Shown in pieces: positions 1-41,641 of a DNA stretch of 41,641 bases (its first letter is position 1; each line of letters opens with the position of its first letter). Below the pieces are notes generated by a model. It saw only the letters and a program-made list of their open reading frames with translations, was not told the DNA's origin and did not search any database. The DNA lies in NCBI GenBank assembly GCA_964581965.1, contig CAZOPU010000003.1, forward strand, positions 1 to 41,641, given 5' to 3'. This DNA comes from an uncultured Methanosarcinales archaeon (GTDB lineage Archaea; Nanobdellota; Nanobdellia; Woesearchaeales; 21-14-0-10-32-9). A program made the position numbers and the translations under genes.

Positions 1-1320
1 CTCCACAACAATTTCATACTCTCCAGATTCCTGCAAATCTGCAACAACAGGTATTTTAAGGTCAAAATAAGAGTTTTTTCTAAATACATATATCTTTGTA
101 ACTTCCGAGAATTTGATTCCTTCATTTTCCAGCCATACCGACAAGAGAGTTTTTCCTGAATCTCCCTTGAATCCAGAGACAGACACATACATAAAATAAA
201 TGCCTGGATTTTCGTAGGATATTTCTTCCTGCGAAGATATTTCTATATTAGTCTCGCGAGATAAATTATCTTCATTGACAAAAACAATAAGTTTGCCTGA
301 TGCATTTTCGCATCCCTCTATTCTTGATTTTATGACAAAATATTTTTGTCCCTCAAAGTCCTTTGGAGTGTAATATTTCTTTGCTTTGCTCGTAGTATTA
401 ACAGCAGACTTTACTTTTTCATTTCCATCTTCAATCCAATATTCTATAGGAAAATTATATTTTGAAGATGAAACTGAATTATTGCAGTCAATTATATTAA
501 ATTCTAATTTTTCTCCTAGAACAAATATATCTTTATTAGTTTCTATTTGTGGTAGGCAACTACAATCATGCAAAGCAGTAGAATTATCTGACTGATTCAC
601 TGTATAATTATTAATTCCTTCACCGGATTGGTCCGCATAACTGTAATTAGATTCATTTTTAAGATAATTATTTGAGTTATTAATTGAAACATTTACAGTT
701 TCGTTTACAGAGGAATTGTTATAATTATTTGATAAATTTCCACTCATATTGACAGAGTCATTTCTGGACGTATCTAAGATTTCCCCTGATTCGTCTTGAT
801 AGATATCCTGTGAATCATTTGCTGAACTGTTAAATATACCTTCAAAAGAGTAGTTAGCTGATTCATTTAATTGCCCACTGTAATTTTGTGGCAAAGACTC
901 AGAATAATACACTGTAATATTTTTGCACTCCAAATTATTTTCTATAATATAATCTTGGAAATTCAGTGCATCTATCCAAACACACAATGTATAGCTTCCC
1001 TCAATAATGCTCACAGTACCAAAGCCCGCCTCGCTGTATGAGTTTATAGTCTTTGCAACACTCCAGAATGTATAATTATAATCATTAGAAAGATTAACGT
1101 ATACAATCACTGACAGATTATCATTTACACCGATGGCATCATCGTTATTTGTCAATTTGATGAACTTTGTATAATTAGAAGAGTTTACAACAGATTGTAA
1201 TGTTATTTGTAATGACAAATCCTTAGTAACATCCTGTTGTGAATATGCAGATTGAACATATAGCAATACCATAGTAAAGTATATAACAAAATGTTTGAAA
1301 GTTTGTTTTTCATATACCAT
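1..1320 (-). CDS. Secreted Asn/Ser-rich putative surface (glyco)protein; N-terminal 440 codons only, as the ORF runs off the left window edge
   Basis: Absent from the ORF track because there is no stop codon inside the window. Hand translation of the minus strand from ATG 1320..1318 gives 440 uninterrupted codons down to position 1. The N-terminus MVYEKQTFKHFVIYFTMVLLYVQSAYSQQ looks like a signal peptide. About two dozen N-x-S/T sequons follow, and an N/S-rich low-complexity linker is encoded around 600-900. Confidence 0.6.
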   Translation of the reverse strand, partial: MVYEKQTFKHFVIYFTMVLLYVQSAYSQQDVTKDLSLQITLQSVVNSSNYTKFIKLTNNDDAIGVNDNLSVIVYVNLSNDYNYTFWSVAKTINSYSEAGFGTVSIIEGSYTLCVWIDALNFQDYIIENNLECKNITVYYSESLPQNYSGQLNESANYSFEGIFNSSANDSQDIYQDESGEILDTSRNDSVNMSGNLSNNYNNSSVNETVNVSINNSNNYLKNESNYSYADQSGEGINNYTVNQSDNSTALHDCSCLPQIETNKDIFVLGEKLEFNIIDCNNSVSSSKYNFPIEYWIEDGNEKVKSAVNTTSKAKKYYTPKDFEGQKYFVIKSRIEGCENASGKLIVFVNEDNLSRETNIEISSQEEISYENPGIYFMYVSVSGFKGDSGKTLLSVWLENEGIKFSEVTKIYVFRKNSYFDLKIPVVADLQESGEYEIVVE

Positions 1321-1425
1321 AAAAAAAGAACTTTTCCTGTGTTAATATCCCCTTCTAATTCCAATCCGCCAAGATTACAAAAAACACGAAAATTATTCAG
1401 AAAAAGAGACTTATTTATAGCATAA

Positions 1426-2622
1426 TTATTTATCACTCACTATTTCTATTACATCCCCATACTTCAATATGTGATCCTTGCCAACTGTTCTTTTTGTCTT
1501 TACATCTATTGCCCGTATGAATTTCTCTCCTAAATCAGTATGAATCTTAAATGCAAAGTCAAGTGCAGTGCTCCCATCCTTAAGCAAGAAGCAATCAGGC
1601 ATTACGTTTCCATACTGGTCTTCCAGCTTGTTTACTCCACCAGGAAATATAGGTATCAACTTTAGCAGATCAAATACTGCCGTATTGATTACTTTCTGCA
1701 CACCTGTTCCGTCAGGGAATTTTTTAAGTACATTTGCATCAATGAATTCTAGTGCCTTTTGCTGTTTTTCATTAAATGAGCCTATTAATTCAAAGCTTGT
1801 TTCTCCTGGGATGTATTTTATCATCTTATGCTTTGATGCCTCCCTTAATGCGAGCTCCGCTTCTGCGCTGCACGGAACTATTAGTTTGTCTGGATTTATT
1901 TTCTTAAGTCTTTCATAATTGTCCCACGCGCCCTTCACATCTATTTTGTTTGCAGCTATAATCATTGGCTTTGTCTTCGCCCTTAATGCCTTAGCAAAGC
2001 CCATCAAGTCATCCTTAGACCAGCTGATAAGCTTCTTCTCAAGAAGATTGAGCTGCTTTAGTATCTGCTTTATCATTTCCTCAGTACTGCCAAGCCCCGA
2101 GAATTGCTTGTTAAGCGCTTTCTCTGTTTCAGTATTTGTCTGGACTACTGTTCTTGAGAATTTTTCCCATGACTTATTTAATATATTAAGATACCAAAAG
2201 TCCAGCTCGTTCTCTAGGAATAATATGTCTTCCTGAGGATCCCTTGTCCCCGGAGCTACAGGCTCCCCTTTTTCATTTGTGCTTCCAGATACATCTATAA
2301 CGTGTATCAAGGCATCCGCCTGGTTGAGATCATTAAGAAATTCAAGCCCCATTCCCTTTCCTTCGTGTGCTCCTGGAACAAGACCTGCAACATCTATCAT
2401 ATTTATAGAAACGAATCTTTTATGATCTACACAATATCCAATCCTAGGATTGCATTGTACATTGAAGAATTTGTCTGCACAGTCTATTTTTACGAATCCT
2501 ATTCCTGTATTTGGTTTTATTGTAGCGAACGGATAATTTGCTATCTCTACATCTGCAAGAGTGCTAGCCTTGAAAAAGGTGCTCTTGCCTACATTCGCTT
2601 TTCCTACAACTCCTATTATCAT
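1426..2622 (-). CDS. YchF/OLA1-related P-loop GTPase/ATPase with a C-terminal TGS-like domain
   Basis: G1 motif GVVGKANVGKSTFF and G3-like DVAGLVPGA are present. NKID (AANKID) serves as the G4 motif. The C-terminus ends in KDHILKYGDVIEIV, which is TGS-like. ATG start at 2622. Confidence 0.8.
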   Translation of the reverse strand: MIIGVVGKANVGKSTFFKASTLADVEIANYPFATIKPNTGIGFVKIDCADKFFNVQCNPRIGYCVDHKRFVSINMIDVAGLVPGAHEGKGMGLEFLNDLNQADALIHVIDVSGSTNEKGEPVAPGTRDPQEDILFLENELDFWYLNILNKSWEKFSRTVVQTNTETEKALNKQFSGLGSTEEMIKQILKQLNLLEKKLISWSKDDLMGFAKALRAKTKPMIIAANKIDVKGAWDNYERLKKINPDKLIVPCSAEAELALREASKHKMIKYIPGETSFELIGSFNEKQQKALEFIDANVLKKFPDGTGVQKVINTAVFDLLKLIPIFPGGVNKLEDQYGNVMPDCFLLKDGSTALDFAFKIHTDLGEKFIRAIDVKTKRTVGKDHILKYGDVIEIVSDK

Positions 2623-2782
2623 AACATTAAGAAAATCATTTTTTTTAAAAATATTTCTTATATTTAGTTTCCGAAGATAGAAAATTTATTCATAAGCTTT
2701 TTAAACGACAGAATAAAAAAAGAAAACAGGAAGGAAAATAGAAAGAAATTAGGTATATTAAGAAAATACCGGGGGTAACCGT

Positions 2783-3286
2783 ATGGCTGAGAAAATGTTA
2801 AAATCTATAAAAACTATGCCGAAGAAAATGCCTGAAACTACGAAAAGTGAATCGGGCTGCTGCAGGGCCAAGTGGAATCTTATCCCATTAAGATTTGCTT
2901 TAGGTCTAATGTTCTTTGCTGCAGGACTGCCAAAACTTATAAGTCTAATAGGTGGAGGGAGTCAGATCCCTCAGTTCTTCTCAGGACTTGGAATACCTCT
3001 CGCAGGATTCTTTGCGTGGGTAGTGGCAATTGTAGAGACTCTAGGAGGAATAATGCTCATACTTGGAGTACTGACGTGGTGGACAGGACTTGCTCTTGGA
3101 ATAGTTATGGTAGTTGCAACATTGCTTACATCTATTAATCCTATGAACTGGGGAAGCCTAACTAAGCATCTGGTCTATATTGCAGGTTTGGTCGCACTTA
3201 TGTTCGGAAGCAAGTATTTCAGCCTGACAAAATGCAAATGCGGAGATGATTGCTCCTGTGCATTATGCAGATGCAAAAAAAATTAG
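2783..3286 (+). CDS. DoxX-family integral membrane protein with a Cys-rich C-terminal tail
   Basis: DoxX-like core LRFALGLMFFAAGLPKL...VAIVETLGGIMLILGV with four hydrophobic helices. SD-like GGGGGT lies 6 nt upstream of the ATG. The tail is KCKCGDDCSCALCRCKKN. Confidence 0.65.
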   Translation: MAEKMLKSIKTMPKKMPETTKSESGCCRAKWNLIPLRFALGLMFFAAGLPKLISLIGGGSQIPQFFSGLGIPLAGFFAWVVAIVETLGGIMLILGVLTWWTGLALGIVMVVATLLTSINPMNWGSLTKHLVYIAGLVALMFGSKYFSLTKCKCGDDCSCALCRCKKN

Positions 3287-3350
3287 GCTGATTTTTTATA
3301 TCTTTATTTTTTAATACTTCTTATTTATTATAACTAGATGTGTTTTTTCA

Positions 3351-3364
3351 AAATCTTTATATCA
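3351..3364 (+). promoter_or_regulatory. BRE/TATA-like box for rfcL (leaderless-type spacing)
   Basis: AAATCTTTATATCA is centred about 27 nt upstream of the ATG at 3386. No SD lies between them. Confidence 0.45.
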
Positions 3365-3385
3365 TACATTCTATTTCCGTAAATA

Positions 3386-4594
3386 ATGTCGGATATTTGG
3401 ATTAAAAAACACGCACCATTGCTTCTGTCTGATATTATAGGACAACAGGAGCAGATGTCAAAGCTTAAGAAACTAGTGTTAGATTATAAAAAAGGGAAGA
3501 AACCCATATTTTTATATGGAGGCGTAGGAAGCGGAAAAAGCAGCTCTGTTTATGCCCTTGCAAGCGAATTGGGACTGGAGCTTATTGAGATAAATGCTTC
3601 AGACACAAGGAATGCGGATTCCATAAACACACTTCTTTCCGGAGTGATTCATCAAGGGTCGCTTTTCGGTACAGGAAAAATAATTCTTATTGATGAAATA
3701 GATGGACTTTCTGGAACAAGCGACAGAGGAGGAATATCTTCTCTTATGAAGATAATCCCTGAAAGCAGATACCCTGTAATTCTTATAGCGCAGGATGCAT
3801 ATACAGACAAACTTAAGGAATTAAGAAAAGAATCGGAGCTAATAGAGTTTAACCCTTTATCTTCTGATGACTTGCTGGCTCTTCTTAAAATAATATGCAA
3901 AAAAGAGAATGTAAAATACGACGAGGATGCTCTTTCACAGCTTGCAAGAATTTCTGGAGGAGACGGTAGGGCAGCAATTAATGATTTGCAGACAATAGTT
4001 AACGATGGTAAGATAACTTCTAAAATGGTCTCGGAACTAGGAGAAAGGAACACTACTGTGAAAATAGAGGAGTCTTTAAAGCGTGTTTTCAAGACTACGG
4101 ATCCTGGAGTTGCATTGGGAGCATTTGATGATATAGAAGAAGACATAGATAAGGTATTTCTATGGGTAGAAGAAAATATTCCAAAGGAATACTTGAATCC
4201 TGAGCATCTTTCAAACGCGTTTGATTCCCTTTCATTAGCAGATGTGTTCTATGGGAGAATAAGAAGATGGCAATACTATAGGTTTTATGTATACTGCTAC
4301 AACTTGATGACTGCAGGAATTGCACTATCAAAAGAAAAAAAGTATTCATCTAATATTTCTTATAAACCTACTTCAAGGCTCCTTAAAATATGGATTTATA
4401 ACAATGCAAATGCAAAAAAGAAATCTATTTCGCAAAAGATTGCAGGAATTACCCACACATCTGCAAAAAGAGCATATAGAGACACAGTTCCCTTCCTACA
4501 GGCGCTGTTCAAAAAGGAAAGGAAAATGTCCTCCAGTATTTCTAAGGAAGCTAATCTAAGCGATGAGGAAATAACTTGGTTAAGGACAAAATAA
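3386..4594 (+). CDS. rfcL: Replication factor C, large subunit
   Basis: N-terminus WIKKHAPLLLSDIIGQQEQ. AAA+ P-loop YGGVGSGKSS. Walker B ILIDEIDGL. Length and C-terminal helical region fit archaeal RfcL. Confidence 0.85.
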   Translation: MSDIWIKKHAPLLLSDIIGQQEQMSKLKKLVLDYKKGKKPIFLYGGVGSGKSSSVYALASELGLELIEINASDTRNADSINTLLSGVIHQGSLFGTGKIILIDEIDGLSGTSDRGGISSLMKIIPESRYPVILIAQDAYTDKLKELRKESELIEFNPLSSDDLLALLKIICKKENVKYDEDALSQLARISGGDGRAAINDLQTIVNDGKITSKMVSELGERNTTVKIEESLKRVFKTTDPGVALGAFDDIEEDIDKVFLWVEENIPKEYLNPEHLSNAFDSLSLADVFYGRIRRWQYYRFYVYCYNLMTAGIALSKEKKYSSNISYKPTSRLLKIWIYNNANAKKKSISQKIAGITHTSAKRAYRDTVPFLQALFKKERKMSSSISKEANLSDEEITWLRTK

Positions 4595-4649
4595 GCAATA
4601 CTGCAGAATAACAAATAACTTTTTATATTAATAAACCTAATAAAATAAA

Positions 4650-4898
4650 ATGGACGAGTATCTTCAGCCAACCACAAGAAATATTCTGAAGTGGGGAGCA
4701 ATAATGCTTTGCCTGCTTCTCGCATTAACAGCCATTCTTGCTATACTTGGTTCTGGAGGAGAAAATAAGGAAACATTTCTGAAGCTGTTCTTTTATATGT
4801 CCCCATTTGCAGCTGCACTGGTTGTTATTCCGACAGCGATAACATTAATAGTTACAAAGTTGCATTACAGAAATATGAAAAAAAAAGAAAATAAATAA
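4650..4898 (+). CDS. Small hypothetical membrane protein (2 predicted TM helices)
   Basis: ATG-started 82-aa ORF. It has two hydrophobic stretches (WGAIMLCLLLALTAILAILG and FAAALVVIPTAITLIVT) and a basic C-terminus. No recognisable family. Confidence 0.4.
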   Translation: MDEYLQPTTRNILKWGAIMLCLLLALTAILAILGSGGENKETFLKLFFYMSPFAAALVVIPTAITLIVTKLHYRNMKKKENK

Positions 4899-5483
4899 TT
4901 ATTCCTTGAGATATAATTTCTTTATTGTTATGGTTTCTACAGGCCAATCCTGGTAATATGTAAAGTTTCCCGTTTTTACTTTCGCAATCTGGTCCACTAC
5001 ATCCATTCCAACAACTACTTTTCCAAATACAGCATAACCATCATTTCCAGGTCTGTAATTCAAAAATTCATTATCGACAGTATTTATGAAAAACTGGCTT
5101 GTTGCACTATCCGGAACATTAGTTCTAGCCATAGCCACTGTTCCCCTCATGTTCTTAAGCCCGTTATTAGATTCCAGTTTTATAGGGGCCTTGGTTTTCT
5201 TCTGAGTACCATTGTAATAGAATCCCCCTCCCTGTATCATAAAATTAGGGATTACTCTGTGGAATATCAAACCGTCATAATATCCTTCCTTTGTATAATT
5301 AAGGAAATTTTCAGTTGTTATTGGTGCATTCTTTGGGTCTAATTCTATTTCTATTACTCCTTTTGATGTCTCCACCACTACTACGGGATTCTTCATGTTT
5401 TCATCCTCCTTGCTGCATCCAGTCAAGCCAAAGCAAAAAGCAACAAGAGCCATCGAAATCAATATTATCGAAATAAATTTCAT
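4899..5483 (-). CDS. ppiB: Cyclophilin-type peptidyl-prolyl cis-trans isomerase, predicted secreted lipoprotein
   Basis: Cyclophilin signature [16 protein letters not shown]-terminal signal peptide with lipobox LTGC. SD GAGGTG lies 7 nt upstream of the ATG. Confidence 0.9.
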
Positions 5484-5562
5484 ATAAACACCTCATTTTG
5501 CTTGATGCTTTTAGTCTAATCTGCAAATGCTCTTCTATATTTATACTAAAAGCAGTCAACCC

Positions 5563-6255
5563 CTAATAGATGTTGGAATTCCTTAGTGAGTTTATATGTT
5601 TTTTTATTCCTTCAACATGACCTGCACCCACTATGGCCATCACTTTAGAATCTGGATTCCCTTTCATAAGCAAGTATATCTTCCTCGCCATGAACCTGTT
5701 TCTGTCCTCTAGAAGAACATTGTAAAACCCAGGATACCTGTCTTTCATCTGGTTCATTAATTCCAGTATTAGTTGGTCTTCGGGAATCTTTCTTATGTCT
5801 ATTTTTATCCTTTTCTTTTTGGAGAAAGGCGCAGAAAATATGTCCAGAACTATTCTTAGTTTTTCCCTTAGCTTTACTTTTTTGCTTAGGTTCCTAAGGG
5901 TAATTGATGCATCCTGATCTATAAGCTCCATCCTTATTTTGTTATTTTTTGCAAGGGTTACACCAAGGAGCATATCTTCGCCAGGATTCATCCCTGCAAG
6001 ATTTCCTAATTTCTTCTGCAATGCCTTTCCTACTATTGCAAAAATAAATCCTGTTATTCCCAATCTTCTTATGGATGGCGCTCCTTTTGCTTTGTCTGGA
6101 TTCATAAGAGCGTAAAGTCTTCCCCTATCTAGCTCAACGCATATTACGTCAGGTCTGAACTGGGAAAATTCCTTTTTTATTCTTTCCTTTGATTCTTTGG
6201 ATATGTGGCTCGTTCCTACAATTGTTAAATTTTGCTCATTTATCATGTTAATCAT
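5563..6255 (-). CDS. TraB/PrgY/GumN-family protein
   Basis: Family motifs IVGTSHISKES...PDVICVELDRGR and VGAGHVEGI. The ORF track starts at a TTG (6258); the first ATG is at 6255. Confidence 0.8.
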   Translation of the reverse strand: MINMINEQNLTIVGTSHISKESKERIKKEFSQFRPDVICVELDRGRLYALMNPDKAKGAPSIRRLGITGFIFAIVGKALQKKLGNLAGMNPGEDMLLGVTLAKNNKIRMELIDQDASITLRNLSKKVKLREKLRIVLDIFSAPFSKKKRIKIDIRKIPEDQLILELMNQMKDRYPGFYNVLLEDRNRFMARKIYLLMKGNPDSKVMAIVGAGHVEGIKKHINSLRNSNIY

Positions 6256-6283
6256 CAAATGCTAATGTATAGAACTGGATTGA

Positions 6284-7030
6284 TTAAAATAATTTATCCA
6301 TTACAGAACTGCTCAAGTAGTCAAACCCATGATTGCGAATATCTATAATTAGCCTCCTAGAACATTCCTGAGAAGGAAACATTACATATTTGTCTATAAA
6401 CTCCGATGCATAAGGGAATCTTTTCTCTGCCAATGTTCCCTGCAGCATTTCATCAGAAATATCTTTCAGATTTATTATTCCTTTTTTCGACAGCATACCT
6501 GCGAAACCTCGCAGTCCTTCATATTGCGCAGGCACATTAAATGGCTCTTTCATACTCTGACCGGAGTATCTTTCAAGAAATTCTTCCCTTAGCAATTCCA
6601 TATTATTTTTTGAAATATTCACTATGTCTCCTATTCTCTCGTATTTTCCGTCCATATATGATATTTGCCTTAATACTTCCCTTATTTCATCTACATATTC
6701 CTTTTTAGTTGACCATGAAGGAATAATCTCAAGAAGGAACTTTTCAGTGTCAAATAATACCCTGTCTGCCAGTCCAAGACCGTTAAGTTGCTCTCCTTCG
6801 TATAGTTGTTTTTTTCTAGAAAAGAACAACGAGCCTATGTTTTTGAAATGTATATCCTTGTCGTTGAAGTATTCTGTTATTTTTTTGTTGGCATCCCCAA
6901 GAAATGAAAACATTGTCTGAGGAACTAAAACATTGCCTGAAAGGAGCACTTCAAGGTATTCTTTTCTTGGAATACCTATGTCAAAATAGTAATCTGCCAC
7001 AGAGTATCCAAAATTAAATTCTTTATTCAT
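6284..7030 (-). CDS. Hypothetical protein (no recognisable family), probably co-transcribed with TraB
   Basis: Clean 248-aa ATG ORF ending about 28 nt upstream of the traB-like start. Composition is non-repetitive. I recognise no motifs. Confidence 0.5.
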   Translation of the reverse strand: MNKEFNFGYSVADYYFDIGIPRKEYLEVLLSGNVLVPQTMFSFLGDANKKITEYFNDKDIHFKNIGSLFFSRKKQLYEGEQLNGLGLADRVLFDTEKFLLEIIPSWSTKKEYVDEIREVLRQISYMDGKYERIGDIVNISKNNMELLREEFLERYSGQSMKEPFNVPAQYEGLRGFAGMLSKKGIINLKDISDEMLQGTLAEKRFPYASEFIDKYVMFPSQECSRRLIIDIRNHGFDYLSSSVMDKLF

Positions 7031-7051
7031 TTAAATAACCTAGTAGTGAAA

Positions 7052-7073
7052 CTTAAAACAATCTTAAAACAAT
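7052..7073. repeat. Perfect tandem direct repeat, 2 x 11 bp (CTTAAAACAAT)
   Basis: CTTAAAACAAT occurs at 7052..7062 and 7063..7073, 22-43 nt upstream of the ATG at 7030. This is where the promoter of that gene must lie. Confidence 0.7.
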
Positions 7074-7142
7074 TTACTAAAAGTATTCAAAATAAAATGT
7101 ATAAACTAAAAATAAAGCAATATTTTAAAAAACTTGTGAATT

Positions 7143-7940
7143 TTAATTTTTTACTTTTATTGCATTCCAAGACAGGTTAAACAGCTGAGATAGTGCACCT
7201 GCGAAGAACTTTGTGTTCAGCCATATTCCTATATCATAGCTTGGGTGAACATCTGCATCATGAGCAAGCATGAACATTACTGATTCATCGTCTACTATGC
7301 AGAATCTTGCGCTAAGATTTAGGTCTTTTATTTCTGCGATTTTTCTTAGCTCTCTTATTTCTTCTGTTTCTTTCTTTATTGGCGCGGAGATTTTTACTGC
7401 GACTCCTCTTTCCTTTGCTTTCTTTATGTGCTTTATTAGAACGTCTGCTTTTCTTTTGAGCCCGTCTTCGGTCGTGGCTATTATTATTGATTCTTCTGCT
7501 TCTTTTATCATTGTTATAAGCTGGTCATAAAGATTATCTCTTCCTTTTATTGAGCCAGACAAATCTGTTGGGTCTACAAGCTCAACGCCGTTTGAATGAA
7601 GCTTTACAAGATCGTTAAGAATTTCAGAGTCCCTTAATTCTTCAAGCATGCTTACTGATTTTTCTGCATCTTCCTTTATGTTTTTCTTTACTCTTTCTAG
7701 AACTTCTTTTGGTGGCACAGCAATATATTTTATAGGCTTGCCTATTTTCATTATAACAAAACCCTTCTTCTCAAGACTCTCAAGAACATCATAACTCCTA
7801 CTCCTAGGAACATTAGCAATATCAGAAAGCTCACCAGCAGTACTAACACCCCTAGACAACAAAGCAGTCCAAATTTTTGCTTCGTAACTGTTGATTCCAA
7901 AATCCTTGAGTTTGTTCAAAAAGTCTTTTTGTACTAACAT
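7143..7940 (-). CDS. TrmB-family transcriptional regulator
   Basis: N-terminal winged HTH: FGINSYEAKIWTALLSRGVSTAGELSDIANVPRSRSYDVLESLEKKGFV. A coiled-coil and a C-terminal domain follow, as in TrmB-like regulators. Confidence 0.85.
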   Translation of the reverse strand: MLVQKDFLNKLKDFGINSYEAKIWTALLSRGVSTAGELSDIANVPRSRSYDVLESLEKKGFVIMKIGKPIKYIAVPPKEVLERVKKNIKEDAEKSVSMLEELRDSEILNDLVKLHSNGVELVDPTDLSGSIKGRDNLYDQLITMIKEAEESIIIATTEDGLKRKADVLIKHIKKAKERGVAVKISAPIKKETEEIRELRKIAEIKDLNLSARFCIVDDESVMFMLAHDADVHPSYDIGIWLNTKFFAGALSQLFNLSWNAIKVKN

Positions 7941-8129
7941 GTATTTTCACCTATAATTGTATTAATGAGCATAATCAATTCTATTACGCCTAATCAGTGA
8001 GTAATACTGCCTTATTTATAAATATTTCTGTTTGTAACTATTGCTTAGTAAATACAAACAATAGTTTTATAAATTAGATTTTATTAATTTAATAATCTAG
8101 TAAAAGAACTCTAAGAACTAGTCCTAATC

Positions 8130-8176
8130 AAAAAAAAAACGACGCCACAAGCCCATAAATTTGAATTAGCGACGTC
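8130..8176 (-). terminator. Hairpin plus U10 tract downstream of rpl14e
   Basis: Minus-strand RNA is GACGUCGC-(20 nt loop)-GUGGCGUC, an 8 bp stem with 2 G-U pairs, then G and ten U (plus-strand A-run 8130..8139). It starts 13 nt after the rpl14e stop. Confidence 0.45.
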
Positions 8177-8188
8177 TTTCTAGAAAAA

Positions 8189-8602
8189 TTACTTATCTGC
8201 CTCTCCTTCTGAAGAAACTGCCTTCTTGGAAGCTTTCTTTACTGTTTTTTTCTCCTCTTTAGCTTCCTTTGCCTTTTTTTCCTTTTTTACTTTTTCTTCT
8301 TTTACTTCGTGAGTTTTCTCATTCTTGGACTTTTTAGGCCTTTCTTCTGCTTTTTTAGGTTTTGTTTCCCTAACATCTATGTTTAGCTCAGCCAATGCCT
8401 TCTTTACATCTGCGTGAGAAGCACCTTTATGAAGCTTTATTACCTTATTCAAAGGCTCCAAATGCCTCACATTGCACTTTCTTCTTCTAGTCTGGCCATC
8501 TATAAGAACTGTGTGTTCATCTAAAACATCCACTATTACACAGGTTTTATTAGAGTCTCTGCCAGCTATTTTCATGCACAGTCTCCCTATATCATTCATC
8601 AT
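8189..8602 (-). CDS. rpl14e: Ribosomal protein eL14 (L14e) with a long Lys/Glu-rich C-terminal extension
   Basis: KOW-type core IGRLCMKIAGRDSNKTCVIVDVLDEHTVLIDG. SD AGGAGG upstream. The tail from about residue 78 is K/E-rich. Confidence 0.85.
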   Translation of the reverse strand: MMNDIGRLCMKIAGRDSNKTCVIVDVLDEHTVLIDGQTRRRKCNVRHLEPLNKVIKLHKGASHADVKKALAELNIDVRETKPKKAEERPKKSKNEKTHEVKEEKVKKEKKAKEAKEEKKTVKKASKKAVSSEGEADK

Positions 8603-8645
8603 TTTTTCTCCTCCTGTAGCTGCCCCATGTTATAAGGCACATCGT

Positions 8646-8692
8646 TGATCCATTCAGAACCTTTGTAGCGTCGCCGCATACAAGCCGGATCA
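8646..8692 (-). other. GC-rich structured RNA element in the rpl34e-rpl14e spacer
   Basis: In the minus-strand RNA, outer helix UGAUCC/GGAUCA encloses hairpin UUGUA(U)GCG-GCGA-CGCUACAA. The hairpin has 8 bp, one bulged U and a GNRA-type tetraloop. The spacer is visibly more GC-rich than other intergenic DNA here. Confidence 0.3.
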
Positions 8693-8695
8693 GAT

Positions 8696-8968
8696 TCAGA
8701 GCTCTAGTTTTCTTGCCCTGCTCTTTATCTCTTCTCTTGCTGCCTTAGAGGATAAAACTCCGCCGAAAGGCCTTGTAGGCCTCTTTTTAGTTAAAGGCAT
8801 ATTTCTAAGCTTTACAGGATATTCTCTTGGAACGCCCTTTAGCTTTTCGCCAGTAACCGCGCAAGTACCTAACTTAGGTTTTCTCCTCGTATACACTAAC
8901 TTGGTTCCCTTTGCTGTTCTTTTTGCCTGTCTGGCAAAAGTCCTTGATTTAGTTTTGTGTTGAACCAT
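8696..8968 (-). CDS. rpl34e: Ribosomal protein eL34 (L34e)
   Basis: RTAKGTKLVYTRRKPKLGTCAVTGEKLKGVPR is typical of L34e. 90 aa. Confidence 0.9.
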   Translation of the reverse strand: MVQHKTKSRTFARQAKRTAKGTKLVYTRRKPKLGTCAVTGEKLKGVPREYPVKLRNMPLTKKRPTRPFGGVLSSKAAREEIKSRARKLEL

Positions 8969-8990
8969 GAATTTAAGGAAAGAAGTTTCA

Positions 8991-8998
8991 TTTATAAA
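8991..8998 (-). promoter_or_regulatory. TATA box (TTTATAAA) for the rpl34e-rpl14e unit
   Basis: Centred about 27 nt upstream of the ATG at 8968, with no SD. The same spacing recurs at other first genes in this window. Confidence 0.45.
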
Positions 8999-9025
8999 TG
9001 TTTTTGAAGAGGAAAATATACTAAA

Positions 9026-9328
9026 TTACAAAAATATGCCTGAACTTTGATTTAGATTTGCAAACAGATGAATCAGCAATAATCTAATAAACAGTATTAA
9101 TAGTATTGCAAGAATTCCCAATGCTATTCCCCATATCGCCATCCTTTTTCCTTCTAGTTGTGATGTTTTTATTTTATTAAGTGCTAATATTCCCATGATT
9201 ACTGCTGCAGTCGCCAGCAATAAACATACAAATCTGACAAGTAGGACTGTGTTTTTAGATATCAAAGATAAAAATACTGAAAGCAACCCAAGAACAAGTG
9301 ATGTTATTGCTAATTTCGAATTGACCAT
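9026..9328 (-). CDS. Small membrane protein, DUF4190-like (paralogue of 9701..10006)
   Basis: Three hydrophobic helices. Shares the ...LVLGLLSV... and GKRMAIWGIALGI pattern with the 9701..10006 product. Its own TATA (ATATATAAATA) is centred about 27 nt upstream of the ATG. Confidence 0.5.
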   Translation of the reverse strand: MVNSKLAITSLVLGLLSVFLSLISKNTVLLVRFVCLLLATAAVIMGILALNKIKTSQLEGKRMAIWGIALGILAILLILFIRLLLIHLFANLNQSSGIFL

Positions 9329-9403
9329 AAATAATTCTTAGAATGTACATATATAAATATTATTAACTAAAATTTATTATTAATTAAACTTAAATTAATA
9401 CGT

Positions 9404-9643
9404 TTAAATGAAAATTCTAAGAAGAGCTATTGCCGCAATTATTGCCCATATAATGTTTAGTACTCCTGGCTGGTATGTTTTTTTCTTTAATGATATGTAA
9501 ACTACTCCAAGAGAACCTAATATGTTCATTGTCAGGTACATTATGCTTGTAGCTGCGGTTACTCCGAACATGTTTAGCGCATAGGCCAAAACAATTAATG
9601 ACATTCCTATCCATCCTATAGTTTCATCAAATATTTTTGCCAT
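9404..9643 (-). CDS. Small hypothetical membrane protein (3 TM helices)
   Basis: The track ORF starts at a TTG (9652). The first ATG is at 9643 (MAKIFDETIGW...) and sits 26 nt downstream of a TAATATAAAT box, which supports that start. Confidence 0.45.
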   Translation of the reverse strand: MAKIFDETIGWIGMSLIVLAYALNMFGVTAATSIMYLTMNILGSLGVVYISLKKKTYQPGVLNIIWAIIAAIALLRIFI

Positions 9644-9700
9644 ACTACTCAATAACTATTTGCTAATATAAATTTATCTGAATTTTAGTTTAAGAAAAGC

Positions 9701-10006
9701 TTACAATCCTTCTACGGATGATAATAATCCTGCTGAATAAAGCATTACAGATAATAAGAGTAGCAGTATGAACAATAGTATTGTGAATCCTCCTGTTACT
9801 ATTCCTGCAATAGCCATGCCTTTTCCTTTTTGCTTATTTTTGTTTATTTTAGTTATGGCCACTATTCCCAGAACTATTGAAGCAATACTGAATACTAATC
9901 CTATAAGGTATATGAACAATAACGGAATGGATATTATTCCAAGAACCATTGAGGCTATCGCGAGCCCTGATGTCTTATCTGGTGATTTTTCTGATGTTTT
10001 TTCCAT
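9701..10006 (-). CDS. Small membrane protein, DUF4190-like
   Basis: GLAIASMVLGIISIPL and GKGMAIAGIVTGG motifs with three hydrophobic helices. A TATTTAAATA box lies about 28 nt upstream of the ATG. Confidence 0.55.
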   Translation of the reverse strand: MEKTSEKSPDKTSGLAIASMVLGIISIPLLFIYLIGLVFSIASIVLGIVAITKINKNKQKGKGMAIAGIVTGGFTILLFILLLLLSVMLYSAGLLSSVEGL

Positions 10007-10063
10007 GCTTCAATCCTTTATTAACTTGTATTTAAATATTTTCAAATAATTTCATTGTGCTAT

Positions 10064-10834
10064 TTATGCCACATTTAGGAGTTTTCTTAATCCTATGCTC
10101 ATCAGGACAGATAATATTATGTATGTCCATAGCCAGTTAAGTCCTTTCAAAAATCCTAGCTCTTTCAATGGTTTTACTTTTTCGTTTCCTATAACTATAC
10201 TTTTTAGTTGGCTGTTTTTATATTGAGAAATTGGATTTTCATATTTTCTTTCATTTGTCACTATTATTTCCTTTGTCTGCTTGAATGTCTCTGACTCTAT
10301 CAGGATTGTATATGTCCCTTCTTCTCCTGTATTCATTATCCATTGTACTGCCTTTATTTTGTCGTTTCCAGGGTCGTATCCTGAATTCCTGTTTATCTCA
10401 GCAGGAGGCATTGAGCTTACATTTATATTCATTAAGTCTCCAGGATAGCTGTTTGATATTACTGCAGTTATAGTAACATTTGAATTTGGGTTTATTGGCT
10501 CATATGCTATTGTTGCATTCATCCATGCAAATATAAGAATCAAAGGTATGAATGTGTAAAGCATTGACCTGAATGATTGCTTCATCATTATCATGTTTTT
10601 GTCTAGCATGTCTTTTTGTATGCTCATCATTTTTTTCTGGTCGTTGCTGTGTTTTTTTAGTTTAGCTTTAAGCTCATTCATTTCTTTTTTTATTTTTTTA
10701 AGCTCTTTCTGATCTGTTGTGTATTTGTATATTATTGTTGTAAGCAATGTTACTAGAAATGATATTATGAATATAAGCCAGAAATAAGGCATGTTCATTA
10801 GACCTTGATATGCTGCAACGAATATGTTTACCAT
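10064..10834 (-). CDS. DUF106 / EMC3-TMCO1 / archaeal YidC-like membrane insertase homologue with a large inserted loop domain
   Basis: Sits at the conserved position directly downstream of secY. Order is TM1 (YFWLIFIISFLVTLLTTIIY), a Lys-rich coiled coil (KELKKIKKEMNELKAKLKK...), TM2, then the family-typical last helix LNWLWTYIILSVLMSIGLRKLL. The track start is a GTG (10840) and the first ATG is at 10834, so the start is uncertain. Confidence 0.7.
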   Translation of the reverse strand: MVNIFVAAYQGLMNMPYFWLIFIISFLVTLLTTIIYKYTTDQKELKKIKKEMNELKAKLKKHSNDQKKMMSIQKDMLDKNMIMMKQSFRSMLYTFIPLILIFAWMNATIAYEPINPNSNVTITAVISNSYPGDLMNINVSSMPPAEINRNSGYDPGNDKIKAVQWIMNTGEEGTYTILIESETFKQTKEIIVTNERKYENPISQYKNSQLKSIVIGNEKVKPLKELGFLKGLNWLWTYIILSVLMSIGLRKLLNVA

Positions 10835-10896
10835 CTTCACCCTCTCTAATAATTATATATTTATTATATATTTGTTTAATATTTTTATTGCAGCAT

Positions 10897-12279
10897 TTAG
10901 CTGAATGCTACAAATTTCTTCATCATTGGATTCATGTCGTACAAGTGCTGTTTTGCTATGTCTTCATACAGCCTGTATATTATCATTACTGTCAAAAGCA
11001 ATCCTGTTCCTGTTCCTATGGCTCCTGTAAGGTCTGCGAATCCTGCCAGAAGTCCTATTGCTATTCCTCCCATTATTGACAAAGGTCCTATGTATCTTTG
11101 CAGGAGTCTTTCAAGGACTCTTTGGTCTCTTCTGAATCCTGGTATTTGGAGTCCTGAGTTTACCATTTGTTTTGCCTGGCTTCCTGCGTCAAGTCCTGCT
11201 GTCTGGACCCAGAATACACTGAATAAGACTGCACCTATTACATATACTAAAAGGAAGCATAAGGCTTGAAGTATCATCATCCATGTTATTGACCCAATTA
11301 TTGATGCATTAAGAAGATTTGGTGCTGTGACCCAGTAAACAAATCCTGATACTGGAGAATTTCCTGAGAATGATCCAAGCCATGGATGTCCCCAGTTTTG
11401 GAGGAGCCTAGCAAATAATTGTATGTTCGCAAGCAGTGCTGCCACAAGTATTACTGGAATGTTGCTTGCGTAAAGGAGGTTTAAAGGCCATCTTATTCCA
11501 TGTCCTGCAACTCTTCCGAAGCTTAATGGTATTTCTACTTTTATTGATTGTATATAGACTACTATTAGAAATACAGCTATTGTGGCTATTATTGTAGCGA
11601 GTGATAATGTTGCTTGTAATGTGTTTCCTTGGCTTAGGCTTTGCACTATTAATGGTATGTGTCCTACAGGAGGCAATTCAGGCGTCATCATGTTTCCAAG
11701 GGAGTTTAAGGGACTAAATAATTGTATGAATATCTGTTGGCTTACTCCCGCTGCTATGAATAAACTTATTCCTGAGCCGAAGCCGTATTTTGATACTACT
11801 TCGTCCATCATCATTATTAATATTCCTCCAATTAGAAGTTGTAGTATTAGTATTAATGGACTTATTCCTGTTTCTGGTGCTAATCCTCCCATGTTTACGA
11901 ATATGAATGCTTCAACTATTATGAAGAATACCCCTAGTAGTTTTTGTATTCCTTGAAATCTTCTTTTTCCTTCCTGGGATGTCAAGTCAAATTTTACGAG
12001 TCCTGATCCTTTTAGAAGTTGCAGCACTATTGATGCTGTTACTATTGGACCTATTCCCAAGCTTATTATACTTCCGAAGCTTGCACCTAGGATTGTGCTT
12101 AAGAATGTGAATTGCTCAAGGCTGTTTTTTCCTAGTCCATAAAGCGGTATAAGTCCCAGAAGGAAGTATAATCCTAGAATTATTCCAGTCCATTTCAGTT
12201 TTGTGCTGAATGCCAGTTTTTTTTGAGTGGGAGGTCTTACCTCTGGAAGATATTCAATTACTTTGTCTAAAAGCCCCAT
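10897..12279 (-). CDS. secY: Preprotein translocase subunit SecY
   Basis: Ten-TM SecY architecture at the conserved position after L15. The track start is a GTG (12294) inside an SD-like GGGTGA. ATG 12279 gives MGLLDKVIEYLPEVRPP. Confidence 0.95.
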   Translation of the reverse strand: MGLLDKVIEYLPEVRPPTQKKLAFSTKLKWTGIILGLYFLLGLIPLYGLGKNSLEQFTFLSTILGASFGSIISLGIGPIVTASIVLQLLKGSGLVKFDLTSQEGKRRFQGIQKLLGVFFIIVEAFIFVNMGGLAPETGISPLILILQLLIGGILIMMMDEVVSKYGFGSGISLFIAAGVSQQIFIQLFSPLNSLGNMMTPELPPVGHIPLIVQSLSQGNTLQATLSLATIIATIAVFLIVVYIQSIKVEIPLSFGRVAGHGIRWPLNLLYASNIPVILVAALLANIQLFARLLQNWGHPWLGSFSGNSPVSGFVYWVTAPNLLNASIIGSITWMMILQALCFLLVYVIGAVLFSVFWVQTAGLDAGSQAKQMVNSGLQIPGFRRDQRVLERLLQRYIGPLSIMGGIAIGLLAGFADLTGAIGTGTGLLLTVMIIYRLYEDIAKQHLYDMNPMMKKFVAFS

Positions 12280-12361
12280 TTTTAAGCCCTTCACCCTTTT
12301 ATAATATAAATTTAACTATATTCTTGATTTAGTATTTAAAAAAATGTTTTTTAAGCTAAAT

Positions 12362-12817
12362 TCACTCTTCTTTTTTTGAGAGGAGATTTAGCTTTCCCCC
12401 TGTTTTTGCTAGTTTTTCTTCTGCGTTCTTTGATGCTTTTTCTACTGTTATTATTAGTTTTTTTGATGTGTTTCCTGCACCAAGGAGTTTTGTGTATCCT
12501 AGCTCGTTTAGGTTTATTGAGATTGCACCGTTTTCTTTTTTTGCTTTTCCTTTAGCTACAAGTGTATCGGCGATAGTATCTAGGTGGGCTATGTTTATTG
12601 TGTGTTCTTTTTCAGTGTTTATGTTTACAAAGCCTCTTTTTCCGAAGTAATTTGGATTGCTCCAGTAGAGTGTTTTCTTTGCGTCTCCTCTTTTTCCTGA
12701 GCCTGCAAGTCCTCTTCCTCCTCTGCTTCCTGCGCCTCTGTGTTTTTTCTTCGCGCCCCAGCCGTGAGTCCAGCTTCCTCTTTGTCTGCTGTTTTTGCTT
12801 CTTTTATTGTGCGTCAT
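12362..12817 (-). CDS. rpl15: Ribosomal protein uL15
   Basis: HGWGAKKKHRGAGSRGGRGLAGSGKRG; operon position. Confidence 0.9.
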   Translation of the reverse strand: MTHNKRSKNSRQRGSWTHGWGAKKKHRGAGSRGGRGLAGSGKRGDAKKTLYWSNPNYFGKRGFVNINTEKEHTINIAHLDTIADTLVAKGKAKKENGAISINLNELGYTKLLGAGNTSKKLIITVEKASKNAEEKLAKTGGKLNLLSKKEE

Positions 12818-12826
12818 TATTTTCCC

Positions 12827-13195
12827 TTACATCATTTTTTTTAGTAGCTCGCCCATTTTTTCTCCTCTGTATCCTAGGGCGCCTTTTGATGAGTATGGCA
12901 CTTTTGTACCTTTTCTTTCAAGGCCTCCTTTTGGTGGAGAAAGGGTGTAGTGATTGTTTTTCTTTTCTCTTTTTGAATCTAATTCTTTTATTGTTTCTTC
13001 GCTGACTTCTCCGTATGTTATGTAATCCTTACATTTTTGGAGCATTCCTCTGCTTGAGGGCGTGTCTAGGACTATTGAGCATGAGTATCTTTTTTGTAGG
13101 TTAAGCATTCTCAATGTGTCTTTTATGTCTTTGTTTAATCCTATGAGTCCCCTTAGGAGTACTGCTGCAAGGTATTTGTTTTTTTGTTCAGTCAT
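12827..13195 (-). CDS. rpl30: Ribosomal protein uL30
   Basis: AAVLLRGLIGLNKDIKDTLRMLNLQKR; lies between S5 and L15. Confidence 0.85.
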   Translation of the reverse strand: MTEQKNKYLAAVLLRGLIGLNKDIKDTLRMLNLQKRYSCSIVLDTPSSRGMLQKCKDYITYGEVSEETIKELDSKREKKNNHYTLSPPKGGLERKGTKVPYSSKGALGYRGEKMGELLKKMM

Positions 13196-14012
13196 TTTGT
13201 GCTCCCTTTAGTTTTCCTTCTTGTAATGATAATGATTCTTTGTCTTGCGGTCTTACTCTTGCTTTTATTAGTTGTCTTAGCGCACTTTCGCATGCAGTTA
13301 TTAGGTTTATTTTGTTTTTTGTCTGGCCTTGTGTTTTTGACCACACATCTTTTATTCCTGCTAGTGCAAGTATTTTTGCGCATTCTTTTTCTACACATAA
13401 CCCTGTTCCTTTTGGTGCAGGCATTAATTTTATTTTTACTGATCCGCATTTTCCTTCTACTGCGAATGGTATTGAGTTTGCCTCTTTTGAGCTTGCTTGT
13501 GATTGCCAGCTTCCGTTTCCCCTTGAGATTTTGAAGAGATTTAGTTTTGCTGCTTTTAGTGCTTTTTCTCTTGCAGGTACTGTTTCCTTGCTTTTTCCAA
13601 GTCCTATTCCTACATATCCATCTTTGTTTCCTACTACTGCAAGTGTTGTAAATTTAGGTTTGTTTCCTTCTCTTGTTTTTTTCTGTGTTTGCCTGAATAC
13701 TCTTCTTTGTCCTCCTCCGAATTTTCCTTTTGCCTGTCCAATTAGGAGAAGCTCTGATTCAAGCTGTAATAATGAGTCTATAATTTCTGGTTCTAGTATT
13801 GTCAGTCCGTTGTCCAGTATTTCATCTATGTTTTGTATTTCTTTTGATTGTACTTTTCTTCCCAGGTCTGTTTTTGGTTTCCAGTTTTTTACTTCTTGTA
13901 GCTCTATTTTTGTCTGCTCTTCGTTTACTGGCTCCAGTACAAGAGGAGCTTCAGCTACTGGTGGAATAGATGTTTTTCTTGAGCGTGGTTTTTGATTGTT
14001 TGGTTTTTGCAT
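13188..14012 (-). CDS. rps5: Ribosomal protein uS5 (extended N-terminus)
   Basis: TLAVVGNKDGYVGIGLGKSKETVPAREKALKAAKLNL. The track start is a GTG (14021) and the first ATG is at 14012. It overlaps the rpl30 start by 8 nt. Confidence 0.9.
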   Translation of the reverse strand: MQKPNNQKPRSRKTSIPPVAEAPLVLEPVNEEQTKIELQEVKNWKPKTDLGRKVQSKEIQNIDEILDNGLTILEPEIIDSLLQLESELLLIGQAKGKFGGGQRRVFRQTQKKTREGNKPKFTTLAVVGNKDGYVGIGLGKSKETVPAREKALKAAKLNLFKISRGNGSWQSQASSKEANSIPFAVEGKCGSVKIKLMPAPKGTGLCVEKECAKILALAGIKDVWSKTQGQTKNKINLITACESALRQLIKARVRPQDKESLSLQEGKLKGAQND

Positions 14013-14017
14013 TTTAA

Positions 14018-14533
14018 TCACTTAGCTAGCTCCTTTTTGATTTTTTCAAAGTCTTGTGTTATGTTTTTGTGATTGTCCAGGTAGTTGGATATGTGTTCTC
14101 CTTTTATCCTTTCTTCTTTAGGGAATATTTCCTCGTTTGCTTTTATTTTAAGTCCTGCATCTATTGCACCTTTGACTGCTGCAAACATTTTTGATCCTTT
14201 TATTGGGCTTTGCAATCCCAGATCTATTATTGCCTCATTTATTCCTTTTACTTTTGCCTTGTTTGCTGCGAGCATTCCTGCAAGGTATGCTGCAGGGATG
14301 TTTTTACAGGAGTGTTTCCATCCTTTTTTCTGTAGCTCTTTTGATTGAACTGTTATTAGGACTTTGTCTCCTTCCTCTGAATATTGAACTAACTGTAGTA
14401 ATATTTGAGTATTGGTTTTTCTTATTACAAGTCTTTCTGTTTTTCCTTTTAGTAGTTCTAGTCTTTTCTTGTAATTAGTTCTTCCTTCTCTTTTTCTTCT
14501 GTATCTGACTGTGAATTTTGTTGTTGATTTCAT
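14018..14533 (-). CDS. rpl18: Ribosomal protein uL18
   Basis: RYRRKREGRTNYKKRLELLKGKTERLVIRKTN. Confidence 0.9.
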   Translation of the reverse strand: MKSTTKFTVRYRRKREGRTNYKKRLELLKGKTERLVIRKTNTQILLQLVQYSEEGDKVLITVQSKELQKKGWKHSCKNIPAAYLAGMLAANKAKVKGINEAIIDLGLQSPIKGSKMFAAVKGAIDAGLKIKANEEIFPKEERIKGEHISNYLDNHKNITQDFEKIKKELAK

Positions 14534-14540
14534 GTTTTAA

Positions 14541-15041
14541 TCACTTCTGTGCTTTTGTTTTTTGAGTCTTCTCTTGCTTTTTGCTCCCTGTTTTTTGGGA
14601 TGTTATGAATAGCTTGTTGTCTTCCAGGTATATTTTTATGTGTCTTATGCTTCTGAAGAAGCCGCCTTTTGATTTTCTGTATAGTTCCCTGTAAGTTTGG
14701 TTTGATATTGTGTTCTTGTTTTTTAGTTCCTTTATGAATTCTCTTTGACTTCTTATGGTATTCATCCAGAGTTTTTTACTTGGGAGCCTTGATGTTTCTC
14801 TTCCTTTTCTGGAACCTGCTCCTTTCCTTCTTCCTTTGGATTTTTGCTTTTGTATTGTCCTTGATCTTGATCTTGATACTCCTTTTTTCTGTATTCTTGA
14901 TATTGCCCCTTCATTTATTAGCTGTCTCACATCTACTTTTGTTATGGCTTCTTTTATGTCTGCCAGTCTTTCGTTGTCAAATTTTATTCTTTTTTGTGAC
15001 GCTTTTAGTATTTGTGATGATAATCTTTTTTGTATGTTCAT
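14541..15041 (-). CDS. rpl19e: Ribosomal protein eL19
   Basis: MNIQKRLSSQILKASQKRIKFDNERL...KKGVSRSRSR. Confidence 0.9.
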   Translation of the reverse strand: MNIQKRLSSQILKASQKRIKFDNERLADIKEAITKVDVRQLINEGAISRIQKKGVSRSRSRTIQKQKSKGRRKGAGSRKGRETSRLPSKKLWMNTIRSQREFIKELKNKNTISNQTYRELYRKSKGGFFRSIRHIKIYLEDNKLFITSQKTGSKKQEKTQKTKAQK

Positions 15042-15054
15042 TGTGAATCAGCTC

Positions 15055-15573
15055 TTATTTTTTTGTGAGTATCTTGTCTTTTTCTTCTTTTTCCTGTTTC
15101 TTTTTTTCTTCTTCTGATTGCTCTTCTTTTTTCTCCTCTGATTTTTTTGCCTTTAATGCTTCTTCGTCTTTTTTTGTTTCTTTTTTCTTTTCAGAGTCTT
15201 TCTTTTTTTCTGCCAGGAATTTTTCTGCGTTTTCCTTGTACATTTTTGAGTTGAAATTTATTAGTGTTATTTTTAATTTTTCAGCTTCGCTTATTAGCTC
15301 CATTTTTCTCTTTTTTCCTACTCCTGTAAGTAGTGCTGCTTGAGTTTTAGGATTTATTTTTTTTAATTGCTCTATTGTTGCTACTGAAATTATCATCAAG
15401 CCCTGTTTGCTCTTTCCCCTGTCTGATGCTTTTGTTCCGTATCCTGGTCTTACACAAGGGGCATGGCCTGCTCTTCTTAGTCTGCTTTTGTTTGTTATTC
15501 CTTTTGGCCTTCTCCATACTTCTTGCAGTCTTTTCTTCTTATGAATGTCTTTTCTGATAAATTTTCTGGCCAT
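15055..15573 (-). CDS. rpl32e: Ribosomal protein eL32 with a Lys/Glu-rich C-terminal extension
   Basis: HKKKRLQEVWRRPKGITNKSRLRRAGHAPCVRPGYG. The tail is KKKDSEKKKETKKDEEALKAKKSEEKKEEQSEEEKKKQEKEEKDK. Confidence 0.9.
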   Translation of the reverse strand: MARKFIRKDIHKKKRLQEVWRRPKGITNKSRLRRAGHAPCVRPGYGTKASDRGKSKQGLMIISVATIEQLKKINPKTQAALLTGVGKKRKMELISEAEKLKITLINFNSKMYKENAEKFLAEKKKDSEKKKETKKDEEALKAKKSEEKKEEQSEEEKKKQEKEEKDKILTKK

Positions 15574-15584
15574 GTTTATTCACT

Positions 15585-16130
15585 TCATACTTTTTTATTG
15601 TTTTTTTCTATTATGTATATGCCGTCTTGGAATATTCTTTTGTCGAATCCTGGTCTTCTTGTTAGTTTTTCTATTGCGCCTGCTGTTAAGCCTGCTAGTT
15701 CTTTGTCTGTGGCGTGGACTGTTATTATGTCTCCATCTACTTTTACGTCTGCACCTTGTTTTATTTTGAGTGTTCTAGGGACTTTTTCTCCTATGAAGTT
15801 CTTTATTTCTAATACTCCGTTTTTTACTGCCACAGACATAGGAAAGTGACCCGAGCATATTTTTAGTTTGTATGTGAATCCTTCCTGCACTCCTTTTACC
15901 ATATTTATTAGGTGTGCCCTGGTAGTGAATAGGTTCTTTTTTTCTTTTTGTGATGATTTGTCGTATTTTATTACTAGCTCATTCCCTTCTTTTGATATTT
16001 TTATCTGCTTGTCTGGGAGTTTTCTTTTTATTTCTCCTTTAGGACCTTTTATTACTATGTCTGTCTTATCAAGTCTGAACTCGCAGTTATGCGGGAATTC
16101 TATTTTTTCTTGAAATCCGTGTTTTTCCAT
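15585..16130 (-). CDS. rpl6: Ribosomal protein uL6
   Basis: IVIKGPKGEIKRKL...; operon position. Confidence 0.9.
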   Translation of the reverse strand: MEKHGFQEKIEFPHNCEFRLDKTDIVIKGPKGEIKRKLPDKQIKISKEGNELVIKYDKSSQKEKKNLFTTRAHLINMVKGVQEGFTYKLKICSGHFPMSVAVKNGVLEIKNFIGEKVPRTLKIKQGADVKVDGDIITVHATDKELAGLTAGAIEKLTRRPGFDKRIFQDGIYIIEKNNKKV

Positions 16131-16140
16131 TTTTGTTCAC

Positions 16141-16530
16141 TTAGTATACATAGCAGATTAGTGTTCCGCCCAGGTTAAGTTCTTTTGCCTTTATGTTTGT
16201 CATTAGTCCCTTGTTTGTTGATACTAAAAGGAGACCCATTCCCAATGCAGGGAGGAATTTCTTTTCGTATTTTTCATAATCGCTTACTTTCACCTTGAAT
16301 CTTGGAGTTATTACTCCGCATTTGTTTATTTTTCCTATAATATTTATTTTTAATGATGATTGTGCATCTTCTTGTATTTCGTAGCTTCCTAGGTATTGCT
16401 CATCCTGGAGTATTTTTAGGACTTCCCTTATTAGCTTTGAGTTGTTTTTTGTTGTGAGTTCTTGTCTGCCGAGCCTTTCATAGTTATTTATGAATGATAA
16501 GACGTTTGCTAGTGGGTCGTTAAGTGTCAT
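16141..16530 (-). CDS. rps8: Ribosomal protein uS8
   Basis: MTLNDPLANVLSFINNYERLG. Confidence 0.9.
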   Translation of the reverse strand: MTLNDPLANVLSFINNYERLGRQELTTKNNSKLIREVLKILQDEQYLGSYEIQEDAQSSLKINIIGKINKCGVITPRFKVKVSDYEKYEKKFLPALGMGLLLVSTNKGLMTNIKAKELNLGGTLICYVY

Positions 16531-16548
16531 TGTTTTTCCTCATTGATT

Positions 16549-16779
16549 TTATGAATATTTTTTGAATCCTAGTTTTAGTGCGTTCTCTCTGAAGCAGTGC
16601 CTGCACAAGTTTATTCCGTACTTTGATATGTGTGATCCTGTTCTTCCGCAGGTTTTACACTTTTTTGTTGATTCGCCATGATCTCTTGCTTTTGGAACGT
16701 TGTGTTTTTTGTACTTTGCAAGTTTTCCTGGCTTAATCGCGATTTGTTTTAATACTTTTGAATGGTCTGATGTAGTCAT
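16549..16779 (-). CDS. rps14: Ribosomal protein uS14 (zinc-ribbon type) with an N-terminal extension of about 20 aa
   Basis: [25 protein letters not shown] (CxxC...CxxC). ATGA overlap with the rpl5 stop. Confidence 0.9.
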
Positions 16780-17291
16780 TCTTTTTCACCTATTTTTATG
16801 GCATATTTTTCTTTCATGAACTTTATTGATTCTTCTTGTTTTATCTGGTGTGTTTTTGATACTTTTGCGTTTCTTATTTTTCTGTTTCTTATCCTGAATC
16901 CTGGTCTTGTCAGTGTTATTGATGCCTGGAGCCCCATCATTCCTATTTCTGGGTCGTACTTTGCATCTTTTATGTCCATATATTCAGGGAGTCCGAAGCT
17001 TATGTTTCCATGATTGTCAAAGCATTTGTCGCTTAGTATGTTGTCTTTTGCGTGAAGTAATCTGGGAATTAGCTTTTCTGCTGCTTCTCCTCTTAGTGTT
17101 AGTTTGCATCCTATTGGTAATCCAGGTCTGAGTCCCCATGCCTGTAGTCTTTTGTCTGTTATTGTTTTTACAGGAGCAGTTCCAGTTAGGTTTGTAAGTA
17201 GTTTTATTCCTTTTTCAAGCACTTTCTGGTCTTTTCCAGCGCCTACATTCAGGGTTACTTTCTCTATCCTGATTTCCTTCATTTTGTTCAT
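16776..17291 (-). CDS. rpl5: Ribosomal protein uL5
   Basis: [16 protein letters not shown]... Confidence 0.9.
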
Positions 17292-17293
17292 TT

Positions 17294-17986
17294 TTAATCC
17301 AGCTCTGATTTTTTCTCTTTATTTATTATTAATGGGTATTTGATGCTCGTTTCGAATGTTTCTACGTCAGTTTTTATTTTTACTATGCTATCTGATATTG
17401 AAACTATGTCTCCATATTTTCCCGCATGTTTTCCTGACGTGATTAGTATATGTGCGCCTTTTTCAAGTGGAAGGTGATGTTTTATTTTTTCATCTTTGAG
17501 ATTGAATATTAATGTGTCTCCTATTTTGTATTTCTTCGCGTCTGATTCTGGTACTAGCACATTGAATCCGTTTAGAGTGTTTATCTGTGTTTTTCCACCA
17601 TTTATTTTTGTTTTTCCAGTTATTTTTAGTATAAGGTCGATTGTTTCATTTGGTACTTCTTTTGGTTTTAGCATTCCTTTCTTATCTATTGATATTCTGT
17701 ATGTTTTATTTATTGATGGTATGCTTACTAAGTCCAAAAATCCTGCTTGCGCCTTGTTATCTTTTTTTCTTTTGTTATTTACTAGCACTTCTTGTTTGGT
17801 AAGGACGAACTTTGTTTCTTTTGTTGTTTTTGTAAGGCCCAGCATGTCCTTTAATAGATTGTTTAATGATATTGACATCTTCTTTGAGTGTGCACCAGGA
17901 TTTTGTTTTGTGATGAACTTTGTTGTTTTTCTCAAAACATTCCATGTTTTTGGGGCTGCAAGCCTTTTTATGTGATTTTTGACCAT
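17294..17986 (-). CDS. rps4e: Ribosomal protein eS4
   Basis: HIKRLAAPKTWNVLRKTTKFITKQNPGAHS. Confidence 0.9.
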   Translation of the reverse strand: MVKNHIKRLAAPKTWNVLRKTTKFITKQNPGAHSKKMSISLNNLLKDMLGLTKTTKETKFVLTKQEVLVNNKRKKDNKAQAGFLDLVSIPSINKTYRISIDKKGMLKPKEVPNETIDLILKITGKTKINGGKTQINTLNGFNVLVPESDAKKYKIGDTLIFNLKDEKIKHHLPLEKGAHILITSGKHAGKYGDIVSISDSIVKIKTDVETFETSIKYPLIINKEKKSELD

Positions 17987-17987
17987 T

Positions 17988-18386
17988 TTATTTTGCCTCT
18001 GTGCTCTTTATTGATGATAGTTTGCTTTTTCTTAGTTTGTCTGAAAGGTTTAATTCAGTTATTTGCATGTTTGATGGATGTATTGGTGATTTTGATTTTG
18101 ATCCATCTTTTTTTGTTAACTCTATTTTTGACACATACACTCTTGTGTTTTTTGTGTCTATTTTTTCTATTTGTCCTGATTTTGATTTGAATGTTCCCCT
18201 CATTATTTTTACTTTGTCGCCAGTTCTTGGTTTTATGCTTCTTATTCCGTATTTTTCCCTTAGTTCTTTTGACAGGTTTATTGAGAGGAATTTCCTCTTT
18301 ATGTTTAATGGAGCGTTATGTAAGTATTTTCTTTGTTTCCTTGGTTGTGTGCTTGACACCCATGTTTTTGAAAATTTTGTCTTCAT
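17988..18386 (-). CDS. rpl24: Ribosomal protein uL24
   Basis: KOW motif RTGDKVKIMRGTFKSKSGQI; operon position. Confidence 0.9.
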   Translation of the reverse strand: MKTKFSKTWVSSTQPRKQRKYLHNAPLNIKRKFLSINLSKELREKYGIRSIKPRTGDKVKIMRGTFKSKSGQIEKIDTKNTRVYVSKIELTKKDGSKSKSPIHPSNMQITELNLSDKLRKSKLSSIKSTEAK

Positions 18387-18396
18387 TTTGTTTCAC

Positions 18397-18798
18397 TCAT
18401 ACTATTGTGCTTGCTAACTTTGCTATTCCTGGCCATCTTTCGCATGCTTCTTTCGCAATTGGGCCTTTGAAGATTGTTCCTTTTGGATTTCCTTTATCGT
18501 CCTTTAGTACTACAGCGACGTTGCTTTCGAATTTTATTCTTGTGCCGTCTAGTCTTGTGTATTCTTTTTTCTGTCTTACTATTACTGCCCAGACTACTGT
18601 TTTTCTTACGTCTGGTTTTCCTTTTACAACTGACGCCTGTATTAGATCTCCTACTCTTGCTGCAATCATTTTTCCTTTGTGAGTTTTGTGTCCTTTTACA
18701 GATATTACTTTAAGTTGTTTCGCTCCGCTGTTGTCGCATGTATCTAGTACTGCTCCGTGCGGTAATGATTTTGGGATTGTTGCCTTTATTGATTTCAT
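18397..18798 (-). CDS. rpl14: Ribosomal protein uL14
   Basis: VLDTCDNSGAKQLKVISVKG. Confidence 0.95.
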   Translation of the reverse strand: MKSIKATIPKSLPHGAVLDTCDNSGAKQLKVISVKGHKTHKGKMIAARVGDLIQASVVKGKPDVRKTVVWAVIVRQKKEYTRLDGTRIKFESNVAVVLKDDKGNPKGTIFKGPIAKEACERWPGIAKLASTIV

Positions 18799-18805
18799 TT
18801 TTTAT

Positions 18806-19120
18806 TCACTTTTGTTTTTTTGTCTCTTTTTTTGTCTCTGTTTCTTCTGAATTGTGTTTCTTTACTATTGATATTACTGTGAAGTTTTTTGTTTTTGATA
18901 TCGGTCTTGTTTCCATTATTATTACAGTGTCTCCTTTTTCAGCATTGATTGTTTGTGGATTGTGAGCTTTTACTTTAGTCCTTCTTTTTTGGTATCTCTC
19001 GTATTTTGGAATGTATTTTCTTCTTTCCCATTCTACAGTCACTGTCTTGCTCATTTTGTCGCTTGTAACTATTCCTGTGAATGTTCTTCCTCTTGTTGAG
19101 ATATTTTTTGTTTCGCTCAT
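18806..19120 (-). CDS. rps17: Ribosomal protein uS17
   Basis: RGRTFTGIVTSDKMSKTVTVEWERRKYIPKYERY. Confidence 0.9.
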   Translation of the reverse strand: MSETKNISTRGRTFTGIVTSDKMSKTVTVEWERRKYIPKYERYQKRRTKVKAHNPQTINAEKGDTVIIMETRPISKTKNFTVISIVKKHNSEETETKKETKKQK

Positions 19121-19152
19121 TTTGTTTCTCCTTTTTGTAAGGTCCTGTGCGT

Positions 19153-19404
19153 TTAGTGTGAAGGCTCCTTTATTTTGATTCTTTCCTCGGGTTTTTTTGT
19201 TATTTTGTCTCCTTTTATTGTTTGATTATTTATTATGAATGTTTTGTCTTTTTTTAGTATTGTTATTGTTTTGTTTTCTGTTTTTATTTTGAATGTGTTT
19301 TTTGTTTCGTCTATTATTTTTCCTTTTATTTGCTCTTGTTGTTTGTTTGATGATTTTGTTATTTCGATTTGTTTTCCTATGAATTCTTGTTTGTATTTGT
19401 TCAT
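19153..19404 (-). CDS. rnp1: RNase P protein component 1 (Rpp29/Pop4 homologue)
   Basis: Conserved archaeal slot between L29/SUI1 and S17. FIGKQIEITKSSNKQQEQIKGKIIDETKNTFKI...KKPEERIK matches the Rpp29 Sm-like barrel pattern. ATGA overlap with the SUI1 stop. Confidence 0.75.
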   Translation of the reverse strand: MNKYKQEFIGKQIEITKSSNKQQEQIKGKIIDETKNTFKIKTENKTITILKKDKTFIINNQTIKGDKITKKPEERIKIKEPSH

Positions 19405-19703
19405 TCTATTGAGTCAGGGGAAAATCCCTGTTTTATTAGTTCTTTTCGCATATCTTTTGTGTGATCCCCTTGGAGTTCTATTATTCCGTCTTTTGTTGTT
19501 CCTCCGCAGGCGAATCTTGATTTGAGCTTTTTTGCAAGTTCCTTCAAATCTACTTCGTGTTGGTTTACGCCCTCTATTGCTGTATATTTTTTTCCAAATT
19601 TCTTTTTTACTAGCTTGACTTTTATTTTCTGGCTTTCTTTGGCTATGTTTTCCCAAATTCCTAGTTCCTTAGGCAGTCCAGTTATAGGGTCTATTTCAGG
19701 CAT
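19401..19703 (-). CDS. sui1: Translation initiation factor SUI1 / aIF1
   Basis: KKFGKKYTAIEGV...LKSRFACGGTTKDGIIELQGDH. Confidence 0.9.
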   Translation of the reverse strand: MPEIDPITGLPKELGIWENIAKESQKIKVKLVKKKFGKKYTAIEGVNQHEVDLKELAKKLKSRFACGGTTKDGIIELQGDHTKDMRKELIKQGFSPDSIE

Positions 19704-19706
19704 TAA

Positions 19707-19910
19707 TTATTTTTCCTCCTTTTTTTCTCCTTGATTGTTTATTGTGTGTAATTTTGCTATTGCTCTTTTTATTGATTTTATCTGACCTGGATTTTTTGGA
19801 GGAGTTCCTGTTTTCGACTGACCTTGCAGTATCATTAGTTCTCCTCTGAGCTCTCCTATTTTTTTACTTATGTCGTCAGATTTTAATTTTTTAATGTCTT
19901 TTTTCTTCAT
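19707..19910 (-). CDS. rpl29: Ribosomal protein uL29
   Basis: LKSDDISKKIGELRGELMILQGQ. Confidence 0.85.
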   Translation of the reverse strand: MKKKDIKKLKSDDISKKIGELRGELMILQGQSKTGTPPKNPGQIKSIKRAIAKLHTINNQGEKKEEK

Positions 19911-19920
19911 GTTTCATCAG

Positions 19921-20676
19921 TTATTCTTCTTTTTCCTTTGATTTTGATGCTTTCTTTTTTGCGGGAGTTTTCCTGGTTGCTTTCTTTTTTTGTTCTTTTT
20001 CTTTTGTCTCTGATTGTGCTTCTGTCTGCTCAGAGACTTTTTCTGCTGCTCGGATTGCAGACTCTGCCTGGATTGTTTCTTCTTCTTTAACTGATATTTT
20101 GTCTGGAAGAACTGTTGTCTCTGGCATTATTCTTACCTGTACTCCCACCACTCCTGATTTTAATTTTGCTGCTTGAATTGATGTGTTTACTCCTGAAACT
20201 GATACATCACCGCATTTTTTAAGGTAACCTTGGTAGAATCTCCATGTTTTTGCTCTACTGCTAGGTATTTTTCCTGAGATTAGTATTTCTACTCCCAATG
20301 CCCCAGAGGAGATTACATCGCTCATTGCTTTGTGTCCTACTCCTTTGAATCTTGCTGAGCCAAATCTTTCTAGTGAATTAGCAATCATTTCTGCAGTTAT
20401 TGCAGCGTCTGATCTTGAATTTTTTACTTCTTCTATTTCTATCTGTGGATTTTCAAGACCGAATTTTTCTTTTAGGTCTTTTGTTAATCTTGATATGTTG
20501 CCTCCTCCTTTTCCTACTATCAGTCCTGGCCTAGATGCAACTATAACTATTTTTTCTCCCAAAGGCGTTCTGTGGAGCGTTACATCACTAAGTCCTACTC
20601 TGCTTAGCTCCTTGAATAGGTAATCTTTAACGAGGAATTCTTTCATGTTCTGTGATACAAATTTTCTTTCAATCAT
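19921..20676 (-). CDS. rps3: Ribosomal protein uS3 with a charged C-terminal extension
   Basis: KH domain IVASRPGLIVGKGGGNISRLTKDL. ATGA overlap with the rpl22 stop. Confidence 0.9.
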   Translation of the reverse strand: MIERKFVSQNMKEFLVKDYLFKELSRVGLSDVTLHRTPLGEKIVIVASRPGLIVGKGGGNISRLTKDLKEKFGLENPQIEIEEVKNSRSDAAITAEMIANSLERFGSARFKGVGHKAMSDVISSGALGVEILISGKIPSSRAKTWRFYQGYLKKCGDVSVSGVNTSIQAAKLKSGVVGVQVRIMPETTVLPDKISVKEEETIQAESAIRAAEKVSEQTEAQSETKEKEQKKKATRKTPAKKKASKSKEKEE

Positions 20677-21287
20677 TGTTTATCCTCTTGTGCCTTTTTG
20701 ACTACTTTTTTCTTTTTTGGTGTGATTTCTTTTTTTGCAGTTGTAGTTTCCTGCAATTTTTGTTCATGATCCTGATTTTTTTGTTCTGTTTCTGAACTTT
20801 CCTTCTGCTCTTTCTTTGTTGATTGTTTTGATTCTTTCTTTGAATCTTTTTCCATTTCTTGGACGACTATTTCCAAATGAGATCTCTTGAATTTTCTCCT
20901 GCCTGATCTTCCTGAATGGAATGCGCCTGGTGACTTTTGTGCTGCCAAATGTATTATTTTTAGCTCTGTGGATAATCCTTTTGCTTGAGCGTTTGCTTCT
21001 GCTGATTTTATTAGCTCCATGAATATCGCGGCTCCCTTTTGAGGGTATCTTCCTACAGATATTCCTGCTCCTTTTCTGTGTCCCACTCCTCCCTTGAATC
21101 TTTTGTATGGAATAGGTTGCTTCATAAGTAGCACTCTTTCAAGTATTGTCTTTGCGTTTGATGTTGTTTTTCCTTTCAAAAATGAGGATATTTCTATCGC
21201 TACTTTGAATGAAAGTTCAGCATCTCGTTTCATGGCTTTTGCCATGCTTTCTGTTAATCCTTGAAATGAGTATTTAGCGCTAGTCAT
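20673..21287 (-). CDS. rpl22: Ribosomal protein uL22 with a Lys/Glu/Gln-rich C-terminal extension
   Basis: AKAMKRDAELSFKVAIEISSFLKGK... The tail from about residue 145 is K/E/Q-rich. Confidence 0.9.
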   Translation of the reverse strand: MTSAKYSFQGLTESMAKAMKRDAELSFKVAIEISSFLKGKTTSNAKTILERVLLMKQPIPYKRFKGGVGHRKGAGISVGRYPQKGAAIFMELIKSAEANAQAKGLSTELKIIHLAAQKSPGAFHSGRSGRRKFKRSHLEIVVQEMEKDSKKESKQSTKKEQKESSETEQKNQDHEQKLQETTTAKKEITPKKKKVVKKAQEDKQ

Positions 21288-21298
21288 TTTTCATACCT

Positions 21299-21676
21299 TT
21301 ATTTTGCAGGAGATTCTGCGGATTTGGTTGCACCTACTCCTGGATTGCTGTGGTTTACTTTCTTTCTTGAAAGGGCCAGCTCTCCTATGTGTGCCCCTAT
21401 CATTTCCTCCTGAATTAATATTGCTGTATAAGTGTTTCCTGTGTGTATCCTTATTGTTTTTCCTATCATGCTTGGAAGTATTATCATGTCTCTAAGCTGA
21501 GTTTTAACATTGTCTTTTTTCTTAAGTTTTTCAACTAATTTCTTCTCCGCGTCAGAGAATCCTCTTTTTATTTTTCTTCTCTGCCTGGAAGGTAAAATCT
21601 CAGCCAAATCATTCAAGGACAGCCTGTTAAGCTCCTCTAATGTTTTTCCTCTGTACATGAATGTTTTTTTTGCCAT
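21299..21676 (-). CDS. rps19: Ribosomal protein uS19
   Basis: GKTIRIHTGNTYTAILIQEEMIGAHIGELALSRK. Confidence 0.9.
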   Translation of the reverse strand: MAKKTFMYRGKTLEELNRLSLNDLAEILPSRQRRKIKRGFSDAEKKLVEKLKKKDNVKTQLRDMIILPSMIGKTIRIHTGNTYTAILIQEEMIGAHIGELALSRKKVNHSNPGVGATKSAESPAK

Positions 21677-21687
21677 TTAGTCACCGC

Positions 21688-22389
21688 TTACTTGGTTTTT
21701 CTTCCTGATCTTCTAGGCCTTATCATTCCTACCTTTCTTCCTGGTGGGGCGTTATGAGGCGCAGGCCTTGCTTTTGATTTTCTCAATGATCTCTTATTTC
21801 CGAATGGATGCGCAACTGCGTTCATTGCGGAACCAGATACTATAGGATAATACTTGTTCCTTGATTTCATCAAGTGATGCTTCTTTCCTGCTTTCAGCAA
21901 TGGTTTTTCTACTCTTCCTCCTCCTGCAACTATTCCTATCATTGCTTTGCAGTCTGGATGGAAATCTTTTTGTTTTTTTGATGGAAGAAGGATTGTTACT
22001 GAATTTTGTGTTTTTGCAACTATTTTTGCTGTAGTGCCTGAGCTTCTTACAAATTTTCCGCCGTCACCTGGTTGTGCTTCTATGCTGAATATGTTTACTC
22101 CTTCAGGTATGTCTTTTAATGCCATTATTGTTCCTGGAAGCAAATCTGACGAGGATAATGTTCTTGAGTCTCCCACTGCAACTCCTTCAGGTGCAATTAA
22201 CAAACTTGTTGTTTTATCATTGTACTCTGCTTCTATTAATGGCGCAGTATGACCTGGGCATCTTACTAGGTTCTTGACTGTGTAGGATTCTTTTCCGAAC
22301 ATCCTTACGCTTCCTCTGTATCTGAAATCTGGAGCCCTAAATCTACCTGTTCCTCTTCCTCTTCTCTGTTGAATTAGATTTTTTCCCAT
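21688..22389 (-). CDS. rpl2: Ribosomal protein uL2
   Basis: QQRRGRGTGRFRAP...GGGRVEKPLLKAGKKHH...HPFG. Confidence 0.95.
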   Translation of the reverse strand: MGKNLIQQRRGRGTGRFRAPDFRYRGSVRMFGKESYTVKNLVRCPGHTAPLIEAEYNDKTTSLLIAPEGVAVGDSRTLSSSDLLPGTIMALKDIPEGVNIFSIEAQPGDGGKFVRSSGTTAKIVAKTQNSVTILLPSKKQKDFHPDCKAMIGIVAGGGRVEKPLLKAGKKHHLMKSRNKYYPIVSGSAMNAVAHPFGNKRSLRKSKARPAPHNAPPGRKVGMIRPRRSGRKTK

Positions 22390-22400
22390 TTAGAGCACCT

Positions 22401-22661
22401 TTACATTAATCCTAATTTTGTTGCAACATCTATAGCAGGCGTTTCGTCTGCAAATCTTATGTATGCTTTTTTTCTTCCCTTTGAATCTATCTGAGTGGAT
22501 ACTTTGTTTACTTTTACTTTGAATTCATCCTCTATAGCTTTCTTTATCTGTTCTTTTGTAGATGTAAGGCTTACTACAAATATTAGTTTGTTTTCTGACT
22601 CCATAAGCCTTATTGTTTTTTCTGTTGATAATGGATAAAGTATTACTGGATGAGCATTCAT
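22401..22661 (-). CDS. rpl23: Ribosomal protein uL23
   Basis: ILYPLSTEKTIRLMESENKLIFVV. ATGA overlap with the rpl4 stop. Confidence 0.9.
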   Translation of the reverse strand: MNAHPVILYPLSTEKTIRLMESENKLIFVVSLTSTKEQIKKAIEDEFKVKVNKVSTQIDSKGRKKAYIRFADETPAIDVATKLGLM

Positions 22662-23584
22662 TCTTTAGCCTCTTTCTTCTTTTTTTGAGTTGATGACTTT
22701 GCTTCAGATTGCTTTGCTTTTTTTTCCTTTACTGGAGCAGCTTTTTCTTTTTCTACTTTAGGACTCAGCTGAACTGCATTTGTAAACAACTCATTCTCAG
22801 ACAATTTCTTTATTGCTGACTCTGTGAACAAAGTCATTCTTCCTAATTCAGTTCCTGGTGCAAGCAATTCTACGTTTATGTTTTCAATTAATGATACATC
22901 TGCACCAGCTAAGTTCCTCGCTGATTTTGAAAGATCCGATTCTGAAGCCAAAACAAACAGTATTCCTTTTCTTGTTTTGTATTTTCTTCCTCTGGCTTTT
23001 CCTTTTCCAGCTCTTACTTTAACAACTGAAGCTCTTTCAAGTTCATCCTTAAATCCTAATGTTAGCAATGCTTTCTTTAGGTCTCCCGTCTTTTTTATGC
23101 TGTTAAATTCGTCTGATAAAATGAAGGGATATGATGATGGAACTTTGTGTCCTCTTGCTTTTACTAACTCAACCACAAGAGTTGCTGCAAGAGCTGATCT
23201 TATTGCCTTCCTATTTTCTTGAGTATTGATTTTTTGATTCCAAACCTTTGATGCTTTTGGAGGATGTGATTGTCTTCCGCCCACTGTTTGAGGAGCAAAT
23301 GCACCCACCCAGTTAAATCTTGTTCCGTTCCTTGACAATGCCTTCCTAGGTGTTCTTGATTGTCCTATTCCGTATGTTCCCTTGTAGTCTCTTCTTCTTT
23401 TCGAGACGAATGCAGAATATCTTTTTCCTGCCTCAGGAAATGCACCATAAGGAGTTCTGTTAGCAGCTTGTATTGCCAGAACTGCTCTTTTAACAAGATC
23501 CTTTCTTGGAGTCTCGTTGAACTGAACTGGCAACTCCATTGAGCCTTTCTCTGTTCCTTCTTTTGTGAAAATTTTAAGTTTCAT
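22658..23584 (-). CDS. rpl4: Ribosomal protein uL4 with a Lys-rich C-terminal extension
   Basis: ELPVQFNETPRKDLVKRAVLAIQAANRTPYG. The tail is KVEKEKAAPVKEKKAKQSEAKSSTQKKKKEAKE. Confidence 0.9.
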   Translation of the reverse strand: MKLKIFTKEGTEKGSMELPVQFNETPRKDLVKRAVLAIQAANRTPYGAFPEAGKRYSAFVSKRRRDYKGTYGIGQSRTPRKALSRNGTRFNWVGAFAPQTVGGRQSHPPKASKVWNQKINTQENRKAIRSALAATLVVELVKARGHKVPSSYPFILSDEFNSIKKTGDLKKALLTLGFKDELERASVVKVRAGKGKARGRKYKTRKGILFVLASESDLSKSARNLAGADVSLIENINVELLAPGTELGRMTLFTESAIKKLSENELFTNAVQLSPKVEKEKAAPVKEKKAKQSEAKSSTQKKKKEAKE

Positions 23585-23589
23585 TTTGC

Positions 23590-24579
23590 TTAACCCTGAT
23601 GTGATGAAGTACTAATGTATTTTATTGAATCTGGTGAATAAGATGCTTTTTTCTTAAGTCTTACAGGCTCAGTCAATAGAATCATTCTTTTTTTAGCACC
23701 CATTATTGAGCCTTTTATCATTACAAACTGAGATTTTATCAATCCATAGTTTATGAATCCTCCTCTAGGATTTACAACTTCTGGTTTGTCGCTTATTTTT
23801 AGTATAAAGTTATTATATTGTACTCTTTGATGGAAACCCATTTGTCCTGCGTGTGCAACCCTGTACATAACATGTCCTTGCCTGCTCCATCCGCCAAGAG
23901 AACCCACAGCTCTTACTCCTTTTTCTGACTTATGCTGTTTTAGGCCTATTCCAAATCTTTTCACAGGGCCCTGGAATCCTCTTCCTGTTGTTATGCCGTG
24001 AGCATCAACAAATTGACCTTCTTTGAAAACATCAGTTATAGAAATTGACTTATCAAAATGATTTTTTATGAATTCTATTTTTTCTTTGTTAGACCCTCCT
24101 AATGAAATTTCAAATGTTTCTGGAGTTTTCTTTAAATCTATATTTTTTGGAAGAGTGTATACCTGAACTGTTATGTCTGTGTACTCTTCAGGGTTTATTT
24201 TTTCTATGTCTTCCAATTTTGCAAACTTCTCCTTTGGAACATTGGATGCTCTTGAAAACTCTTTTTCAGTCTTGAAATTTAATTGAGAATCAACATAATC
24301 TGCCTTATCTTTTCTTTTATATAATCTCATGCTTGCTATTTTTATAGGAGCGCATTCCAATAGAGTAACTGACATTACTTCTTCTGAGCCACCCATTCTT
24401 TTATTCTTGTCAGTGTTTACTGCAAAGATTCTAGACATTCCTGCTTTGTAAACTGGAAATGCAAGCAACTTAGCTTCTTTTACTTTAGCAACCGATCTAA
24501 TTCTTGGGTGCATACTCTTGGCCCTTTTTCTAGGCCAGACGCCCATGCTTCCGAATCTTGGTTGTTTTGGTTTTGGCAT
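23590..24579 (-). CDS. rpl3: Ribosomal protein uL3 (first gene of the super-operon)
   Basis: PRFGSMGVWPRKRA...; 329 aa. Confidence 0.95.
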   Translation of the reverse strand: MPKPKQPRFGSMGVWPRKRAKSMHPRIRSVAKVKEAKLLAFPVYKAGMSRIFAVNTDKNKRMGGSEEVMSVTLLECAPIKIASMRLYKRKDKADYVDSQLNFKTEKEFSRASNVPKEKFAKLEDIEKINPEEYTDITVQVYTLPKNIDLKKTPETFEISLGGSNKEKIEFIKNHFDKSISITDVFKEGQFVDAHGITTGRGFQGPVKRFGIGLKQHKSEKGVRAVGSLGGWSRQGHVMYRVAHAGQMGFHQRVQYNNFILKISDKPEVVNPRGGFINYGLIKSQFVMIKGSIMGAKKRMILLTEPVRLKKKASYSPDSIKYISTSSHQG

Positions 24580-24604
24580 TTTAGATTATACCCTCTATTT
24601 ATGA

Positions 24605-24745
24605 ATGTGCTCTGAAACCGTACAGGTTTTTGCTTCTGTAAACGCCTATTCTTGAAACCCTTTTTTAGAAGTACAAAACTGTACTGAAAAAAGATCACTT
24701 TTCAGGCGCGTTTCCGTCGTTGAAGTAATGTTAACCTCAACCGCT
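24605..24745 (-). promoter_or_regulatory. Hairpin-rich, relatively GC-rich putative 5' leader or small RNA upstream of rpl3
   Basis: Four stem-loops fall within about 130 nt (plus-strand coordinates):
- AAACC-GTACA-GGTTT at 24615..24629
- AGTAC-AAAACT-GTACT at 24670..24685
- CTGAAAA...TTTTCAG at 24684..24705
- GTTGA...TCAAC at 24719..24741
The nearest well-spaced TATA (TTTATAAA, 24771..24778) is about 190 nt upstream of the ATG. Confidence 0.3.
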
Positions 24746-24825
24746 TAACTTTCAGGAATGATGTTTGATTTATAAAGGTTTTGGATGGCTTTAAAGCCAA
24801 ACATTTATTTCATAGTTAAACTGAT

Positions 24826-25995
24826 TTATAATAATTCTATTTGCCCGCTGAGAACTCTGAGAATTTTTCCAGATTTTGAAAGTATTAGCTTTCTGTGTCT
24901 TTTGGAATTTGGGAAATACAATCTTTTTAATTTTAATCTTGCCTTTTCCAGTTTTGCTTTAGGACCAAAGTGAGTGATTTGATTTTCTTGGAGGTTTGCA
25001 CTGGAAAGAGCCTTTAGTGAAAGAGCAGATGATAAATGAGACACAGTCCCTATTTCCATTATTATGCTAATAGTTGTTGCTGATTTTGAATTATTATAAA
25101 AATAATCAGTTATAGATCCTGAGTGTGCCAAGCTGCTTATTCTTGATAATTTTCTTGATTTAAGATTTTTGAAAACAGATTTCATGGAAATAAATTCAGG
25201 CGAATTTTCAGGATTTTCGCAGTACGATGAAATTGAATTCCTTTTTCCTAATCCTGTGTGAATATCCAAAAGAATTGTTTTTTTATAATTCCGAGTAAAC
25301 TTGTCTATTGTTTCCTTGAATATTTTTGTGGATTTTTCTTCTCTTAGACCTATGAATCCTACTCCCTCAGGGTACAAATTTTGTCCAAGAGATCCTGCTT
25401 GTATTGCTCCCTCAATTCCGTGCTTGAGTAAAACTTTTGCTAGGACAACACTGTATTTTGACTCTTCGATTAAGTTATTTTTTCTGGGACATCCAGGAGA
25501 AAATATTTTTTTATGCTTTAGAAAAAGTTCCTTGAATTTACTATCTACTGCGCCGTCTGACTTATAATTAGTTAAACAGTTCCTATTTAGGTCTACATTA
25601 GATTCATTTACTCTCCTGTTATTTCTGAAACCGTATGGATTGTACGCATGGATAAGCAAAACAGAAAATGAGTTTTTGAATTGAGAGAATATCTTATCCA
25701 TATAATATATCTGAAGTGCGCTTCCAGCATAGCCTTCTACACCGTGGACTCCTGAAACAATTATAATCAGCTTATCCTTTCCTGAATCGCTGAATGCAAA
25801 GTCAACTGTAAGTCCATCTTCTATTTTTTCAGACCATGTAATTAGATTTTTTGTTGCATTTCTGAATTTCTCTCTTGCCTCGAAATAGTCCTCTGAGAAA
25901 TATTTTTTTATATCCTTTTCATATCGCGCCGAGTTATTTTTTGGCCTTTTGGAATCAGATAGATGTTTTGTTTTTAGTTTTAGGTATTCAATCAT
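24826..25995 (-). CDS. DUF2817-family protein (M14-like zinc carboxypeptidase / N-acyl-amino-acid amidohydrolase fold)
   Basis: Family-typical N-terminus YFSEDYFEAREKFRNA. HxxE zinc motif in IIVSGVHGVEGYAGSA. Also IHAYNPYGF...NESNVDLNRN and a second His in LLDIHTGLG. Confidence 0.75.
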   Translation of the reverse strand: MIEYLKLKTKHLSDSKRPKNNSARYEKDIKKYFSEDYFEAREKFRNATKNLITWSEKIEDGLTVDFAFSDSGKDKLIIIVSGVHGVEGYAGSALQIYYMDKIFSQFKNSFSVLLIHAYNPYGFRNNRRVNESNVDLNRNCLTNYKSDGAVDSKFKELFLKHKKIFSPGCPRKNNLIEESKYSVVLAKVLLKHGIEGAIQAGSLGQNLYPEGVGFIGLREEKSTKIFKETIDKFTRNYKKTILLDIHTGLGKRNSISSYCENPENSPEFISMKSVFKNLKSRKLSRISSLAHSGSITDYFYNNSKSATTISIIMEIGTVSHLSSALSLKALSSANLQENQITHFGPKAKLEKARLKLKRLYFPNSKRHRKLILSKSGKILRVLSGQIELL

Positions 25996-27565
25996 TTTCT
26001 ATCATCTCTGCTATCTGAAAGTTGTTTCTGAACTCAGAATTCCTAGAGACATATATTGGCTTTGGCTGACCTGACCTAGATACTCTTTTCTTGTCAAATG
26101 CATCATAGCTACCTTTTTTTAATAAAGTCAAACGAGGAAAATCCATCCTTCCAAATTCATTCCTCATCTGTTTGTAATCCGATATATTTCTCTGAAGCGA
26201 ATCATCTATTATTCTCAAAAATTTTCTTGCATCATCTTTAGACATGTTTTTTTCCGGCTCTATAAGAATTTCATATCTTGGCTTCCTAGAAGGAGATATA
26301 AGTGGGAGAAATGTAAAAGATCTTAGCTTTATTCTGTATGATTTCATTGCATCCTGCATGCTTTCTATAATTATATTTTCGTGAGCAAGCTCCCCTGCAA
26401 TGTTGAGATAATTATTTCTGTTGACAAATTCTATTAATGGAAGTTTCCCTCTGAATCCTGCAACTTTTACTATGTCTCCCATGTCATATCTGTAAAGTCC
26501 TTCAGGCGTTGTTATTATGACTAAGTATTCTTTTCCTTTTTTTACCTTGTCTGCAGTAATTGGTTTTCCTAGCGATTTGCCCTCTTTCTGCTCCCAGAAC
26601 TCAAAAAAATATTCATTTGCAGTAATCATTCCAGCTATTCCCTCTTCCTCTATGCAAAGAGAGAGCCTTCCTTCACTGCTGTATATACCAGGATCTCTTA
26701 TCAATATATCTTCTTTTCCTATTTTTTCTTTTAGCGTTTCAAGGTATATTTGGTTTGTTTTTGACTTTATGCAATTTATGAGAAATAACTCAGGCCATAT
26801 TTTAGCAGGAGTAAATTCTTTTATTTTTTTCAAACGATCTGCAGTTTTAGCTTTTCCTTTTTTTCTTAGCTCTCTTATTAGCATCTCTCTGTTTTTTTTC
26901 AGGTAATCAAAGAAAAGTATCGCTTCTATAGGGGATGCAAAACCTATTTGAGTTATTTTGCTTTGAAGTGCAGCAATAGCTATTTTTTTTGTTTTCTCCT
27001 CGAAGTTCATTGTGTTGTAAACTTTAGGATTTACCACCATTTTTTGTTTTATGAACCAAGGAGTCTTGTGTGCAAGATATCCTGATATGCTCCCGCAAGG
27101 CACTCCTTTTGCAGTATAAAATTCCAAGTAAGGCCCTGCAAAATAAAGTGTTTTTCCTTTCAATAGTCCTCTAAATTTTTTTAGCATAAAAAAACCCCAC
27201 AAAGCCAGCTCTCGTCTATGAATCCGCTCCCTTTCTGCAGTTACAGGAATTAGCTTGACTGATTTTGTGGTCCCCGAGGTTGTCGCAAAATAAATTACCT
27301 TGTCCTTTGTTAAAATATTCTTTTCCTTGTTCTTTTGTTTTTCTATGTAAGGAAGTATGTCTTCATAGGATACAACAGTAACTTTTTTCTGAAATTCTGC
27401 AACTGAATGTATATTATTGAACCCATAAGCTTTGCCATACTCTGTATTTTTGTTTCTTGAAACTATTCTAAGTAGAACTCTTTCCTGGACTTTCTTTGGA
27501 TTCTTCAATGATTCGTTGAATTCTTTTATGAAATTGAAATTATCAGTTATAAACCTTGCAATCAT
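25988..27565 (-). CDS. GH3-family adenylate-forming acyl-acid amido synthetase homologue
   Basis: GH3 N-terminus ...EFQKKVTVVSYEDILPYIE. The three adenylation motifs are present: ATTSGTTKSVKLIP, IYSSEG and LYRYDMGDIVKV. It overlaps the downstream DUF2817 gene by 8 nt. Confidence 0.85.
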   Translation of the reverse strand: MIARFITDNFNFIKEFNESLKNPKKVQERVLLRIVSRNKNTEYGKAYGFNNIHSVAEFQKKVTVVSYEDILPYIEKQKNKEKNILTKDKVIYFATTSGTTKSVKLIPVTAERERIHRRELALWGFFMLKKFRGLLKGKTLYFAGPYLEFYTAKGVPCGSISGYLAHKTPWFIKQKMVVNPKVYNTMNFEEKTKKIAIAALQSKITQIGFASPIEAILFFDYLKKNREMLIRELRKKGKAKTADRLKKIKEFTPAKIWPELFLINCIKSKTNQIYLETLKEKIGKEDILIRDPGIYSSEGRLSLCIEEEGIAGMITANEYFFEFWEQKEGKSLGKPITADKVKKGKEYLVIITTPEGLYRYDMGDIVKVAGFRGKLPLIEFVNRNNYLNIAGELAHENIIIESMQDAMKSYRIKLRSFTFLPLISPSRKPRYEILIEPEKNMSKDDARKFLRIIDDSLQRNISDYKQMRNEFGRMDFPRLTLLKKGSYDAFDKKRVSRSGQPKPIYVSRNSEFRNNFQIAEMIEND

Positions 27566-27627
27566 TTTATTAAGCTACTAAACTGCGCTGTTTTAAAAAA
27601 CTATCTGAAAAGAAATAATTTTTATTT

Positions 27628-29013
27628 TTACTCTTTAGATTTTAATTTTTCATCTCTCTTTTTTTCCCTGAATTTTCTTCTCATTTCCTTTTGCTCTTCT
27701 GTAAGTCTGGGAACTCCTTTTTTAGTTGTACTCCTTTCCGCCTTTAATCTGGCATATTGAAGAGGATTCTTTATTTTTGGGCAAAACGAGTCTGGAGCGC
27801 ATACTCTAAGATCCTGATAATATTGCATGCAGTTATGAGGAGGGACAACATCCCTTGTTTTTTTAGCCTGAAAAATCTGGCCTTTCAAATATACCTCCCT
27901 GAGAGGTTCTGGATTTTTCTTGTTCCAATCGTACACTTTCTGCTCTACTGCATCCATATTCCATCCTGACCCTTTAAGAAAATTTATCATTGTAAACAAA
28001 GCCCTTTTCTTTCCATCCTCCATTCCGGATAGCATTGTCTTTATGCATGGAGGAAAATTCTCTTCTGCAATAGCCTCAGCAGGCAAATCATATTCTTTTC
28101 TTTCTTTTTCACCTTGTTTTTCAGATGGATAAAAATCAAATGCATTAAGAAGCAACATCTGCGCTTCTCCTCTTTTAGCGGATTTTCTATCCAAAAATGG
28201 AATGGAAAATTTAACTTTATCAGGCTCTGCCATTTCTTTTTTGAATTTAAGTATCTTATCCGTTTCAACGGGAACACTCGCAAGCATTGATTTTTCATGC
28301 AAAGAATAAGGCATCCTGTATAAATGCCGTGGAGCAATAAGTATGGTATCTATTTCCAAAAATCTTTCTGCATCCAAAACTAATTCGTCAAATCCTTCTG
28401 CATTTTTTTCCTTCTTAACAATTTCCTCATACTTAACTCCTGTTCTTTCCACCACTTTTGAAATGTCTTTCTCTATAGATATTATTCCTTTTTCAAGAAC
28501 AGGTTTTAATTTGTCCCTTAGATAGAACGCAATTTTCCTAGGCGCCTCTGGAAAAAGATTTTTTGTATCAACACCATTTATCTGCTCCGGAAATGCCTCA
28601 AAAGGCACAGCAATGTGAAATCCCTTATTCCCTGAAAACTTGCATGTGACGCTGTTTATTCCAAGGTCTTTTAGCATTGCAACCAAATAATACGCAGCCA
28701 GCTTGCTGTAAGCAAAATGATGACAATCTATATCTAAAATCAAGTCCCACCCGATTCTTAATTCTTCTATTTCCTGCTTTTTCATCTCTGACTTAAGATT
28801 AAGTGGATTAAGCCAAAGCTCCTCAGAACAATGAAAGCTTGTAGCCTTTTTTTTTGCAAATTCCAAGACGTCCTCTTCATACATAAGTATATCTGGTCTC
28901 TTCCCAAAAAAGTCAGAAAATCTTATTGCAATCTCTTTATTTTGTGCCTGCTCGACTAGAGCTTTCTGCACATCTCTCCTCTTATAATAAGATAATGTTT
29001 TTGCAAGAAGCAT
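27628..29013 (-). CDS. priS: DNA primase, single-chain fusion of the PriS catalytic domain and a PriL-type C-terminal Fe-S domain
   Basis: PriS motifs are WDLILDIDCHH (DxD), KFSGNKGFHIAVPF and RHLYRMPYSLHEKS. The C-terminal part (residues ~310-425, nt 27739..28086) carries the PriL hallmark FPPCIKTML...ALFTMINFLKGSGW. It has four Cys (PPC, HNC, RVC, SFC). Confidence 0.85.
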   Translation of the reverse strand: MLLAKTLSYYKRRDVQKALVEQAQNKEIAIRFSDFFGKRPDILMYEEDVLEFAKKKATSFHCSEELWLNPLNLKSEMKKQEIEELRIGWDLILDIDCHHFAYSKLAAYYLVAMLKDLGINSVTCKFSGNKGFHIAVPFEAFPEQINGVDTKNLFPEAPRKIAFYLRDKLKPVLEKGIISIEKDISKVVERTGVKYEEIVKKEKNAEGFDELVLDAERFLEIDTILIAPRHLYRMPYSLHEKSMLASVPVETDKILKFKKEMAEPDKVKFSIPFLDRKSAKRGEAQMLLLNAFDFYPSEKQGEKERKEYDLPAEAIAEENFPPCIKTMLSGMEDGKKRALFTMINFLKGSGWNMDAVEQKVYDWNKKNPEPLREVYLKGQIFQAKKTRDVVPPHNCMQYYQDLRVCAPDSFCPKIKNPLQYARLKAERSTTKKGVPRLTEEQKEMRRKFREKKRDEKLKSKE

Positions 29014-29108
29014 AGAAAGAGAAAGAAAGGGTTGTTTTTATTTATTGCGAAAAATGAATTGAAAAATTTTTTAAAGAAATACAAACTCAAAAAATTAAGG
29101 TGAACAAA

Positions 29109-29969
29109 ATGGTTGGAACTATATTGGTAACAGGCGCTACTGGAACTATTGGACGTGAAGCAGTCAAACAGTTATTGCTCGCAAAGGCAAAAGTGAGAGC
29201 AGGAATATATAATGATAAGGAAAACGATAAGTTTGATTTCGTGGGTGCAGAGAATGTGCATTTTGACTTTGAAAATAATGAAAGTGTTAATTCTGCTTTG
29301 AATGGAGTGGAAAAAGTTCTCTTAATAACTCCGTTTACAGAGAAAATGGTAGATTACACTAGAAATTTTGTCTACGCAGCTAAAAACGCAGGAGTGAAGC
29401 ATATTCTTAGAATATCGATGATGAATGCAGATCCAAATTCTCCATCAAGTGCACTGAGGATGCATGCGGAATGTGAGTCAATTGTAGAAAACTCAGGAAT
29501 TCCATTTACAATACTCAGACCTAATTGGTTCATGCAGGATTTCCTCAATTATGCATCTACAATAAAAAATCCGGGGGTTTATCGTGCACCCATAAATCTG
29601 AAAGGAAGCATAAGCTTTGTAGATGCCAGAGATGTTGCTAGCATATGCGCACTCGCATTGACAAACAACGGAGGAGGAGTTTATACACTGACAGGACCTC
29701 AGACGTTCACGTATAGACAAGTAGAAGATAATTTTGCATATGTACTTACAAAAAGGGTAATATTCAAAGAGATGAAAGATGAAGAGTTCAGGAGCACAAT
29801 GACAGGGTATGGTCTTAGTGAGTGGCAGATAAATGCCCTCCTTGAGCTTTATGATGAAGCAGAGAAAGGTGTTTTTATGGAAATAATTCCTACAACTTCA
29901 GAGATACTAGGAAGAAAACCTGAAACATTCAAGACTTTCATTAAGGCTTATTCAAAAGAATTTAGATGA
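29109..29969 (+). CDS. NmrA-like / atypical SDR NAD(P)-binding protein
   Basis: Rossmann motif ILVTGATGTIGREAV. The track ORF starts at a GTG (29100) that lies inside the SD AAGGTGA. ATG 29109 follows that SD by 5 nt. Confidence 0.8.
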   Translation: MVGTILVTGATGTIGREAVKQLLLAKAKVRAGIYNDKENDKFDFVGAENVHFDFENNESVNSALNGVEKVLLITPFTEKMVDYTRNFVYAAKNAGVKHILRISMMNADPNSPSSALRMHAECESIVENSGIPFTILRPNWFMQDFLNYASTIKNPGVYRAPINLKGSISFVDARDVASICALALTNNGGGVYTLTGPQTFTYRQVEDNFAYVLTKRVIFKEMKDEEFRSTMTGYGLSEWQINALLELYDEAEKGVFMEIIPTTSEILGRKPETFKTFIKAYSKEFR

Positions 29970-30018
29970 ATTGGCTCTTTTTTGTTTTTATTTAATTATT
30001 AAATATTTTAAAAAAGAA

Positions 30019-32046
30019 TTATATTTTGCTTACAAATCCTGGCTTTGGACTGAACAAGTCTCCGGCACGTTTTAATTTATCTATTACCTCTGCTGCTTTT
30101 TCATCTGAGACATCCCTTACTCCTGCCTCCCTTATAACATCCTCGATAGGGATTATTTTTCCAAAATTCTTCTCCAATTCATTTATAACTTCCTTTACAA
30201 CAGCTATTGCTCCCCTCTGTGAAGAAGTTATTCCTGTTGCAATTCTGTCAATGTCAAATTTGCCTGTCTCTGCGTCCATTCCAATTAATGAAAGACAATG
30301 ATGAAGCAAATCTATGGCTCTTTGCGCATCTTTCTTTGTGACTGTATGAGAAAGCCTTGTTCTTGCAGAAGCTTCTGCCAGTCTTATTAATCCCTCCAGC
30401 TGACGGGCGCTTATAGGTATGCTTTGAATTTTATCCTCAGGATTGCCTGAGTTTCTCATGCTTACAAAATAATTTTTTATCTCGTTTAATGCCTGGTCTG
30501 TCAATTTTGGAAAGACTGATTGCTTTGCGTAGCCAACATACTTCTTTATCATCACAGTTTCAAATCTGGCAGGTCCTTCTGTTCCTGAGCTTTCCTCCTT
30601 GTGCAGTTTTAGGATAAATGAAGCTAGTTTTTCATCCCTCTCCGCATTTGGCAAATCCTTGACAGGAAAAATAAGATCAAATCTATTTATCAATGTAGAT
30701 GGCAATTCTATTTGCTTTGCCAATATTTCATATGGATCGAATCTTCCGAACTTAGGATTGGCTGCAGCTAAAACTGTAGTTTCAGACCTTAGTGTTGCTT
30801 GTATGTTAGCTTTGCTTATAGATATTGTCTGCTGCTCCAGTGCTTCATGCATTGCAGATGTGTCTTCTTTTGTCATCTTGTCTAACTCATCTATACATAC
30901 CAAACCTTTGTTTGCAAGAACCAATGCTCCTGCTTCTAACGCCCAACCTTTAAGGAATTCGTCTTTTACGACTGCAGCAGTTAGGCCAGCCCCAGATGCA
31001 CCTTTTCCTGAAACAAACCTTGATTTTGGAGCCACAAGAGACATTCTTTTAAGCAACTGGGACTTTCCGCTTCCAGGATCTCCCACAAGTAGTATGTGTA
31101 TATCTCCTCTTCTTTGAACTCCGTCACTTTGTTTTTTCTTGCACCCTCCAAACAACTGAAGTACAAGAGCCTCTTTTATTCTTTCATGCCCATAAACAGT
31201 AGGCGCAATTGAGTCTATAAGCTTCTCGTATATGACTGGGTCTTTTGACATTTGCATAAGCTCTTCTTTTTCCTCGGGAGACAATACAAGCGAAGTAAAC
31301 TCCTCCTGGACAGGCTCTATGTAATTTGCATCTATCATAAGGTCAAATCTTGTCGAAATACCCCCTGAGGCGAGCACTATCGGTATTTCCTTAAGGACAC
31401 CAATTACAATTATTTTGCTTCCGGGATTCGTTTTTTTATCTGAAAGAGGACTTACAAGGTCATTCTTTAGGAAAACATTTATCCTCTTTGGCTGCTCTCC
31501 TCCGTCAAGATCCTCGCTGGCTTCCTCTAGAACTATTTTTTGAGCATCCACAAGCTCTTTTGATATAAGATGAAACTTCCCTTTCCTTCCGCAACTGCAA
31601 GATGATGGCTCCTTGAACTTTGTGTCCACTTGTATTATTGAAATTATATTGCCGCAACTAGGGCATTCAAACCTCGCACTAGTAACTTGAGGTCTTACAT
31701 CGCTCTTTTGCCTTACTATTCCTTGAAATTGGTAAAATTTGTTTATGTTCTTGCTTCTTATGTTGCTTATTAATATCCTAGACGAGTCTGGAAGATTTTT
31801 GAGTCTTACATTTATTGAAATTCCCTCAACTCCCAAGTCAAATTTTGATATAGCGTATTCTGCAGCCTTTATTGCATCTTCTGGTCTTTCTAAGATTTCC
31901 TCTGCTAAATTTAGGTCGAATTTAGAAAGCTCGGAGAAGTCTATTGATATTGATTCCTCACCCTTTGCAGCCTTGTCAAGGAGCTCAGATTTATGACTCG
32001 TTTCAAAGAAATCCTGAAATTTAGATATTTGCTCCTGTGCATCCAT
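30019..32046 (-). CDS. mcm: MCM replicative helicase
   Basis: Zinc motif CPSCGN...CSCG. Walker A LLVGDPGSGKSQLL. Walker B CIDELDKM. Arg finger NRFDLIF. Sensor 2 SARQLEGLIRLAEA. C-terminal winged helix. No intein. Confidence 0.95.
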   Translation of the reverse strand: MDAQEQISKFQDFFETSHKSELLDKAAKGEESISIDFSELSKFDLNLAEEILERPEDAIKAAEYAISKFDLGVEGISINVRLKNLPDSSRILISNIRSKNINKFYQFQGIVRQKSDVRPQVTSARFECPSCGNIISIIQVDTKFKEPSSCSCGRKGKFHLISKELVDAQKIVLEEASEDLDGGEQPKRINVFLKNDLVSPLSDKKTNPGSKIIVIGVLKEIPIVLASGGISTRFDLMIDANYIEPVQEEFTSLVLSPEEKEELMQMSKDPVIYEKLIDSIAPTVYGHERIKEALVLQLFGGCKKKQSDGVQRRGDIHILLVGDPGSGKSQLLKRMSLVAPKSRFVSGKGASGAGLTAAVVKDEFLKGWALEAGALVLANKGLVCIDELDKMTKEDTSAMHEALEQQTISISKANIQATLRSETTVLAAANPKFGRFDPYEILAKQIELPSTLINRFDLIFPVKDLPNAERDEKLASFILKLHKEESSGTEGPARFETVMIKKYVGYAKQSVFPKLTDQALNEIKNYFVSMRNSGNPEDKIQSIPISARQLEGLIRLAEASARTRLSHTVTKKDAQRAIDLLHHCLSLIGMDAETGKFDIDRIATGITSSQRGAIAVVKEVINELEKNFGKIIPIEDVIREAGVRDVSDEKAAEVIDKLKRAGDLFSPKPGFVSKI

Positions 32047-32118
32047 TTTTTAACCTTCCAGCTTGAAATGTAAAGAAAATAAAAATAATCTGCCCTGAAA
32101 CCCGCTAGTTTTCCGGAA

Positions 32119-32733
32119 TTAGTTCTTGCCTTTGACTTTGTTGAGGTTAATCAAGAGCATATCGATTGCCTTGTGAACCATTTCTTCCGACTTGGTTCCT
32201 GTACAGACTATTTTTCCGTTGCTGAATAATAAGAATGTAGCCTTGGCTTCCATTAACTTATATACCAAGCCTGGAAACTGCTCTGGCTCGTATTCTGTAT
32301 TGTCTAGCTTCATAGCCAAAGTGTTAAGATTCAAGTCCATGCCTATGCTTCCGCTAGCTACTATGTTTTGAACGTTTATTTTTGGTTTTATCTTTATTTT
32401 TATTCCTATTTTCTCTAGGCTTTCAATAATCTTTTTTATGCTCTCATCTACCTTTTCTAGGCTTCTTGCTCCTGTACAAACTATGTTTCCTGAACTGAAT
32501 ATAAGTGCAGATGTTTTAGGATCCTTTATTCTTATAACCAGACCTGGAAATTGCTCAGGGTTGTACTCAGTGTTGCTAAGAGTAGCAGCCATTTTCTCCA
32601 GAGGAATATCATGCTCCAAGCTAGAAGAAACAACTATATTAACGACAGTTATATTTTTATGCGGATCAAAATCAGATTGCTTAGGTTCAGCTTTCTTTTT
32701 TTGGACAGTTTTCATTGCTGGTTTAGATGCCAT
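32119..32733 (-). CDS. tbp: TATA-box binding protein (basic N-terminal extension, no acidic tail)
   Basis: Two TBP repeats: NIVVSSSLEHDIPLEKMA...EQFPGLVIRI and NIVASGSIGMDLNLNTLA...EQFPGLVYKL. Confidence 0.95.
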   Translation of the reverse strand: MASKPAMKTVQKKKAEPKQSDFDPHKNITVVNIVVSSSLEHDIPLEKMAATLSNTEYNPEQFPGLVIRIKDPKTSALIFSSGNIVCTGARSLEKVDESIKKIIESLEKIGIKIKIKPKINVQNIVASGSIGMDLNLNTLAMKLDNTEYEPEQFPGLVYKLMEAKATFLLFSNGKIVCTGTKSEEMVHKAIDMLLINLNKVKGKN

Positions 32734-32768
32734 TTTTACCCCCCTTATAATAAAAGTATTACTTTTTA

Positions 32769-32790
32769 TTTATAAAGAAAAGAAGGGGTA
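32769..32790 (+). repeat. Degenerate ORB-like element, opposite orientation to the two below
   Basis: TTTATAAAGAAAAGAAGGGGTA matches 15 of 22 positions of the reverse complement of the conserved element (TTCCATAGGAAATGAAGGGGTG). It keeps GAAA-GAAGGGGT and loses the TTCC half-site. Confidence 0.3.
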
Positions 32791-32851
32791 TTTATAAATG
32801 CTTTTATATTTTAAAAACTATTTCCAAATACTATATTTCAAATATAATATG

Positions 32852-32874
32852 CCCCCTTTATTTCCTATGGAAAT
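32852..32874 (-). repeat. Origin-recognition-box (ORB)-like element, copy a
   Basis: Plus strand reads CCCCCTTTATTTCCTATGGAAAT. It has the dyad ATTTCC-TAT-GGAAAT with a C/G-string at fixed spacing. Confidence 0.6.
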
Positions 32875-32936
32875 ACATGAAATGAGCTAAAACCTACTTA
32901 AAAACCATATTAAGCACTAAACCAGTATACTAAACA

Positions 32937-32958
32937 CACCCCTTCATTTCCTATGGAA
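32937..32958 (-). repeat. Origin-recognition-box (ORB)-like element, copy b
   Basis: Plus strand reads CACCCCTTCATTTCCTATGGAA. It lies 86 bp from copy a and is identical over 17/17 comparable nt to the element at 41625..41641. Confidence 0.6.
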
Positions 32959-33098
32959 CTTCTAAAGAGGACCTCTCAGAGGATACATAAAACAGCAGAT
33001 GACTAAAATTCCCCTGCAAATCGCGAGCATCATTAAGATTAAGTACAATTTGAAAAAAACTGACAAATGTTTTTAAACAAGATTAAGTTCCCATTATC

Positions 33099-33449
33099 AT
33101 GATCGCGACATTCTATGCGCAAGATTATCTTATCTTTCTTGAACCTTCAAAAAAAGAAGCCGAAAGTCTTCTGGAAGGAAAAGTGCTAGAGTCAAATTTG
33201 CTTGAATCAGGAAATAATCTTGGAAAAATTGTGAAGCTATATATACAAAAAAATGAAGGAGTAGATGGAATATCCTCAAAGAATATTCCTTCAGGAAAGG
33301 GATGGGATAATATATTGCAAATACATTTCGTGATGGATTATAATGCATATACCTCTCTTGTACAAAATGGAAAAGTAGGAACTAGAATATCATCGTACAG
33401 CTGCGTGGAAATACTTAACGGAACAGACAGCTACATAGCAAACGATTAA
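33099..33449 (+). CDS. Hypothetical protein (116 aa, no recognisable family)
   Basis: ATG ORF with a TATA-like GTTTTTAAAC centred about 26 nt upstream. No motifs recognised. Confidence 0.45.
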   Translation: MIATFYAQDYLIFLEPSKKEAESLLEGKVLESNLLESGNNLGKIVKLYIQKNEGVDGISSKNIPSGKGWDNILQIHFVMDYNAYTSLVQNGKVGTRISSYSCVEILNGTDSYIAND

Positions 33450-33503
33450 TTCTCCCCTAACTCCTACTAAAACTATATAAATACACCAATAATTCTTTTA
33501 ATC

Positions 33504-33911
33504 ATGAATTATGAAGATATGCTTAATGAAGCCAGGGAAAAACTGCCCCAGACAGTAAAGGCAACTACAAGATTCGAGATACCTAATGTAAGGGGACAAA
33601 TAGAAGGAAACAAAACCATAATAAGCAATTTCTTTCAAATAGCAGATGTCCTTGGAAGAAAGCCCCAGCACCTTTTGAAATACGTTCAAAAGGAATTAGC
33701 AACTCCAGGCGTTATAAAAAAACAAGCAGTCATATTCGGCTCCAAGCTTCCTGCAAGCAAGGTAAATGAAAAAATAAAGACATATGCTGAAGAGTTTGTT
33801 TTTTGCAAGGAATGCAACGGTCCTGATACAAAGATGATAAAAGAAGGTGATGTTTACTATATCACTTGCCAAGTTTGTGGTGCAAAACACAGTTTCTATG
33901 CTAAGATATAA
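33504..33911 (+). CDS. eif2b: Translation initiation factor aIF2 beta subunit
   Basis: eIF2-beta/eIF5 fold: RFEIPNVRGQIEGNKTIISNF...LLKYVQKELAT. C-terminal zinc ribbon CKECNGPDT...CQVCGA. The TATATAAAT box is centred 26 nt upstream of the ATG. Confidence 0.9.
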   Translation: MNYEDMLNEAREKLPQTVKATTRFEIPNVRGQIEGNKTIISNFFQIADVLGRKPQHLLKYVQKELATPGVIKKQAVIFGSKLPASKVNEKIKTYAEEFVFCKECNGPDTKMIKEGDVYYITCQVCGAKHSFYAKI

Positions 33912-33914
33912 TCT

Positions 33915-34472
33915 TCAAGCTGACCGTTTTTCTTTCTCCAGCAGCTTAATTAACTCTTTTGTCTTTATCAAAGATCCTAATATTGTTTTGAAATTCTGAC
34001 AGTTCCTTTTATGCCACGAAGGTTTTTCTGTGGATGATGCATCCGTAACTAAATATGGCTGAATACCCCTCATAGCAGCCCCTGCAGCGCTGAAATAAAC
34101 ACAAACACCTGAATAAACTCCGCAGAAATAAAGCACATCTATTTTCTCCTTTTTGCAGTATTTCTCTAAGTCAGTCCTGAAGAAAGAATCATACTCCTTC
34201 TTCTTGACAAGTTTCGTCCTTTCCGCAGACATAATTGCAGGAACAAGCTCGTTAAGCCCTTTCTCTCCATTTTTCTTAGACTCATCGCCCCAGAGCCTTT
34301 GCATTACAGGATTTATTTTTCCTCTTTCGTCACCCTTAACTATTATAACTGGAAGATTTTGCATTCTAAATTTCTTTATAAGTAATATTTGATTGGCCAA
34401 AATTTCTTTTGGATTATAAGTATCCTTTTTGTAGCTTTTTACCATATCTATTATTATTAATCCTTTTACCAT
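33915..34472 (-). CDS. Isochorismatase-family cysteine hydrolase (nicotinamidase-like)
   Basis: GLIIIDMVKSY (catalytic Asp region), KKKEYDSFF, and the catalytic Cys context FCGVYSGVCVYFSAAGA. Confidence 0.8.
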   Translation of the reverse strand: MVKGLIIIDMVKSYKKDTYNPKEILANQILLIKKFRMQNLPVIIVKGDERGKINPVMQRLWGDESKKNGEKGLNELVPAIMSAERTKLVKKKEYDSFFRTDLEKYCKKEKIDVLYFCGVYSGVCVYFSAAGAAMRGIQPYLVTDASSTEKPSWHKRNCQNFKTILGSLIKTKELIKLLEKEKRSA

Positions 34473-34544
34473 TTTAACTCCGTTGTTTTGAGGAATTATA
34501 TTTTTTAATCTCTAAGTAAATTATATAAAAAAGCCAGGAAAAGT

Positions 34545-35090
34545 TTATCCGTTCTTGTCCAGATACTCCTTTAGTTTTTGTATTGCTTTATACCTGTGAG
34601 ATATCTTGTTTTTCTCTTCAAAAGTCATCTCTGCGAATCTTTTCCTGTATCCGTCGGGAATGAATACTCTGTCAAAGTCAAAGCCATTGTCTCCTTTCAT
34701 TTTTGCAACTTTTCCAGATACTTCTCCTTTGAATATGACTATATCCTCCAGAGAATTGACAAGAGCTATTAAGCAAACAGTTTTTGCTTTCTTGTTTTTA
34801 GTTAAATAAGCTAATTTTTCGTATCCGACGTGTTTTATGAAATCTTTTATATAAGGTCCGGGAAGGCCGTTCCATTCCTCAAAACAAAAGGATGTATCTT
34901 CAACTATGCAACGTTTTTTTAACTTAGTATATGATTGCTTTGCTTTTTCAAGAATCACCTCTTCTGACGAACCTTGTATTTCATGGGTTTCTACAGGAAC
35001 TGAAATTATGTCATAACCGATTAGCAAATCCTGAAATTCCTTTAATTTGTTCCTGTTTCCTGTAGCCAGTATTATTTGCGTAGCGTTCAT
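34545..35090 (-). CDS. Non-canonical purine NTP pyrophosphatase (Ham1/RdgB, dITP/XTPase)
   Basis: ILATGNRNKLKEF...WNGLPGPYIKDF...GFDFDRVFIPDGYRKRFAEMTFEEKNKISHRYKA. Confidence 0.9.
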   Translation of the reverse strand: MNATQIILATGNRNKLKEFQDLLIGYDIISVPVETHEIQGSSEEVILEKAKQSYTKLKKRCIVEDTSFCFEEWNGLPGPYIKDFIKHVGYEKLAYLTKNKKAKTVCLIALVNSLEDIVIFKGEVSGKVAKMKGDNGFDFDRVFIPDGYRKRFAEMTFEEKNKISHRYKAIQKLKEYLDKNG

Positions 35091-35151
35091 TTTGTCTCAT
35101 TAACTTAAATTCTTTAATATAAACCACTTGTGAGGCAGTCGTATTTATACT

Positions 35152-38100
35152 TTATTCCGCTTCAGCTTCTCCTTCAAACCAATCTTTAAGTCCTTTCTGG
35201 ACTTCCTTTTCTTTTCCGAATACCCCTTCGATTCTTCTCTGTGTTAACTCTATTACTTGTCTGACATATGGATTTACCTGGTATTTTTTTGAAAGAAGAG
35301 TGCTATAATCCATGTATTTTACTATGCTACCTTCGCTTATAGTAAATATTATCTTTCCCCCGCACGCTGTGCATTTTCCTGATAACGGAGGCCTCCTAAA
35401 CTTTTCGTTGCAATTAACACACCTGAATTCCTGTGTTGAAAACTTTCTCAGGTTTCCTTTTGTGTCCCTTATGAAATGTTTTTCTATTATAAGTCTTGCA
35501 ACATCAGTCTGGTCTACAGCTCTTATTTTTACTGCTATGTCCATCTGGGCATCTACTTTTTCTCCCATGCTTGGAAGTATCTTGTAAGATGAGCAAAGTA
35601 CTCCTGCATTAAAATTTGTAGTATCATGAGTAAATCCAAAGTTTTCATATTGAGCTTCTGTTCCTATTACCTGTCCAACTCTTTTTATTGGAATATCATA
35701 TGGCATTTTAAGCTGCTCTGCAGCTCTGTATAATGATAAAGGATAGCTATTAACAATATCCATGTTAAATACCATATCGTCCACTTCTGCAGGAATTAAT
35801 ATTGTAGTCAAAACCAAGGGTGCATCCATTGTACTTCCTCTTGAGCTTGGAAGGAAGAGTTTTGAAAAATTAAGAAAAGCGTCAAGTGCAAGAAGGATGC
35901 ATGATTCGTCTCCATCGCAATCCCTTCTCATTGCTGCATGGACATAGGGCGTTGCAAAGAATCCTTGGGTTTTCGAGAATCCTATTATTCTTATTATTAT
36001 TCCTGCAGATGTATGCGGGGCCAAGCCTATAGCTATATGTCCAACAAGATCTTGTTTTGATTTTAAGTTATAAAAAGGCTTTAGTCCATATAGTTTTTCT
36101 AGCTCTTCATCTATGAAATTAGCTGCCCTAAAAAATACTTCATCCGCAGGTTCATCCGGAGAGACCGGACAGCAAGGAATCACGACGTCCTGCACTTTCA
36201 GTTCTAGGATTTGATCTTCTCTTTCCAACGGCAAGCCATATATATCCTGCTCGTATCCAAGTTCTATTAGTTTTTCTATTGGGACGTTTATTTCTTTGGG
36301 CTTAAAGTGGGTCAGTGGCACCTCTGAGCAATCATATCTTATTGTGCCATCTTTGTTTACTGACAGGTTATATTTAGCTCTTAACATTCCCTTTATCAAA
36401 TGCTCTGCAATCTTTTCTTTGCTTGCCAGTCCCCTTACTCCTTTTATCAGGTCAGGAATTATTTTAGTATCCATTCTTTTCTTTAACGAGTCCATTATCT
36501 TGTCTATGTTTATTTCTACTTTTTTGGACTTTTCATACGGATTCTTTTTCTCTCCTTCCTGTATTATTTCTGTTTTTGAATTGCATAATTCACAAACCCT
36601 GAAAGGAGTTGTATTATTACATTTTTTACATTTAAACAATTGCAAGTCAGTCACTATTTTTCTTGCTTCCATTGCTGATTGAAAGCTCCTCAGCCTTCCT
36701 CCTTGTTCACCTACTGGAAACATAGCGTGAGGGCTACCTGTTAGTTTTCTCATCTTAGCTTTTTCAGGACGCCCCATTCTAGCTCCTATGAATGTTCCCG
36801 ACTTGTCTCTTATCTTGACTCCTGAAAGGGCCGTCAGTATATCTGTTATCTTTGTATTGTTTTCAAATATCGAAAATGATTCTTCTTCTGACTTGTCAGG
36901 GCCTAGTGTAAATAAAAGCGCCTGTGCATGATCTTTTTCAACCACAACAAATTCTTTCTGGACTTCCTTGTGCGGCACTCCAATTAATTCCAAGCTTCTT
37001 TTTTGCGGTTTGAGTCTTATTATTAATTTGTCTGATTCGTATTTTCCGGACAAAACCCAATTTCGCAGCTCAAAAAGCTCGTTTTTTGATATTGCTGTCC
37101 AATAATATGTATATATTGGGTGGAGAGGTATTTCCATTCTCTCTGATATTTGCTTTGCTGCTTCAAAGCTCATTTTTGTCATGAGTGGTTTCTTTAAAAG
37201 AATTCTTAATTTAGAAGGGGAAATATTTAGCAAGTCACTTATTTTTTCTTCATCTATTGTCCAAAATAGTTTAACTGATGATTCTTCAAGTTCTTTTATC
37301 CAGACTTCTTGGCAGTAACCTGATGGAACTAATTTGTGGGCTCTGTCAAAAAAATCTCCATAGTTTATTAAAACATCCCCCAAATAAAGTATTTCTTCAA
37401 CATCATCCCTGTATTGTTTTGCTTCCGCCTCTGTCTCTATAATTATAACCTCTCCTGATTTCAGCTTTATTATAGGACCATCTATCGTATCGCAGCAAGT
37501 AAATGCTGCAGCTTTCCCAGGTCTTTCTACTTTAAGCTGTGTTCCTGTAGCTACAAAATTATTTGTTAGTATCATTGATGCTGGATGTATTGCTTGGGCT
37601 GAAAATCCCGACGTTCTAGCTCGGCCATATCTCAACCTGAATCCCCCGTGTTTCATTGGATGTCCCAGAACCGGCCTTCCTCCTACAAGATCCGTTATGT
37701 ATGTAAAGTCCGGAGACAGACCTTCAGCTGATTTTTTGGCAGACTTTGATTTGTTTTTTGTCTGAATTTTTACAAATTCCTCCATAAAAGACCAGTGCAT
37801 CATATTCATTTCATTTCCCCATTTTGAAAGTTTAGCCCAGAGTTTAGGTCCTTTAAGTGGAATGCACGAACTATGAATAAGGCAGTATCCGCTTCGCAGG
37901 TTGTTTGTGGGTATTCTTGGCAAATCCCTAAGTAATGCACTTGACAATTCATTTTTTTCTGAAGGATCTCCAGATATTTCTACAGGCAGATGACTCATTA
38001 AAAACTCGACTTCTTCCTTTGATGGAAAATATTGCAAGTTCGTTACATATTCATGATAATCTTCTAACTCAGCATAGCATCTATGAATTTCTTTTTCGGT

Positions 38101-38655
38101 CGGGTCATATTCTGAGTAGCCCATGTTTTTTCTTACATAATCTGCAATTAAAACAGACACTGCTGCAGCAGTTCCTCCAGCAGCCCTTATTGGCCCCGCG
38201 TAATTTAAGCAGAAATATTTTCCTTTTCCATCCAATCTGTCCTTTAACTCGAGCGATGTAAATCCCTCAAGGGGAGCAGATACAACCCCTAAAGTCATGT
38301 ATGCAAACCCCGTCCTTATTCCTACTTCCATCGCTTCTTTTTCATCTTTGAATTTACAGAATTTTTCTTGTGCTATTTCCAAGGATATTTGCAACGCTAC
38401 CCTCCAATCCAAAGGAGAATATTTTTTTTCCAACTCTATTATGCGCTCTATGGCTTTTGATTCCAGAAGTTGAGGAGCTATTGCCGATATTAATCCTATT
38501 ACTCTTTCTGCTAAATTTTCTGCTAGCTTAACTTCCACAATATCTTGAGGATCATAGCCTTTCTTTCTTGCTTCCACAGCTATATTATATTGTTTTAATG
38601 ATTTTTGGCTTAATTCATCGAAGTATTTTTGTGTTTTTTTTGATGCTACAGTCAT
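35152..38655 (-). CDS. dp2: DNA polymerase II (PolD) large catalytic subunit DP2
   Basis: 1167 aa. Conserved N-terminus YFDELSQKSLKQYNIAVEARKKGYDP. Internal and C-terminal Cys clusters CKKCNN...CELCNS and CVNCNEKFRRPPLSGKCTACGGK. Lies directly downstream of DP1. No intein. Confidence 0.95.
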   Translation of the reverse strand: MTVASKKTQKYFDELSQKSLKQYNIAVEARKKGYDPQDIVEVKLAENLAERVIGLISAIAPQLLESKAIERIIELEKKYSPLDWRVALQISLEIAQEKFCKFKDEKEAMEVGIRTGFAYMTLGVVSAPLEGFTSLELKDRLDGKGKYFCLNYAGPIRAAGGTAAAVSVLIADYVRKNMGYSEYDPTEKEIHRCYAELEDYHEYVTNLQYFPSKEEVEFLMSHLPVEISGDPSEKNELSSALLRDLPRIPTNNLRSGYCLIHSSCIPLKGPKLWAKLSKWGNEMNMMHWSFMEEFVKIQTKNKSKSAKKSAEGLSPDFTYITDLVGGRPVLGHPMKHGGFRLRYGRARTSGFSAQAIHPASMILTNNFVATGTQLKVERPGKAAAFTCCDTIDGPIIKLKSGEVIIIETEAEAKQYRDDVEEILYLGDVLINYGDFFDRAHKLVPSGYCQEVWIKELEESSVKLFWTIDEEKISDLLNISPSKLRILLKKPLMTKMSFEAAKQISERMEIPLHPIYTYYWTAISKNELFELRNWVLSGKYESDKLIIRLKPQKRSLELIGVPHKEVQKEFVVVEKDHAQALLFTLGPDKSEEESFSIFENNTKITDILTALSGVKIRDKSGTFIGARMGRPEKAKMRKLTGSPHAMFPVGEQGGRLRSFQSAMEARKIVTDLQLFKCKKCNNTTPFRVCELCNSKTEIIQEGEKKNPYEKSKKVEINIDKIMDSLKKRMDTKIIPDLIKGVRGLASKEKIAEHLIKGMLRAKYNLSVNKDGTIRYDCSEVPLTHFKPKEINVPIEKLIELGYEQDIYGLPLEREDQILELKVQDVVIPCCPVSPDEPADEVFFRAANFIDEELEKLYGLKPFYNLKSKQDLVGHIAIGLAPHTSAGIIIRIIGFSKTQGFFATPYVHAAMRRDCDGDESCILLALDAFLNFSKLFLPSSRGSTMDAPLVLTTILIPAEVDDMVFNMDIVNSYPLSLYRAAEQLKMPYDIPIKRVGQVIGTEAQYENFGFTHDTTNFNAGVLCSSYKILPSMGEKVDAQMDIAVKIRAVDQTDVARLIIEKHFIRDTKGNLRKFSTQEFRCVNCNEKFRRPPLSGKCTACGGKIIFTISEGSIVKYMDYSTLLSKKYQVNPYVRQVIELTQRRIEGVFGKEKEVQKGLKDWFEGEAEAE

Positions 38656-38671
38656 TTTATCCTCGTGGTAA

Positions 38672-40207
38672 TTATTTCATTTCCGCCATTTCCCTTACTT
38701 GCTTTGTTGCTTCTTCTTCTTTTTCCTTTGATTTTTTTGAAAGGAAATTCATTATTTTTACTTCTCTTGTTCTAAGGTTTATAATGGGGACCCTCGCGGG
38801 CAGTGGCTCTAGTCCTCTTTTTATCTGGTCTTCTGTTGTTTCTGTCCAGCAAGATGCATTTATCGTGGTTACATTCCTGTATTTCCCTGTTGTGGATCTG
38901 TGTATGTGTCCTGTAACAAATATATCAGGTATTATATCTATAACAAGAAAATCTTGCTCCCCATCAGGAAGATAGAGTGTTGAGCCATGTGTTGGCGCTA
39001 GATGTCTTTTCTGAAGCAAAAAAGACAGTATCAAGTCTGATCTTTTCTGTCCTCCCGCCTCTCTTATGAACGGAACGTTTTCTGCATAGTATATTAGTGA
39101 TCCCCCATGATAAAGTAGCAAGTCAAAGCCAGGAAAATCTTCGGTTGATGCTATATTTACATATGCTGGATTTGATACTAGAGTTACATTTGGCATTTCC
39201 CATAGCGCGGAAGCATAATCTCTGAAGGGTACTTCTTGCGGCTCAGATAGTCTTCCTGCATCATGGTTTCCAGACATAAGAATTAATTTTATGTGTTGGG
39301 GAATTTGCTTTAACCATTTCGCTGCCTCGTTGTATTGTTGCGTTATGTCCATAATTTTTAAGTCCCCTTCCTGTCCTGGATATATTCCTACCCCTTCCAC
39401 AATATCTCCTGTTAAAACAACATACTTCACTTTTCCAGCTATTTTTTTTTGCTCTTCATTTCCCAAATTTCCTCTTATCCATTGTATAAATTTTGAAAAT
39501 TCTTCTTCCATGAATACATTAGATCCGAAGTGCGTGTCTCCCATAAAAACAACATATTCCTCCTCTTTTTGTTTCTTCATTTCTTTGTTTAAAGGAATAT
39601 CTGGGAATATTATTTTATCTGCAAAAACTGCCGTATTAAGCCAAGATCCTGTTACACCTATAACTTCATCCAGAACTATGTTATTGGCTAGATTGAATGT
39701 TTCTTTGTTATTTTCATCTTGGCGCACAATTACTGTGCATACTCCTGTGGAATCTTCGAGTTTTAGAACGATGTTGTTGTTTTTTGTGGTTGATTTTTCA
39801 AGCACCATACCTATTACTGCGACTTTATCATTGTTTATTTTTGAATTTATTCTAGATATTGCTGTAACTCCTTGCAGCTCTTTTCTGTTTCTAAGAAATT
39901 GTGATAATGTTTTGAACCTAAGGTTGAACACCGAAACAAAATCTTGGAATGTCCTTTTTTTCGGGGGCCTGTCATACGACTTTAATATTTTTACAACAGA
40001 TGTTTTTTCATTTGTCTCATTTTTACTGTTTTTTGTTTGTTTTGAAGAAATGAATTTGTTTATTAAATCAGCATCCAGAAAGTCCAAATCGTCTTTATAT
40101 GTGTTGTATATTTCTTCCAAAATTTTTTCTTCTATTTCCATCAATAGGACTTCAGGACTTACTAATATTCCTTTATCTATCATATTTTTAATTGTTTGGG
40201 ATTCCAT
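38672..40207 (-). CDS. dp1: DNA polymerase II (PolD) small subunit DP1 (Mre11-like phosphoesterase/exonuclease)
   Basis: Calcineurin-like motifs VFMGDTHFGS, LTGDIVEG, MSGNHDA and VTGHIH. The track start (40282) is a TTG deep inside orc1/cdc6. ATG 40207 gives MESQTIKNMIDKGILVSPEVLL and still overlaps the cdc6 3' end by 20 nt. Confidence 0.9.
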   Translation of the reverse strand: MESQTIKNMIDKGILVSPEVLLMEIEEKILEEIYNTYKDDLDFLDADLINKFISSKQTKNSKNETNEKTSVVKILKSYDRPPKKRTFQDFVSVFNLRFKTLSQFLRNRKELQGVTAISRINSKINNDKVAVIGMVLEKSTTKNNNIVLKLEDSTGVCTVIVRQDENNKETFNLANNIVLDEVIGVTGSWLNTAVFADKIIFPDIPLNKEMKKQKEEEYVVFMGDTHFGSNVFMEEEFSKFIQWIRGNLGNEEQKKIAGKVKYVVLTGDIVEGVGIYPGQEGDLKIMDITQQYNEAAKWLKQIPQHIKLILMSGNHDAGRLSEPQEVPFRDYASALWEMPNVTLVSNPAYVNIASTEDFPGFDLLLYHGGSLIYYAENVPFIREAGGQKRSDLILSFLLQKRHLAPTHGSTLYLPDGEQDFLVIDIIPDIFVTGHIHRSTTGKYRNVTTINASCWTETTEDQIKRGLEPLPARVPIINLRTREVKIMNFLSKKSKEKEEEATKQVREMAEMK

Positions 40208-41468
40208 CTTCTTTCTCTTCCTCTTCCAAGACTCTCGCTTCCCTTCTCGATGATGAACCGTTAAGTTCCAGTTCTTCTTCAAGTATTAATAATATTTTTC
40301 TTTCTATTGATGAGGATAGAGAAATGTTTATTTCTCTTGTTCTTCCGAATCTTCCTTTGCTTATTATTTTTGTGTTTATTATTCCAAGCATATCTAATTC
40401 GCCAATTATATCGGAAACCCTTCTTTGTGTCAGAGGTCTCAGGCCGCTTTTATTGCATATTGATTTGTATAACTCATATACATCTCCTGTTAGTATGTTT
40501 GTTTTTTTATTTTGGCTTAATATAAGAATAGGATATAGTGTTGCTTGGAATTGTTTGGGGTGTGTTTTTACCATATCTATTAATCTGTCCCTCTCTATCT
40601 TGTCCTCTGCTTCATCTATGTCTTCTATCTTTACTGTTTCCCTGTTTTTTCTTTCTGCCAGCTCTCCTGCAACTCTGAGCAATTCAAGCGCCCTTCTCGC
40701 ATCACCGTGCTCTCTTGCAGCATATGCTGCACATTTTTGGATAACTCCATCATCTATTGCGCCAGGCTTGAATGCCCTAACAGCTCTTTCTTTTAGGATA
40801 TCTTGAATTTGAACTGCATTATATGGTGGAAAAAGAATTTCCTCCTCACTTAAACTGCTTTTCACTCTAGCATCTAGATTGTTTGCAAACATTAAATCAT
40901 TTGATATTCCTATTATTGATAATTGTGATTTTTTTAGTTCTGAGTTTATTCTTAGAAGATTATATATTATTTCATCTCCTGCTTTCTTGACTAATTCGTC
41001 CATTTCATCAAGTATTAATATTGTTATTTTTTCTTCCTGATCCAAAGCCCTGAAGAAAATGTTGTATACTTCATCTGTTGGAAGTCCTGTTGGAGGAACT
41101 GCTTTTCCGAAAAATCTTGCTAATTCCGCTATTAATCTGTATTCTGTATCTGCTATTTTTTTAAGTTTGCAATTAAGATAGAATATTTGTACAGATAATC
41201 CTTTTTCCTTGGATATGTTTTCCATTTGCTCCGCTACATACTTCACAACTAATGTTTTTCCCGTTCCGGACTTCCCATAAACAAACAAATTAGATGGTTT
41301 TTCTCCTTTTAGTGCTGGAGAAAGTATTTGTGCAACTTGATTTATCTGATCATCTCTATGACTTATTTCTCCGGGTATGAAAGATGACTGCAAAACTTTT
41401 TTGTTATTAAATATTGTTTCTTTTTTTAGGAATGTTTCAAAGAAGTTATTTAGGTTGTTTTTTATCAT
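40188..41468 (-). CDS. cdc6: Orc1/Cdc6 replication initiator
   Basis: AAA+ Walker A VYGKSGTGKTLVVKYV. Walker B LILDEMDEL. Sensor region GISND. C-terminal winged helix ...LTQRRVSDIIGELDMLGII. Confidence 0.95.
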   Translation of the reverse strand: MIKNNLNNFFETFLKKETIFNNKKVLQSSFIPGEISHRDDQINQVAQILSPALKGEKPSNLFVYGKSGTGKTLVVKYVAEQMENISKEKGLSVQIFYLNCKLKKIADTEYRLIAELARFFGKAVPPTGLPTDEVYNIFFRALDQEEKITILILDEMDELVKKAGDEIIYNLLRINSELKKSQLSIIGISNDLMFANNLDARVKSSLSEEEILFPPYNAVQIQDILKERAVRAFKPGAIDDGVIQKCAAYAAREHGDARRALELLRVAGELAERKNRETVKIEDIDEAEDKIERDRLIDMVKTHPKQFQATLYPILILSQNKKTNILTGDVYELYKSICNKSGLRPLTQRRVSDIIGELDMLGIINTKIISKGRFGRTREINISLSSSIERKILLILEEELELNGSSSRREARVLEEEEKEDGIPNN

Positions 41469-41472
41469 AAAA

Positions 41473-41493
41473 TTCCAGAAGAAATGAAGGTTA
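41473..41493 (+). repeat. ORB-like element (slightly degenerate) between the cdc6 TATA box and its start codon
   Basis: TTCCAGAAGAAATGAAGGTTA compared with the reverse complement of the conserved copy, TTCCATAGGAAATGAAGGGGT: 17 of 21 identical. It starts 5 nt upstream of the cdc6 ATG. Confidence 0.45.
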
Positions 41494-41500
41494 TATAAAT
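41491..41500 (-). promoter_or_regulatory. TATA box for orc1/cdc6 (leaderless spacing)
   Basis: Minus strand reads ATTTATATAA, centred about 27 nt upstream of the ATG at 41468. Confidence 0.45.
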
Positions 41501-41624
41501 GTTCTTCTTTTGAAAAATAACCTATTTTTTGTTTGTTTATTAAAGCTGTTTTTATGAGTATTATGTTGTAAATGTTCTTTTATTATAGGTCTTATATAAA
41601 ATGCATTTTGTTATATCTATAACT
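41494..41624. other. AT-rich putative duplex-unwinding element of oriC
   Basis: 131 bp containing 25 G/C (19% GC by hand count). It is bracketed by inverted ORB-like elements. It contains the direct repeat TAAATGTTCTT at 41496..41506 and 41569..41579. Confidence 0.4.
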
Positions 41625-41641
41625 CACCCCTTCATTTCCTA
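41625..41641 (-). repeat. ORB-like element, truncated by the right window edge
   Basis: CACCCCTTCATTTCCTA is identical to the first 17 nt of copy b at 32937..32958. Confidence 0.6.

Follow-up and report, generated by a model that had tools for sequence, protein, structure and literature searches.

Initiator sites outside the replication origin are familiar from bacteria, where DnaA boxes occur in promoters, as in dnaA autoregulation and at the nrd genes, and also at the datA titration locus. For archaea, the textbook origin is an AT-rich region between inverted ORBs that adjoins the initiator gene (PMC4010727), and at Sulfolobus oriC1 both inverted ORBs are individually needed for origin activity (PMC12141716). 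The way in which such a box is read has been revealed by solved Orc1-DNA complexes, in which the winged-helix domain sits on the dyad and the AAA+ ISM on the G-tract (PMC9738581). Two described systems depart from this picture. The Thermococcales carry a second ORB cluster within dp1, the gene for the PolD small subunit, at a distance of about 1.5 kb from oriC, an organization conserved throughout the order (PMC1904270), and in Sulfolobus the Orc1-2 protein acts as a global regulator of transcription, inducing tfb3 and repressing orc1-1 and orc1-3 (PMC9738581). Here, we describe a pair of ORBs upstream of the tbp and mcm genes of an uncultured archaeon and show how this locus compares with these systems.

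The window, by which we mean the whole 41.6-kb stretch of DNA that was analysed, is an archaeal region of about 35% GC. Among 120 listed Cdc6 homologues (66-93% identity), those with a source name come nearly all from Candidatus Woesearchaeota, Nanoarchaeia or Nanoarchaeota, and on this protein similarity the source organism is a Woesearchaeote (DPANN). The genes of interest, for which Pfam matches bear out the original prediction's calls of MCM, TBP, aIF2-beta, the large and small PolD subunits and Cdc6, are the following:

30019-32046, minus strand: mcm (Pfam MCM), 72 nt downstream of tbp and on the same strand
32119-32733, minus strand: tbp, the gene for the TATA-binding protein (Pfam TBP, E=4.7e-60)
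33099-33449, plus strand: ORF116 (116 aa), without a Pfam match
33504-33911, plus strand: aIF2-beta (Pfam)
33915-34472, minus strand: isochorismatase-family gene (Pfam)
34545-35090, minus strand: Ham1-family gene (Pfam)
35152-38655, minus strand: PolD large subunit (Pfam)
38672-40282, minus strand: PolD small subunit (Pfam)
40188-41468, minus strand: orc1/cdc6 initiator gene (Pfam Cdc6_lid, Cdc6_C and AAA domains)

The tbp and mcm genes are probably co-transcribed. They are adjacent in 63 of 69 relatives, with the mcm start no more than 300 nt from the tbp stop on the same strand, and the boxes described below can therefore not be assigned to one gene over the other, the unit being tbp-mcm. 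A separation of the two genes that was seen at some loci turned out to be an artefact of BLAST segments. An Rfam search at a permissive threshold returned no non-coding RNA between 32000 and 34000. Upstream of tbp, in the 365-bp spacer that separates it from ORF116 (32734-33098), lie these elements:

32853..32872, minus strand: ORB a, the proximal box, an exact core match; plus strand CCCCTTTATTTCCTATGGAA, tbp strand TTCCATAGGAAATAAAGGGG
32939..32958, minus strand: ORB b, the distal box, an exact core match; plus strand CCCCTTCATTTCCTATGGAA, tbp strand TTCCATAGGAAATGAAGGGG
32873..32938, no strand: inter-box spacer, 66 bp, 28.8% GC
32791..32804, minus strand: putative tbp core promoter, AAAGCATTTATAAA, BRE plus TATA box
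32768..32777, minus strand: second TATA-like box, CTTTATAAAT, downstream of the first

That two same-orientation copies of the element lie 86 bp apart (start to start) in this spacer was the starting claim of the original prediction, and it holds: both boxes have perfect 20-nt cores and lie on the same strand, where shuffles of the window lead one to expect 0.01 perfect cores. On the tbp strand, each reads TTCCATAGGAAAT(A/G)AAGGGG, that is, a TTCCA...GGAAA dyad and then a G-string, and both copies thus have the TTCCA-N3-GGAAA dyad and one-sided G-string that mark an ORB. Their polarity is also shared, the dyad pointing away from tbp and the G-string facing it, with the G-string of ORB a ending 48 nt from the tbp BRE/TATA. 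Between them, a GTATACTGG element at 32922-32930 is kept in the closest clade, and the inter-box spacer is no unwinding element. The reported identity of copy b (32937-32958) to a copy at the right edge of the window (41625-41641), 8,688 bp away, was confirmed over 17 of 17 nt and extends to 23 of 23 nt when the inner oriC ORB is read past the window edge in a public contig. Both boxes thus look like genuine ORBs and are predicted Orc1/Cdc6 sites.

The identity of the motif itself was established by scanning a species-representative genome collection for CCCCTTNRTTTCYYWTGGAA, which returned at least 120 blocks. Most of the matches listed are archaeal, and cdc6 lies close to the match in about half of all blocks; the lineages represented among the matches listed include Methanotrichaceae, Methanomassiliicoccales, Bathyarchaeia, Aenigmatarchaeota, Pacearchaeota and Woesearchaeota. 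As the 20-nt core adjoins cdc6 in dozens of archaeal lineages from many phyla among these matches, the motif is the pan-archaeal ORB. Three contexts recur among the matches listed, namely the cdc6 promoter, the region upstream of tbp-mcm (several cases in Woesearchaeota: L039, L059, L061, L098 and L089) and the inside of a coiled-coil/HTH_11 gene (at least 13 matches listed), all other contexts being single cases. The ORB in the HTH gene encodes the peptide SIGNEGV, all members of this gene having been picked by the motif scan itself. About 20 of the matches listed are bacterial, a number consistent with chance. Isolated ORB matches in other DPANN bins gave no coherent set of neighbouring genes that would make up a wider regulon; their contexts include an asparagine-synthase-like gene adjoining a family B DNA polymerase gene, a glycogen-debranching enzyme, RNase P p30 and HTH genes.

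To place the tbp boxes among close relatives, four loci (L003-L006) were retrieved via their Cdc6 proteins, and all four have cdc6, polD, aIF2-beta, tbp and mcm as neighbours. In the three whose Cdc6 is 79-89% identical (L003, L004 and L005), two boxes lie upstream of tbp in the same orientation and exactly 86 bp apart, with 112-120 bp between the end of the proximal box and the tbp ATG, and in L006 (Cdc6 71% identical) no box was found upstream of tbp. ORB b occupies the same place in L127-L129 and others as well. An alignment of the four box-bearing spacers, with the window sequence entered as its identical-Cdc6 contig L001 alongside L003-L005, contains four invariant blocks: box b, the block GTATACT.GT directly after the box b G-string, box a, and, some 60 nt ahead of the tbp ATG, TAT.AAAG.ATTTATAAA, which we take to be the BRE/TATA. 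The gene upstream of tbp varies among relatives in both identity and strand. Within genomes, the evidence for co-variation between the tbp boxes and the oriC boxes was mixed.

A protein-guided scan of metagenome contigs widened the sample to 80 tbp loci (TBP 73-97% identical), of which a dereplicated set of 69 with at least 400 bp upstream of tbp was analysed, a box being counted when it had no more than 2 mismatches in 15 core positions and lay 100-700 bp upstream of the TBP core anchor. At least one box is present upstream of tbp in 45 of the 69 loci, about a third of the relatives having no recognisable box, and the orientation is almost uniform, with 59 sites directing the G-string towards tbp and a single one directing it away. 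The remaining 675 kb of these loci, origins included, hold only 5 sites, which amounts to an enrichment of about 200-fold upstream of tbp. Short TTCC...GGAA dyads are common, and a chance resemblance or a generic dispersed repeat might be suspected for this reason, but this enrichment, the two perfect cores where 0.01 were expected and the lack of any further perfect copy elsewhere in the 41.6-kb window make that explanation negligible. The original prediction had itself named two observations that would count against it, occurrence of the motif as a generic repeat and loss of the tbp-side copies where the cdc6-side copies persist; neither was borne out, the motif being no such repeat and the tbp-side copies being kept at least as well as the cdc6-side ones.

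The position of the boxes is constrained as well. Where two boxes are present, they are spaced by 83-86 bp in 19 of 24 pairs. Between the G-string end of the proximal box and AAAGYATTTATAAA, the spacing falls into discrete classes: of 49 loci, 29 have 44-49 nt (mode 47) and a further 12 have 31-35 nt (the 33-nt class). Within the 47-nt class, represented by 22 distinct sequences, the length of this spacer is held and its sequence drifts (53% mean identity, minimum 32%), alongside 78% mean identity for the box and a near-invariant BRE/TATA block (95% mean pairwise identity, 22 distinct loci). The boxes thus have the fixed position and orientation relative to the BRE/TATA that would be looked for in an operator. 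The second TATA-like box recurs in relatives as well, some 20-25 nt past the first.

The tbp boxes can be set against the origin of the same organism, which lies at the right edge of the window and was completed from L001 (GCA_030154545.1), a public contig with an identical Cdc6 that extends 1.8 kb beyond the window end. The relevant features are as follows:

41625..41641, plus strand: inner oriC ORB, clipped by the window end
L001 1217-1236, plus strand: oriC ORB
L001 1237-1646: oriC AT-rich region
L001 1647-1666, minus strand: inverted oriC ORB
41473..41492, minus strand: ORB-like box, AACCTTCATTTCTTCTGGAA, flanked by the cdc6 TATA box (about 41493-41503) and the ATG of cdc6

The ORB at L001 1647-1666 is the copy that the window end clips, on the cdc6 side of oriC. 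Between it and its inverted partner, just upstream of cdc6, lies an AT-rich zone of 410 bp with 13.4% GC, towards which the dyads of both ORBs are directed, their G-strings pointing outward. As judged from this canonical structure, the true oriC is at the right edge of the window.

Few of these properties are found at tbp. One of the readings offered by the original prediction was that a second origin, independent of oriC though only 8.7 kb away and served by the same Orc1/Cdc6, is formed by the tbp boxes, and two perfect ORBs, a 61-bp stretch of 13% GC adjoining copy a and the occurrence of multiple origins in some archaea (PMC4010727) speak in its favour. However, the two boxes share one polarity, as do those of the relatives at 59 to 1, whereas Sulfolobus oriC1 needs each of its inverted ORBs (PMC12141716), and no plus-orientation ORB site recurs upstream of tbp in the relatives. 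An inverted partner had been proposed in the form of a degenerate copy at 32769..32790 (plus strand), but with 3 mismatches in 15 core positions this is a chance-level match, the window holding 4 sites as good where 2.4 are expected with no more than 3 core mismatches. It was rejected as an ORB, as it also overlaps the second tbp TATA box and is not kept in any close relative. The 61-bp stretch with 13% GC is real, but it contains the putative tbp BRE/TATA and represents the tbp promoter region, its low GC is not consistently kept in relatives, and it adjoins copy a on the G-string side, opposite to the dyad side on which the organism's own oriC has its AT-rich region. On that dyad side, the tbp boxes have no AT-rich unwinding element, GC there being 28-37% (n=50) as against 16-26% over 300 bp or more at cdc6 origins (n=24). 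Nor is an initiator gene adjacent, the neighbours being tbp and the 116-aa ORF, with cdc6 8.7 kb off. Lacking an inverted ORB, an AT-rich zone for unwinding and an initiator gene next to it, the tbp-side cluster is, on its sequence organization, not a canonical origin, and we consider a second origin here highly improbable. GC skew in the window tracks gene strand only, at a scale that cannot resolve 8.7 kb. The switch in gene strand at tbp, to which attention had been drawn, is present in the window but incidental, as the gene upstream of tbp is co-directional with it in L004 and L005.

What the boxes do follow becomes apparent when loci with different gene orders are compared. At least four arrangements of tbp-mcm relative to cdc6 occur, and the boxes stay upstream of tbp-mcm in all of them:

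Arrangement A, this window: cdc6>polD> ... <aIF2b [boxes] tbp>mcm>
Arrangement B, the commonest: [boxes] tbp>mcm> ... aIF2b> <polD <cdc6
Arrangement C, e.g. L196 and L197: [boxes] tbp>mcm> [oriC] cdc6>polD>
Arrangement D, L149: [box] tbp, preceded at 5 kb by a pair of inverted ORBs within 950 bp of non-coding DNA next to RNase P p30

Across these arrangements, the distance (5-11 kb) and orientation of the tbp boxes with respect to oriC vary, and their orientation and spacing with respect to the tbp promoter are constant. By this comparison, the module follows tbp-mcm and not oriC.

This bears directly on another possible role, that of an accessory ORB cluster within an extended origin region which does not itself fire as an origin and which might, for example, titrate or sequester the initiator, form a loop or higher-order complex with oriC, or support staged helicase loading. 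Several observations speak for such a role. In the Thermococcales, Cdc6 binding to the cluster on the far side of cdc6 has been seen both in vivo and in vitro (PMC1904270), and the occurrence of two ORB clusters with a single cdc6, which the original prediction had thought unusual, has its precedent there. The present cluster, too, is conserved and belongs to the neighbourhood of cdc6 and polD, at a distance of a few kb from oriC (8.7 kb in this window). An origin-like ORB cluster is nearly always to be found within about 5-11 kb of tbp-mcm, and within that range of the boxes in every arrangement seen, and related lineages have a perfect ORB inside the HTH gene 1-2 kb from oriC. Among loci that extend 10 kb in both directions, 7 of 8 with a nearby cdc6 and 0 of 3 without have a good box, although these are only 11 loci and phylogenetically non-independent. 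On the other hand, it is the geometry relative to the tbp promoter that is constant and that relative to oriC that varies, and a degenerate box is kept at the 33-nt position in L162, where 10 kb of sequence to each side is free of cdc6, and in L170, where cdc6 is missing from 10 kb upstream and from the 4.6 kb covered downstream. The fixed place relative to oriC and cdc6, inside dp1, is likewise missing: the tbp cluster is intergenic and variable in placement, and the PolD small-subunit gene of the window has no ORB inside it. We regard an accessory cluster as rather unlikely, but as the main rival of the reading given below, and the extended initiation zone that had been suggested survives only in this form, as an accessory Orc1-binding cluster. 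Such a role and that of an operator are not mutually exclusive.

The explanation that best fits the comparative data is one which the original prediction had included, namely that Orc1 acts as a transcription factor at tbp/mcm: the 59:1 polarity, the 47- and 33-nt spacing classes and the movement of the boxes with tbp-mcm all point this way. More precisely, the polarity, the discrete BRE/TATA spacing held despite drift of the spacer sequence, and a pair spacing of about eight turns lead us to propose, with moderate confidence, that the boxes are Orc1/Cdc6 operator sites which couple tbp-mcm transcription to the initiator. From the observed sequences, conservation, polarity and spacing we infer both that Orc1/Cdc6 binds the boxes and that it affects transcription. 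In the mechanism we envisage, each box would be bound by one Orc1/Cdc6 monomer, with the winged-helix domain on the TTCCA...GGAAA dyad and the AAA+ ISM on the promoter-facing G-string. The proximal box lies 47-48 nt upstream of the putative tbp BRE/TATA, at about -95 to -75 from the expected start, and the distal box 84-86 bp further upstream, about eight helical turns away. If occupancy were set by the level or nucleotide state of the initiator, transcription of TBP and of the MCM helicase would be tied to the replication cycle.

An independent line of support for the operator model comes from the ORB at the cdc6 promoter. A box directly downstream of a TATA box is in the classical position to block assembly of the pre-initiation complex, and the ORB that abuts the cdc6 TATA box therefore has a geometry that suggests autorepression. 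The order of TATA, ORB and then ATG is conserved at many DPANN cdc6 loci, and the presence of this ORB in many DPANN lineages suggests that the initiator already acts on transcription there. If this third box, at the cdc6 TATA, serves autorepression, all of the sites together would make up a small circuit with the initiator at its centre.

A number of observations weigh against the operator model. For TFB or TBP to be contacted directly, a site centred near -90 is unusually distant, the two spacing classes differ by 14 nt and hence not by whole helical turns, about a third of the relatives have no recognisable box and no coherent wider regulon emerged, and the location of tbp-mcm near an origin-like cluster would suit a replication-linked accessory role as well. 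Part of the conserved orientation could, moreover, stem from the region upstream of tbp having been inherited as a block. It may also be that the sites are regulatory but are bound by a non-initiator Orc1 paralogue or an unrelated DNA-binding protein. The window is 41.6 kb of a genome whose remainder may encode such a paralogue, divergent Cdc6-like genes (about 30% identity) are present in the related bins L087 and L115, and Sulfolobus Orc1-2 sets the precedent (PMC9738581). Yet the boxes are full canonical ORBs, copy b matching the organism's own oriC box over 23 nt, whereas the Orc1-2 site is a short asymmetric ANTTTC and no ORB (PMC9738581), and we judge a protein other than the initiator to be improbable at these sites.

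ORB elements are already known; what appears to be new is their use as an oriented, promoter-phased module at tbp-mcm across a large DPANN clade. A full-text search found no paper on ORBs in Woesearchaeota, and among literature linking ORBs to TBP, mcm or promoters none was found that describes ORBs upstream of tbp-mcm. Should Orc1/Cdc6 bind these boxes and change tbp-mcm transcription, this would be a case of a bona fide initiator, as opposed to a specialised paralogue, using its origin sequence as a promoter operator, linking replication initiation to the supply of helicase and TBP and giving a concrete answer to how replication and expression may be coordinated in small-genome, regulator-poor DPANN archaea. 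Somewhat more tentatively than for the boxes of this locus, we suggest that the Woesearchaeota Orc1/Cdc6 may double as a transcription factor which, through promoter-phased ORBs, controls cdc6, TBP and MCM; if so, this would be to archaea what the DnaA regulon is to bacteria, and would tie replication licensing directly to the basal transcription machinery. For origin prediction, the lesson is that a perfect ORB pair is insufficient, and that the orientation of the boxes, the presence of an unwinding element and the conservation of the boxes with respect to nearby promoters all have to be checked.

Set beside the described systems, the tbp cluster shares the recognition element of the canonical archaeal oriC (PMC4010727, PMC12141716) but differs from it in its direct boxes, its lack of a conserved unwinding element and the lack of an adjacent initiator gene. 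It resembles the dp1 cluster of the Thermococcales (PMC1904270) as a second ORB cluster near oriC in the cdc6-polD neighbourhood of an organism with a single visible cdc6/orc1, in an organization that is widely conserved (across an order there, in many Woesearchaeota here) and in which the cluster itself is no initiation site (here as judged from its sequence organization). That cluster, however, lies inside a coding region and its binding by Cdc6 was demonstrated by ChIP and gel shift (PMC1904270), whereas the tbp cluster, known from its sequence, is intergenic, 5-11 kb from oriC, fixed relative to a promoter and moves with its operon. With Orc1-2 of Sulfolobus islandicus it would have in common an Orc1-family protein at the promoters of a general transcription factor gene and of initiator genes. 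Orc1-2 is a non-initiator paralogue that uses the short asymmetric ANTTTC element in the DNA-damage response (PMC9738581), unlike the present case, in which the boxes are full canonical ORBs as at the origin and the sole Orc1/Cdc6 visible in the 41.6-kb window is origin-adjacent. Finally, although the protein family and domain of life are different and the likeness is one of analogy only, the bacterial DnaA boxes and datA offer the same picture of initiator sites outside the origin that couple expression, or the availability of the initiator, to replication.

At cdc6, a TATA box is followed directly by an ORB-like box (resembling the origin recognition box, the predicted Orc1/Cdc6 site) and then by the start codon, giving the order ATTTATATAA-CCTTCATTTCTTCTGGAA-ttttATG, and this layout is conserved at many cdc6 loci of Woesearchaeota and other DPANN archaea. 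The geometry of the box, placed between TATA box and ATG, suggests autorepression of the promoter by the initiator. This promoter and two elements upstream of tbp are located as follows:

41473-41503: cdc6 core promoter with ORB-like box (1789-1824 in L001, a public contig with an identical Cdc6)
32768-32804: tandem TTTATAAA boxes upstream of tbp
32922-32930: GTATACT(G/A)G element, ~6-10 nt past the distal tbp ORB's G-string

The right end of the window (41625-41641) falls in the middle of an ORB of oriC, the cdc6-adjacent origin, a break that may reflect assembly fragmentation at repeated or AT-rich sequence. Only L001 (1217-1646) shows the AT-rich zone of this origin (410 bp, 13.4% GC) and its outer ORB.

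At tbp, many relatives (e.g. L144 and L178) carry two to four tandem TTTATAAA boxes, ~20-25 nt apart, ahead of the gene, through which TBP could regulate its own expression. The GTATACT(G/A)G element, recorded in the window and at L003, L004, L005, L127-L129, L137 and L098, does not vary within the closest clade and also occurs at some more distant loci; it may be either part of an extended ORB or the site of a second factor.

ORBs also adjoin other genes. In a Candidatus Methanoperedens bin (L067, 5371-5628), an ORB lies ~75 nt upstream of mcm, its G-string facing the gene as at the tbp boxes, and a TTCCAGTGGAA mini-ORB lies another 160 bp upstream; given this pair, the association between ORBs and mcm may extend beyond DPANN. 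At L149 (~4873-5825), a 950-bp non-coding stretch with an inverted ORB pair lies 5 kb upstream of tbp and next to an RNase P p30 gene, and no cdc6 was found within the 10 kb sampled; the pair may represent an origin away from its initiator gene. An ORB adjoins p30 at L099 too.

Among the matches listed, a coiled-coil/HTH_11 gene found in Pacearchaeota and Woesearchaeota contains a perfect, in-frame ORB, TTCCATAGGAAATGAAGGGG, which encodes the peptide SIGNEGV and is followed by PTDRQT repeats. All members were picked by the ORB motif scan, and constraint on the box may lie in the DNA or in the peptide:

L040, L047, L051, L057, L064, L073, L079, L091, L097, L101, L104, L114, L118: ORB-containing HTH_11 gene
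L010, L026, L063, L087, L121: also with this gene

At L010, L026 and L063, an origin-like inverted ORB pair lies 1-2 kb from it.

The PolD large subunit of the close relative L005 (12731-17539) holds an intein carrying a LAGLIDADG endonuclease, and measures 1602 aa versus 1167 aa in the window. The gene for aIF2-beta (window 33504-33911) is constant in the cdc6-polD-tbp-mcm island, across all arrangements seen among relatives, which extends the mcm/aIF2-beta linkage that Berthon et al. 2008 (PMC2643942) pointed out.
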